Shown: one piece after another, positions 1-64,000 of the stretch
Numbering within the stretch: the first letter of the stretch is position 1
Layout: each line of letters opens with the position of its first letter
Source of the DNA: Paraphysomonas bandaiensis
Taxonomy: Eukaryota; Protista; Chrysophyceae
Assembly (NCBI GenBank): GCA_965644295.1
Contig: CBFFRP010000065.1
Coordinates: 1 to 64,000 of the forward strand
Length of the DNA stretch: 64,000 nt
Direction: 5' to 3'
Notes under the pieces: model-generated
Database searches by the model: none
What the model saw: the letters and a program-made list of their open reading frames with translations, nothing else
Told to the model about the DNA's origin: nothing
Translations under genes and position numbers: made by a program

Positions 1-449
1 GTGGAGATTACATGAATGGCAATGAATGATGAGAGGTGTTGGCCATAAATTTAATTAGTTGATTATTGAGTAAGTTTAAATACAATTGTTTAATTTACAT
101 CATTAGGAAGTTAAGATCACTGTAATTAATTGGGCTATGACTAATTAGCACACTTCCGAAGTTAAATTCGAGGAAATAATTTGGATTGACACCAATAACC
201 GTAATCCAAAGTCCAAAGGACTCGAAAAACGACCAATGAGGCCCGTAAATAAGGCACCTACTGCAGTTTGAAAGAAGAAGGTAGATCTTGAGAAGTGATT
301 GGATGGGCACTTGTATCAGATCAACCTGTGGCGGAAGCACTGGAGATCGTTGATCAATACTTCAGCGAGAAAGGCATGTTTTGGTACGGTTCTGAAAAGG
401 ATTATCTAGCCGGCGATTTCGATTGTGAGGTTGACAGAACGATGTCGTA

Positions 450-583
450 AATGTCTGATTATTAGCAATGGACGTGTAAAAGTCAGAAATAATGTAGCAA
501 AACAATTTAACTAATTGTGCTTAAATACGAAAGCTGCCTGTGCGTCACCGCAAGCACCAAGGTGCAACCACTTTCGCTCTGGT
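450..583 (-). repeat. Dispersed repeat family X, copy A
   Basis: Reverse complement contains AGTGGTTGCACCTTGGTGCTTGCGGTGACGCACAGGCAGCTTTCGTA...TTAAGCAC...GCTAATAATCAGACATT, also seen at ~27170, ~38310, ~42895 and ~43860. Confidence 0.8.
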
Positions 584-1108
584 AGACTGACTGATTTGGA
601 AGAGAAACTGAGTCTGAATTATTGTGTAACTCAATAAGCTTTTCGCAAGATTCAAAATTATACCTGGAGAACTGGAATGTGCTATGTATTCGAAACGATA
701 CACATCGAACTGAATATGCTTTCACTCTACACTGTATAATCATCTTATATTGTGTATAGCTAATCCAATGGTACACCGCACTACTTTTCTTTTGTAGCGA
801 ACTTTAACACGACATTGATCTACGACAACGATTGCAGTCTACTGTGGAGCCATTACAATGACTGCTAACATTGAAGCTACAATTGGTTTGACATAGCTTT
901 CCATACATTTCCAGATAAATGATATTATTATTATTCATTTCACGTAGAATTCACTCTTGTCATGCAACCCCAAGACATTGATGAGCTCGTGCAAGTGAAC
1001 AGTGTACAATAGGGCGCAACCAGTAACATTACACGATACACACATAACTTTTGTTCATTCGTTCCATCCTAGTGGGACCGTCAGTCGTAGATGTAACACG
1101 ACACCATA

Positions 1109-3087
1109 CTATGCGGAGAACCCACGGCTCCAAGACTTGTACATGTCTTCTTCGCTGATAATCCTAAATATCCTGAAGAACTTAGCGCGACCCTTCCTTT
1201 GTTTATCAATAGCTCTCATGAGAGTAAGAGATTCCTGTGTAGTGAGAACCACGCCAGCTTCGATGAGCAAGTCGTTGATTTCATCATATGGGGCATCCTC
1301 CAGTGCACGGTCCTTCAGCTTGACTAGAATATCCCTCAGCGAGTCCTCACGTGCTCGCAGTTTTTCCGCAATGTGTTCCAGAGAACTCTCTTTCCATATC
1401 TCCGGATTTTGTTCCATGTACTTAAGGGAGTACTCATCCGCATCAACGACAATGAACTCATACGACTGAATAAAGAGCACTGTCCCAAGTACAATGTCGC
1501 CAGGAACGATTCGGCGTCCATCCTTGTGTTTCTGACGAGAGCGAGACAGAAACTTGCCGGCTCCGAATCCAGAGTTACGTACAGGAACTTCGTTTATCTG
1601 GATGGTGTCGTCTTCAAGGAACACCTGGAGATTGAACTCCCTAGCTGCATCCACAGGCTACATGACACAGTGAAAACTCATACAATATCCATATGTATTC
1701 TTTTTACCTTTGGGGTACGGAACTTCATACGAAACCTAAGCATCTGCTGAGCATACAACTTTGCTTTCAGACCGTCCTTCTTTGGGGCTTTGGGCATGAG
1801 ACTGCCACTGCAGGTTTGAAGGGAGTCCTCCTCCGAGCCAAACCCATTGTAGGGCGGAGGCTCTAATGTATACTTTTTTGGAACTTCTTCAAGCTGCACT
1901 GATATTCTATCCCCGAGAGGAAAGTGATGCTGCTCGTAATAGTCTCGAGTAAATTTATCCGCATCATATATCAGAATCTCATTTCCCACAACATTAATCA
2001 CTGCGCCGATATATATATCAGTAAAGTGGTAGTAGTTCGAGCTGTCAAGTGCTTCTGCTTGGGCGGATGTCATGATGCCCTGCGTATTGTTGTTCGGCTT
2101 CAATATGCGCATTTTCCTTAAAAATTTGGGGATGCGGTCCCGACCATCATTTCGACTATACTCCGATATAATTTCAATAGTATCGTCAACCAGATAGTAG
2201 TGCAGCCTGACAGAGTACTTGATAGGCTTAGGAAACTCTTTTCCTTCCCAGTAACCAAAAAAGCGGAGAACCATTTTATCATGCTCGTAAAAGCTCTTAG
2301 ATAGAGCAGTAAATGGTCGGCCAGTAGATGAAAAACTCTCAATAGATGAAGTATTCGGAGTAGATCTACGTAGTTTTGCCAGGCGCACATCTGTAGTACC
2401 AGGTGTGGGCAAGGGTGTCCCAAACTCCACACCAATACTTGCGAGATACCGATTAGTGAAGTCATTACAACTCAACACAGTGTATTTACGGTTGTAAATA
2501 TCAAGAACAGCACCGGCATGGAAGTCCTGCAAGGTGTAGTGACCAGAGCCGTCAGGTTTCTGAATATGATGACGACGGAGAAACTTCCCTTGAACTAATC
2601 CACTATTGTGCAAGAATGGTTCCCGAATTTCCATGGAGTTATCTGTAACATACACAGTGATATCTACCACACGAACTCTTTTTGGTTCTTCCAAGTTTTC
2701 GGGGACTTCTTCTGTGAAGACTGCAGTAAAGTTGCAAAGTTGGTCTTTGTTGGTCACAAAAGCTGGGGCCTTGCTAATATCATTGTAAGGGAGAGCTTTT
2801 CTATTTGATCTGATATCTCGTTGTCTTGAACACAAACTGTAGCGCCCTGATATATCATTGAAGTTTGGAGTTTCACGGGGGTAGGGGTTCAGTGATGACT
2901 TCACTGATCTGATATATTCTGGATCATCCATGAAGTCTGCCGACATACTTCTATCCATCGATTGTGTCCCTAAGGTGTCCGACAAATAATCCTTGAATAA
3001 TCTAGGATTACTGCTTAGAGCTGATCGACGAATTCCAGGCAAGTTTGGTAAATCTTGCACTGACTTCATGGAGGCCGAGAACGACAT
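1109..3087 (-). CDS. EFHC1: EFHC1/EFHC2 (RIB72) axonemal protein with three DM10 domains and a C-terminal EF-hand-like region; at least 1 intron (~1661-1707)
   Basis: DM10 motifs DNSMEIREP..NSGLVQGKFLRRH, VLRFFGYW, YYLVDDTIEI, NDGRDRIPKFL, PPPYNGFGSEEDSL, EDDTIQINEVPVRNSGFGAGKFL; ORFs 1678-3105 and 1109-1654 join through a GT..AG intron; an upstream exon is possible. Confidence 0.9.
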
Positions 3088-3785
3088 GGAACCTACACCA
3101 CACAAGCATCAATTCTATGCACATGATAATCACTCCATTCTTACCACTGAGAGACATTACTCCGTTAATATTAACACAGTTTCAGTTATTATGTCTCTTT
3201 TATGTTCCAATGTAGCAAATATTTACCTGATAAGAGACTGGCAATTAGAGTCACTGCTGTGTGTGTGTTTGCTGTGTGTGATGTACATACATATGAAGCC
3301 ATCAGATCGCTCATTATAATATCCAATCTAAAAAATATGAAACCGTCAAAAAAAATGAAACCAACCTTACCCTCATCAGCAGCAAGTACTCTGTGTGAGG
3401 TATCTATCCAAAACCGGGGATTTACGAAGGGATTGTGGGGTTCTTCTATCTGGAAAGCTTGTATTTTCATTGTCTCTGCACAGCAGTGTGCAAGAGTATC
3501 ATATAACTGGAAATCTGTATTTTCGTGGTCACTTGGTATCTATATTGCCTATTTTTTGTAAAAATAGCACTAATTAGGAGTTTTATAGTGAAAATATGAG
3601 GATAAAGTGTACAAATAGTCCTGTAGGAATTCCAAGCTGTTTTACGTGTGTTGCTTTTACTTGATGTGAATTCTAAATTCAGACGTGAAGATACTGTGAA
3701 GTAAGTGAGATCTACGAGTCTCTATGTCTTGATGTTATCTGCTTGACACATTTGGTGTATCATATATTGGACAAGTGGGTTAAAT

Positions 3786-4295
3786 ATGACAGATCAAGTA
3801 AATGTTAAGTTGGAGCCTGTACCGTTATTTACTGAGGTGTATTCCAACTCACAGATGGATAAGAATTTCCTTCCACGAATAAATACATCACCAACTTCAT
3901 CACCTTCTGGGAGTAAAAGACCCATGACTTCATCACCGTCGAATAGATCACGAACAAGTGACCTGTTTAAAGGTCCTGGGGCGGGAGGGTACAAAAAATT
4001 TACACTAGCACTGAAAGAACCAGCCCCATCTACATGTACCCCTCATGCTGTAGTCATGATAACTAATACTCACTCGGGTATATCAAGATATTCAGCGTTG
4101 AATATCAATCGACCTCTTTGTGAGAGAAAACTGGACGCACGGGACTACAAAGTAGTCGGCATTTTCCCTGATGAAGTGAGTGCCATTCAGAAAAAGCGTC
4201 AGCTTTTACAAGAAATGAAGATTAAAAAACCGTCGAAATTTTTGAATGGGGATTGGTCTGTTGGTGTGGATTTCCTTGTCAGGCCGTATATTTAA
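3786..4295 (+). CDS. Hypothetical protein, 169 aa, single exon
   Basis: ATG-initiated ORF with a Ser/Pro-rich N-terminus and globular-looking C-terminus; divergent from EFHC; no recognised family. Confidence 0.6.
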   Translation: MTDQVNVKLEPVPLFTEVYSNSQMDKNFLPRINTSPTSSPSGSKRPMTSSPSNRSRTSDLFKGPGAGGYKKFTLALKEPAPSTCTPHAVVMITNTHSGISRYSALNINRPLCERKLDARDYKVVGIFPDEVSAIQKKRQLLQEMKIKKPSKFLNGDWSVGVDFLVRPYI

Positions 4296-4669
4296 GAACA
4301 CATTGCACAGCGGTGGTCGATGATGCAGTTTTGAATAAGTGTTTTTGTTATTACGTTTCTATGTCGTATTTGTATGAATAATGTGGCAGTGATGTATTAT
4401 TTATGGTGGTGCGTGAAGAAATCACACGCACAAATTACCCTATCGTTAATAATTTCGAACAAGTTTTGTTAGAAAATTCGTTTTTTGAAATTCCGCCCTT
4501 TTCTCTCTACGTGTTAAAATTGTAATTTACCGTGAGACACCTTAATACTGCATCATACACTGAATTCATTTTTATAACACCTAAATAATCACTGAGTCAT
4601 TGCTGAATAGGAATACTCATTTCACAGTTCTAAGGTAGAACCTAATACTAAGTTCTAAGCACTACACAT

Positions 4670-4931
4670 TATTAGGATTCAGCTTAATACATGATTGTAT
4701 CTGTGAGTTATAATGTTCAATGAAATATACCATGAACTGAATTAGAGAGAGTATCTGTCGAAGATACGTGATCGTCATCATAACGTCGTCATTATCAGTT
4801 ACACTTCTAACTATTCCGTTGTGCATGATAGTACGTTCTATATTGTTATTCATAATTTTCACTCTATCGTGTTCATTACTTACACTCTAATAATCACAAC
4901 ATTGTTTTACTAATAAGCTTAAATCTTATTT
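4670..4931 (+). repeat. 5' LTR (262 bp; TATTAGG...CTTATTT)
   Basis: Identical by eye to 10158-10419. Confidence 0.97.
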
Positions 4932-4941
4932 TGGTAGCGAG
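4932..4941 (+). promoter_or_regulatory. Primer binding site TGGTAGCGAG, probably initiator tRNA-Met
   Basis: TGG start directly after the LTR; TGGTAGC is complementary to the GCUACCA 3' end typical of initiator Met tRNAs. Confidence 0.75.
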
Positions 4942-7900
4942 ATGTCAGTTAAAGTTACAAGTTACGACTCAACCGACTCGGATTCAACAACCGAAAAACA
5001 GAAAGACTCAATGCCAAAGTTCGACGCGAAGAACTTCTCCAAGTGGCAGAAGAAGTGCCGTGCATGGTTTTACAGAAAGCCCAAGATCGTTTATACCCTA
5101 CAAAACGATCATCCAACTGAACCTGAAGAAGGAGAGATTTCAGATGACGAAGATTACCAATATCGACTCGACCAGTATCACGAAACGAAACGATATTATG
5201 ATGAAGGTAATAACTACCTATGGTCTGTCATTTCGAGCGCTGTCATTGGTCAGGATGAAGAGGCCGAAGGGATTTTGGAAAACGTCCCCGATGGAGACGG
5301 AAAAACCGCCTGGACCGATTTGCTAGCCCACTTCAAGGAAAAAACGACAAATGACGTAATCACCGACCTGATTGGTCAATTTCAGAGCCTAAAAATCAAA
5401 AAAGGTCAGTCAATAATCAATTTTCTTGACGCTATCGAAAAGCTCAAAAACAAGCTTATCAATTATGGTCATCGGATCAACGACCAAGACTTAATATCCC
5501 GAATACGACAGGGAATTGTTTCAGAAGATAACATGGTTTACCGAGAATTGGCAATTAATCTGCAGCTACATCCAATTGATGATTATAAAGTATTGATTCG
5601 CAGACTTCGCGGATTAGGAAGCTCGTCTGTTGGAACGCTCCTATCATCCAACAATGAAGACACAAAAACTGACAGTAGTCACCTCGCAACATCAAAACCC
5701 CCACTTTCCCGCAGCAAAGTCAATTTTAAGCGAAAAAGAGGGACATCTTCCAAATATCGCTCCAATAAACAGAAACATGATAAGAGAACCGATAAAGACA
5801 TTAAGTGCTTCAGATGCGGAGGAAAGGGGCACATTGCATCGGAATGCAAGCACTCCTGGGAGAAGATTCAAGAGATGAAAAGCTCCTCCGACAACAAGTC
5901 ATCAACAAGAGGAAAACCGAAATTCAAGAGAGTGAAATTCCAGACTCAGAGTAACGAATATTTCCACGACCACTCTGATCAACTTGCAAATTATGAAGAC
6001 AGTGGTCCATCGTCAGACTATCAAAAAGGACGAGATTACGGAGGAGTTGCTTACACACCGAGCGATGAATCACACTTCGTTAGTGATCAAAAGGCAGGAA
6101 TGGGATCTCTTGACTCGGGGTGCACAGTATCAATTACATCAGAAGCAAGCTACCTTACGGACTACACTGATTGCCTCACCGAGATTCAAACAGCCAAATC
6201 AGGGTCTACAATGATATCCTCAGGTCATGGAAGACTTGGAATCATCCCCAAGTGCAAACACGTGGACCAAGCGTCTAGGACCCTCATTTCTATTAGCCAA
6301 CTGGATGACCTCGGACATGAAATCATATTCAGAAACCAGTCAGTGGAAATATTTAAAGACGGCATATTGCTATCGAAAGGCCAGCGCGTTGGAGGCCTAT
6401 ACGAAATTCCACTATCAGACCTCGGTATTCCCACTGATGAATCTCACCTCGCATCAACTGCCTCAGGTCAACCCGCACTGTTAGCACATAAGAGACTAGC
6501 ACATGCATCACTTGGACTCATACAGAAGGCAATAAAATCACGTCTAATAACTGGTGTCAAGATGACAAAAGAGGAGATGAGTGTTGCCTCTCTACCTGGC
6601 GGTTTATGCGATGGATGTGCGACTGGGAAATCACATAGACGAAAGCACAGGAATGCCACCCGCCAAATGTTGTTGAAAAGAATGAGAAGGGCAAAGGAGC
6701 TGGGGGAGCTCATAGTAGCCGATTTCTCAGGACCACATACACCCGATGCAATTATTACCGGAAATCGATATGTACTTGGGATCGCCGATGTAGCATCAAG
6801 GTACCAGTGGGACTCCTACGGAACAACGAGAGATGAAAACTTCGTTATCCAATCCATTCAGAAAGTCGTCACGTATCTACGCAGTAGGGGTAAACGACTA
6901 CAACATTACCATGCCGATGGAGGGAAGGAACTAGTCTCACGAAAAGTATTGGAATATCTCCAATACATTGGAGCAACATGGACTTTTAACGCTCCCTATA
7001 CTCCCGAGGACAACCCATTTCAAGAGCGACCATGGAGAACCATCAAAGAACGAGCACTTAGTAGCTTGATGGATTCAGGTCTTCCAACGAATTTCTGGGA
7101 ACAAGCCATGAAGACATCCACACACATGAAGAACAGGCTACCTTGCAAAACTGCTAAAGGATTCATGTCCCCACTCCAATTCATCGAAAACGAAATACCA
7201 GACTTGAGTTATGCCAGAATATGGGGATGTAAATGCTTTGTGAATATCGATTCCAGTCTCCGAAAGAACAACTGGGACAGACATAGCTGGCCTGGGTATT
7301 TTATGGGCTATCGAGAGGATGGTCCTGGATATATAGTCTTTGTTCCCGCATTAAGAGACTTTGTTATATCAGGACATGTATTTTTCAACGAATGTGTTCC
7401 ACCAGCAGATAAGAGATACTTTAAGGAGATAAATGAGATATTCAGAGAGAATGAGACCACCAGGACAGTAGAAAGTTTCAAATATCTCATAGGTCTAGCT
7501 CATGTAGATCCAGACGATGGATTAACATATGTAACGACTCAAATAAAGCTCAGAAAAGGATTAATCTCAGCGTATCGTGGTCTAGTGGACGACAGCGGTG
7601 ACACTACACGAATCATCCAGCTCGACGACCCCATTCATGCTGCAGACGTCGAAAAGTACACTGAAGAATACATAGAACTCAAAGCAGTTGGTCTCAAATG
7701 TATTACGTCTCGATCGAAAACCCCAATACATAAATCCAGCAAATCAGATCAAAACCCCGATACAGTTATTGGATCTCCAGCGCCAGCCGCTACTTCCAGG
7801 GGGAGTGGCGAGAATCTCAGACATCATGATGCCGCGCAGGAGAGAATCAGCAGCCATCGGTGTGAACCTACCCACTCCGATGCAAAGATAGCGAAGACTC

Positions 7901-9957
7901 GCCCTCCGAAACAATTCAATGGGAACCTAGTGCCGAATCCGGCACCACACGGTCAAGTGGATCGTGTGCACCAGCGTATGGCCAAACGCGGTAACAAGTC
8001 TGCTGATTCATCGGGAGATTGGGAAAATCAGGGTACACCTGAAGGGCCAAGTAAGGTCCGTGCTACAGCAAAACAACAATTTTTAGCTGGTAGAAAGAGT
8101 GTTCTCCGAAGCAGGAGAATGGCCAGGAAACGGGTAATTGTAAATATACACAAACTAGGTGATGGTGTATATACATGTGATGTAAATGCTAAACATGTAG
8201 TAAATCATATGGCACATGACACACAATGTATATCAAAATTACATACAAACAATATTGATATTGTTATGCATGCTATCAGTAATTGCGATGACATTGACGA
8301 GCTAACCGATACACCAAAGAGTGTTCAAGATGCTATTTCAGGTAAATATAAACAGCAGTGGATCGATGCTATCAATAGAGAAATATCCACTCTTCAGAGG
8401 AAAGGGTGCTGGAGATACACTGCGTTACCACCTGGAGCAAGAGCCATAAAGGGGAAACTCATATTCAAAATAAAAAGAAAACAGAATGATATCAAATTCA
8501 AGGCTCGACTAGTCGCACAGGGTTTTACTCAAATCCAAGGCATCGATTACAATGATACATACAGCCCCGTCGCAAAGGCTACATCACTACGTACAATTAT
8601 TGCCCTTTCGACTATTATGAAACTCAAATTGCACCAAATCGATTTCACAACTGCGTACATCAATGCTGACCTCGAAGAGAACATATACATGTATCCCCCT
8701 CCTGGCATGGACGTCCCTGACGGAAAAGTCCTCAAACTGATGAAAAGCATCTACGGTCTAAAGCAAGCAGGTCTTAACTGGTATAAGTGCTGTACAAATT
8801 TTATGCTAGATATGGGTTTCACCAGACTAATATCTGACCCGTGTATATTCAAAAAGCAGATTAATGGCAGGATTATGCTAATAGCCATGTATGTGGATGA
8901 TATTATTATAGCATCTACATCCGACACTGATATCCAACAATTCAAAGACCATTTATCCAAAAAGTTCGAAATTACGGATCTCGGACTCCTAGACTATTAC
9001 TTGGGCATCTCCATTCATCAAGATTTTGACAAAAATATCACGACTCTCAGTCAGGAGCAGTACGTCAGAAAGTTACTGGACAAATTCAACATGTCTAACA
9101 GTAAACCCATGTCAACACCTATGTTACTGTCTTTCAACTATGATTTACATGAATACAATCATCTTTCAGAGTCAAATCAAAGTTATGTTCAGAATTTCCC
9201 CTACAAGGAGCTCATAGGTTCCCTAATGTATCTAGCTGTATGCACTCGACCGGATATCGCCTATGCAGTCAATACTCTTGCCAGATTTTCTGATATGCCT
9301 AATCTAACTACCTGTAATGCTGCGTTACATGTTCTTAGGTATCTCAAAGGCACTGCTAAGCAAGGATTGATATATTCTGGATCCCACATAACATTGTCAG
9401 GATACTGCGATAGCGATTGGGCACGGTGTCACCTCACTCGACGGTCCACTACAGCCTTTACATTCTTCATAGGTAATTGTCTTATATCATGGCAATCTCG
9501 ATTACAGACAACTGTGGCATTGTCATCTACTGAAGCTGAGTATATGGCTCTATCGTCAGCAGCTCAGGAAGCATTATGGCTACGCTCTTTATTATCAGAA
9601 ATTGGTTTCAAACTTCCATTCTCAACAACTATTTGGTGCGATAATAAAGGGGCAGTCCAATTATGTTACAATCCTACTCATCATCGTCGTACGAAACATA
9701 TTGCGATACGGTATCATTTCATTCGAGAAAATATTGCCGAAAACCAATTGACTGTTGACCATATTCCCACCACGTCAATGTTAGCCGATCTTCTCACGAA
9801 ACCACTAGGAGCAACTAATTTTCTTCAATTGCGAACTACATTGATGGGGGGAGCTGGGTTCGACATCCCATCCAGCAACAACAGGAAGCGATCAACAACC
9901 TCAGAGACACCTAAATCACAATTAACAAGCCACAAGCGACCTAGGTGGCTAGTTTGA
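4942..9957 (+). CDS. Copia Gag-Pol polyprotein, 1671 aa
   Basis: Zinc knuckle CFRCGGKGHIASEC; protease LDSGCT; integrase HKRLAH..CDGC, ADFSG, HADGGKE, NPFQER; RT KARLVAQGFTQ, YVDD; RNase H DSDWA, EAEY, TKHIAIRYHFIRE, ADLLTK; no stops. Confidence 0.98.
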   Translation: MSVKVTSYDSTDSDSTTEKQKDSMPKFDAKNFSKWQKKCRAWFYRKPKIVYTLQNDHPTEPEEGEISDDEDYQYRLDQYHETKRYYDEGNNYLWSVISSAVIGQDEEAEGILENVPDGDGKTAWTDLLAHFKEKTTNDVITDLIGQFQSLKIKKGQSIINFLDAIEKLKNKLINYGHRINDQDLISRIRQGIVSEDNMVYRELAINLQLHPIDDYKVLIRRLRGLGSSSVGTLLSSNNEDTKTDSSHLATSKPPLSRSKVNFKRKRGTSSKYRSNKQKHDKRTDKDIKCFRCGGKGHIASECKHSWEKIQEMKSSSDNKSSTRGKPKFKRVKFQTQSNEYFHDHSDQLANYEDSGPSSDYQKGRDYGGVAYTPSDESHFVSDQKAGMGSLDSGCTVSITSEASYLTDYTDCLTEIQTAKSGSTMISSGHGRLGIIPKCKHVDQASRTLISISQLDDLGHEIIFRNQSVEIFKDGILLSKGQRVGGLYEIPLSDLGIPTDESHLASTASGQPALLAHKRLAHASLGLIQKAIKSRLITGVKMTKEEMSVASLPGGLCDGCATGKSHRRKHRNATRQMLLKRMRRAKELGELIVADFSGPHTPDAIITGNRYVLGIADVASRYQWDSYGTTRDENFVIQSIQKVVTYLRSRGKRLQHYHADGGKELVSRKVLEYLQYIGATWTFNAPYTPEDNPFQERPWRTIKERALSSLMDSGLPTNFWEQAMKTSTHMKNRLPCKTAKGFMSPLQFIENEIPDLSYARIWGCKCFVNIDSSLRKNNWDRHSWPGYFMGYREDGPGYIVFVPALRDFVISGHVFFNECVPPADKRYFKEINEIFRENETTRTVESFKYLIGLAHVDPDDGLTYVTTQIKLRKGLISAYRGLVDDSGDTTRIIQLDDPIHAADVEKYTEEYIELKAVGLKCITSRSKTPIHKSSKSDQNPDTVIGSPAPAATSRGSGENLRHHDAAQERISSHRCEPTHSDAKIAKTRPPKQFNGNLVPNPAPHGQVDRVHQRMAKRGNKSADSSGDWENQGTPEGPSKVRATAKQQFLAGRKSVLRSRRMARKRVIVNIHKLGDGVYTCDVNAKHVVNHMAHDTQCISKLHTNNIDIVMHAISNCDDIDELTDTPKSVQDAISGKYKQQWIDAINREISTLQRKGCWRYTALPPGARAIKGKLIFKIKRKQNDIKFKARLVAQGFTQIQGIDYNDTYSPVAKATSLRTIIALSTIMKLKLHQIDFTTAYINADLEENIYMYPPPGMDVPDGKVLKLMKSIYGLKQAGLNWYKCCTNFMLDMGFTRLISDPCIFKKQINGRIMLIAMYVDDIIIASTSDTDIQQFKDHLSKKFEITDLGLLDYYLGISIHQDFDKNITTLSQEQYVRKLLDKFNMSNSKPMSTPMLLSFNYDLHEYNHLSESNQSYVQNFPYKELIGSLMYLAVCTRPDIAYAVNTLARFSDMPNLTTCNAALHVLRYLKGTAKQGLIYSGSHITLSGYCDSDWARCHLTRRSTTAFTFFIGNCLISWQSRLQTTVALSSTEAEYMALSSAAQEALWLRSLLSEIGFKLPFSTTIWCDNKGAVQLCYNPTHHRRTKHIAIRYHFIRENIAENQLTVDHIPTTSMLADLLTKPLGATNFLQLRTTLMGGAGFDIPSSNNRKRSTTSETPKSQLTSHKRPRWLV

Positions 9958-10148
9958 GTTACACGGAGTTTTTACCATTTTTTTTTACTTTTATTCAATA
10001 CATGATGCTGGACTAGAAGGATGGTCTCACAATATGGCATCTCTGCAGTTCGCTTATTATTGACTAGTGACTGCTACTCTGGTTTTTACTCTCAGTGTGC
10101 ATAAGTTCATATTCTCTCTATTATCTACGGTTCACTGATTATTTCATT

Positions 10149-10157
10149 GAGGGGGCG
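10149..10157 (+). promoter_or_regulatory. Polypurine tract GAGGGGGCG
   Basis: Abuts the first base of the 3' LTR. Confidence 0.85.
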
Positions 10158-10419
10158 TATTAGGATTCAGCTTAATACATGATTGTATCTGTGAGTTATA
10201 ATGTTCAATGAAATATACCATGAACTGAATTAGAGAGAGTATCTGTCGAAGATACGTGATCGTCATCATAACGTCGTCATTATCAGTTACACTTCTAACT
10301 ATTCCGTTGTGCATGATAGTACGTTCTATATTGTTATTCATAATTTTCACTCTATCGTGTTCATTACTTACACTCTAATAATCACAACATTGTTTTACTA
10401 ATAAGCTTAAATCTTATTT
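10158..10419 (+). repeat. 3' LTR (262 bp)
   Basis: Identical to the 5' LTR and followed by TSD CACAT. Confidence 0.97.
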
Positions 10420-10783
10420 CACATCTACAAAGCTGCAAAGAACAAGAAGCATTATTTTCAATTTCGTATTTCAGTTTTAACTTAGAAATAAAGTAAACAC
10501 ACGTAGCTGTATCACGTTATATATCTGATAACTCCTATTTTTTATTCAGTAGCGATATTACCAGCCGAACACGTGTTTGCAGTACTTTAAAATTTCAAAG
10601 TACATTACCTGCCCACTACGCACAGCAACAAAGTTACGATCGTGCCACAATTTAAAATACATAAACAATAAATATTATTATCAATATACTACACAACAAG
10701 CCAATCAAGGTACTAGCAACTACGAACTGAACTATTCACGAATTATTCTATATACTATATACACAATCCCTTCTCACGGTATT

Positions 10784-11532
10784 CTATGGGCGGGAGATCT
10801 TTACCGTACGTTCAGTGGCGATCACAACTTTCGCTATTAAATACACAATACAAAAGTGAATTTGATAAACAAGACAAAAATATACCGCACCTGTCGTTAG
10901 TTCTAGCGTCTTGACGAAGCCATTGCTGTCTCTACCATACGTGTCGGTGATTTTAAAGGTAAATTCCCTCGGATACGGACTAATATACTCACTGCAAGGT
11001 TTAAGCGAATCAGAAAACCTATAGGTTACTCGTCGAAGAACTTCCGTCCAGAACTCTGGGCTAGAAGCACCCGTGACGTCCTCTATCGATAGCACACCCG
11101 CGCTGTATTTAGCAAATATCGTGTTTAGCGCATCATTGCCATCTGCAAAAGTGAATTAGCTGAACATAACTTCCAGAAGTTTAGTGTTACCTATTGAAAG
11201 TTCATCCGTGCTATTATATGATGGACCGATTGTTACAGATGCATTAGCAACAATAACAGAGTTTGATATATTTATCCGCGGCTCAATCCTCTGAAAAGCT
11301 TAAGTACAATAATTAGTTAGTAAGAAATCAGGTGTGATCCGCACCTACCATTCGGAGCATTAAACTTGTAGTGCTTTGGGCGACAGTAATAACGGAAATT
11401 ATCTCCATCTCCACCACGTAGCTCAGGTGGAGCGAATATAGAGGGTGATGATGTGGATGGCACAGAGGTGGGCACTGGTGTAGGTGGGTTCACCGCATAT
11501 ACCGATGTTATTAGTAGTAAGAAGAGCCACAT
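10784..11532 (-). CDS. Hypothetical secreted protein, multi-exon
   Basis: Signal-peptide-like MWLFLLLITSVYA followed by a PTPVPTSVPS stalk; coding segments linked by GT-AG introns down to TAG at 10784. Confidence 0.6.
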
Positions 11533-11647
11533 TTCGCAGTGATGATGTACTTGCATTATTCGCAAGATATGGTGGCCTCTTGATATGTATTTGTTTCTAA
11601 GAGATATGGCAATGGTTCCGTTTCTTCAATACATGTACAGTACTATT

Positions 11648-12120
11648 CATACATACATACATACATACATACATACATACATACATACATACATACATAC
11701 ATACATACATACATACATACATACATACATACATACATACATACATACATACATACATACATACATACATACATACATACATACATACATACATACATAC
11801 ATACATACATACATACATACATACATACATACATACATACATACATACATACATACATACATACATACATACATACATACATACATACATACATACATAC
11901 ATACATACATACATACATACATACATACATACATACATACATACATACATACATACATACATACATACATACATACATACATACATACATACATACATAC
12001 ATACATACATACATACATACATACATACATACATACATACATACATACATACATACATACATACATACATACATACATACATACATACATACATACATAC
12101 ATACATACATACATACATAC
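11648..12120. repeat. (CATA)n microsatellite, ~118 uninterrupted units
   Basis: Directly visible. Confidence 0.99.
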
Positions 12121-12339
12121 TCACCCAACCATATACACTCTGTATACCATAATGTAGCATTGTATTCCTGGATGAACGGCAGGCACCATCAGCAGGTTGG
12201 TTGCGTAGGTTGTGGTGTGCAGTCAGTGACTATGTTTGTTAATCCACTATACTACAAATTAATTACACATCATATTAATCTCCTGGACATATACACATAG
12301 TGTGTCTCCTTGGAGTGATAACACAAAAAGAATAAACTG

Positions 12340-13856
12340 ATGAACGCATTTCATCGGTGCATTGTCAAGGAGTATGGGCCATTTAGCATAGGCCAGGTCA
12401 GGTACCTCAAACGCCCGCCTGTAAATACTTCTCAGGTAAATATCTACTTAATAGACTATATTTGTATTTATGTATACTATAGCTGAAGGAAGGAAGACGT
12501 GTTGGTGCATTGGCTATGAAGGTATGATTGGTCGACTGGAGATTATTATTATTTCATTTGTATGGATAGGTCGGGATGCTTAGTTTGTGGGATAAGTGGG
12601 GCTTTAGAATTCCTGTGACGGCTCTGCAGCTAGATGATTGCCAAGTAGTACAGGTACAGTGCGTAATATTAATTAGGCGTCATTTTTCACTGTTGTTCAG
12701 GTAAAGACAGATGAAGAAAATGGTTACACAGCTCTACAGCTGGGAGTTGGAGAAGCAAAGCCTAATAGAGTTAATGTATGCTCGTATGTCGTTCTTATCG
12801 ACTACCTGTAATTAATCTGACAGGGTACACAAGAGGGACACTTCAGGAAGGCGGGTGTCAAGCCCAAGCGTTATTTGGAGGAATTTCGAGTACGTCATGT
12901 TGTCCCTATTCAAGCCAGCCTTATGATTTTTCTGTAGGTGACTCCCGACGCTATAGTTCCTGTAGGTACTCGGCTATACGCAACTCACTTTCTACCTGGA
13001 CAGGTGTGTCTTGTGTTTGTGTATGCTAGGTGGAGTGACTACTTCTGTCGCTTCCAACAACTGTTGTTATTGTCTGCGCTCTATGTGGCTTGTTGTGAAC
13101 TTGAAAGGGATTGAAATTCCTCGATGCATTGCTGTATAAATATACTGACCATCATTTGTGGTATAGCTTATTGACGTTCGCGGGGTAACGAAAGGCAAGG
13201 GCTTTCAAGGAGTCATGAAGAAGTGGGGATTCAGGTATTATGAATGATCTAATTATTGACAGAATTGACATGTGTGTAGTGGTGGGCGCGCAACGCATGG
13301 TAACTCTCTTTCGCATCGTGTCCCTGGATCTACTGGACAATGTCAGGTAATGAAATTTCCATACCTATTATTGGCTATTGCTCTATATGTCGGGTTGTAA
13401 CAGTATACCTTGCCCAGGACCCTGGACGTGTCTTTAAGAACAAGAAAATGCCAGGGCGCATGGGTGGCAAAAACAAGACAACTCAGAATCTCCGTGTTAT
13501 CAGGGTATGTGTAGTACTAGTGGCTTTGGCATGCACTGTTGGTCTGTGTACTGACTGAGAATGTGGTGTCAGATTGATCCGGAGAAGAATGTGATTTACG
13601 TCCGTGGCGCTGTGCCCGGTAACAATGGTATATATCTCTATCTATATACCGACTGGATTTAATATTCACTTTCTCTAATGCAGGTGGGTTTGTGAAAATC
13701 ACTGATGCTGTGAAGGGTCCGTTTTTTCCATCTCCTCCTCCATTTCCGGTGGCCACTGGTAATGAGTACGACGGGGCCGACGAGGAAAAATTGTGGGCCC
13801 CAGCAGTTGAGTCAGATCCCGGAAACTTCAAGGTTCCCGACACTCAGTATGGTTAG
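12340..13856 (+). CDS. MRPL3: Mitochondrial ribosomal protein uL3, 11 exons
   Basis: Spliced: [23 protein letters not shown]; NGYTALQLG; [67 protein letters not shown]; YVRGAVPG; 10 GT-AG introns. Confidence 0.95.
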
Positions 13857-14381
13857 GCAATACCTGATTGCCGAGGCTACTGATTCGGTAGTATTGATGA
13901 GCGAGCGAGTAGCTAGCGTGTGGGCGTGATTTATTTACACAACCGAGGAATATTCATGTTTGCGCCGTGTTAAATACTAATAATAAATCTTTTCCACGAT
14001 GTGTCTTTGTGATGATATATGGCAATTCATAAATTTACCAGATATTATATGGAAAATTGAAAATGTTTTATTTTGATTGTCCTAGTAAATAAAAATGTCA
14101 GTATCGTATACTCTCTATTCAGTAGACCAGTAGTATCACAAACGGGGGAAGAAAGTTTTATAAGCGTACTATCATTGTAGTATTCTTAAGTAATATCATT
14201 ATCGTTCAAAACTTCTTCTTATTTGCCTAAGTTTGAAGTGTATCAATATTTCCTAATCATTACTTTTCGTTTACTACTTTCACCACATTACTTTTATTTT
14301 AGGTCATAAACAACATCCTTTCTGTAGAAGCTGATGATAATTATATGAGTTCGATGTTCCTTAACTCGGCATACTTTCTCA

Positions 14382-14870
14382 TTACTCCTCGCACATATCG
14401 TCGCTTCCTCCGTATATTGCAGGCAAATGAGCGTACTTTGGCAACCCATCCTTTACGCTCATGACTTTTTCAGCGTAGTGGCAGTGCACAGTAGGGGTGA
14501 ATTTCAGATCACCGCTTATTTGGAGCGCAGGATACACGTCCTTAAAAGGAGCGTCGGGTGTGTTCAAGAAGACGATAGTGCCACAGTTTGTGCAAAAATT
14601 GCGTTCACAGTTGACTTTGTTATAAAATTTCACAAGATCTTCGCCTTTTGTAACTAGTCATCAATTCAATGGACTTACTACCATATTAACTATAAATATG
14701 ATGTATATTTTACCTGTTAGATTATCATTTTCAACTATGATAAGAGAAGAAAACTCTGATCCTTTTGATGCACGACAGTCAGTGCAATGACAATAGATAT
14801 GGGCAATGGGCTCTCCTGTAACCGTTACTTCTACTTTACCACAGAAACAAGCAAATTTATTTACTGACAT
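14382..14870 (-). CDS. GFA / CENP-V (Mss4-like) Zn-binding protein, 2 exons
   Basis: CFCGKV, YCHCTDCR, RNFCTNCGT, PTVHCHY motifs. Confidence 0.9.
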
Positions 14871-17193
14871 ATTTTGAAGTTGTTTGATATGATGACTTCA
14901 GTATATATATATGTAAGTGTTAATTACTGTTATATGTGAGTGGTATTAGATACAATCTGACATCATTGTGCACGCCAAAAGATACCAATCAACTCAACAA
15001 AGTGTTGCAGAGGTATAGAAAACCCTTGTTTTAGGAGGAAATAGGACTTGAAAACCCTGAAATCAAAGGTTTTCATGTCCTGTTGGATGTTCTAGACCAT
15101 CAAAGAAACTCTTGAACTCGGATTTATTCAGTTGATAATTTTTGGCTGCTCTGTATGAAGAAAAAGGTGGTATTTATAGACTTTTAATATGACATATTTC
15201 GAAAAATTCGAAAAACTGGACACAGAGCAGTATATGCATATCCCTCCAATGCTTATATAGATACACGGATATCATTCGAAGTCGAATAAAGCCCCCCTGA
15301 GTGTATGATAGACAAACTATGAAGGAATTCAAGTTATATCATCAACAGAAATGTTACCCATACGGTGTTATCTGTAGGTTAAAGTGTAGACTATCCTCAT
15401 GATGCTAACAACCTAAGACTATGTATGTATAGCTATATGTAGCTGGTTTGCTGGTAGATGAAAGAGATGTTCCCTGATTAATATTACGAATACAAATAAA
15501 ATATCAAGGTATTATTTCAAATCAATGGTATCTACATATGGGAATGAGATTATCTCGTAACAACAAATGCACCCCTACCACAGAAGGGTGCTGAGGGAAG
15601 AGCAACTATGAGGAATTGAAATTCATACTTAAAAGTGAAGATAAATGTGATAAATTGTAATCGCACGAGGTTTCTTGTCGTCATTGGCATCGTCGTCACA
15701 TTTATGTACAGCAAGCTTAACCCTTGCTAGTGCGACTGACAATGCTGTGTGTACGATATGATGCACACAATCTTGATAAGAACGACGTGACCGAAGCCCT
15801 AAAAGGACTGGTGATGCAACTGCTCTAAAATCATCTTCAGCATCAGCTGTGACATTTGAACTCTCCGGCAGTATTCTTGAAGTGTACCTGGTTTTGAAGA
15901 TATATCACTTGCACTGATATCATTCTAATCTTCTATATCTGACGGTGAGCGAAATGTAACTTGCAGTTTATGACTATCTACTTTTGACTCATCATTGCGC
16001 TTTCCCTGAAGTTGTGTAATAAAATTGTGTTACTTCAAATGGGCTGTCAATATCATGATTAAGATAGAAGCTGCTTTTTATTTCAAACCGAGTATTGAAG
16101 TTAAATATCTATACGTGTATACTTTTTCGATTCTAGTATGAACGTTATGTTGAAACTAATTCAGGTAAAAATCACAGTTATAATGATGTGAATAATTCTA
16201 GTCACTACTTTTTAGTTTACTCAAAGTCATTATTCATCCGATATAAAGGCTATACACTATATACCTTGTATTCTTCTAACTTACCATACTGCCTAGTCAT
16301 GCATTTAGCGATTATAAAGCAAAAAGCAAATAAACCACGTAAATCATATCACTTAACTGTTCAAATTCAAACGAAACACCATAAACCATATTATTATTAC
16401 GTTAGATCACGTTGAATTGTGTACAAGAGATAATCGTAAAAGAGCATTTTTGTAGTATTAGAAATGAATAGTTCCTTTACATGAGGAAAGACGATGTTGA
16501 AATATGGAATAGTAAGATTCCGGCTAATCGATTGGGTACTGAGAATCGACACATTCAATTAAAGAGTTACTAAATAAATTAGTTAACACTAACACATGAC
16601 GAGATGTAGTTAGTACTAACATTAATGCTTAGTATATTCTCGGATATATATTAGCAACATATGGCATAATATAGAACACATATAAGGATGAGGCAAATTG
16701 ACGGTTTTTTCCTCTTCATCCATGACGATATCTATCATACATGCACTACAGAATATAATTCTACAATACACGATCACAAAACTGCACGATAGATAACCGG
16801 CTCCAACAGAATCTCACACTGCGAGCAAAAAACATCTACAAATTGGCGTATCAGAAATTGCCAGTAATCACTATATAGGGCATATTCATCATGATGCGAA
16901 ACATACACACACACGCTATCATCAAACAACAGAAGATAGCAATGACATCGGTCAAGCGAAGACCAAAATTGCTTTCAAGTCAGAAGCAATAAATATAAAT
17001 ACTGACGAGATTAGGACGGTATTCATAAATGCAACAACGGGAGTCGCTACACCAGACTCTCGTCACTGCCATGGATATCATTGAGGCGGGGATGGATAGC
17101 AGAAGAGCGAGGACTCAATATTCTTGGCACAATTTCTGAACGAGGTGACATGTTTCCAGGTATCATAGGAGCTGAGTACCCTGTATATAACTG

Positions 17194-19979
17194 TCAAAAT
17201 TGAGAAAGTCTATGCAACATTTTGGTGGCCATATGGCCAACTGAACACCATAATACCAAGAAATGCGACGAGGGATATAACACTCCCTCCAAGAAAACAG
17301 AAACATACTTACTCTTTATAAGTTTCTCCAATTCTGATATTCGAAGCGGCTTTGCCACAACTTCATCTGTTCCAGCCGAAATTATGTCCACCGTATCATC
17401 CTGGAGCACATTTCCAGTAACGGCAATCACTACACCACTATATCCCATTCCACGTATGATACGAGTAGCTTCAATTCCAGTCATGTTGGGCATAACTTGG
17501 TCCATAAATATCATGTCATAAGGTTCCGAATTATCCTGAGCGACTTTCACCCTCTCAACAGCCTCTTTCCCATCACAGGCCTGAAATGTAACAACACGAA
17601 TTCACATTACTCTAGAAAAAAATCTACTACAGACCTCATCCACAGCATCAAATATTTTTGAAACAATGACTCTTATCATTTTGCGACTTAGAGGTGAGTC
17701 GTCCACAACCAAGGCTCGTTGCTGGGATTTTAACTGTGATCGCCTCGATGACGAGTCAGCTCGGCTTCGTTGTGTATTTAAATCCAGCTCAAAGCAGCGT
17801 TCGTGTGTAGGACTCAGTTCAAAAAAGCGCCCCATGGAAGGATTTTGGTGCTGCTGAGATGTGTCCTCCATAGGTTTGTCACAAGGGGAAATGGACTGAA
17901 CTGGAAGCTCAACATGGAATATACTACCCTGGTCAATGGCACCACAAGATTTAACTCCCATCGATCCACCATGACTCTCCACAATGGCATGTGACACTAA
18001 AATCGACAACTCATTATTTCACATACATGCACAATTATGTGTATTGTACGAGAGGAAATAGAGTGTAGTATGAGTACAAGACACACAGTATACTTACACC
18101 AAAGGCCAAGACCCGTTCCACTTTCGCCATGCAAACTTGCCGTGTTGAATTGAACTATACCCTGAAAGAGTTTTTCCTGGTTCTCCTACGTATGCAACAC
18201 GGAAATATAAGGTCATAGGTATAGTCAGCGAAAACACATGCATATATTAACACAAAATTGTGACGCCGTGAACGCTATATGATACCAGCGAAAATCACCT
18301 TGCTTATGCCACACCCAGTATCATGCACCTCAATTCTCAGTCGTTTCTCATCCTCTTTGGTATCTGAATAACGCGACGACGTATCTCCAAGTATAGACGA
18401 TGATGAAGAGCTTGGACGGGGAGCGTTCACCAAAGTGGCTACAACAGTGACCATGCCACCCCGAGGGGTGAACTTTATGGCATTACTCACCAGATTTCGA
18501 ATAACTTGTGAAAATTTATTAACGTCCACATCAAGCACGACTTCATCAAGATTGAGAGGAATCAGTCTAGGGGAGTTGTATCTCAGGACAACACCTTCTG
18601 ATTGTGCCTGCCAAAATACGCAGCAATATATTACAACACTTTCTCAAAATAAATAATTAACAAAAACACTAAGGCATCAGCTGGAGCACGATAACCGGTA
18701 CTACCTGAATGTCAAATAGCTTGATGCATTGAAGCAACAGAGGCCGGACTACCATAGACCTCTTTTCCAGTACCATGCTCCCATCCTCAATGCGATCGAA
18801 CAGCAGAAGGTCATTCAATATATTGACAGCTATGTGACAAGCATCAGAGGCATCCTCTAAAATACTTAGCCAACTGTTTTGGCTACCCTCCGCAGATCCA
18901 CTTTCTCCTCCAACCGTAGTGGCGAAGGGCTCAACTGTATCTACGCTGCTACTAGGGCGACGGGAACAATATTCTTCTGGTGCATGCTGACGAAGTAACT
19001 GTAGACCCATATAAACTACGTTAACCGGGGTCCTGAGCTCATGGGATATATATCGCACAAACTTATGCTTGCTTTGCAAAGCATGCTGCATTCACTTGTT
19101 AGAAAACATCAGATACAATTCGCGGGGTATGTACAAAGCAGCTATTAAGCTACGCACCTTAGTAGTAACTGCATCATGCTGAGCCATTCTGGTTGGAATT
19201 GTGTAAACCATGGATAAAATAGCGATATCGAGAATAACATATGATGTGATCTCTGATTCATCAACTTTGGACCAATCTTTGTTTCCAAATGATAGCGCAA
19301 TTCCCGCACTCGAGAAAATATATAACCCCATTATAAAATAATAAAGAGTTTGATACTTTTCATAACTGGATTTATATCTATTTGCCGGAATGCTGAGACC
19401 TCTAAGTATTCCATTCGCGCAAACAAACAATGCTACAAGCATAACAATCATCACCAAGTATGGTGTCACTATATCCAGACTACCCAATTTCCCAAAAGGA
19501 TAAAAAAGGTAGAGGATAAGAGATACAAGACATAACAATACTATCATGTAGTGTCTTGTATAATGAAAAAATTTAAAATCTCCTCCATCCATCATTTTAA
19601 ACAATAATGGTATTCCAAGAAAACACCCTCTTGCATACTTACAACAAACAAATAATAATAACTTCATTTCAGCTGAATCATTTGATTCAATTGCAAATAC
19701 TAAACTACTTGCAAATACAGATAAGATCATAATCCATCGAGGTAGAGTAAGTTTCCAAGGAAAATGAAGAGTATACCAGTCCAATGTAGCCTCTAATACC
19801 ATATATCCTGATATCGACATTAATGATATATTAACGTATGTAACAATCAATCGATTCACAGGATGGTTTGGATCAACATTATGACGAAATCTCCATTCCA
19901 GAAAATATGGTATGAAACAAAACACACCAAGTAGACTAAAGAGTGCTAAGACAGCTTGTTGTAATGTAATGGATTTCAT
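17194..19979 (-). CDS. Membrane-bound hybrid sensor histidine kinase (multi-TM + HisKA + HATPase + receiver), ~6 introns
   Basis: H-box FVRYISHELRTPV; N-box NLVSNAIKFT; G1 DTGCGI; G2 SGTGLGLW; receiver LVVDDS, IFMDQVMPNMTG, AVTGN, AKP; hydrophobic N-terminal ~275 aa. Confidence 0.93.
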
Positions 19980-21001
19980 ACTATACTAATATATTGAATT
20001 GTTAGATAGTGTCATATGGTTTTATATGGGACTATACAAGTGATTCCATTACTAGTAATTCACGTACTTGATGAAGTCGAAATTGCATATGTATAGCTAT
20101 GTTCATGTATGGTAGCAGGAATTCCAACACACCTACCTGGTATATATATGGTATACTACTTCATACAACAATATGTATATATGCACCGTAGGTGAAATAC
20201 TGTGGCAGTATTTTTTGGGTAGCGTGTGACTATGTTTCACCTACGCCTGGAATATCAACAAAATAAAACTGAAATATCAGATTTTTACCGTACGTGAAAT
20301 TATCATGGCACACTGAATACCGGAGATTTCTATGTAGAATACAGTAGAATTCCGGAGATTTCTACGTAGAAATCGTATGCAAAAGATACAAGGTTGTATC
20401 TGTATGATATATGTGATCTGCGTAGAAACCATATTCACTTTAATATCGAACCTACATTGAATATCTTGTCTGTATTTAATACCATGGGTCCTCTCAGATG
20501 ATACTTCTCCTGCTACATCTCGAGCTTCCTCCTCATCGACTTCAAGAACGTCTCTCATTCTCTTAATTCATGCCAAAACAAAGGCAATGTATACTGGCAA
20601 AGTGAGGCATATGACGTAGTGCTTTTGTTCTCATTATCCTGAAAGGTTGGATGATGAAGATAAGCTGATAATTTCTGCCAACAAAGACCGAGTGATGGAG
20701 TTCTTTGGGGTTCAGTGCAATACAGCTAACGACCGGAAGAAATTAGATGGACCAAATGATAAACCCAATGACAGGAGGACCTCTACAGTGCATTACTTGT
20801 TAAAGGCTATAGTGCATTAGTGTGAAGACTTTGTGGGACCTCTGACATTTTGGTAATCGACAAGAAGGGATCCAACCATATCGGCTTTTATGTGGACTTC
20901 AAGCTTTGACAAAAGCTGATAGGGATGATTCTCATCTACGTGCAAGAAAGACAATAGAATTCTTTCTTAAACGAGCATGGGAGTGTACTGAAATGCGATT
21001 C

Positions 21002-21203
21002 CAATCTTGTATTAAGCTGAATCCTAATACGCCCCCTCAATGAAATAATCAGTGAACTGTAGATAATAGAGAGAATATGAACTATACACACTGAGAGTAA
21101 AAACCAGAGTAGCTGTCACTAGTCAATAAAAACTGCAGAGGTGCCATATTGTGAGGCCATCCTTCTAGTCCAGCATCATGTATTTGTAAGCTGAATCCTA
21201 ATA
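21002..21203 (-). mobile_element. Deleted relic of the same Copia family (LTR start + 3' UTR + PPT + LTR start)
   Basis: Reverse complement matches 9997-10186 with about 6 substitutions and 2 indels, preceded by TATTAGGATTCAGCTTA. Confidence 0.92.
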
Positions 21204-22490
21204 GTTTGGTAGAGTATATGAAAGTGCTTTGAAAGAATTGTATCGGGAGTTAGGAATGGAATGATGTAAGGATGTTGGTAATTTCAGTTATGGCAGTTTC
21301 TATAGTAGGCTATGTTCTAGTAGTAGAGGTAAGTGAGTACTATTCAATATTATACTATGTAGTAATAATATACGCAGTATGTATGTCTACTACAGTATAT
21401 ATATTATTTGCACTTGAAATATATGTAAATTTTTGACTAAGAAAGTTGATTGTATATAAGCCAGCTACGAAAACCACTGTTAGATATATATTAGGGTCTA
21501 TTTTCAAGTTTCAAGATATTCGTAGTTTCCAGAAAATTAGGGAAATAAAGCAATACAGAGAGGTACTGTGACTAATTCAGAAGACCTTGGCCACTGTGGT
21601 GTACCAGCGCGTGTGAATGGCAATCAGAAGAGGGCACGTAGTTCACTCAGTTAAGTAAACAATAACCAAATCCTCCTTCCTTAATATACGTGAAATAAGA
21701 ATAGGTGAAGTGGCACGCTATCATCATAATATAACTAATATTTGTTATTTTACGGCGGGTATGTACGTGTGTGCCTGTCTCAAGGGGTGTATATGTGTAT
21801 GTATGTGAGAGGGTATGTAGCTCTATTAACAGTCACCCTCACATACATACAAGAACCTGGATCGCTTCAGAGCAGAGGTTGAAAGAAACACGACGGTGAA
21901 GAAGATATTCTTCTGTTTCTGGTGTGGATATCATCTCCTTTCATGGCACTTTTGATAGTTTAAAGTAACATATGAAGAGATGCGTTATATGATACATACA
22001 CACTTCACATAATACAACACCGTATTCCAAAAACACACATCTACAACCGACACAAACTGAAAAGTATACATGAGTGTGACAGAATTTCACGTACTCCCGC
22101 ATTGTATATATTATAACATATGGAAAATTGTATAAATTCAAATGTTGTGTTGGGAAAATTGGTGGTTTTCAATTTCTAGAGCTGTAAATTACTTGCATTT
22201 TATGTAAATTGTGTATAGATCAGCGACTGTTACATACAAAAAAACAAACGGTTGCTGTACTCTGTACTTTGCTTCTGCTGTATGGTGTATGTGTATGTAT
22301 ATGTACGTGGCAGATTGCACCAAATCATCATCAGGATGTGGTATATCCGCTTTGGCAAGCATCATTTCTACTTCCAAGTATATGCTTTAGGAATTGTTAT
22401 ATTTCCTACATGTAGTACATGGAGATTATGTTAATGACGAATAACGATTGACTGAGTTTGGATACGATAACTTACTCTACACTATTGACA

Positions 22491-23156
22491 ATGATTAACG
22501 CTATTGCACCTACCAAATCGTCAAGCGTTTCCCAGTTTCAATTTTTGATGCACACAGTAAAAGGAGGCAATTTGAAAAGTATTGTTCGGTTATTAAAGTG
22601 CTATGGTTATACTTCTGTTCTCCCTATGTCAGATAGTAATGGCTCAACCGTACTTCATGTAGCCGCCAAGAGCGGAAACATTGATGTAATGAATTTGATT
22701 CTGTCGTATAACTTGATTGATGTTAACAAGTTGGAAGTCAAAACGTCTGGGGGATACGCCGCCATTCATCATATATGTCACCTTGGTAATATTATATGCT
22801 TAGATCGATTAATACAAGCTGGTGCGTCTGTAAATATCCCAACACAATGTGATATGCGTTTGTTGCCTCTCCATATTTGTTGTCGTATGGGTCATACTGA
22901 ATGTGCACGCAAACTTGTTGCACATGGAGCTGATGTCAATGCGCCTGATGGATTTGGTCATAATCCGTCCTTCTGGGCCTACAGTATGCGTCACATGGAC
23001 TTAATCCGTGACGTTAACCTTCCTCCATCACGTGTAGCTACTGCTGCAGAGCATCTGAAGATTACTGGTGTAAATGTAAACAATTTCAAGAAAGTTAAGA
23101 AGAAAGCTGTGAAGTCAAAGAAATCGAAACCGAGTGGGAAAAAGCGCAAAACGTAA
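22491..23156 (+). CDS. Ankyrin repeat protein with a Lys-rich basic C-terminus
   Basis: GSTVLHVAAKSG, GYAAIHHICHLG, LPLHICCRMGH..AHGADVNAPD; start codon uncertain. Confidence 0.88.
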   Translation: MINAIAPTKSSSVSQFQFLMHTVKGGNLKSIVRLLKCYGYTSVLPMSDSNGSTVLHVAAKSGNIDVMNLILSYNLIDVNKLEVKTSGGYAAIHHICHLGNIICLDRLIQAGASVNIPTQCDMRLLPLHICCRMGHTECARKLVAHGADVNAPDGFGHNPSFWAYSMRHMDLIRDVNLPPSRVATAAEHLKITGVNVNNFKKVKKKAVKSKKSKPSGKKRKT

Positions 23157-23743
23157 AATATTTTCTACGCACAAATGTGCTTTCAAGTGTTCCATAAAGT
23201 TGAGTTTTAAGTTGATTTATATGTAGACAGTAAATTAGTGTGCGTATACGTATTAGGAGTGGTGTATATTTTGTATATATTAGTTACCTAATCTAATTGA
23301 CTTTAGATGTTACTATATATCCATCCACATTTTAGTATTACATTATATCCGTATACTAGCCCAACGACTTGAACGAAACTATCATATTCATAGCACTTCA
23401 CAATTACGTGTGTAAACGTATGAACCATAGCTGTACGCTAAGGCGCAATATAAAAAGTGTTCCTAAATTGGGTTCAACGGACCCCTCATACTAGCAGTAA
23501 ACAATAATGAGTCAACTTTCAATAGAAAATTATCGAACTCCACATCATCTCTGAAATTTCTAAAAATAAAGGGACTATTAGATGTTTGAACTTAGATGTA
23601 TTGTCTAAAAAACACTATTCTATCGCACTGTACAATAAATAAAAGAACTGTTATAAAGTGTTGTTATTACAGTTTTGTTTCTAGCTTTGAAATTGGTAGT
23701 GTAAGTAATGGTATACTTCCGATTTTCCCTTAGACGATTCTAC

Positions 23744-24140
23744 CTACAATTAAACTGTGTGGAAGGTATACTACAAGTACAAATCAAATGCTATACAGGA
23801 CTCTTCCCAGTAGGAATGGCATGCCATCAGTAGTTTACATACCCGAAACCCAATCCAGACAGCAGAAGGACGGGTGGCTTAGAGATCTGAAATACGTAGA
23901 TATTATAAGAGCGACCACGATACAAAGAGAATATTAGTTGAGCAAATTGTCAGCAACGGAATGTGTTACAATCAATGACCTAAATCAGCGATCATACCTG
24001 ATCTCGTGCTCGAGCTGATATATCACTTCACCAGTGTGAATGTCAATAATATCTTTGAAGCGGTATTCGTTGTGGTGCAGTATGTCGTCAACAGATCTGT
24101 ACTGAAACTACAATGGCAACAATTAAAACACATGTTCACT
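23744..24140 (-). pseudogene. Duplicated 3' fragment (last two exons, intron and 3' UTR) of the VOC-like gene
   Basis: Near-identical to 28135-28532; retains the intron. Confidence 0.9.
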
Positions 24141-24706
24141 TCACGATCTCTAAGGACTTTATATGAGGAAGTATTGTGATATATTTGTCAAATACTGTTT
24201 GAGTATTCAGATAGATATACTCGTTAGTCTTCTTCTAATTCTCTTTAAAGGACTTAGTTGTGATTCAGCTGATGTATCATCGTGTTGCTGTTGCTCAGGG
24301 CTGCCTGATACTGTTCCTATTTGCTTCTATTATGAAACTAATTCAAGAGATATGGGCTACTCTACTCTTCCTCTTTAATAGGTCAAATATAGCTATCTCT
24401 ATGGATACATAGATATATGGGTATATGATACATATGGATACTGTGCAGAGGTGCCGTATCGCAGTATTGGATCATATATACAGAGTTGGTATACCGGTAT
24501 ATACGGCGGTATACAGATATGTGGAAGGTGTCGTATATATATATACGTAGTGCTGTAGACAGGTACGTAGGTGTATAAGGTGTGTATGTGTAGCTACCAT
24601 ATACGCAGATCTTCTCACTGTACACTGCTATGAGCATATCATACTGCTGCAATCTATACATACATCTATCCATCTATCCTCATCTACTCATCATCTAATC
24701 CCCCTC

Positions 24707-26212
24707 ATGTCCTCTAATGATTACGATATTATTATTATTGGTGCAGGATTATCTGGATTCGTTACAGCATATACTATAAGCAAACTAACTTCAGGACAGT
24801 GTCCCTTCAAGATATGTATCTTAGAGGGCAGAGATCGCTGTGGGGGCAGATTAAAGCCGATGCAATCATTATCCGGTAAATCTATTGATTTAGGTATGTA
24901 TAAGTATAGAATTGCATACAATGAAGTGATGTGATTGATAGGGGGCATGTGGGTGGGCCCTCTACAGACATATATAGGAGATTTATTGCAAGAGCTTGCA
25001 ATCCCTGTATATAAACAGTATCTTGAGGGGGTCAATATACACGATGATAGTCGTCGATTGCATCGATACACTGGAACTATCCCTAATATATCCTTATTCA
25101 GTTTGTTGGATACACACCTCTTGTTGGGTCGAATGGATAAACTTGTGCGGTCGATAGATGTTGAAGATGTATCTTCCACTAAACACGCAAGAGAATACGA
25201 TACCATATCCCTCTATGAATATGGACGAAGACATTGTTGGACGAATCAAGCACAGAGTCTTTTATCTGTAGCTACACGAATGATATTGGGCTATGAAACT
25301 GACCAAGTATCACTGCTGTATTTTTTGTACTATTGCCGAACTGCAGGTGGTACTCGCCCTTTAGTGGATAGTGATGGTGGAGGACAAGACAGTCGCATGA
25401 AGGGTGGTACCGCTGCGTTGTTACATGCGCTAAGAGATTCAATAGAGCGCTCTAACTGCGACTTAACAGTTATCACTGGGCGCCCAGTTGTCTCTGTAGA
25501 TTATTCCTCTCACCCATGTGTAGCTATTTGTTCCGATAACTCCTCTTTTACTTCTAAGCGTATTGTGATGTGTTGTCCTCCCTCTGCTCTATCTCGAATT
25601 TCATTTTCGCCTACTCCCTCACCCTGGAAGCTCTCTTTATGGAAGCGCTCCATTTCAGGCTGTCTCACAAAGGTTGTGGTCGTCTACAACTCTGCCTTCT
25701 GGCGCGAAGCAGGGTTCTCCGGGAGCGCAGTATGTGAACATCCATCTCTTACTCGCCCTTTATCGGGTGTATTTGACTACTGCGATGACTCTGGTGATAA
25801 CCCTGCGCTGTGTGGTTTTATATCTGGCGATGTTGGGGTACGGTTCGCATCTCTTTCGGAGGGCCAGCAACGGACAGCTGTTCTTGGTCACTTAGCACAC
25901 CTCTTCGGATCGATGGCCGAAAATGAGGAGAACCTAATAGAATTTCATATCATGGATTGGCTACATGACCCTGATGGGTCCCGGTTCGGGGGGGGATGCC
26001 CTGTGGATACACCTGGCCTTGGTTATTTCAGAGAACATTCTTCACAGCTACGTACGCCTTTGTTTCGAGATCCTACGGCTTTGGAAGATGTAGTGTTTTT
26101 TGCGGGCACAGAAACTGCATTAAAGTGGGTGGGATATATGGATGGTGCGGTGGAGTCTGGGTTACGGGTGGGAGAAGAGGTTGTTAAATCTCTTGAACGT
26201 GATGAAATGTAG
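24707..26212 (+). CDS. Flavin monoamine oxidase family protein, 2 exons
   Basis: IIGAGLSG, LEGRDRCGGR, DLG/GMWVGPLQ across an intron (~24893-24941), GGGQDSRMKGG, FAGTETALKWVGYMDGAVESG. Confidence 0.95.
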
Positions 26213-26856
26213 TAGTTTCTGATGTCGTAAGCGCACCAAATTGCATCGAGATAAACCCTGCAGGTGGCGGCTGACTAGACTAATTGTTTTTGTCGGTTTG
26301 CTGCTGTTGTATTTACGAATTTACAAAAATGTATTATAACTGTCTAAAAAAGTATCTGACAGCTTGACACAGTATCTGTATACTGTATACTCGCCATGGC
26401 TGCGTAGAAATTGTCGTCAATTAGGTGATACAGGTTGTAGTCAATTATAGTCGCGATTATTATTTGCTGCCCAAATTAATTGATACTGATACTAATCTAC
26501 GTACGTGTATCCATACATTAGCTGCCACTATCCAATAGCATGCTCAATGCTCAACTCTCAATTCATTGCAGAGGCAACAATTTCCGTCCGGGTAAGTGAG
26601 GCCTCGTTGCCACCTTGCATCTTCACGACAGTCAAAGTGGTACCTTGTGATGAGATTTTTAAACAATGCACGAACGTCGTGATGTTTTCCTTCAGTAATT
26701 CTATTGACACAAGTTGAAATAATTTCAAGTCGTCCCATAGTTGCATCAGCTTTTCATGCTACATTGTTTTACTTGAAACTAGATATAACATATCAGGACC
26801 AAACAGCATGATCACAAGTGGTCATATAGAAGCAAATAGTGGTCAACCATTGCAAA

Positions 26857-27295
26857 TGCCCTCAACAGAGTCGGACTCACACCTTGTCGTGGTGTGTTCG
26901 GAGGATGTTGCTCTGCTGTCCACTCATAGCCAAATACTAGTGTGGTACAAGGGACACCAATAAATGTCGCTTGTGTAGACGTCTTTAGGCCTAGACGAAT
27001 AAACAGGCATCAGGAAATGAGCCCACCTCAAGGGCATCCGGTGTATGAGGCTGCCTGCTGAAGTCAAGCAACCGGGCTGTTCACCTCAAGGAATCCAAAA
27101 TCCTGAAGTCAGAAGATGTCAGCTATACCAGCATTCCACATGCTCACTGCACTTTCGAGTGATAGAGCAATAGTGGTTGCACTTTGGTGCTTGCGGTGAC
27201 GCGCAAACAGCTTTCGTAGAGTAAAATAATAGGATATCAGAGTTAAGCGCTGACTCTTAAACCTTAAACGGCTACTGCTAATAATAAGGTATTCA
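26857..27295 (+). repeat. Dispersed repeat family X, copy B (longest)
   Basis: Core at ~27164-27295; upstream block GCCCTCAACAGAGTCGGACTCACACCTT also present at 42853. Confidence 0.75.
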
Positions 27296-28226
27296 CATCT
27301 TCATTGCAAATGTGGAACCTCATCTGGTATCTTGCTTGATTACTGTGCAGAAGAGATCTTTCTTACGGAGCTTACTAGAGCTTGCAATTCGCCAGGTTTG
27401 AATACCCATTTGAAATGAATAGCATGACAGCCTAATTTAAAGCTTTGCCATGTTGAGTTTGCTGTTTGAGCAATTAAAAGCTGTAATTCTAAGGTATTAG
27501 AATTATGACCGTTAGTCAACGAATACAGTAGTGGTTTACACTAACAACATGATAGCTACACTGTAGTAATGAAACTGAATATAATATATTGATTATATAC
27601 AAGATAGAGACGATGTAAGATCGTACGAGAAATGAATGGTTATTGAGATAACATGAAATTGACGAATGAGTAGAGATATTGATTATAATTTTAACAAGAT
27701 TAATAAGTGAATACATGTTCAGTTAACTTAGTACATCATCCAATCGTTTCATAACTTCATAATATTATGCCAATTAAACTAGCATACACACTCAAATTGA
27801 TGGTATTAATATTCCAATTAATTGAAGCCGGTTGTGGTCTATAACTTGCTGTCTACAATTCAATAATTGACAATTAATTGCTATGCAGCCCAGCCAATGA
27901 AATAGGAAATTACATTTTCTTTATACAAGACAACAAATGTTTTACATCGACAACTGGCTGTAGCAAAAAATGTAGAGGGTGGTACTCTGACCTCTGACCA
28001 ATCTTTTATTTAAAAATTCACCGCAAAACTCACTATACAATTCCTCCGTTCTGGTATCAATAGCATTTTCAAAAAAATTGCAATCATACAATAGCAACAT
28101 AGCAACTAAATTTCTAGCTAAGCAATATAATATACTACAATTAAACTGTCTGGAAGGTATACTACAAGTACAAATCAAATGCTATACAGGATTCTTCCCT
28201 GTTAGGAGTGGCATGCCATCAGTAGT

Positions 28227-29757
28227 TTACATACCCGAAACCCAATCCAGACAGCAGAAGGACGGGTGGCTTAGAGATCTGAAATACGTAGATATTATAG
28301 GGGCGACCACGATACAAAGCGAATATTAGTTGAGCAAATTGTCAGCAACGGAATGTGTTACAATCAATGACCTAAATCAGCGATCATACCTGATCTCGTG
28401 CTCGAGCTGATATATCACTTCACCAGTGTGAATGTCAATAATATCTTTGAAGCGGTATTCGTTGTGGTGCAGTATGTCGTCAACAGATCTGTACTGAAAC
28501 TACAATGGCAACAATTAAAACACATGTTCACTGTATACATTTGCGAAAGATAATATACCTGCGGAAAACGTGGGTTCTCCCAATGTAAAGATCTCTCGAC
28601 TAGCCTCTCGTATATGTCCACGAATCTAATCATACAGCACACAGAACAAATATTATGTGTAGATGTAACGGATTACAATACACATTGTACAATTTCCACT
28701 ACATAGCATCTCTACATCACCATGCATTATTAGTTGCCACAGATTATATGTACGTATTTCATTAGCCAAGGTAAAAAGAGTCACGAATCAAGGTTACATT
28801 AGCATACTAATCATATTACAATATTACCTATTCACGTATAGTGCGATATGGTGTCCATCGTAAGATGGAAGAGGGCGACGTGACTCTTTGAATGATATGT
28901 ATTGGTGGTACCCGATGTAGATTGTACATGTATCCAACGGTCCACTCTCTGAGAATTCAGTGGTCGTGGTGGCATTAGCGTATAAAAAATACGAGTAAAA
29001 TTCACATATTCTTTGGGCTGTATGAAGACTGGTATCGAATTCAATGTACCTCATACCTGGAAGGTAGCAAATAGGAATAAGAATATGCGACACGTATATA
29101 CAGTAGTATATACAGCTCGACATACTATACATCCTCATACAATAGAACTCATTCAGCCAAATTTCAGACAGTGCTCTCACCTCTCCCTTCAGTTAAACCT
29201 CCAGGTAAACTGTGTTCCTTATTGGGAGGAAGATGAGCAGCAGGTCCATACCATGTTGCCTCACCAACTTGTTGATGTAATCGAAAACGATTTCCATATG
29301 GACATATTGTTTCAATAATTGGTAGACTATTGTGATCATACGATAGACTATATGCATATTCATAGTCTATTAAATCTTGTTGTATTGACGAGATATTCGG
29401 ATAGTATAATCCAATACATCCACGTATAATTTGAGGATAATCTGATGGAAAATGAAATTGTTGTAATCCAATATTACCCCATACTAAACTATCTGTAATC
29501 CCTCCTGCATTACGTATATTTGATAAGATAATATGAGCACGTGGATCACTCGTTAATTTTAAGATCTTAAAATAGAAATAAGAATACAATGCATTCCATT
29601 TGCCTGTATTGATATTAACATGTTCAAGTAGGACTATGGGTTCACCAGGTTGAACATGTATGATTGGTATAGATGGGTTAGGGTTATATGCGGTAGTATG
29701 GAGGATGATATATGTATGTATGTATAGTATAGTATATAGAAGTGAATAGAGAGACAT
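28227..29757 (-). CDS. Glyoxalase/VOC-superfamily-like protein, 5 exons, with a signal-peptide-like N-terminus
   Basis: Spliced motifs LLEHVNIN, DPR, WGNIGLQQFHFP, PQIIRGCIGL, CPYGNRFR, GMRYIEFD, GHHIALYV, YRFKDIIDIHTGEVIYQLEHEIRSLSHP match, from memory, a bacterial/algal glyoxalase-like family; stop TAA at 28227-28229. Confidence 0.78.
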
Positions 29758-30000
29758 GACTACTTGATGTTTACGTATGTATGTAGCTATCACTGATGGT
29801 GTATGTAGACAATAGCATTTAGTTATAGCACTTCAGATACATGCGTAATCTCCCATAAGGATTAGATCTATAGAAGTCAATAGATTACCATATACACACT
29901 TCACCTAACATGTACACTTTACAGAAAGGTACACAACTAAGAATACACAATTCAAAAATATGCAATATATATTATTAAAAGTTTTGGTGGATAAACATGT

Positions 30001-30073
30001 GCCTTCATAGCTCAGTTGGCTAGAGCATGCGCTTAGTAAGCGTAAGGTCGAGAGTTCGAGCCTCTCTGAAGGC
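30001..30073 (+). tRNA. trnT: tRNA-Thr (anticodon AGT)
   Basis: Cloverleaf: acceptor GCCTTCA/TGAAGGC, D arm GCTC/GAGC, anticodon arm TGCGC-TTAGTAA-GCGTA, T arm GAGAG-TTCGAGC-CTCTC; downstream poly-T terminator. Confidence 0.98.
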
Positions 30074-30297
30074 TATCCTTTTTTTTATGTAGCTATTCGA
30101 AAACCTTCATTTTATTACTTTTGAATTTATGAAAGCCTGTATATCCAGAGTATCATTCTTCTAAAGTGCAGATATTGTCCACTGTACAGCAGATGATCTG
30201 CTCTGCTCTTGTATGCATATAAGTTTCATTGCATTCTTATCCTCTTATCATAATTCTCCAATCCCTAATTGGTTGTTACTCTTATATTATCATAGAG

Positions 30298-30831
30298 ATG
30301 CAAGACACACAGAGTTTATGCTGTGACATTTATTCTGAGTTTACCATCCATGGATATGTATTGGACTCTATAGCAACAGAGGGACTGGGTATACATCATC
30401 CTAAAGAACTACGCACTCTTCTTTCGTTTGGAAGTGAGTGGCATATATGTCGAAATCATTATGGCGTATTCGGTTGCAATTTGATGAATAATGGTCAGTT
30501 TCTTTGTAAAGCGGATATCATTGGTGAAGATATTGTTGGACAATGGTATAGAGATCATCCCCAACCGAACTGTGCTTCGAAAGAATATGAATGTATGGGA
30601 GCGGTGTCAGAGTTTGATTATTTATTTGTGAATACGGATCCTTCATCGAAGCAGTGTGGAGAGACCAGACTACTTGTAAACAACTGCTTCGAAGAAGGAG
30701 TATGCACTCCCGCCCCATTTTCTAATTTTTTAGTATTAGTTCTTAAATTTGCGAAGGAGTATAATGAAAGTTACGATACAAACGAACAACTGGAGTTTAG
30801 AAACTTCTTGAGTCGGTACTCTAGTTCCTAA
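30298..30831 (+). CDS. Intronless hypothetical protein, possibly SMI1/KNR4 (SUKH)-like
   Basis: LGIHHPKELRTLL ... MGAVSEFDYLFVNTD...GETRLLVN...PFSNFL resembles the SUKH motif layout; not verified. Confidence 0.55.
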   Translation: MQDTQSLCCDIYSEFTIHGYVLDSIATEGLGIHHPKELRTLLSFGSEWHICRNHYGVFGCNLMNNGQFLCKADIIGEDIVGQWYRDHPQPNCASKEYECMGAVSEFDYLFVNTDPSSKQCGETRLLVNNCFEEGVCTPAPFSNFLVLVLKFAKEYNESYDTNEQLEFRNFLSRYSSS

Positions 30832-31537
30832 TGCTTTAATCTTTGCACCAGCAGAGTTACGATAGGTTGTCTATATATCGTTAAAGCGTCCGATGCAAGA
30901 TGCAGCTGTAGTATAATACTGTAGACACATTTATAGTAGTTGTATTCGTCATCAAGTAATTATCCCTTCACCCTTCATATCTGCATTATATTTCGTGGTC
31001 GGAATAGCTACTTCGTACAACCAAATTAACTCCTCTTACGTACTAGTAAACACATAAACACAGAAGTTATGCGGCAGCAATGAGAGTTCAACCACACAAT
31101 GTAATTGTTACTTTAGTGCACTTCTAAGTTCTAAGTACGGTGCCCTTCAAGTCACGATATCATGGGGTAGATAAGTTCATGGATAAAGTAATAGTTTAAC
31201 GTTAAGCCAGGTAAACTTTATTTAGTGAACGGCCATTAAAATAGTAAGTCGGCTCTATAACATGAATATTCTGTCATCCAAAAGAAATCTGACAGCCAAT
31301 AAACAATAGTTTACAACAACGAAAATACGATTATCAATTGTATTTTTATCCGGTGAACAAAAGAGGTAAAAATACTTAAAGTGTTCGTCGTTCGATTCCA
31401 TTCGATAGAAAAAGTACAGTGTCATAATGACAAATACGTAAACTAAGTACATCATTGAAACAGAGTGACATTCGTGCAATGGACTACGATAATGGTATAT
31501 CACATCCTTCGAAAATCTGATCACAAACACCTTTCAC

Positions 31538-32727
31538 TTATTCTCGACGGTTGCAGGGCGGACTCTCTTGTACAAGGCATTTCCTAAATTGTATTACATA
31601 AATTCCAGGAGAAAATATGTCAATATGATGGCTTTTCCTCAGTGCGTAGTTCAAGAGAATAGATTTAGAGACACAAGATACTTCATAAGGTACTACAGTA
31701 ATTAGTACAACACCAAGTTCTACAGGAAACATAAGGAAGCAGCATACCTTGCCCAATAGGAGGGAGACATGTAGCCTCTCGAACAAGCCCATAAATTCCT
31801 AAATACTCATCCAAACTATCTAACCGTGTGCCATTCTGGAAATGGTCTTCAATACTAATACCGGTAAGTACATAATCAAGGTTGGAGAGTATTCCATTCC
31901 CGCATCCCTTCAGAGCCGGCAACTCCGCCCCTTGTACATTTAAGTACAGGAAGTTGAACTTTTTGACAGAGAATTTATTATCCGAACTCTGCTTCTCTTC
32001 TAGTTCCATTTCACTAAGTGAATGATTCATCTCCAGAAGAAATTGCTCCACCAGATCTCTAATCGTAACAGTATTGATTTCAATTTCAGGATTCTCGCTG
32101 GCCTTCCTGACAAATGGAAAGTACTTTTGATGCGACTTGCCAAGATTTAAGAGTGACGAAGACATGTCATTTGTTGCAATCCTAAGTCGACAATAGACAT
32201 CCGAAACGCTCCACACAGCGCCATGTCGGACCTAACACTCTAGTCACGTCAGTTGGAACAGTAGAAGTACATACATAATGTCCATTATTCAAGAGACATA
32301 AGCTTTCAAGACGCCCATTGATTTTCTCAATAAGATCTGGTCGTGCTTCGATCCATAACACTGGCACAATTTTCAATTTCTTATAGATATATGCTTCTTC
32401 TGCAGAATGTGCTCCGACATGTAGCACACCAGATATATCATTCCTTCTCTGTTTCAAAACATGTTCATAATTAAAATGATATGTTCTTCCCATAATAACA
32501 AAATAATTAAATGATGATAATGTTTTTTGTACACCCCACCAATTGAAAAGAAAAGGAAAACCGATTAAGAAGGCAACAAGTAGAGATATTCGTCTGAATA
32601 GTCCAGGAAGATATCTAAACCACCATTGTTTAGGTATGAATAATGATAGAACCCCCCCTGTTATAGGTAATTCAAAGCCTAGTATCCAGTACACACACCA
32701 TTCTCCTAGGAAATCAATACCCAACAT
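31538..32727 (-). CDS. FkbM family SAM-dependent methyltransferase with an N-terminal membrane anchor, 3 exons
   Basis: GVLHVGAHSAEE, WIEA, MSSSLLNLG..HQKYFP, NVQGAELPALKG; a 43-nt intron (~32232-32274) restores the frame. Confidence 0.88.
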
Positions 32728-33054
32728 GAGGATATATGTGTTTAATTAATTTATTAGAGTGTTTACTCATGTATGAATATATATATATATATATAGTGAT
32801 ATGTAGATGGATGTATTACGTCGTATATTATATATATGGGTTTTATATAGCTGGATACGATGGGCAATAAAACCCTTTAAAGTCATATCAGTATAGAAAA
32901 ACACACTTCTCATAGAAGTATGATTCATTGTAGAGTGTTGAATTATATATATTGACATTCCCACACTTCGACTTCATAAAGAATATCAAGTAATATCTTG
33001 ATATTTTGAATATGTATGCGCGTACGACATATACATAGACAAAAAAAAAGTGAA

Positions 33055-33127
33055 GCCTTCAGAGAGGCTCGAACTCTCGACCTTACGCTTACTAAGCGCA
33101 TGCTCTAGCCAACTGAGCTATGAAGGC
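33055..33127 (-). tRNA. trnT: tRNA-Thr (AGT), copy 2
   Basis: Exact reverse complement of 30001-30073; poly-T downstream. Confidence 0.98.
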
Positions 33128-33211
33128 ATATGATACTTGGGCACAAAATAATACAATATATTATATACGTTTTTTATTTTGAGGAAATTATAGGTAAAAT
33201 AAAAAATGATA

Positions 33212-33284
33212 GCCTTCAGAGAGGCTCGAACTCTCGACCTTACGCTTACTAAGCGCATGCTCTAGCCAACTGAGCTATGAAGGC
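33212..33284 (-). tRNA. trnT: tRNA-Thr (AGT), copy 3
   Basis: Exact reverse complement of 30001-30073; poly-T downstream. Confidence 0.98.
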
Positions 33285-34792
33285 ACATGTTTTCTCTTTC
33301 TCAAATTATATAATATAAATCATAATATTTATACTGGTTGTTAACCTTCGCATCAACGATACTGATCTCATATCACATAATTCATTATATTATGGATATA
33401 TATATGTGCGTATAGATTAAGGCTCTGTAATATCATCTCCACAGCCCTCACATGAGTCCACTATCATGTCATACTTGTCATAATGTATTGTCAGTATAAC
33501 TGAAGTATACAGAGTGTTGTTGCGACTTTACATGATGTAAAGTCTATAGTATGATTCATTGTCACTATATCATTCGTGTGAGACGTGTTGCATTTCACCA
33601 AGCACAGTATACGGTATCGTTAAGTGTGAACACAACTACAGTGATACAAACGAGAGAGGGAACAACACATCCAATCAGTGATCTATCCTCCGCTTACATC
33701 AATTGCAATAGTTGTTTGAAGGGTTAATTAATACTATTTCAGTGATTTCAATCATATTGTCAATGTAACGCAATAATATTAATTAGCTAATCACCACTTG
33801 CGGCTAAATCCTTATGAAACACGCGACGTTTCAACGAGTCCAGAATGGGAAGTGGGATCTCTACCATTCTATCTAATTTATCCCGAGGCACGTCTATTCA
33901 ATAATAATGTGTGGAATGAGAACTATTCGAATTTGCTGTGTCAAATCTTGAATGCATATCGATGTAGCGATGGAAATGAAATTCATTCTTATTATTAATT
34001 CGTGTGTCAATTCTGTACCGTATGGTGCATTTTTAATGGTCAAAGACTAATAGATGATCATTTGTGCCACCGTTTTTCTGAGGTGTTTATGCCATATACA
34101 TTGTTATTGTTGTGACCTTGTATTTTCACATTGCGACACATATATATCGGATGTAAACAGAGAATTACATAGACTAGAACGCCAAGTGAGAGCACTGTTA
34201 CAACGTGATAGCATTGATGTTGTTGTTACTTAGAATAAAGTAGAAATTACTATTATTAACTATTAAGAACTACAGACGATACTGTTGTGTGCAATATAGT
34301 GCGGCCTATTCTCTCACCAATACCTATGACAGAAGTTTTTGAAGAGTCTACCAGTACTAACAGCCCTTAAACACTATCAACTATCAATACACTGTTCAAT
34401 ATTCTTATATATTGCTCCCTATCCCTGGGTAAATATATATGGTATTGACCATATCGCTTAGGCTATTGTACAATATATTTGCTATCCTTTATGTCCAATA
34501 GAATAAATGCAATTGTTTGCGAGATAAGATCATTTTTTACAGCTGCTAATCACAACACGCTACAAGCTCTGATTATTGCGTGCGTCTCTATACATTTTGT
34601 TAGTTAGAGCCGAATATGCTGCCTGCAATGATGATCTCTTGTTCGTTGTTCATCAAATCAAATTCCTCGCCTGCTTAGATTTTAGCAATTCCATTTTCAA
34701 ATTCGTATAATTAACAATGAATCATTATTATTAAACGTGTTGTGGTTTATCTATTACACTTAGTTATAGTTCTGTTGCTCAATAAAAATTAT

Positions 34793-35100
34793 GCATATAT
34801 ATCATACGTTGTAATGTAGCATTAAGATATATAACAATATCGCAGATAAAGAGCTAATGAAACATAAAAGAGAAAAACAAAACAATATACCATTAATAGA
34901 TTGATAGCAAGCGCATCACTTCACTGGGCGCAATTGAATATAAAATACGTAACAACATGGCATATATATTATACGTTGTCATGTAGCATTAAGATATAAT
35001 AATATCGCAGAAAGAGAGCTAACGAAACATCGCAGAAGCAAAAACAATATACCCACTAACAGACTGATGGCAAGCGCGTCACTTTACTGCGCGCAATTGA
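34793..35100. repeat. Diverged tandem duplication (~165-bp period) of a gene 3' end
   Basis: 34793-34937 aligns to 34960-35100. Confidence 0.85.
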
Positions 35101-36115
35101 TACATTGGCACGCGGCAAATCGACGAGTGGAAGTAGTTCGTTTGATGTTACACGTGTAGTATGTGGAGCCTTCTTCAAGGAAGGTAGAGTGCCCGAATTT
35201 TCGTCAGGAATACACAAGTGTTTTGCAAGATTCATGTCTCCAGAGTGATTCGTATTCCCAACTGGTGAAATATTGGAGTTGAATAGATATGATTGGCACG
35301 GATCCAAAGTCTTATACCTTTCATGAACAGGTGGGCTGATTTTATCCCCGTCTGATTTCCTTCTGTTTTTTACTATTTCACACACAGCACGAGGTGTATC
35401 GTTATTAGTAGAGGAATATTCAGATTTAAAAAAAGACAGTGGACGAAGAGTAGGAGAAACAGCCCTCATTCGAATATATTCCGAAGTCTTTGATGTTTTA
35501 GGCACAGTATCAATCTGATCTGAGTAAGATCTACGTCTGGGTATGCTGTCTAAAGTGATAACAGATGTATCGTCAGCGTCACACTCTCCTTTCTCCATAA
35601 TCACATCGATATGTGATTCACGTTTAGTGTATGCACTCGAAGTACTGTCCCGTTTCTCAGACGACTCCTCCGCAGACAATACAGAGCACGATGTGTGGGG
35701 TGATATATGGTGATGTGATCCCTGTCGACGCGACAAATTAGGACGAATAGTTCCATCAAGGTCCTGACGGGGAGTCTTCGTTCTGCAAATGATACTTTTT
35801 AGAAGACAGACGCATTGAACAGGTCATCATGTTGCATTTATACACAAAGCGATAAAGTATCACGTAGTTATACAAAATACTTCCTTTCTTACATTAATGG
35901 CGTTACATTCTTCGGGTGTTGCACCACAGGGGGCAATTTGATTGCATCATATATCTTACGTATCTCCTTTTCATCTATACAAACAACTATCAGACACAAG
36001 TGCCATCCAACAGTGTAAAACAATCACCACAAATAGAAATCATCTCTGCTCTGTGCTCATCTTTAATATCACTCCATTGCTGTGATATCTCTTCCACACT
36101 GACGACAGGGTTCAT
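35056..36115 (-). CDS. Hypothetical Ser-rich, disordered protein, multi-exon
   Basis: Large last exon (ORF 35056-35736, extending upstream) plus two small upstream exons with GT-AG sites; start uncertain. Confidence 0.55.
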
Positions 36116-36724
36116 ATGGGTAGAGTGTCCACTGTATCCAGATGTCTAGTGTGTGTATCTCATATATTAAGAGTGTATGTCTAGAGTAATACCTGACCCA
36201 CTACCCTGAACCTAGCATATACTGAGAACAAGATGTGATATTGAAGGATATTGTGAGTTGTTTTGGTATGTCTTATGGAGGTTATATAATGGATATAGTA
36301 TCTATCATACTGTAGATATGTGTGTGCTGTGCGTGTATATATCCATCTACATAGATATATGCACACCCTACATATGAGATCAACACACAGCAGTTGAAGC
36401 TGGACTAGTGGACACGGACAGATCAATCGTACACGGGTAGTTAGGATACAGGATGTAGACTGTCAACTCTTTTACGAAGCTTATCATATGTACGGTAAAT
36501 TCCTATAGAATTCCCCAGAATACATAATCATACTCCCGTATATGGCATGCATAGGAATTCCTATATGCACTTGTCTGCTACATCTGCGCATCTTGGCACA
36601 TCCACAAGCATCTCATTCCAACTTCATACATACACTTTCACACTTTTATAATTTTCCAGTTCAAAATCTCATCAATTTTACGTGAATTATAAGGACTTTT
36701 TAACGAAGATTTAATATAGTAGTG

Positions 36725-37797
36725 ATGATATCTGAAATTCCTGGTGAGAAAATTACTATTCGTGGGAATAGGAATATTAAACTGCAGTATAGCCGACATA
36801 GCAATTCAGATACGACATTATTTTTTGTTCATGGTTCAATGGCATCATTTGTTCAATTTATAGATATTATTACAGCATTTCAGTCGGATTATAATATAGT
36901 GGCATATGATTATTATGGTTGTGGGGGTAGTGATAAACCAGTTGGATGGGAGGAGTATTCACCAGATGAACACTTGACTGATCTAGTGTGCATTGTTGAG
37001 AAGTATAAAACAGCGAAGAACTATTTTATAAGTCACAGGTATTATAGTTTCATATGCAGATATATACTGAAATGTATATGTAGTTTTGGCACATCGCAGT
37101 CAATACGGCTGTATTCAAGGCTGCGATCTATGCAGGCCTTGTGTATTGATGGAATAGTACTTATGGGAACCACCCTTGACATTCCAGGCGGTAAAGCAGG
37201 GCTCTTCATGTTGCCTGTATTCGTTCTCAACTGGATGCAACCATACCTCTCGGCTAAATTCATCGACATGGCATTTCACGAGAACACCCCTGCATCAGTA
37301 AAAGATCTCGCAAAGATGCAGTCGAATATGAATGAAATGCACGTCTGCCAGGCTTTCTATCGACAATTTAAGTGGTGCTCAATGAAAGAAGTAGAGGATA
37401 TACAATGCCCAGTATTGGTGTTACAGGGTGAAGGCGACCGTATAACACCTGTCGAGGGAGCCAGAGAGTTGTATCAGGTGCTCCAGGCTTGTAATCAATG
37501 CGAATGTTCAATGGAAGTGCTACCGAATTGCGGCCATCAGGTAGGATTCACGTATCTATGCTATATATATGCTCCACTACTAAAATTAATTTTCCTACAT
37601 TGCGTTAGACTGTATGCTAGTTGTATGGCATTATGCTATATTATCTTTTACTATACCATTCAAAATTACGATGTTTCCTACTTGATTATCAATTCATTTA
37701 GATGATGCAAGAGGATGCAGCTGCCGTCATATCTCGAATTTCATCGTTTCTTGAGACGACTGCGTGCAGTGTACACAGTCAGACTAGTTCACCGTAG
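36725..37797 (+). CDS. Alpha/beta hydrolase (ABHD8-like), 3 exons
   Basis: FFVHGS, YDYYGCGGS, nucleophile elbow SHS/FG split by an intron, VLQGEGDRITP, CGHQ/MMQE. Confidence 0.9.
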
Positions 37798-38304
37798 CAA
37801 GACTTTACATTCGACAACTATTGTGTAAAAGGGAGTGCATAAGCTCTAAATTTTTGTAGTAGTTATATGTTATTACTTACTTCTGATACATTTATTTTGG
37901 TGATGTATTCACAACAGTTCCCAGTTGCTTAATACTTGCATGCGTATGTGATCTATTTCAATGACTCAAACCATTTCAAACTGGAGATTAATTTCTAAAC
38001 ATTGGAGTTTCCATAAATGTCTACTATATAGTTTTATATGCGATTGAGTAAGCCATAGAGAGGAATGCTACTGCTAAGTACTTTGGTGTTGATATCGTTG
38101 GAAATGTGCTGATATAAACCAAGGGAATATAAACTAGAAACGCGCTACAGATACCACACGATTATAAAGATATAGTTTGTACATATAATCAGAGTATTTC
38201 ACAGTTTCAGAGTAAACAAAATAGTAATATTTGTAGTACAGGACATTGATCTTTATCAATGTACCAATTGAATTACTTTTTCCTGATTCTCTTTCCATGA
38301 GTAA

Positions 38305-38490
38305 ACCAGAACGGAAGTGTTCGCAGCTTGGTGCTTGCGGCGACGAACAAGCAGCTTCCGTTGCGTTACATAGTAGGATATGAGAAGTTGCACTATTTAG
38401 TTACAGGTAAAAGTTTATCTAGCTTGACTAGTTTTCATCTAGCTACATAGCTAGTGACGATTCTTGACGCCTATTGCTAAATAATCAGGT
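38305..38490 (+). repeat. Dispersed repeat family X, copy C (diverged)
   Basis: CTTGGTGCTTGCGGCGACGAACAAGCAGCTTCCGTTGCGTTACATAGTAGGATAT...GCCTATTGCTAAATAATCAGG. Confidence 0.75.
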
Positions 38491-39434
38491 TTTCATATCC
38501 ATAAGAAAACAAAAAAGGGCATTATAACTCTTCTTTCCATTGTCTCTACTATCAAGTATGTACTTTAATGCAATTCTCATATATATTATAGTTAACAACA
38601 GAAATTTGCAACACGTAATTCGTATAGACAATGTGAAGTGCCCGAAAAAACTCAATCACTCCATCCTTAGCAGAGTACACAACTTGTGCCATATGTTAGA
38701 TCACAACATGAAAGGATGAAATACGGGGGCCTTGTGTCCGTGGTTAAATACGGGTGACAGTTCCGTCAAAGCAGATTTAGTAGACACAGTTACGCTTGCT
38801 AGAGCTATGAAGCTAAGTCACAAAGGGATATGTTGAAAGCACATTTCCGTTGGAGTTCATGATAAATCGAAGTTCTAAGATTTCAACAGGTTGCATCTCA
38901 TTGTAGAAGCAACTTCCTCATATCTAGATATGAAATGACTTCTATACTAAACTGCACATTGCAATCTGAATCAGTCCACCAATCAAGTGTTTGGCTTTAT
39001 CCCTTATTTTGGCGACATGACGTAAACAGACATCCATATCCAATCAATACGGATCTATTGGGTAGCAAATGCGATTCGAAAAAAGGAAGATGAATTGATA
39101 ACTCATTCATATCCAATTGATATAAAACCATTGGATATCCTACGATTTCGAAATTCAGAAATTTGGCTCCTAACATATCCAATCATATTATTATTATTGG
39201 ATATAATCTCTTTTCGAACTACTAACTCAAGGGTTCCGTACAAAACCTCATCGAATCAAAAATAATTTATTGGCTATAAAGGATTGAGGTGGTGAAAAGA
39301 TGTGATGCCAGCAAGTATGTGTATGTGTATTGTTCGAATGATTCATATATACATACATACATACATACATATTCCCTCTGGCGATATATATCACTATATC
39401 TATCATCAAATCATATGTAATCGTATAACAAATC

Positions 39435-42300
39435 ATGGAAACATCAATTCAAACATCATCAAATATTATTCAAGCATCAACATCTGAACCAATTAAGTAT
39501 ATGGTGAGTGATTTCAGTGATATCATACCCAATCCATCTGTTCATATATACGTCCGATTACGTCCATTATTTGAATATCCTGCTACTGTATCTAAATCAC
39601 TGATTGGTTCTTTTTTAAACACAAATGAAGAAAATAAAAAAATTATTATTAAAGATACTAATATCACGAAAACACAACTAAGAGAGTGTATCTTTTCATT
39701 TGATCGTATATATCACACTGAAACTACACAAAAAGAATTATTTGAACAATTTGTTCAATCAAAAGTTGATAAAGTATTAGATGGATATAATGCATGTTGT
39801 TTTGCTTATGGTAAGTTGATTTTGACTGATATATATCTATATGCTCATGTCCAATGATGTATGTAGGGCAAACGGGTAGTGGGAAAACACACAGTATGTT
39901 TGGTCGAATGGACCCACCAAAATATCGCGGGATGGTACCTAGAGCTGCGGAGTATATATTTGACAGACTTTCCGCCTCAAAATCTGAAGTATCAGTTGGT
40001 TGCACGTTTCTTGAAATATACAATGAACACATTCGAGATCTGGCAAAACACTACGATCCTGCGGACAAAACAACGGGGGGCGAGAAAAAGACATCCGTAC
40101 TCATTCAGGAGTTCACAAAGAAGCGCCAAAGTTGGATGGGATGCAGTGACCTCAATGAATTCAGGCAAGAGTTCGATCACGATGTGTGGGAGGATGCCTC
40201 CGGGAGGGTGAATATTAAGGGTCTTCGTACAGTGACTGTGGCTTCAGTAATGGAGATACTCTCTCTGATGGAATATGGGCTCAGTATGCGTGCTTGTCAT
40301 GAGACAGAAATGAACGTTACGTCCTCCCGCTCCCATGTTGTGTTCAGTATACAAGTCGTGCAGCAACTGGAGAGAGATGGTGAGCTAGTGACAGTGTCTG
40401 GCATTCTCAATTTAGTTGATCTGGCGGGAAGTGAACGCCTTAAGGACTCGAAATCAGAAGGGTCAAGGAAGCGAGAAGCAGGGTACATTAACTCTAGTCT
40501 AGGCAATCTAGCCAAGGTTATTTCGGATCTTGACCCGACCTGCAATGCCACCCACATCCCTTATCGGGATTGCAAGCTGACTCGGATTCTTCAAAACAGT
40601 CTCTCTTCTAACTCGTACATTGCCGTTCTTGCCAATATTAACCCCCACCCCGATTGGTATGATGAAACTCTCTCTACTTTAGAGTTTGCCAACCGTCTAC
40701 ATAAAGTGCAATGTAGACCCCATGTGAACCGTGTGGCTAGTGTAGAAGAGATGGCGCACCGATGGAGTGGTGATGTTAGTAAACTTGTAATAGAATCAGA
40801 AGAATCTGATGAAGACGTTACACCCCGTAAACCAACTGCACTTCCCAAATCAAGGCTTGTTTATACGGTGAGTTGCATTTCCTTTGCTTTAAATCTTTGT
40901 TTTATTGTCACTGACCAGCACCCAAGAACATTGTTCTCATCGTTTTCGAGAAAACTGATCGTTGAGATATACGAGAATTTACAGTCTGATACACTAGAAG
41001 TTCTGGCCTACAGCCCTGACACCAGAGAGAAGTTTCCTCACCTTTTTCTTCGACGAATGAAGTCGATTAACCTTTTCGTGAGCAACTTACAGGATATGTG
41101 CGAGCACTACAAGAATAACTCCAGACTCGCAGCTACTGCTATTCGCGCAAGGGATAGCGCATTGGGTATGCAGATTGTTCACCGTCTGGTAATACGATGT
41201 TGATATCCAAATATATTTTAGAAATCTTAACTTACTGTTTTATAATTAGAAATTTAGCAAGATTACTGAAACACCTGAGTTAATTGTCGAAGGTGAGGTT
41301 CCCCTGTATTATTTGACGATTGATAAACTCCCGGTAGATGATAGTGAACGCGATGTAGACGGATGTTCAGTGCTTGTTGTATCTAGACCCGACGTGTCAG
41401 CTGATGATAGCGCAAAGTATGTGGTATTGTATGTGAAGTTTTTCTATTGAAGTGCAATAACGTCATATAATTTGTAGTATTGGGGATGACGGCGATCCAG
41501 AATGCCTATCAAACCATCTGACAGAAAGTTCCGAGTCTGAACTTACGAAACATAGCGCTGCACTGTGCAGAGGAAAACCAACTTCTACGAATGTAACTCC
41601 TGTTCTACCCCCCTTAGTTGTTGGTGGTAAAACAACGTCTGCATCAACTAATGAAAACGATTGTAACTCGAGGTCAGATTGCAGTTCTAGTAGTTCGTCA
41701 TTAAATCTACTTTCGCCTACTCGTGAGAAGAATACATTAATTCCGGAAGCCTCTATGCTAGATAGGGTGGAGGAAAAGTCTTTGGATGGGACGCTTCTAA
41801 AATATATGGCAGATAAAGAGTTTCATATACTGTGTAAAGAGACTTCACCACCTGTTGATCCTCCCCAAAATAGTCCCGTGGACCAACATGGTGATCAGGG
41901 TGAGAGTGCTATGCAGTCTAGTGTGCGGTCTTGTCAGAAGAAAGTATTCGCCCGTCGGAAGTCGTATTCAGACCGGCACGAATTGGAGAAGCATTTAAGG
42001 TCTATTGAAGGGTCGACTGAACTATGCAATATGAACCTGTCTGTATATGTTTCGGGAGACGATTTACCGGATATCACTCAAGCTCAACCACGTGATGGTT
42101 CCTCTAATGGTCATCCCCAGGCTAAAGAATTCAGGGACATTCCGAGGCCCAAGTTTAAAACTCCCAATAGGCGAAGAAAATCGTATTCAGATACACCGAA
42201 TTCGATTCCAGAGACTAAAATATCGTTTCCGAAACTTGTCGGAGAACCATCTGCATCTCGACGAGGAGGGTACACTGGTCGGAGACTATTCTTTAATTAA
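39435..42300 (+). CDS. Kinesin with N-terminal motor domain and long tail, multi-exon
   Basis: YVRLRP, FSFDRIY, AYG/QTGSGKT across an intron, LEIYNE, NVTSSRSH, LVDLAGSE, HIPYRDCKLTRILQ; tail exons not fully traced. Confidence 0.93.
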
Positions 42301-42852
42301 ACCTAACTATTGTAAAAGTTAGATTTTAATGATATGTGTCAGCATATTGATTCCACGAAATATAGCTAGTTGTACATCACTCTAGGTAAATGTAATTATG
42401 TATGTATTGTATAATGAATTGTTAATAGTTTTTATCTATATATTATATTGATGAAAGTATATTATATTACCCTGTATATGGTTTATATGATGTATGAATA
42501 ATTTTACCTTTTACGAAAAGTAGTTCATAAAAATTTCAGTCTAATTCGTTTTGAGCAAGCTTGATTGTTTTCGAACTGTAGAGGTAGTAGAAGCAGGGCC
42601 AATTGATAACACTGATTTTAAGGAATAAACACATAGCTTTTTTACTAAAGTAATGCCACGCTAGTCTATAGCGTAGTTGCTCTGAACATTTCTGAATGTG
42701 TTAGTGCAGTATGAGTTGCTGTATAAGAGGTATTCCTATCTCACGCTGAGACTTAGAACCCTACAGACTGAACCTCAAGCTCCTGAAGACCTTCAGATAT
42801 CGTTATAATTATTAGAACGGAAATGTTGTGATGCCTGTACTTTGAAACTAGC

Positions 42853-43045
42853 GCCCTCAACAAAGTCGGACTCGCACCTTTTCGTAGTGATAAGCACCTT
42901 GCTGCTTGCGGTGACACACAAGCAGTTTTCGTAGCGCTAAATAGTATGCTATCAGAGTTTAGCACTAGTTAGTGAGATTGTTTTGCTAGATTAGTTCTGA
43001 CGCTTACACGCCTATTATTGCTAATAATAAAATCAGGCATTCACT
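42853..43045 (+). repeat. Dispersed repeat family X, copy D
   Basis: Upstream block fused directly to the core (about 290 bp deleted relative to copy B). Confidence 0.8.
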
Positions 43046-43851
43046 ACTGAAGCTAGCTTTTAATATTGCAGCTACAATGTATAAAAGTTAGATTAGATTT
43101 ATCTTATTTTACGAAAATTAGCTGAAGCCTATAAATATGACAGATGTTATATATTTTCTCAACTGTTGTTTTATACTGCATAGTATGATATACCTTATTA
43201 CGCTATTGAAGAGTTAACTGTGAGCCCTTATTTCAATATGTATTTCTTGGTGCCTAGGTGTAATAACTCGTGCAAGTCTTTCAGCCTTTCAATCATAGCG
43301 GTAAATAAATGCTCATGGTTTAAGCTGCGATACAGTATTGTATATTATCTAAGCGAGAGATACATCGATGTTTATATCCAGCTGCTATGTCAGGTTGCGC
43401 TTGTCGCCGTTATCGTTGATTATAAAGCGCCGAAGCTGTATTTTTCGGTACGGGTATATAAATATTTTCATGTAACTAAGCAATAGGGATAGTATTACAA
43501 TACTTTATTACATAACATGAAAATTAGGCACACAACATATTGTGAGAAGTTAGCTACTAGGGTATACTTATACCCTGCTTGAGTTCTTATCAGATAATTG
43601 TAAAATATAACATACCATAACGTTTAAATATTAATAAATTCAATAGTTACTGTTCTATTTCTGTTTTGTAATAATAGAGCAATAATATAAAAGTTATACT
43701 ATTTTAGAACCTCTGAGTTGTTTACTGTAGCATTCAAAGCAAGTTTCAAGTTAATGTTACGGTAGTACAACAAGTGCAATGAAACAAACAACGAACACTA
43801 TTCATCTATTCATACAGTGCAATTTCTACTACATTCCTCATATATATAATC

Positions 43852-43993
43852 AGCGTAACTTAGTGATTTCGGTGACGCACAATCAGCTTTCGCAGCGTTA
43901 AATAGTAGGATATCAGAGTTAAGCACTAGTCAGTTAAATTTCAATGCTAAGTTAGTTCTAACTCTTAAGCGCCTTTAGCTAATAATTAGACAT
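43852..43993 (+). repeat. Dispersed repeat family X, copy E
   Basis: CGGTGACGCACAATCAGCTTTCGCAGCGTTAAATAGTAGGATATCAGAGTTAAGCACTAG...GCTAATAATTAGACAT. Confidence 0.8.
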
Positions 43994-44228
43994 CAACTAA
44001 CTACTACTATCAGGAAAACGAAGACACTGTTCACATGCCCAATTATTGAAAATGCAGTCTTCTGATATTATAACTATTGCTCAACTTCTCTTTTGTAGAG
44101 CAGCTAACTAATAAGTCAAAGCCAAACGCAAGCCTGTGAACACAATCGATCTCATTACAACATGTATATCATGCCACTGAAATACTCCAAGAACTAACTA
44201 TTTCACTATAACCGACCCCACATCCATA

Positions 44229-46143
44229 CTACACTTCCTTCTCAACAGCCGGAGATGTCCAGTCCTCATCATCTGATTTCCTTTTGCGTTTCCTCCGGGA
44301 CACGTCGCCTATCTTTGAGCCACTGTATCGCTTTGTTCGCTTCCGTGCGGCCAGAATTTCTTTTAAACGGCTTTTCCCATATATCTGAGCTGACATCTGA
44401 ATTTCATGGAAAACAGAGCTACTAGTGCACTGATAGTATTCCTCGAGGCTGGAGAAGGCAGACATATCCTGCAACGGGGCGTTAATAAAAGTCTCCGACC
44501 CATAGAGGTCTCCGACCCCAGACTCAGCGTTTTGCGACCCCGACTTTCTTTTGAAGCGGGTGTACATTCTGGACTGCACGAGGTATTTATACACACGGGT
44601 GTCTGATGGACCAAATCCGCGAAATCGCTGAGGATTAAGTGCTGAGATCGCACACATAGCGGCATGATATCTACAACCATTGCAAAATATGAACAACAAT
44701 ATTTAACCTATCAGGCTGTAAAATATATCTACATATGTTGGGAAAATAATACCGATGATATGTGTGCTATTCTATGATATATACCTTGTGTATCCATCAT
44801 CAGCACCATCTCTCGCAGGCCAAGCACCACTTTCCACCTCTTGGGAATCTCTCAGATACTCCATGCCTTTTTTAAGAGAGTCATGGGTATCCTCATTGAA
44901 TCCGACAACTTTGAGGCAGTGACATATCTCTCCTACTAAGTGAACATCTCCAAATGCTATTGCACGCTTCATTTGTATTGGGGACTCAAGAAGGCTGACC
45001 TCCTGTGGAAGCAGACCAGGGCTAAGACGAAGCTCACCTGTATATACATAAGTTATTCTATTGTATGTCCATGATGTTTATACATTTCCCAACCATTATT
45101 CGACAGCACGTGTATGAGATTGAAGACCATGGTGAGTTGCTCAGACCAATCTGAGAAGGAATCACTATCTTTGCTGAACTCTACAGTATATTTCTTATAA
45201 GGTCGATACAACGGTAGAAGCTGCAGAACTCCTGCCAAGTCGACGTGGACATCGATGCCAACTTTACTAGCGTAGAAGGCATTATTCAACGCTTGAATAT
45301 ACTCGGAGTGGCCTAGAGGAGGATCGAGTGTATCTGATGTGGGGTTAAAAGAACTTGCAGGAACTAAAAAAAAGTCCTCGGCCTTGAATTTCGCAGCAGC
45401 AGCACGGACCTGAAGGGCTCCGTTAAGCACAACGACAATACTAACACTCTACAGCACCTCTTCCTTGGAATCGTGACCGATCCCCACTCTTTCCAGTGTA
45501 TATATACCCATTATAAAATCCAACACCTCATCTGAAGACGGTCCAGTTCTTTCGTTTTCTTTTTTCTTCTTTTGCGTTTTCTTTTCCGTAGTCTCCTGTT
45601 GCTCTTCCTCTTCAGCGTCTGCTTCCTCTGTATTGAGGGCAGGTAACAATGTAGGGTAGTGTTTCAACCACATTTGCGCTGCAACTTCTGTACGAAGGAG
45701 TGCAAATTTTCGTAATGGTTCCTGTCATTATCGATTTAGTGATACATTAGATCTATTATATGTTGCATAACTACAGTGTAGTGCCACACTAACTAACCAC
45801 TCACCTCAGCAGTAGTTGATACATCATAAAATGTTTGAAATATATCACTTCCAAATGTTTTAAAGTTTTCTTCATCTACAGCTAAATGCATAATAAAATT
45901 TAAACCTCTTTCAACTGCTTCAATATCTGATTCTGGTTTCTTTTCATATGATTCAGGTGCGGATAATTCATGTAATAATCTTTCTACACGATCTTCAATT
46001 GATTTTGCAGTATTTGTTTCATTAATTTCATTATTACATAAGAAATCAAATTGTTTTTTACCAGCCCACCATCTTTCCTTCCCACCAACTACACCATCAT
46101 GACTAAGAAACCCTCGTAAGAGTCTAACAAAATTAGTTTCCAT
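44229..46143 (-). CDS. Uncharacterised protein with a terpene-cyclase/prenyltransferase-like QW repeat motif and a C-terminal NLS, 5 exons
   Basis: Five ORF segments join through GT-AG introns; GMEYLRDSQEVESGAW; YTRYHAAMCAISAL; RRKRKRK. Confidence 0.7.
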
Positions 46144-47376
46144 TGAATTTAATTGTGTTTAATAATAGTAATGATGGTTAAATGAATGATATGATGGAAG
46201 AGTGTGTAGATGAGTATGTATGAGGAGTTGGGTTACGGGATTATGTATATGTGATATGATGGTGTTAGATGTATGTATATATATATATGTACACTGCTGT
46301 ACTGGTCGTCCATGTATATGTGTACTGATATATACTGCTGTGTATGTGTACAGATGTGAATCCAGGTATAGTATAAAGGTACAGTGTATGGTACATATGT
46401 ACTGCTGTTCATCGTGTGCAAGTACACAGCAGTGGATATATATGGAGACAGTATACAGCAGTACACACACATATAACCTACCTGCATGTGACTGTTTATA
46501 CCACTATCTTTTCCTGATCATTGGAATCACTTCCATTCGCAACCAGTGCATAAAATCTGCTTGTTATTGCATGTGTTATATGCATCAGTAAAGTATCCAA
46601 TGTGTGAGTGTAAAGTATATCTACGACATGGTAATGTCAGCACCTATCTGTAGGTAAAACAGAGGCATATCAGCTATCCTCATTTCCCGTAGAATAAGAC
46701 GTAAAATAGCAAACAGCGAAGCTAAAACAGCACTAAATGTAAATGTTTATTATTACTCTATTAAAGTTAATACCATACTGCCAGTCGTTGTACTGTAGTC
46801 ATTGTATTTCACTAAACTTATCATCAGAATCCAATCTTCAATGGACTAATATCTCATTGACTAGATGAATAAACGACAATGTGAGCACTAATAGTAAGAT
46901 TCAAGATATATTGTCGCTATGCAATCCAAATATATCAGTTCTACTTTATCTTTCTCGTTGAAAATTTTCAGGGTCACAATCAGTGCTTTAACACGGCGAA
47001 TATTAAATACAAACTTACTCGAACATCATGCCCTAAAATTTCCGGCTGCTTCTGCAGTGGGACCATTCCACAAGGTTTATTACGACTGAATGAGAACGGT
47101 AATATTGCTTTAAGTGCAGAAATTATCGGTCAAAGGTCAAAGATATTATCCTTCTTAGTTATGACTGAGAGGAGGTTTCTGTGTGAACTATATATTTTGT
47201 AAGTTATAAAAGATATCCTCCTTCTACAAAACTATTACAATATACATATATATTTATACAATCAAGCATGTGGTGCCATATTGCTTCGAAACATAAAATT
47301 CAGCTAGATAGCTACACAACATGTTCCTGTTGTTTTCTAAAATCTGGAAAATTTGCTCACCACTTCAAAGATCTGA

Positions 47377-48796
47377 TTAGCGTGAGCGCAGGGTGTGCAC
47401 TGGCCACCTTTTCCATTTGTCAGAACATTCTCCATTGACTACCACCAAGCTATCTGTGAGGTTTACAACGGGACAGGAATGATTTGGCACAACGCGAACT
47501 AATTGCCCGACCTCAACGGGAGCAGGAGAAAAGGCAGAAATATCAACCCATCCATGCTCCTCAGACAGTCGCTTCACTTCAAGTAGGGGAACACAGTCCA
47601 CAAGTCCCCGATATCGGTCAATATCAGTTGTTAGAGGTGTGTAACCAGTTTTCGAAGTAATAGGAAACACCACCCCGTAGTTACCAGACCCGGAGGAACC
47701 GTGAGCCCCCATATCACTGGAAAGAGTCTTAGAGCCAGAGTCTACAACAGTATCTCACTCATAATTAAGTGTACGATTGAATTGGAAAGAACATACTAAT
47801 CCAGCACAAAAGTCATGAAAATGATTATCACATGAAAGGCATACCTATTATAGCATACTGATCATTGACACTGATAACAGTAGCAAGAACCGTCAAGGCT
47901 ATATCGGCATAAGAAATCAAGTCCAGACGCAGAGGCGTAGTATCGTAAAAAACATAATTTCCAGGTCTTATTTCATTTAGGTCCTTGAAATCCGACCTGG
48001 CAAGCTCCGTCAGTGTGGACCCTACAGATACCAGAGAACACTGGACTCCATTCGAGGATAGCATCTCAGTACATGACCGCATCAACACAGACTCGTTATT
48101 AGCAATATCAACGCAGTCAGACCACCCCAAAGCACTGTATGCTTGGCCGGCATCTATATGAAAAAATTACAATGGAAGAAGACTCGTGATTAAAACACAG
48201 CGTACATATTCATACGGAAACGGCACACTGGACTTACGGGAGCAAATGCCTTGGAGAGATAAATCGGGTAGCGATGTGATATACTTTGCTAACTCTAGCA
48301 AATCATCACCCGGTTGTACGCCACATCGATGTAGACCGACGTCAACTTTGATAACAACCTTGATAGTCTCTCGAATATTATTGGTACGAGAGGCCTCAAC
48401 AAGTGCATCCGCTACAGCCATACTATCGACCATAATACAAAACTTCTCCATACTAGAATACTTTCTTATCGTATCAAATAACTTTTTCAGTTGCCGTTGA
48501 CATACCACAGGATAAGCTATGAAACAATCCATACCCTCTTTTATAAATACACAAGCTTCATCTACTTTTGAACACGTCACCCCTATTGCTCCAGCATTAA
48601 TTTGTTTTTTAGCAATTTCTATACATTTATGTGTTTTAACATGTGGTCTTAGTTTAAGTTGATGACGATTCGCTATAGACTGCATGGATGTTATATTCTT
48701 CGACAAGATACGCTCATCTATAACAACAGATGGGGTTTGAATTCCTTCCCAGAAAGAAGAACATGAATGATTAAGTAAACGAATAGTTCTTCTCAT
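47377..48796 (-). CDS. DSD1-family fold-type III PLP enzyme (D-serine dehydratase / D-threonine aldolase-like), 3 exons
   Basis: TPSVVID, LRPHVKTHK (PLP lysine), KVDVGLHRCGV, SHAGQAY, SVGST, EIRPGNYVFYD, SEEHG, VPNHSCPVVNL. Confidence 0.93.
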
Positions 48797-49518
48797 AGTT
48801 ATATGTTGATTGATGTCAATAGATTATAGAAGTAAGTTACTATATATTCATAACCATATAAGAATATAGAGCGACAGAGACGATCATAACCAGAGATGGA
48901 CTTGTGTATATGTTCCTGTTGAACAGCATTTTTATTATGAGAAAAGTCTCAAAATTGGGTGCTAGATATTGAAAATCCATGATTTGTTCTCTGCTGCAAT
49001 ATTCTAGAAGAATACTTTTTCTGAAATTTAATAGTAAAAATCGCATTGTCAATATTCAAAACCTAAAATTCTCCCCAAAATGCCAATTATCTGCAGTACT
49101 CTGTATACACGTTTCCTATATTTCTATACTTTTTCTTTCTATATGTTGGAATTTCTTACTTCAATTATCAAATAGACGGGTTTTTAATATGATGTATACC
49201 CTAAATATACAGTACTCTGTGTATACGAAAATTTGGGTTTATTCTGGATATGCTGTGGGTTGAAGGGGTCAAAGCAACCCTTAAGACGATTTTCGTTCTT
49301 TTCTCTGCACTGACACATACATACTTTACATCTACATCATCTACATACATACATATGTATATGGATACGCAGATCTATGGATGGATCTAGAAACAACAGC
49401 AATGAATACAACAGAATGCCTATGGGTTCATATGGAACCCTATCAGTACTGGATCTCTCCATAACAATCCCTCATAGATCCGTAGCATCGCCTATATGAA
49501 TATGCGTATATCCTTCTA

Positions 49519-50602
49519 ATGGAATTATTTGTATTTAATCTCTTATCTCACAGTACTGTCATCAGTATAGTGGCAATTGCACTACTATCCCTCATATGGC
49601 AGTTTCATAATGAATCAGATGATTCCACATACAGTCACAATGAGAATACAGAGACAAATGAATCAGTTTTACTTCTTATTAATCCAAATGACAGAGAAAA
49701 GTTATGTAAATGAGTATAGTGTGTAACAACAACTGAAGATTTTTTTAATATATTTAATGAGTTTGAGTTTCTTAGGAAACTGAATATGCCTGTTAGTAAT
49801 GTTAGTGAGGAACCACCTGAAGCGGTAGAACAGGCGTTTAGGGACTTGGTGCGTGACAAGATTAGTATTAATAACATTCCGATTGTTATGGGAGCCAACT
49901 CAACAGTCCCAAAGAAGTTTAAGTCATATTTTCATGGTATTGTTAAGAAAGTCATTTCTGACCATGCTGTGGACAAGAAGAAACGGGACGTACTGGCGAC
50001 CCGTATATGCTGTTATCTCTCCCGTACCCGCTCCGGTGGAGACAGCCTCTTTGCTGTGAGGGATATTTTCGACTCGCCGCAGGTATGTAGTATTGTTACA
50101 TATACAGTGGATCGTGTAACATATGGTGCCATTGTCGTTTCAGCTGATAATAGCGGCCTCGCATACTGATACCCATCCTCCTACAGAATTGCAAGTAACA
50201 GATGATGGCTGGGCGACTATCACGTCAACTAGCAATTTCGATGTGTATCTGTCTGACTCTCTGCATGCTCCTGACGCCTGCGGAAGTGCCACAGATATTA
50301 TTCCTGCCCCCATTGTGACACTCTCCGTTCGACTGGACGAGGCACTCTCCCTAACTGAAAAGCAGCTTACGGATCGGAAGCCTCCATTCTCGCCCCCCTC
50401 TTCTCCTTGTAATTCCATCTCCACGGCGCCCACCTTGCCATCCCCATTAATCTCGGCTTTCTCGATATCGTCATCACTGTATGGGTCTTTGATACGAGAG
50501 AAAGCTAGTGCCATGCCAATGCTGCTCTATCGGCGCATGTCGATTGTATGCTTCGACCCTAAGGACCCCACTAGATACGTGGGCGGGATAGATGCCTTCT
50601 AG
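49519..50602 (+). CDS. Hypothetical protein with an N-terminal membrane anchor, 3 exons
   Basis: Three consecutive + ORFs separated by plausible GT-AG introns. Confidence 0.6.
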
Positions 50603-52023
50603 GCAGTGCGAGTGTCTACATAAGGGTTAGATTATATTATTTGTTGTTTAGTTCAACGTTTGTTTTATCTCTATGTATCAAAGTGAATAAGTGGTGATGT
50701 GTGCACTGCTTATCAATCTGTATGCGTCTGAAGAAAGGCACTTTTAGTATAGAGTCTCTGATGGTTTATAATTGCGACTTGTATGTTATATCTGCGCATG
50801 AAAGTTTTTTTCAAATATATGAAAGTGTCTGAGATTTAACGTCCTGTTTTATAAGATATGATGAGAAATTTAGTTTAAAATGTAATAAATGTGTTAGTAT
50901 CAACCAAACTGTGTCAGTGTGTGCCGTATCGGAATATATATGTTTATAAAATTACGAGCTGACCATCACTGATTCGTAAAGAATGTCAACCATATATGGG
51001 TTTTCATTACGGTGTGGGATGTGGGTGATATGATATTACTGTTTCGTACTGGGGTCAAAGTGTTACTAACCCTCATGCTGTCACTTAATTAGGTTTCATA
51101 ATGATAAAGTGAATGTGCGCAGCGCACATACATCCAGTTCTTCTATGCTACCAGAAAATGCGTTTGTAGCTATGATCAGTGCTATGATCAGTAGCTATAC
51201 GGCTTTAGATGACATCTATTTAATTAAGCCATCCAATCAATTGCAATTAACTGGCAACATTTACCAATAGTAATAGTTGCATGAATCAATCATTTAAAAC
51301 AAATTAATTAATCGCCAATTCTTATTGAAAACCATTTAATTGTTATACAAGCCTCTGTATATGTCTATATCTGTAAATTGCATAGTCATCAACACAGTTG
51401 TATCACAATTCTAATACAATTTCATCTCTACTGCTGTGTGTAGACATCTTGCATCACATTCTCTAATACATACTGAATGTTATCATACCGAATATAAGTG
51501 CGTATTTCACATTCGTCCTGAGCTATGATAGCTGGTGGACATACGTGCTCCTATAAGAGTAGAAAAGGCGTGTTATAGAACTCTAGATATAAGTATCTAC
51601 AACTTCGAGGAGTTTATTTGGCAGCCTAGACTCTTCTTATGATAAATTCAAGTCAACTACGGAATCAAAGCCTCTGCTTCTGACGTGGATATCAACAAAA
51701 TATATAAAGGCAATTTTCAGTTAATAGCAGTTTATTAATTTATTGAATGCAAGCCGTATTGTTTCCATATTGCGATTACTTCTTGTTTCGAGTTGAAAAT
51801 ATGTTGCGATTGACTATCTCAAATATATAACTCGTGGTAACTCTGTATTGCTTTGTACTATACTACCGATGGTTTCATACCCTCGTGGGAGCAGTAAAAC
51901 GAAGGACTTCATATCTACTTATAAAAGAGGTAGAAGTTCCGTCTATAGCCTCCTTACCAATGCAAAATATACTATTTCTAGCTACATACACATAAAAAAA
52001 GAACTTTCATAGATCCAAACAAA

Positions 52024-55000
52024 CTACTCGTCGATCAATTCCGAATCTTCACTGCCACTTTCGTTGCCAGAATCTTCACTGTAGTCATAATCTAAATCAC
52101 TTTCTTCGCTATCTTCAAAATCCTCATCTCCAACGATCGGAGAGAAGACCTCTCCGTCGCTACCACCAACTTCTCGATTTTCACCATCATCCTCATCATC
52201 TCCACTATCCAGTACCATAACGGCATCTTCCAACCCACTTTCGTCATCTTCATCGCCCTCATCATCCTCTGCCCACTCCTCGTCCTCTGTCTGGGCGTCA
52301 TCCGCGTCATTGTCCTGATATGCCGGCTTCTTCCTACCCACTTCTAACACACGGCAACACGAATCGGCGATCTCGTAGGCATCTCGAACAGCTCCAGCGA
52401 ACCCAACTTCAACAGTCAGCAGGTATCCCAACCCACACGGGTCACTCTGAATTGGCCCCCAAAATAGGACTCCGTCAGATTCTACTTCTTGGGTATGAAT
52501 GTGGGAGAAATTTGTGGCATCAAATGCATGGAATACACTGTGGTTGACATCTGGCCCGTCGTCCGTCACCATGAGGTCAAGGGAGTACGGAGAATACCCG
52601 AACAATACAGAACCCCCATCAGTAGAGAAGTGCGTTTCGCAGTTTTCGAGCATCTTTATCGTTTCAAGCAAAGTAAACCTGCGCATATCCCAAACTACGT
52701 TGTCAATTAGCAAACAATTCCCATTGGGGTGAAAGACACCATGCCCAGCGTAGGACAATCTGTCAAATTGCGACACCACAGCACCAGTTCGGGTGTCCCA
52801 CAAGATACCATCTGCTAGGACAATATTTTCACCACCCATACCCAGTCCAAAGCACGCATTCGAATGCCTATATGGTGGCGCACCATACATATCTGACCGC
52901 ATATTAGAGTTGAATGAGAGGACTTCTCTCCCTGACTCAACATCAAAGAGAGTTGCATGAGGACGGGAAACATATTCCGGCTGTGCTGATGGCATTCCAC
53001 AAACTGTACGCATGGACGGACTAAATATTGGCTTGCAAATACCCTCCCAGGATACGAGAGGAGCATCACAGTCAACATAGTAATCCGTGACTCCTTGAGA
53101 GTGCACACTCGTTCTCCAAATATCCGTGCGATAATTGACGATGGGCGTGAAATCTACCACCTGTCCGCTGCCACTGCACGTCATTATCAGCTGTGAGTCA
53201 ACGGAGGGCGGGGCCACAACTGCATCTATACTGTGCTCGAACTCCCACATGCCAAGCTCCTGTGAAGTGTACATGTCGAAAAGGCGCAAACTGCCACCAC
53301 GATCCCCGTCGTCATCGTGCGGTGTCGAACCACCAACCCAAACCTTCCTGGAGTCTGCTGAAAACGCGGCCGCACTCACGTGATCATCCGGTGTCTCGCC
53401 AAATACTCGCCACTGTCTATACTCACTAAACACTCGGTGCTTTAGAATGCGTGTAACATCTACACGGTTGATATCTGCCTCACCATAAGAGCGTCCCCGG
53501 TGGCGCTTATCGCCGTACAGCATACGTTGAAACAGCACATCACATAAAGACACGGAAGAGGGTGGCGGGGCGGGACACTTATGTCGAGAGAACAGAGAAA
53601 AGTTGGGAACTATACTGACAGGGTGCTGACACTGTTGGTGCTGATGTCGAAGATACGAGGTTATGATGCCACATAAAGAGACACCACCGGCGTGGCCCCC
53701 ATCCACCGTTGGCCCAATAGACCGTCGATCCCGACTCTCAGAAAAGTCCCTCTTCCTAATAGCGCGAGAGTTGTCAAAAACTCTGTTGTATGACCAGCTG
53801 GACCCACTTCCTGCCCTGGTGCGTGATCTCTGCTGTACAGGAGAGCCAAACGACATACGCTTCTTTATGCCAACACCATCACTATGGAGTTCACTGGGGC
53901 AGGGGCTACGTGAGAAGTACGATGGAGCCCGCAGAATTTCTCGGAAAGTATATGCTCGTGAGTGATTAGAGCTTCCTATTGAAGGGGTACGGGGGCGGAT
54001 ACGCGGAGAAGTCAGTTTTCTGGCCACAGGACGCTTGAGAGACTGTCCACTTTCTGACTCTGCAACCGCAGATATCTTTTGGAGCTTCAAAGGGACCCCA
54101 GTGGCGTCCGTGTGTCCACCAGTAATACCCGTTTGATCAGACCCTGGTGTAGGCGACGAGGTTGCATGTGTAACCTCATATACGGCCCCAACAGGTGAGG
54201 GTTCATCTCTTCCCCGCTTTGGTCTACCTGCGATCGGATGAACTGACGACACTGAGCGTGCCCCAGTTCCAGTATTGCAGTCTGTCACCCCATGTCTGGC
54301 TTCCAGCCCAGGGTCACCAGTAAGCCCAGCTTCCCGTTTCAGCACCGCAGCTGATTCGTAAAGCCCTTCTTCATCAAGAAACTGCTCCACTAAGTCCAAT
54401 AGCTCTCGACGACTAAATTTTATCTGCGATAGTGTTAGTTTATCAGAAGTGCGCATGTCCGAGTCGTTCTGACCTGAGTCTTGGAGGCTATCATAGCGTT
54501 CTCAATCTGGGTGTCACTGCCCCTATCTGCAACACTGTCGCTTTGTTTCATAAGGATGATAAGTGCTTCCGATGCCGTTAGGTTAGATCGCGTGCTCGAC
54601 CAGGATGCAGGAGTATGCTTGCTGGCCTCCGCAAGAAGCGAAATAAGTTTCGGCGTACATAATCGAGTTGATGCGAAGACGCGCTTCAGACACTTGGCAC
54701 CAGGCGAGTTCCATGCCTCATGGATACTAATCACAGGTGGACACAGAGAAGATAACTGTCGAACAAGACTCAGACGAGTGAGGAGAGCCCTGATATGCAT
54801 ATCCTGTGCCAGTCCCAGCAGAATCTAGAACCAAACATTCTCACAACCACAATCACAGCGTTTTGTATAAGTATACCTGGATTAGAGCAAGCCTTATGTT
54901 ATATACGTATTGTGTAATTGTACTAACGTCTAGGGCAGCGGCGAGAATATGAATACCGTTACACTTCCTAGTTACTGCGCGGGCGATACGCTGGGCCCTT

Positions 55001-57929
55001 TCTATAAGCTGTGCCGTAGATGCGCGGTAAACAGATGCCGTTGACGATGGTGACGGACAGCGTCCCTCAATTTGCCCACCCTCGATTGTTGCAGTTACTT
55101 GGGTAGTGCTGGCGATATCTGGAGAGCGGTAAAATCTCACTCGTCCAGCAGGGGTGAATCCTGTTTCTCCTCCTGTCCTAGCACATATGTCGTCGACATG
55201 AGTAGTCCTATTACCAGTTACATCTCCGGCAGAAGTGGTATGTGTGCGACCTAGTCTGGCTGGAGTTTGTGTCGAGGGGAGCGGATAAGAGGTCCTAGAA
55301 ATACGTTCTACATCCTCTGGGGACAGGTACGGAGGAAGGAGAAGGTATTCAGGAGGGGTTACCAAGGCTCTTAGAGCGTGTAAAGCATGCGCAATTACAA
55401 GCGGATCCCTTCATAAAAAAACAGAGTAATCACAGATATTCAATTTTAAACCCTTATTCACTGACCTTTTCGGAAGACGGCACGAGACATCCAATAATAT
55501 ACCGATACCATTTATAGACTCATAGGCCGAGGTGCCCTGAGGGTCATCTTGTGATGTAGCCGCTGGTCTACTGTCGACATGATCGTAGGATACAACGCCT
55601 CCATTTACATCTTCCGACCACGATGTGGGGTTGCTCACAACTAATCCAGTGTCCGTCTCCACTTGGGTAGTGACAGACATTTGCTCCAAGACAGTTGGGT
55701 TAAGAGAGAGCAGCTCTAGAGTGTGCAGTAGTAGGATCATACAATCGGAACTGCCATGAGGGAGGGTGGACTCTACTCGTAGAATATAAAGTATCAGGAA
55801 TAGGTGGCCCTCCCGCAGGACCTGCCGTAGAAGATCTGCCACCGCACTCGTCCGCCCACGTCGTCTCCCACCACCTTTATCAGGTGCATTGGGTCGATTC
55901 AACCGCACAGGTGTACACCACAACAGGTTCATAGGTCGCTGGGTGGACAAAAACGAGGGGGTACCGAAATCCCCTACCTCACCATGAGTGCTGCGTACAT
56001 CAGATACACCCACGAGATCCTCCCCCGCCTCAACCACCCCACCAGTAAGATCGTTGTACTCGATCATGTACGATCGCATGGCATGAAGTAGAGCCTCAGC
56101 CGAACCTACACAGGTACCTTCGTCATCAAAAGTTATAGCAGTATACTGCGAGGGATGCATGGCTGGAGTTACCCCAGGATCACCATGCGCAATGTCTGAA
56201 ACAGAAATAGCCACAGGGAAAGTAGGACCGGCTGCAACTCCACCCCCACACATGACCGAAACGCTCTCTGGTGAGCACTGTTCAAGGTCCATGAAGGCAC
56301 ACACTCGACTATACACTAACAGACATCTAAGGAGGTCGTCTCGCAGTTCCATGATTCGATCGCCACCAACAGATTTCAAAAAGCCAATATCAATATTCGT
56401 CTTGTTGCCACTGATAGAACATGTGGAGGGAGGGGGATGGGTAGAGGGTAGATTGCCATTTAGGTTCGAGGAAGTAGGAACCGTCCTTCCACTCTGTTCA
56501 CCGTCAGAGTCAGCCACATCAGACTGATCGTCACTGGGCACGTAGAATACGCACTGACGCAAAAGATGGAACAGCAGCCGCGGTCCATCACCCTCACAAA
56601 ACAAAGACACTGAGGGGCGGTAAGAAAGTGCCTCTACCAGAAAACAAACTGCATTCTCTCGAGCCCTAAAGCCTACCCCCGAACGAAGCAGCGACAGAGC
56701 GAGTGATATACAGAGACTTAGCTCTTGCCGTCTTCGCCTGATGACCTTTTCCATTGCCTGAGAGTGGGAGGCCAGGGTAAAGAGGCACCCCGAAATTGCT
56801 CCGTCTACAAGAGATGAGCACGGACAGCAGCTCAGGTGCTGTAACAGATCCAGACCCTGCTGCTCGATAACTTCAAGAGCCAACTTCCGATGAGCCATAG
56901 CCTTCTCGAGTAGGTGCGTGCCGCTCATCACCAAACATGGGGATATACATGTTGCTGCATATTCACCTGGAGCAGCGGGGGTGCATCCGATTCGCACCAA
57001 CTCCATCGCTTTGCTCGTGATACTATGGGAGAGCAGAAAAGCGAGAATATCCAACACATCCGCCACACAAGCCAGTAGCGAGAGAGTCGATTGAGCAACC
57101 CAGTCCCACTCCCCCGCCCCCCATTCGCCTATGGGACCCTCTCGAACACCTGTGTATGGTTCCGAGTCAGATGGACGAGGCAGCTCTTTAGGGTGTACTC
57201 GGTGTGTCAGATTGGTAGAATTATCTACTATATAGCGATAGGCTGCGCTCAGGTTATCAACAAGCCTGCTCAGTACTGCCTGGTCCCCAACAATAGTATC
57301 CAAAAATGATCTATCCCTTTCTGCAACGAGAAATGCAAGAGAGGATGCATAGGTACTCAGCGCGACGTTATCACTGCGCAGCATTTCCAAAAGTCTATCA
57401 GTATCATCGCGGATTTCGGCAGCCACAGGGGTCGAGAGTACACATGATGTGATAAACCGAATAGCGGCCATCTGATACAGCTCATTTCGAGATTTGTATA
57501 ATTGGGTTGCAATATCACAAAAACGGAAAAGATAATCGCCTAGTATGAATGAGTACCTCTCAGCCAAATTCCCATAATTTTGAGAAATTTCCAGTGACGA
57601 TCCAGGGGTTTGAAAGAAGATATCTCGTGCTTCCTCGCAAAGCTCTGACAAATAATTCAAGCTACGACATTGCTCATCTTTATCATCTGCCTGTGCCTCT
57701 TGAAGGTGATCACACCCTATGAGTACGATCACATCATATCAGAAGATAATCATACATATATATACATATATATATACATATCTATGAGAACTATCAACTC
57801 ACACATATCACACCTCACAAGTCACATATAGTATATAAACATCTAAAACTACTCATATCTTATCTTACATTCCGCAAACACAGCAACCCTGTGATAAGTG
57901 AACTCAAGATCAGGTACAGACGAGTCCAT
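52024..57929 (-). CDS. DCAF1: DDB1- and CUL4-associated factor 1 (DCAF1/VprBP) homolog
   Basis: ARM-like N-terminus; LisH ELLDLVEQFLDEEGLYESAAVLKREAGL; SLCGIITSYLRHQHQQCQHPV..FSL..HKCP; WD40 DGILWD, FHPNG..WDMRRFTLL; acidic tail; first exon tentative. Confidence 0.9.
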
Positions 57930-58646
57930 AACGCTTATCTATCAGTATATACGCTGGAGAGCTAATGGGACCATATAGATACTGTCAGAGACCACTGCTG
58001 TGTCACTCAAGGTGATTGTCACACAGGTTATATACAGTGAACTCAGATATGGTAGGAGGTTGAAAGAAATGGACAATGGGATGTATGCTTCTATATATGG
58101 AGAGAGATGACAGACTGCTGTGTATAATCTGGAATCAATCCCGCCCAATAAAATCCCGCCATACATACAAGTATGTGACTTTTCCTCACTTCTATACCAT
58201 CCACTTCAGAAAATCCCTAATATTCTACTATAATAAATAAATACTTCAATATATTCTATAGTTTTGAGTTCTTGTTGTCTAAAAATTCCTCTTTTCCGAG
58301 AGAGAACAGTAATACCACTACGATACAGCTGTAGTACTGCAACACAGCAACTCACCACCAGTCTTTTTTTGGCCATATTCTGATATATGTGTGTATAGAG
58401 ATGAGATCTATAGGCTATAGGAGATGACGTATGATAGGTGTATACCGGTATACTATGAGCGAGGGAGCGTGTCTATACGTAATCGTAGTATGTACAGCAG
58501 TTTATAGGTAGACGGTGTGGTGCAGCCAATAGTATAGCGAGGTCCTGTACCGGCCTGTGAAGGTGTTCTTAAACCCTCATCTCTCACAGTATATTATTAT
58601 ATTATCGAGCATATAAATCCAGTACAAATAATAAGCAAGTAACGTG

Positions 58647-60433
58647 ATGTCTAAATCCTCAGATAACAAATCTATTCCTGGACTAGGATGGGCCACCCCT
58701 AAGGCAAAGTTTCAGCATGGGCCCAAGACCCTAGCCATTCCTATGTCTCTCCACAGAGCAGCTAGAAAGAAAGTTGCAGCTCTTCTAGAGAGCCGTGGTG
58801 TAACGAATGGGATTGCACTCATTCAAGGAGGATCACAGGAGCTCCAGTATGATACCGATATAGAGCTTGTGTTCCGTCAGGACTCATGGTTCAATTATTT
58901 GTTTGGAGTGAAGGAAGCAGAGTTTTATGGTGCTATTTCGCTGCCTTCTGGACGATGCACACTATTCATGCCTCGACTTCCATCAGACTACTTAATCTGG
59001 TGTGGAGAAATTCATCCTCCGGAGCACTTTAAATCGATGTATGATGTTGACGAAGGTAAGATTCATTGAGGACAACAGCATGTTGAATTACTGTAAATTT
59101 ATGTAGTACGTTACTCCGATACACTGGTTGACTTCCTCGAGTCTTCGTTTGCTTCAGAGCCCTCTGACGCCAAGCTTCATGTGATGGAAGGTCGCAACTC
59201 TGATTCCGGTCTGTCATGCAAGCCGGCCTCCTTCCCTGGTGATGAAGCTTTCAAGGATCGTATGGACACGAGTGCCCTCTTTCACGCCGTGGCCACTGCG
59301 CGCGTCACCAAAAGCCCGGATGAAATTGAGGCTATGCGTTATGCCGCTTTCGTTGCGAGCAATGCCCACGTTGAGGTAATGCGGACGACTGGGGCCGGCA
59401 TGATGGAGTACGAGCTTGAGGCGAAGTTCATGTACGAGATATACAAAAACGGTGGCTGCCGGAAAGCTGCGTACACGTGCATATGTGCATGCGGCCCCAG
59501 CGGAGCTGTCTTGCATTATGGACATGCTGGTGCACCAAATTCATACCAGCTACAGCAACAAGACATGGCGTTGCTCGATATGGGTGCTGACTACCACGGC
59601 TATGTGTCAGACATCACATGCTCGGTACGATATACGTATTTCATATAATTTCCCATCCAGTCAACTGTATATTGATCGTGCTCTTTATGCTGCAGTTCCC
59701 TATATCCGGAACCTTCTCTGAGAAGCAGCGGGCCATATTCACGGCCGTGTTGAACGCGCAGAGGGGGGTAATGGCTCTAGCCCGACCAGGAGTCACTTGG
59801 GTGGAATGTCACAAAGAGGCCGAGCGCAATATTCTCCAGGGTCTTGTGGGAGTTGGAGTGTTGTCAGGAGATATCGAGGAAATGGTGGATGCTGGTATGG
59901 GTGCTGTGTTTATGCCTCATGGGTTGGGTCATCTCATTGGATGCGACACTCACGATGTTGGCGGGTATGTGTTTCTGTTTGGTATCAAGCGTACTTACAT
60001 GTGATCTTATCTGATAACGGTGCACAGGTACCTCGATGGTACCCCAGATAGGGAGCAGCGCCCTGGTCTGAAGAATCTCCGCACGGCCCGTGTATTGGAG
60101 CCCAACATGGTTCTAACTAACGAGCCTGGTTGTTACTTTATCAACTACCTACTGGACACTGCCCTTGCAAATCCCACCCAATCTCGATACATGAATGCCG
60201 AAGTTATTGACACTTTCCGTGGCTTTGGAGGTGTTCGTCTGGAGGATGTATTCATGATCACCGAAACTGGGGTGGAGAACTTGACCACCTGCCCACGTAC
60301 TGTGGAAGAGGTGGAGGCTGTCATGGGAGGCGGATGCTGGCCACCGGAGAAGGATGCTGCGCCTGAGCTGAAGAGAAACTGGACCAGACTTTCAGCAGAT
60401 GGACAAAGCATGGAGAGGTTCAAGATTGAGTAG
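58647..60433 (+). CDS. PEPD: Xaa-Pro dipeptidase (prolidase), 4 exons
   Basis: FRQDSWFNYLFG, VLHYGHAGAPN, DMGADYHGYVSDITCSFP, PHGLGHLIGCDTHDVGG, NEPGCYF, GGVRLED. Confidence 0.97.
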
Positions 60434-61435
60434 ACACGTCAAGAGTCATATGCAGTGCTGTATCGCTAGGTAGTAGCAATTATTGATCTGCAAGTGTACA
60501 ATGTATTGCATTGCAAACTAGCTATTTTCTTCGACTGAATGCTTTTTGAAAGTTTTTCGCCACTGAATCGAACTGGCAACAACTTGTGCATCTACTTGCT
60601 TCTACGAAATAATATATTGCCCTTGCTCGATAGATGTCTAGTTTTATTTTTACTCTTCTGTAAGCTCCCCTGATGTATACGTTCTCGATATGTAAGGCTT
60701 TCCCAATGGCACATACAATTATGAAGTCACCATTGACTATTAATCATAACGATGTATTGCCACCTGAAAGTCGAGTATATATTTTATATTGCTGCTATCA
60801 TAACGTTTTTAAATGATGGTATTGGTATAGAGTTGTGAGAGCTGAGAGCCGTGTATATTGTATATATCACCAGATGTCTAGTTATATCAATAAGTTTTCA
60901 TGAGTACGTGAATGTTACTGCGTCTTGGAATATATCATGGCTGTATCACACTAGCATTTTCCTTCTATACAATTGAAATCCATCACTAAAATTAGATATA
61001 CTGTTCTACAAGTAGCTCATGGCGCCGCCAGGAAAAGACCGATGATGACTACTTCCTCACTAAATATCTATCAGGGCCTGGAACTATGTGTTGCAATATT
61101 ATTAGTCTGAGTCGTGTACAATGCAACATATTGTTTCCTAGTTCTACCTTCTCGTGCCAACATTTATAAGAGTAAAAAAACACTTTGCATAATGAGCTCT
61201 CAGGCGAATCGGCGGGCATCTGATATCTGATTCAATCAAGACTGCTTACATGCACACACACCTCGAAGTACGATACCCTTCTAGATTTTATCTATCTTGT
61301 TTACCTAACAAGCTGAATCATTTGAGCAATTGCATGTTATTCCACTAAACTATTTTATATTAGAAGCCTGTTGTGTAAAGTTAAAGTACTATAGGTTCTA
61401 GAATACCAACACAACAGACTAGCTACCAACTAAGT

Positions 61436-61831
61436 TTACTCAATCTTCGCAAGAATTTCATCGTTTCTGAACAGGTACAGTTCGTCGCCTTCAGATTTCA
61501 GATGGACCCCTCCATACTCAGGGAGAAGCACCTTGTCGCCGACGGAAACAGATGGGGTGATCATATCTCCGTTCTGAGCTCTGTATCCTGGCCCAACAGA
61601 CAAAACCTCACCTTCACTGGACTTAGAAATCTTAGACTCAGGGAGAATAATTCCGCCAGCGGTCTATAAGTGTCGTGATATGTGTATTGGTCTTAACAAG
61701 AGATACTGACCTTAGTCTGGGGGAGGATGCGCCTTACGAGAACGCGGTCGGCTAGGGGAAGGAGTTTGCGGGCAAGAGACTATCAATATGAGTTACATTG
61801 ACATCAGATACAAGTATATGAAACATACCAT
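61436..61831 (-). CDS. HSPE1: 10 kDa chaperonin (Cpn10/Hsp10, GroES family), 99 aa, 3 exons; absent from the ORF track
   Basis: Exons 61829-61831 (ATG), 61711-61779 and 61436-61663 give MSLARKLLPLADRVLVRRILPQTKTAGGIILPESKISKSSEGEVLSVGPGYRAQNGDMITPSVSVGDKVLLPEYGGVHLKSEGDELYLFRNDEILAKIE. Confidence 0.96.
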
Positions 61832-64000
61832 TGTATTATATGACGAGCTGTTGACTACCTTTGAGTTCGTTAATTGTGACCTGTGTGGCCACACAAGAAG
61901 AGAGATGCAAGTGTAGCACCATATACATACATACGTATATGTACCATATGCTACTGGACATTCCACTTCTGGAAATCTTATGAACTGCTGCTCGTGAGTG
62001 ATATCGTAGTGTTGGTGTTGTACGTAGGATTTTGCTGCTGCTCCTGTCCTGTCGCACTGGACTTGTGCTTGTGTATGGTATATGGCACTGTACTCTATAT
62101 ACAGTAAAACTATCAAGAGGATTGAGTTGGTTATTAAGCACTGCGTGTCTATCCTGTCAGGGAGTATTGTCAAAACACATAGCAGAACAGGATCGATTCA
62201 GTGAAACAGACTCCGTAATCATCACTCTCCATATTCTGTACCATCACCAATGAGTCTTTCAAATGAAAGCATCATTAAACCAAGCCGGCCACACTCTTTC
62301 AAAGTTGCTATTCCAGTAACACCCCAGTGGAAAATTGATGCCATTGCCAGGTTAGTTATCATATCTATTAACCAGCACCGAGATAACGATATATTTAGAT
62401 ATAAAGCCAAGCAAAATTTGAAAAAACGAGGGCATGGAGCTATAGTGGGTAGGCCGTGCAATGAGTTATTTCCTAAGGCAGACAAAAAATTGAAAATTGA
62501 TGCTGTGAACCAAGGATGTGTTGTAAGTAGCCCCCTTCTATATGAACTAAAACGTATTCTCAACTTAATTTCACAGGATATTACAGTCGAGATTAAGAAT
62601 CTGAATAATGCCCGGTGTTTACTGATCTGGCTATTGAAGAAGTCGACCTTGTATGAAACAAATCTAAACCATGCTTAATGTCGAAATCTATCAATTCGTG
62701 TTTTGCCACCACTTTGTAAATTATTTTCGCACCATTCATAATTTATTTCACTCTGAATTGTCTGATTTATATGCGTTGTTGACGTCGTTGTTGCGTGCTC
62801 TACATGAAGTGCAAATGAGTCCGTTAGCTACTAATATATTTATTTTAATGGCCACTGCCTATTATGATCTAATACTTACGCACGCTATACTACCACCTAA
62901 TGACTTCTAAGTATAAATGTAGTATAAGTTTTAATAGTACACTAAATATTAAATATCACAGATAGGAAACGGGTGAAACATCAACTTGTTAGCTTTACAT
63001 GAACGGAATATTAAAATAAAGGTTTCAACAAATTACCAACAAGAATATAATGTACAACGTATGAAGTATGTCCTGTATAGGTACATGTCGGAATGGTATA
63101 GTTGCAATATAAGTAATGTTCAAAGTTCAAAGTACTTTTAATATCTTACACATCATATCGTTTGCGACGAAGAATATTAAATACTGATACACTGAATCAG
63201 ATAGAAGCACGACATTCAAACTCCGTTTATTCTTTGTAGGCTGATTGTTCTGATATTCATATTAGCAAACGTGAAGTAGTATACATTTACAGCCAAGGCA
63301 TAGTGCGATTTCTGAGAAGTGTTTACTGTAATAGAATATACATAAGCATGCGACGTAAAAAAAGCTGGAGGTTTATAATATATAGTAACCAGAATAATAT
63401 CAATACACTCAATACCTCAAATATGTCTTGCTTTTATGAATCCCATCCGTGGCCTCAAACAGAGGCAGGGATATTTATGACATTGGCTTTAATACAGTAA
63501 CATGTAGCGTTCTATTTCTCCACACTATGCCCGCAAAACCATCTCAGTGCGACTGAAAAGAGTGATACTTACAACCGTCTTATCTAACCAGGTCCAATGT
63601 ACAATTGATTCCAACAGTACTGCTCTCAAATGCAGTTGCTTCGGGTACTGTCATTCATAAGATACTCCATACAATATCATTCGAAACAAAGATGAGTGTT
63701 TCTTGTGGGCTCATAGATCTCTTCTATGTCTTTGAAATGATTCATGTGGTAGATAACTAGATTTAGTAATGTATCATCTGCATATGATGGAGAGGGCAGT
63801 GAAGGATATGAGTGTGTACACACAGATCTGCATCATCTCACAGTACAGAGTACTCTACGAGTACAGAAGTGTGTAATAGTACAGATATACAATTCAGCAG
63901 TACATGAGTACATGAGTACAGGAGTACATGAGTACATTCCAGCGATGTCATAACATACATACATACATATCAACCATCACAATGCCTATCCCTCAATCCC

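Follow-up and report, generated by a model that had tools for sequence, protein, structure and literature searches.

TA…TT termini in a lineage of Copia retrotransposons from the heterotrophic chrysophyte Paraphysomonas bandaiensis

The window analysed here (the whole 64,000-nucleotide stretch from contig CBFFRP010000065.1) contains a Copia retrotransposon whose ends are truly TA…TT and not TG…CA. A sister family in the same genome shares these ends, which are therefore a lineage trait. TATT is a new terminal motif for non-TGCA Copia elements, a class already described, and it occurs in a new host group. Taken as a whole, the window element is very probably an autonomous Ty1/Copia retrotransposon that would make a blunt cDNA primed by the initiator tRNA-Met and insert it with its own integrase, the enzyme joining TA-3' and TT-3' ends, presumably after adaptation of a loop in its active site.

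Structure of the window element and genuineness of its ends

The features of the element, whose family will be called family A, are as follows.

4665-4669, plus strand: target-site duplication CACAT, left copy (same pentamer at 10420-10424)
4670-10419: whole Copia element, 5,750 bp
4670-4931, plus strand: 5' LTR, 262 bp, starting with TATTAGG and finishing with CTTATTT
4932-4949, plus strand: primer-binding site (PBS), the first 10 nt of which, TGGTAGCGAG, complement the 3' end of a variant initiator tRNA-Met with CCA
4942-9957, plus strand: single gag-protease-integrase-RT-RNase H open reading frame, 1671 aa
6997-7041, plus strand: integrase active-site loop YTPEDNPFQERPWRT, catalytic Glu retained
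10149-10157, plus strand: polypurine tract (PPT) GAGGGGGCG, directly adjoining the 3' LTR, in the same context in all family A copies
10158-10419, plus strand: 3' LTR, 262 bp
10420-10424, plus strand: target-site duplication CACAT, right copy
21002-21203, minus strand: relic of family A, an internally deleted copy

The structural elements listed in the preliminary description were all recovered. The two LTRs, said to be identical, show 100% identity over 262 bp, and no further base can be added to the repeat at either edge. The reading frame announced as intact runs over 1671 aa and encodes, in order, the domains Retrotran_gag_2, zf-CCHC, gag_pre-integrs, rve, SH3_retrovirus and RVT_2 (E 5e-67), with the protease motif DSGC at residue 391. 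The 5-bp CACAT duplication reported to fix the ends is present on both sides, and PBS and PPT give the same boundaries, both abutting the LTR edges without spacer: TGGTAGCG starts at 4932, directly 3' of the left LTR end CTTATTT, and the PPT lies immediately 5' of TATTAGG at 10158. The relic described at 21203 does start with TATTAGG, which adjoins unrelated DNA; it consists of 17 nt from the LTR start fused to the 3' untranslated region, the PPT and the initial 28 nt of the 3' LTR, with 94% identity. The imperfect inverted repeat of about 18 bp attributed to the ends is weak, with 10 of 18 matches in register and 12 of 18 at an offset of 1 nt. Domain order, LTRs with a 5-bp duplication, PBS and PPT, and the DDE triad of the integrase are those of Ty1/Copia elements (Pseudoviridae). 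Another repeat pair of the window (23744/28135) was rejected as an LTR element, an amine-oxidase open reading frame lying between the repeats.

The LTR was then used as query against the 62.6-Mb assembly. Of 478 candidates 42 were scored, and junctions were inspected in 30 loci. Eleven independent insertions were identified by eleven different 5-bp duplications: CACAT for the window copy; TCCTC, TATAT, CAAGT, GAGAA, AGTTG, AGATG, AAGGC and CTCTC for full-length copies; TCACC for a solo LTR; and CTTTC for a subfamily whose LTR ends with …CTTTATT. All of these duplications directly abut TATTAGG on one side and a TT-3' LTR end on the other. In most insertions the right end is followed by C, G or A, so that it is exactly TTT; the base preceding the left end varies, and the LTR therefore starts exactly with TA. 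The same ends were found in all of the approximately 40 LTR copies inspected.

A second family of the genome, family B (P0143), is represented by many intact copies and shares 56% protein identity with the window element. Its LTRs of 258 bp (TATTAGGAG…AATCTTATTT) were flanked by 5-bp duplications in six out of six insertions (AAATA, ATACT, AACCC, TAGTG, GATTT and CTTAG), each with TA…TT ends. All 17 insertions with duplications (11 in family A and 6 in family B) thus carry TA…TT in place of the canonical TG…CA, and the suggestion that the element belongs to a lineage with such ends is borne out by its sister family. The interiors of the family A and B LTRs are about half diverged, whereas their first 8 and last 13-14 nt are common to both, which argues for selection on the termini.

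More distant families of the same genome served for comparison. Family C (P0027) has TGTTGAG…TCTAACA ends with duplications in 8 of 8 cases, and family E has TGTTGAG…CTGTTA ends with duplications in 3 of 4 copies. Both resemble the window element in belonging to a marine-protist Copia clade, in using an initiator tRNA-Met primer, in their 5-bp duplications and in their many intact copies; their LTRs measure 293-320 bp and their proteins are about 30% identical to that of the window element. They differ from it by their TG…CA and TG…TA ends, respectively, and by their active-site loops (NGVSERRNRT in family C, NAVSERKFRT in family E). The genome also harbours a family D, 74% identical to family C, and a sixth family with an open frame of 1551 aa.

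These data bear on the most trivial explanation of the TA…TT ends, namely that boundaries were mis-assigned or mis-assembled, the real LTRs being TG…CA and the duplication occurring by chance. Neither TG nor CA lies within reach of either end of the window element, the PBS and PPT agree with TA…TT, 17 insertions with differing duplications display the same ends, and the junctions recur in contigs of independent runs. Furthermore, the same method returned TG…CA for family C and TG…TA for family E, so that TA…TT is not a product of the procedure. The duplications of families A, B and C rule out a boundary artefact or chance duplication, to which we attach a practically negligible probability.

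The description of the element as a recently active Copia retrotransposon with TA…TT termini is supported by its structure, its intactness and the eleven duplications of its family. Several family A LTR pairs are 100% identical, and intact open frames were counted in at least 17 family A and at least 12 family B copies among the scored matches. The element is transcribed: MMETSP transcripts are 97% identical to it (P0003), and much of its sequence is represented, at 99% identity or more, in contigs from marine poly(A)-selected metatranscriptomes. Since many LTR pairs are identical, open frames are intact and transcripts are present, the element has been active very recently, and probably still is. 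As to the host, the 90% cluster of its polyprotein includes a member from the heterotrophic chrysophyte Paraphysomonas (MMETSP1103, taxon 36769), which points to this genus. Neither an empty-site joint skipping 4670-10424 nor an LTR-LTR junction was detected in Logan contigs, which by their nature cannot show absence.

Priming sites and ends of the cDNA

Initiator tRNA-Met genes of the genome were located with an anticodon-arm pattern; patterns based on the standard T-loop or on the PBS of the window element gave no tRNA match in the genome. The main form ends with …AACTACCATCCGCTA, and its complement with CCA added, TGGTAGCGGATGGTAGTT, is the exact 18-nt PBS that part of the copies in families A, B and C carry. 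A variant gene yields TGGTAGCGAGTGATAGTT, which is the PBS of family E and the first 10 nt of which match the PBS of the window copy. Across copies, complementarity of the PBS to the initiator tRNA-Met genes of the genome extends over 10-18 nt. The occurrence of two PBS versions inside one family fits inheritance of either the template PBS or its tRNA-made copy. In hemivirus-type priming, used by copia and Ty5, the primer is an internal half-tRNA and the PBS is complementary to an internal part of the initiator tRNA-Met. Unlike in that type, the PBS here starts with TGG and matches the 3' end of the tRNA including CCA.

From this arrangement, minus-strand synthesis is predicted to be primed by the 3' end of the initiator tRNA-Met annealed directly after U5, the first reverse-transcribed base being opposite the last T of CTTATTT. 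Plus-strand synthesis would start directly after the PPT, at the T of TATTAGG. Because there are no spacer bases at the inner LTR edges, the finished cDNA should be blunt (5'-TATTAGG…CTTATTT-3') and would require no trimming, as in Ty1. The window element resembles this Saccharomyces Pseudovirus in having a PBS for the initiator tRNA-Met 3' end abutting U5 and a PPT abutting U3, as well as in the expected blunt cDNA without 3' processing and the 5-bp duplication. It differs from Ty1, which has TG…CA ends, an integrase that needs CA-3' (PMC8487063), a gag/pol frameshift and the loop GVAERLNRT, in having a single open reading frame and the loop PFQERPWRT.

Alternatively, the integrated ends might be processing products, one or more extra bases at the right end of the cDNA being trimmed by integrase; such a base could be a T templated by the retained 3' ribo-A of the tRNA, as in HIV-1. 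The first base of the PBS is itself a T, so one extra T copied from a retained tRNA nucleotide may be present, and a cDNA ending with four Ts would be invisible in integrated copies. The better inverted repeat obtained with the 1-nt offset (12 against 10 of 18) would also be in line with processing. Against this, the LTR repeat reaches PBS and PPT exactly, as in the non-processing Ty1, and the joined base would be a T even after trimming. We therefore regard end processing as improbable, and the blunt cDNA as the preferred reading.

The integrase loop and recognition of the ends

The own DDE integrase of the element would insert this cDNA with a 5-bp stagger, joining TA-3' at the left end (bottom strand) and TT-3' at the right end instead of CA-3'. 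Its catalytic residues are intact (D594, D659 and E695, aligned with the invariant columns as well as with the integrases of Ty1, BIV and PFV) and their spacing is that of the D,D(35)E motif. The loop around the catalytic Glu has been rewritten. It reads NPFQERPWRT, where the Copia consensus is NGVAERxNRT, with Pro, Phe, Gln and Trp replacing the consensus Gly, Val, Ala and Asn; NG[VI][AS]ERxNR[TS] was read in nearly all of the approximately 100 Copia polyproteins listed. In HMMER comparisons with solved integrases, the best match was the Ty1 integrase (7z0h, GVAERLNRT), and the loop was aligned with QGVVERAHR of BIV and GSKVERKNS of PFV. By these alignments Trp698 corresponds to PFV N224 and HIV-1 N155, and Pro692 to HIV-1 G149. 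In retroviral intasomes, the corresponding loop is packed next to the last bases at the 3' end of the viral DNA. The Ty1 integrase needs CA-3' at physiological metal concentrations and loses its specificity at high Mn (PMC8487063). Considering that the ends of families A and B are conserved, that the integrase loop is rewritten and that the Ty1 enzyme needs CA, altered end recognition by the integrase is plausible; the enzyme may have adapted to TA and TT ends through the rewritten loop beside the catalytic Glu.

We compared the loop residue aligned with HIV-1 N155 and the termini among related families. In a phylogenetic tree the marine-protist families, among them the window element, group in a single clade (SH-aLRT 100), separate from plant and animal types. 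For the relatives represented by metagenome contigs, the ends were deduced from PPT and PBS. Each line gives the family, the residue at the N155 position, the ends and the evidence for the ends.

Family C: Asn; TG…CA; duplications
P0017: Asn; TG…CA; PPT and PBS
Family E: Phe; TG…TA; duplications
P0033: Phe; TA…CA; PPT and PBS
P0004: Phe; TG…TA; PPT and PBS, PBS with one mismatch
P0008: Phe; TA…TA; PPT and PBS, PBS with one mismatch
P0007: Phe; TA…TT; PPT and PBS
P0021: Phe; …TT, left end unclear; PPT and PBS
P0023: Phe; TG…CA; PPT and PBS
Families A and B: Trp; TA…TT; duplications

A simple rule, in which Asn goes with CA ends and Phe or Trp with non-CA ends, agrees with families A, B, C and E as well as with P0017, P0033, P0007, P0004, P0008 and P0021. 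It is broken by P0023, where Phe is found with TG…CA, and with this counter-example the loss of Asn appears to accompany non-CA ends without determining them. In plants, a Vitis control (L074) has TG…CA with the consensus loop; a Mikania contig (L073) has the loop KHRH, at a locus that is nested and rearranged, with the integrase of a second element degraded. In this small sample of related families, with few independent changes on the tree, the covariation of loop and ends is a lead. That the N155-aligned residue (Asn in canonical elements, Phe or Trp here) and its neighbours set the joined 3' dinucleotide would be a bolder proposal, which we consider unlikely. If it were true, the four co-resident families (CA/CA, CA/TA and TA/TT) would constitute a natural allelic series for an integrase-to-end code.

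The alternative is that recognition is relaxed, the integrases of this clade tolerating almost any terminus that ends in A or T; TA…TT would then have arisen by neutral drift and the loop changes would be unrelated. The variety of ends among related families (TG…CA, TG…TA, TA…CA, TA…TA and TA…TT) speaks in its favour, as do the combination found in P0023 and the lower specificity of the Ty1 integrase at high Mn. Against drift are the terminal 8 and 13-14 nt, which remain identical between families A and B although the remainder of the LTR is about half diverged, and the uniform ends of the 40 or so LTR copies inspected; both argue for selection on the termini. Relaxed recognition seems to us a possible but doubtful explanation, and adaptation of the integrase to TA and TT ends a plausible and preferred one.

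Relation to known non-canonical termini

The preliminary description had assumed that known Copia variants still end in A, and had presented the T-terminal end as exceptional. Neither statement holds. In plants, the LTR_retriever study of Ou and Jiang distinguished seven non-TGCA motif types, including TACT, and cited Gypsy elements ending with TG..CT (10.1101/137141), while a lotus survey reported Copia motifs TGCT (6,203 copies), TGGT, TACT and TGTT (PMC9804982). Individual plant examples are Tos17 (TG..GA), AtRE1 (TA..TA) and Hopscotch/TARE1 (TA..CA), and the published motif classes are TGCT, TGGA, TGTA, TGGT, TACA, TACT, TATA, TGTT and TCCA (10.1101/137141; PMC9804982). TATT stands outside these lists of seven or nine types, yet fits all four position rules derived in lotus, namely T in first place, G or A in second, C, G or T in third and A or T in fourth (PMC9804982). 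Copia ends with a 3'-terminal T are therefore documented, and TATT obeys the plant rules. A full-text literature search for non-TGCA together with TATT returned no paper, nor did a search on transposable elements of Paraphysomonas.

The window element further resembles the plant non-TGCA Copia elements by its superfamily, its compact size, its 5-bp duplication and its short LTRs (262 bp, against a mean of 272-316 bp in plants; about 316 bp for the non-TGCA Copia LTRs of lotus, PMC9804982). It differs from them in that three of the four terminal positions of TA..TT deviate from TGCA, and in that its host is a heterotrophic chrysophyte and the element falls in the separate marine-protist clade.

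Non-canonical Copia ends are thus not restricted to plants, and the position rules published for plants also apply to a distant eukaryote. By default, LTR_FINDER and LTR_retriever accept TG…CA or a set list of non-TGCA motifs, and would drop TATT. That LTR finders filtering on TG/CA would miss the element, as had been predicted, is to be expected. With motif-filtered annotation, two families that rank among the most active in this genome would be overlooked, and probably other protist families as well. A single genome with intact CA/CA, CA/TA and TA/TT families, and with graded changes beside the catalytic Glu, offers a tractable system for studying recognition of the terminal dinucleotide by DDE integrases.

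Repeats and tRNA genes in the window

The window holds the following repeats and tRNA genes:
11648-12120, (CATA)n microsatellite (perfect, about 118 units)
23744-24141 and 28135-28532, 398-bp direct repeat pair (98% identity, spacing 4.39 kb)
27179-27251, 38323-38395, 42894-42966 and 43855-43927, 73-nt dispersed repeat (70-82% identity)
30001-30074, + strand, tRNA-Thr(AGT) gene 1
33054-33127, - strand, tRNA-Thr(AGT) gene 2
33211-33284, - strand, tRNA-Thr(AGT) gene 3

The 398-bp repeats enclose an ORF with a flavin amine-oxidase domain (24935-26212). No TG..CA ends were found on this pair, which is apparently a local duplication and not an LTR element. The microsatellite is located 1.2 kb downstream of the family A element, and two of the three tRNA-Thr(AGT) genes of the window are held in a 157-bp tandem. 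The 73-nt repeat was also detected on contig C413 of the same assembly, where one copy hosts the insertion of a family A subfamily element (L029/L030).

Insertions of families A and B

One family A copy (L022/L025, G000:C108:229560-230056) carries a tandem LTR in place of the single 5' LTR. Its junction connects position 253 to position 12 via the motif AAGCTTAA, which occurs close to both ends of the family A LTR. A copy of the sister family B (L033, G000:C1:182432-190366) adjoins CCCTAA-like repeats (aaccctaatcctaac) and may represent a subtelomeric insertion.

Further Copia families and primer-binding sites

Two more Copia families, which have many near-intact copies, are present in the assembly:
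Family D, contigs C394, C19, C30, C616 and others
Sixth Copia family, contigs C109 and C407

Family D is 74% identical to family C, the co-resident TG…CA family, and most of its copies contain one in-frame TGA.

Two versions of the primer-binding site (PBS) coexist within a single family, as observed for family A (L002, L010, L022), family B (L035) and family C (L055, L056). Part of the copies in these families carry a family-specific, imperfect PBS, while in the others the PBS is the exact 18-nt complement of the initiator tRNA-Met of the genome. Such a dimorphism would be expected if the PBS passed on to new copies is sometimes the version templated by the tRNA primer.
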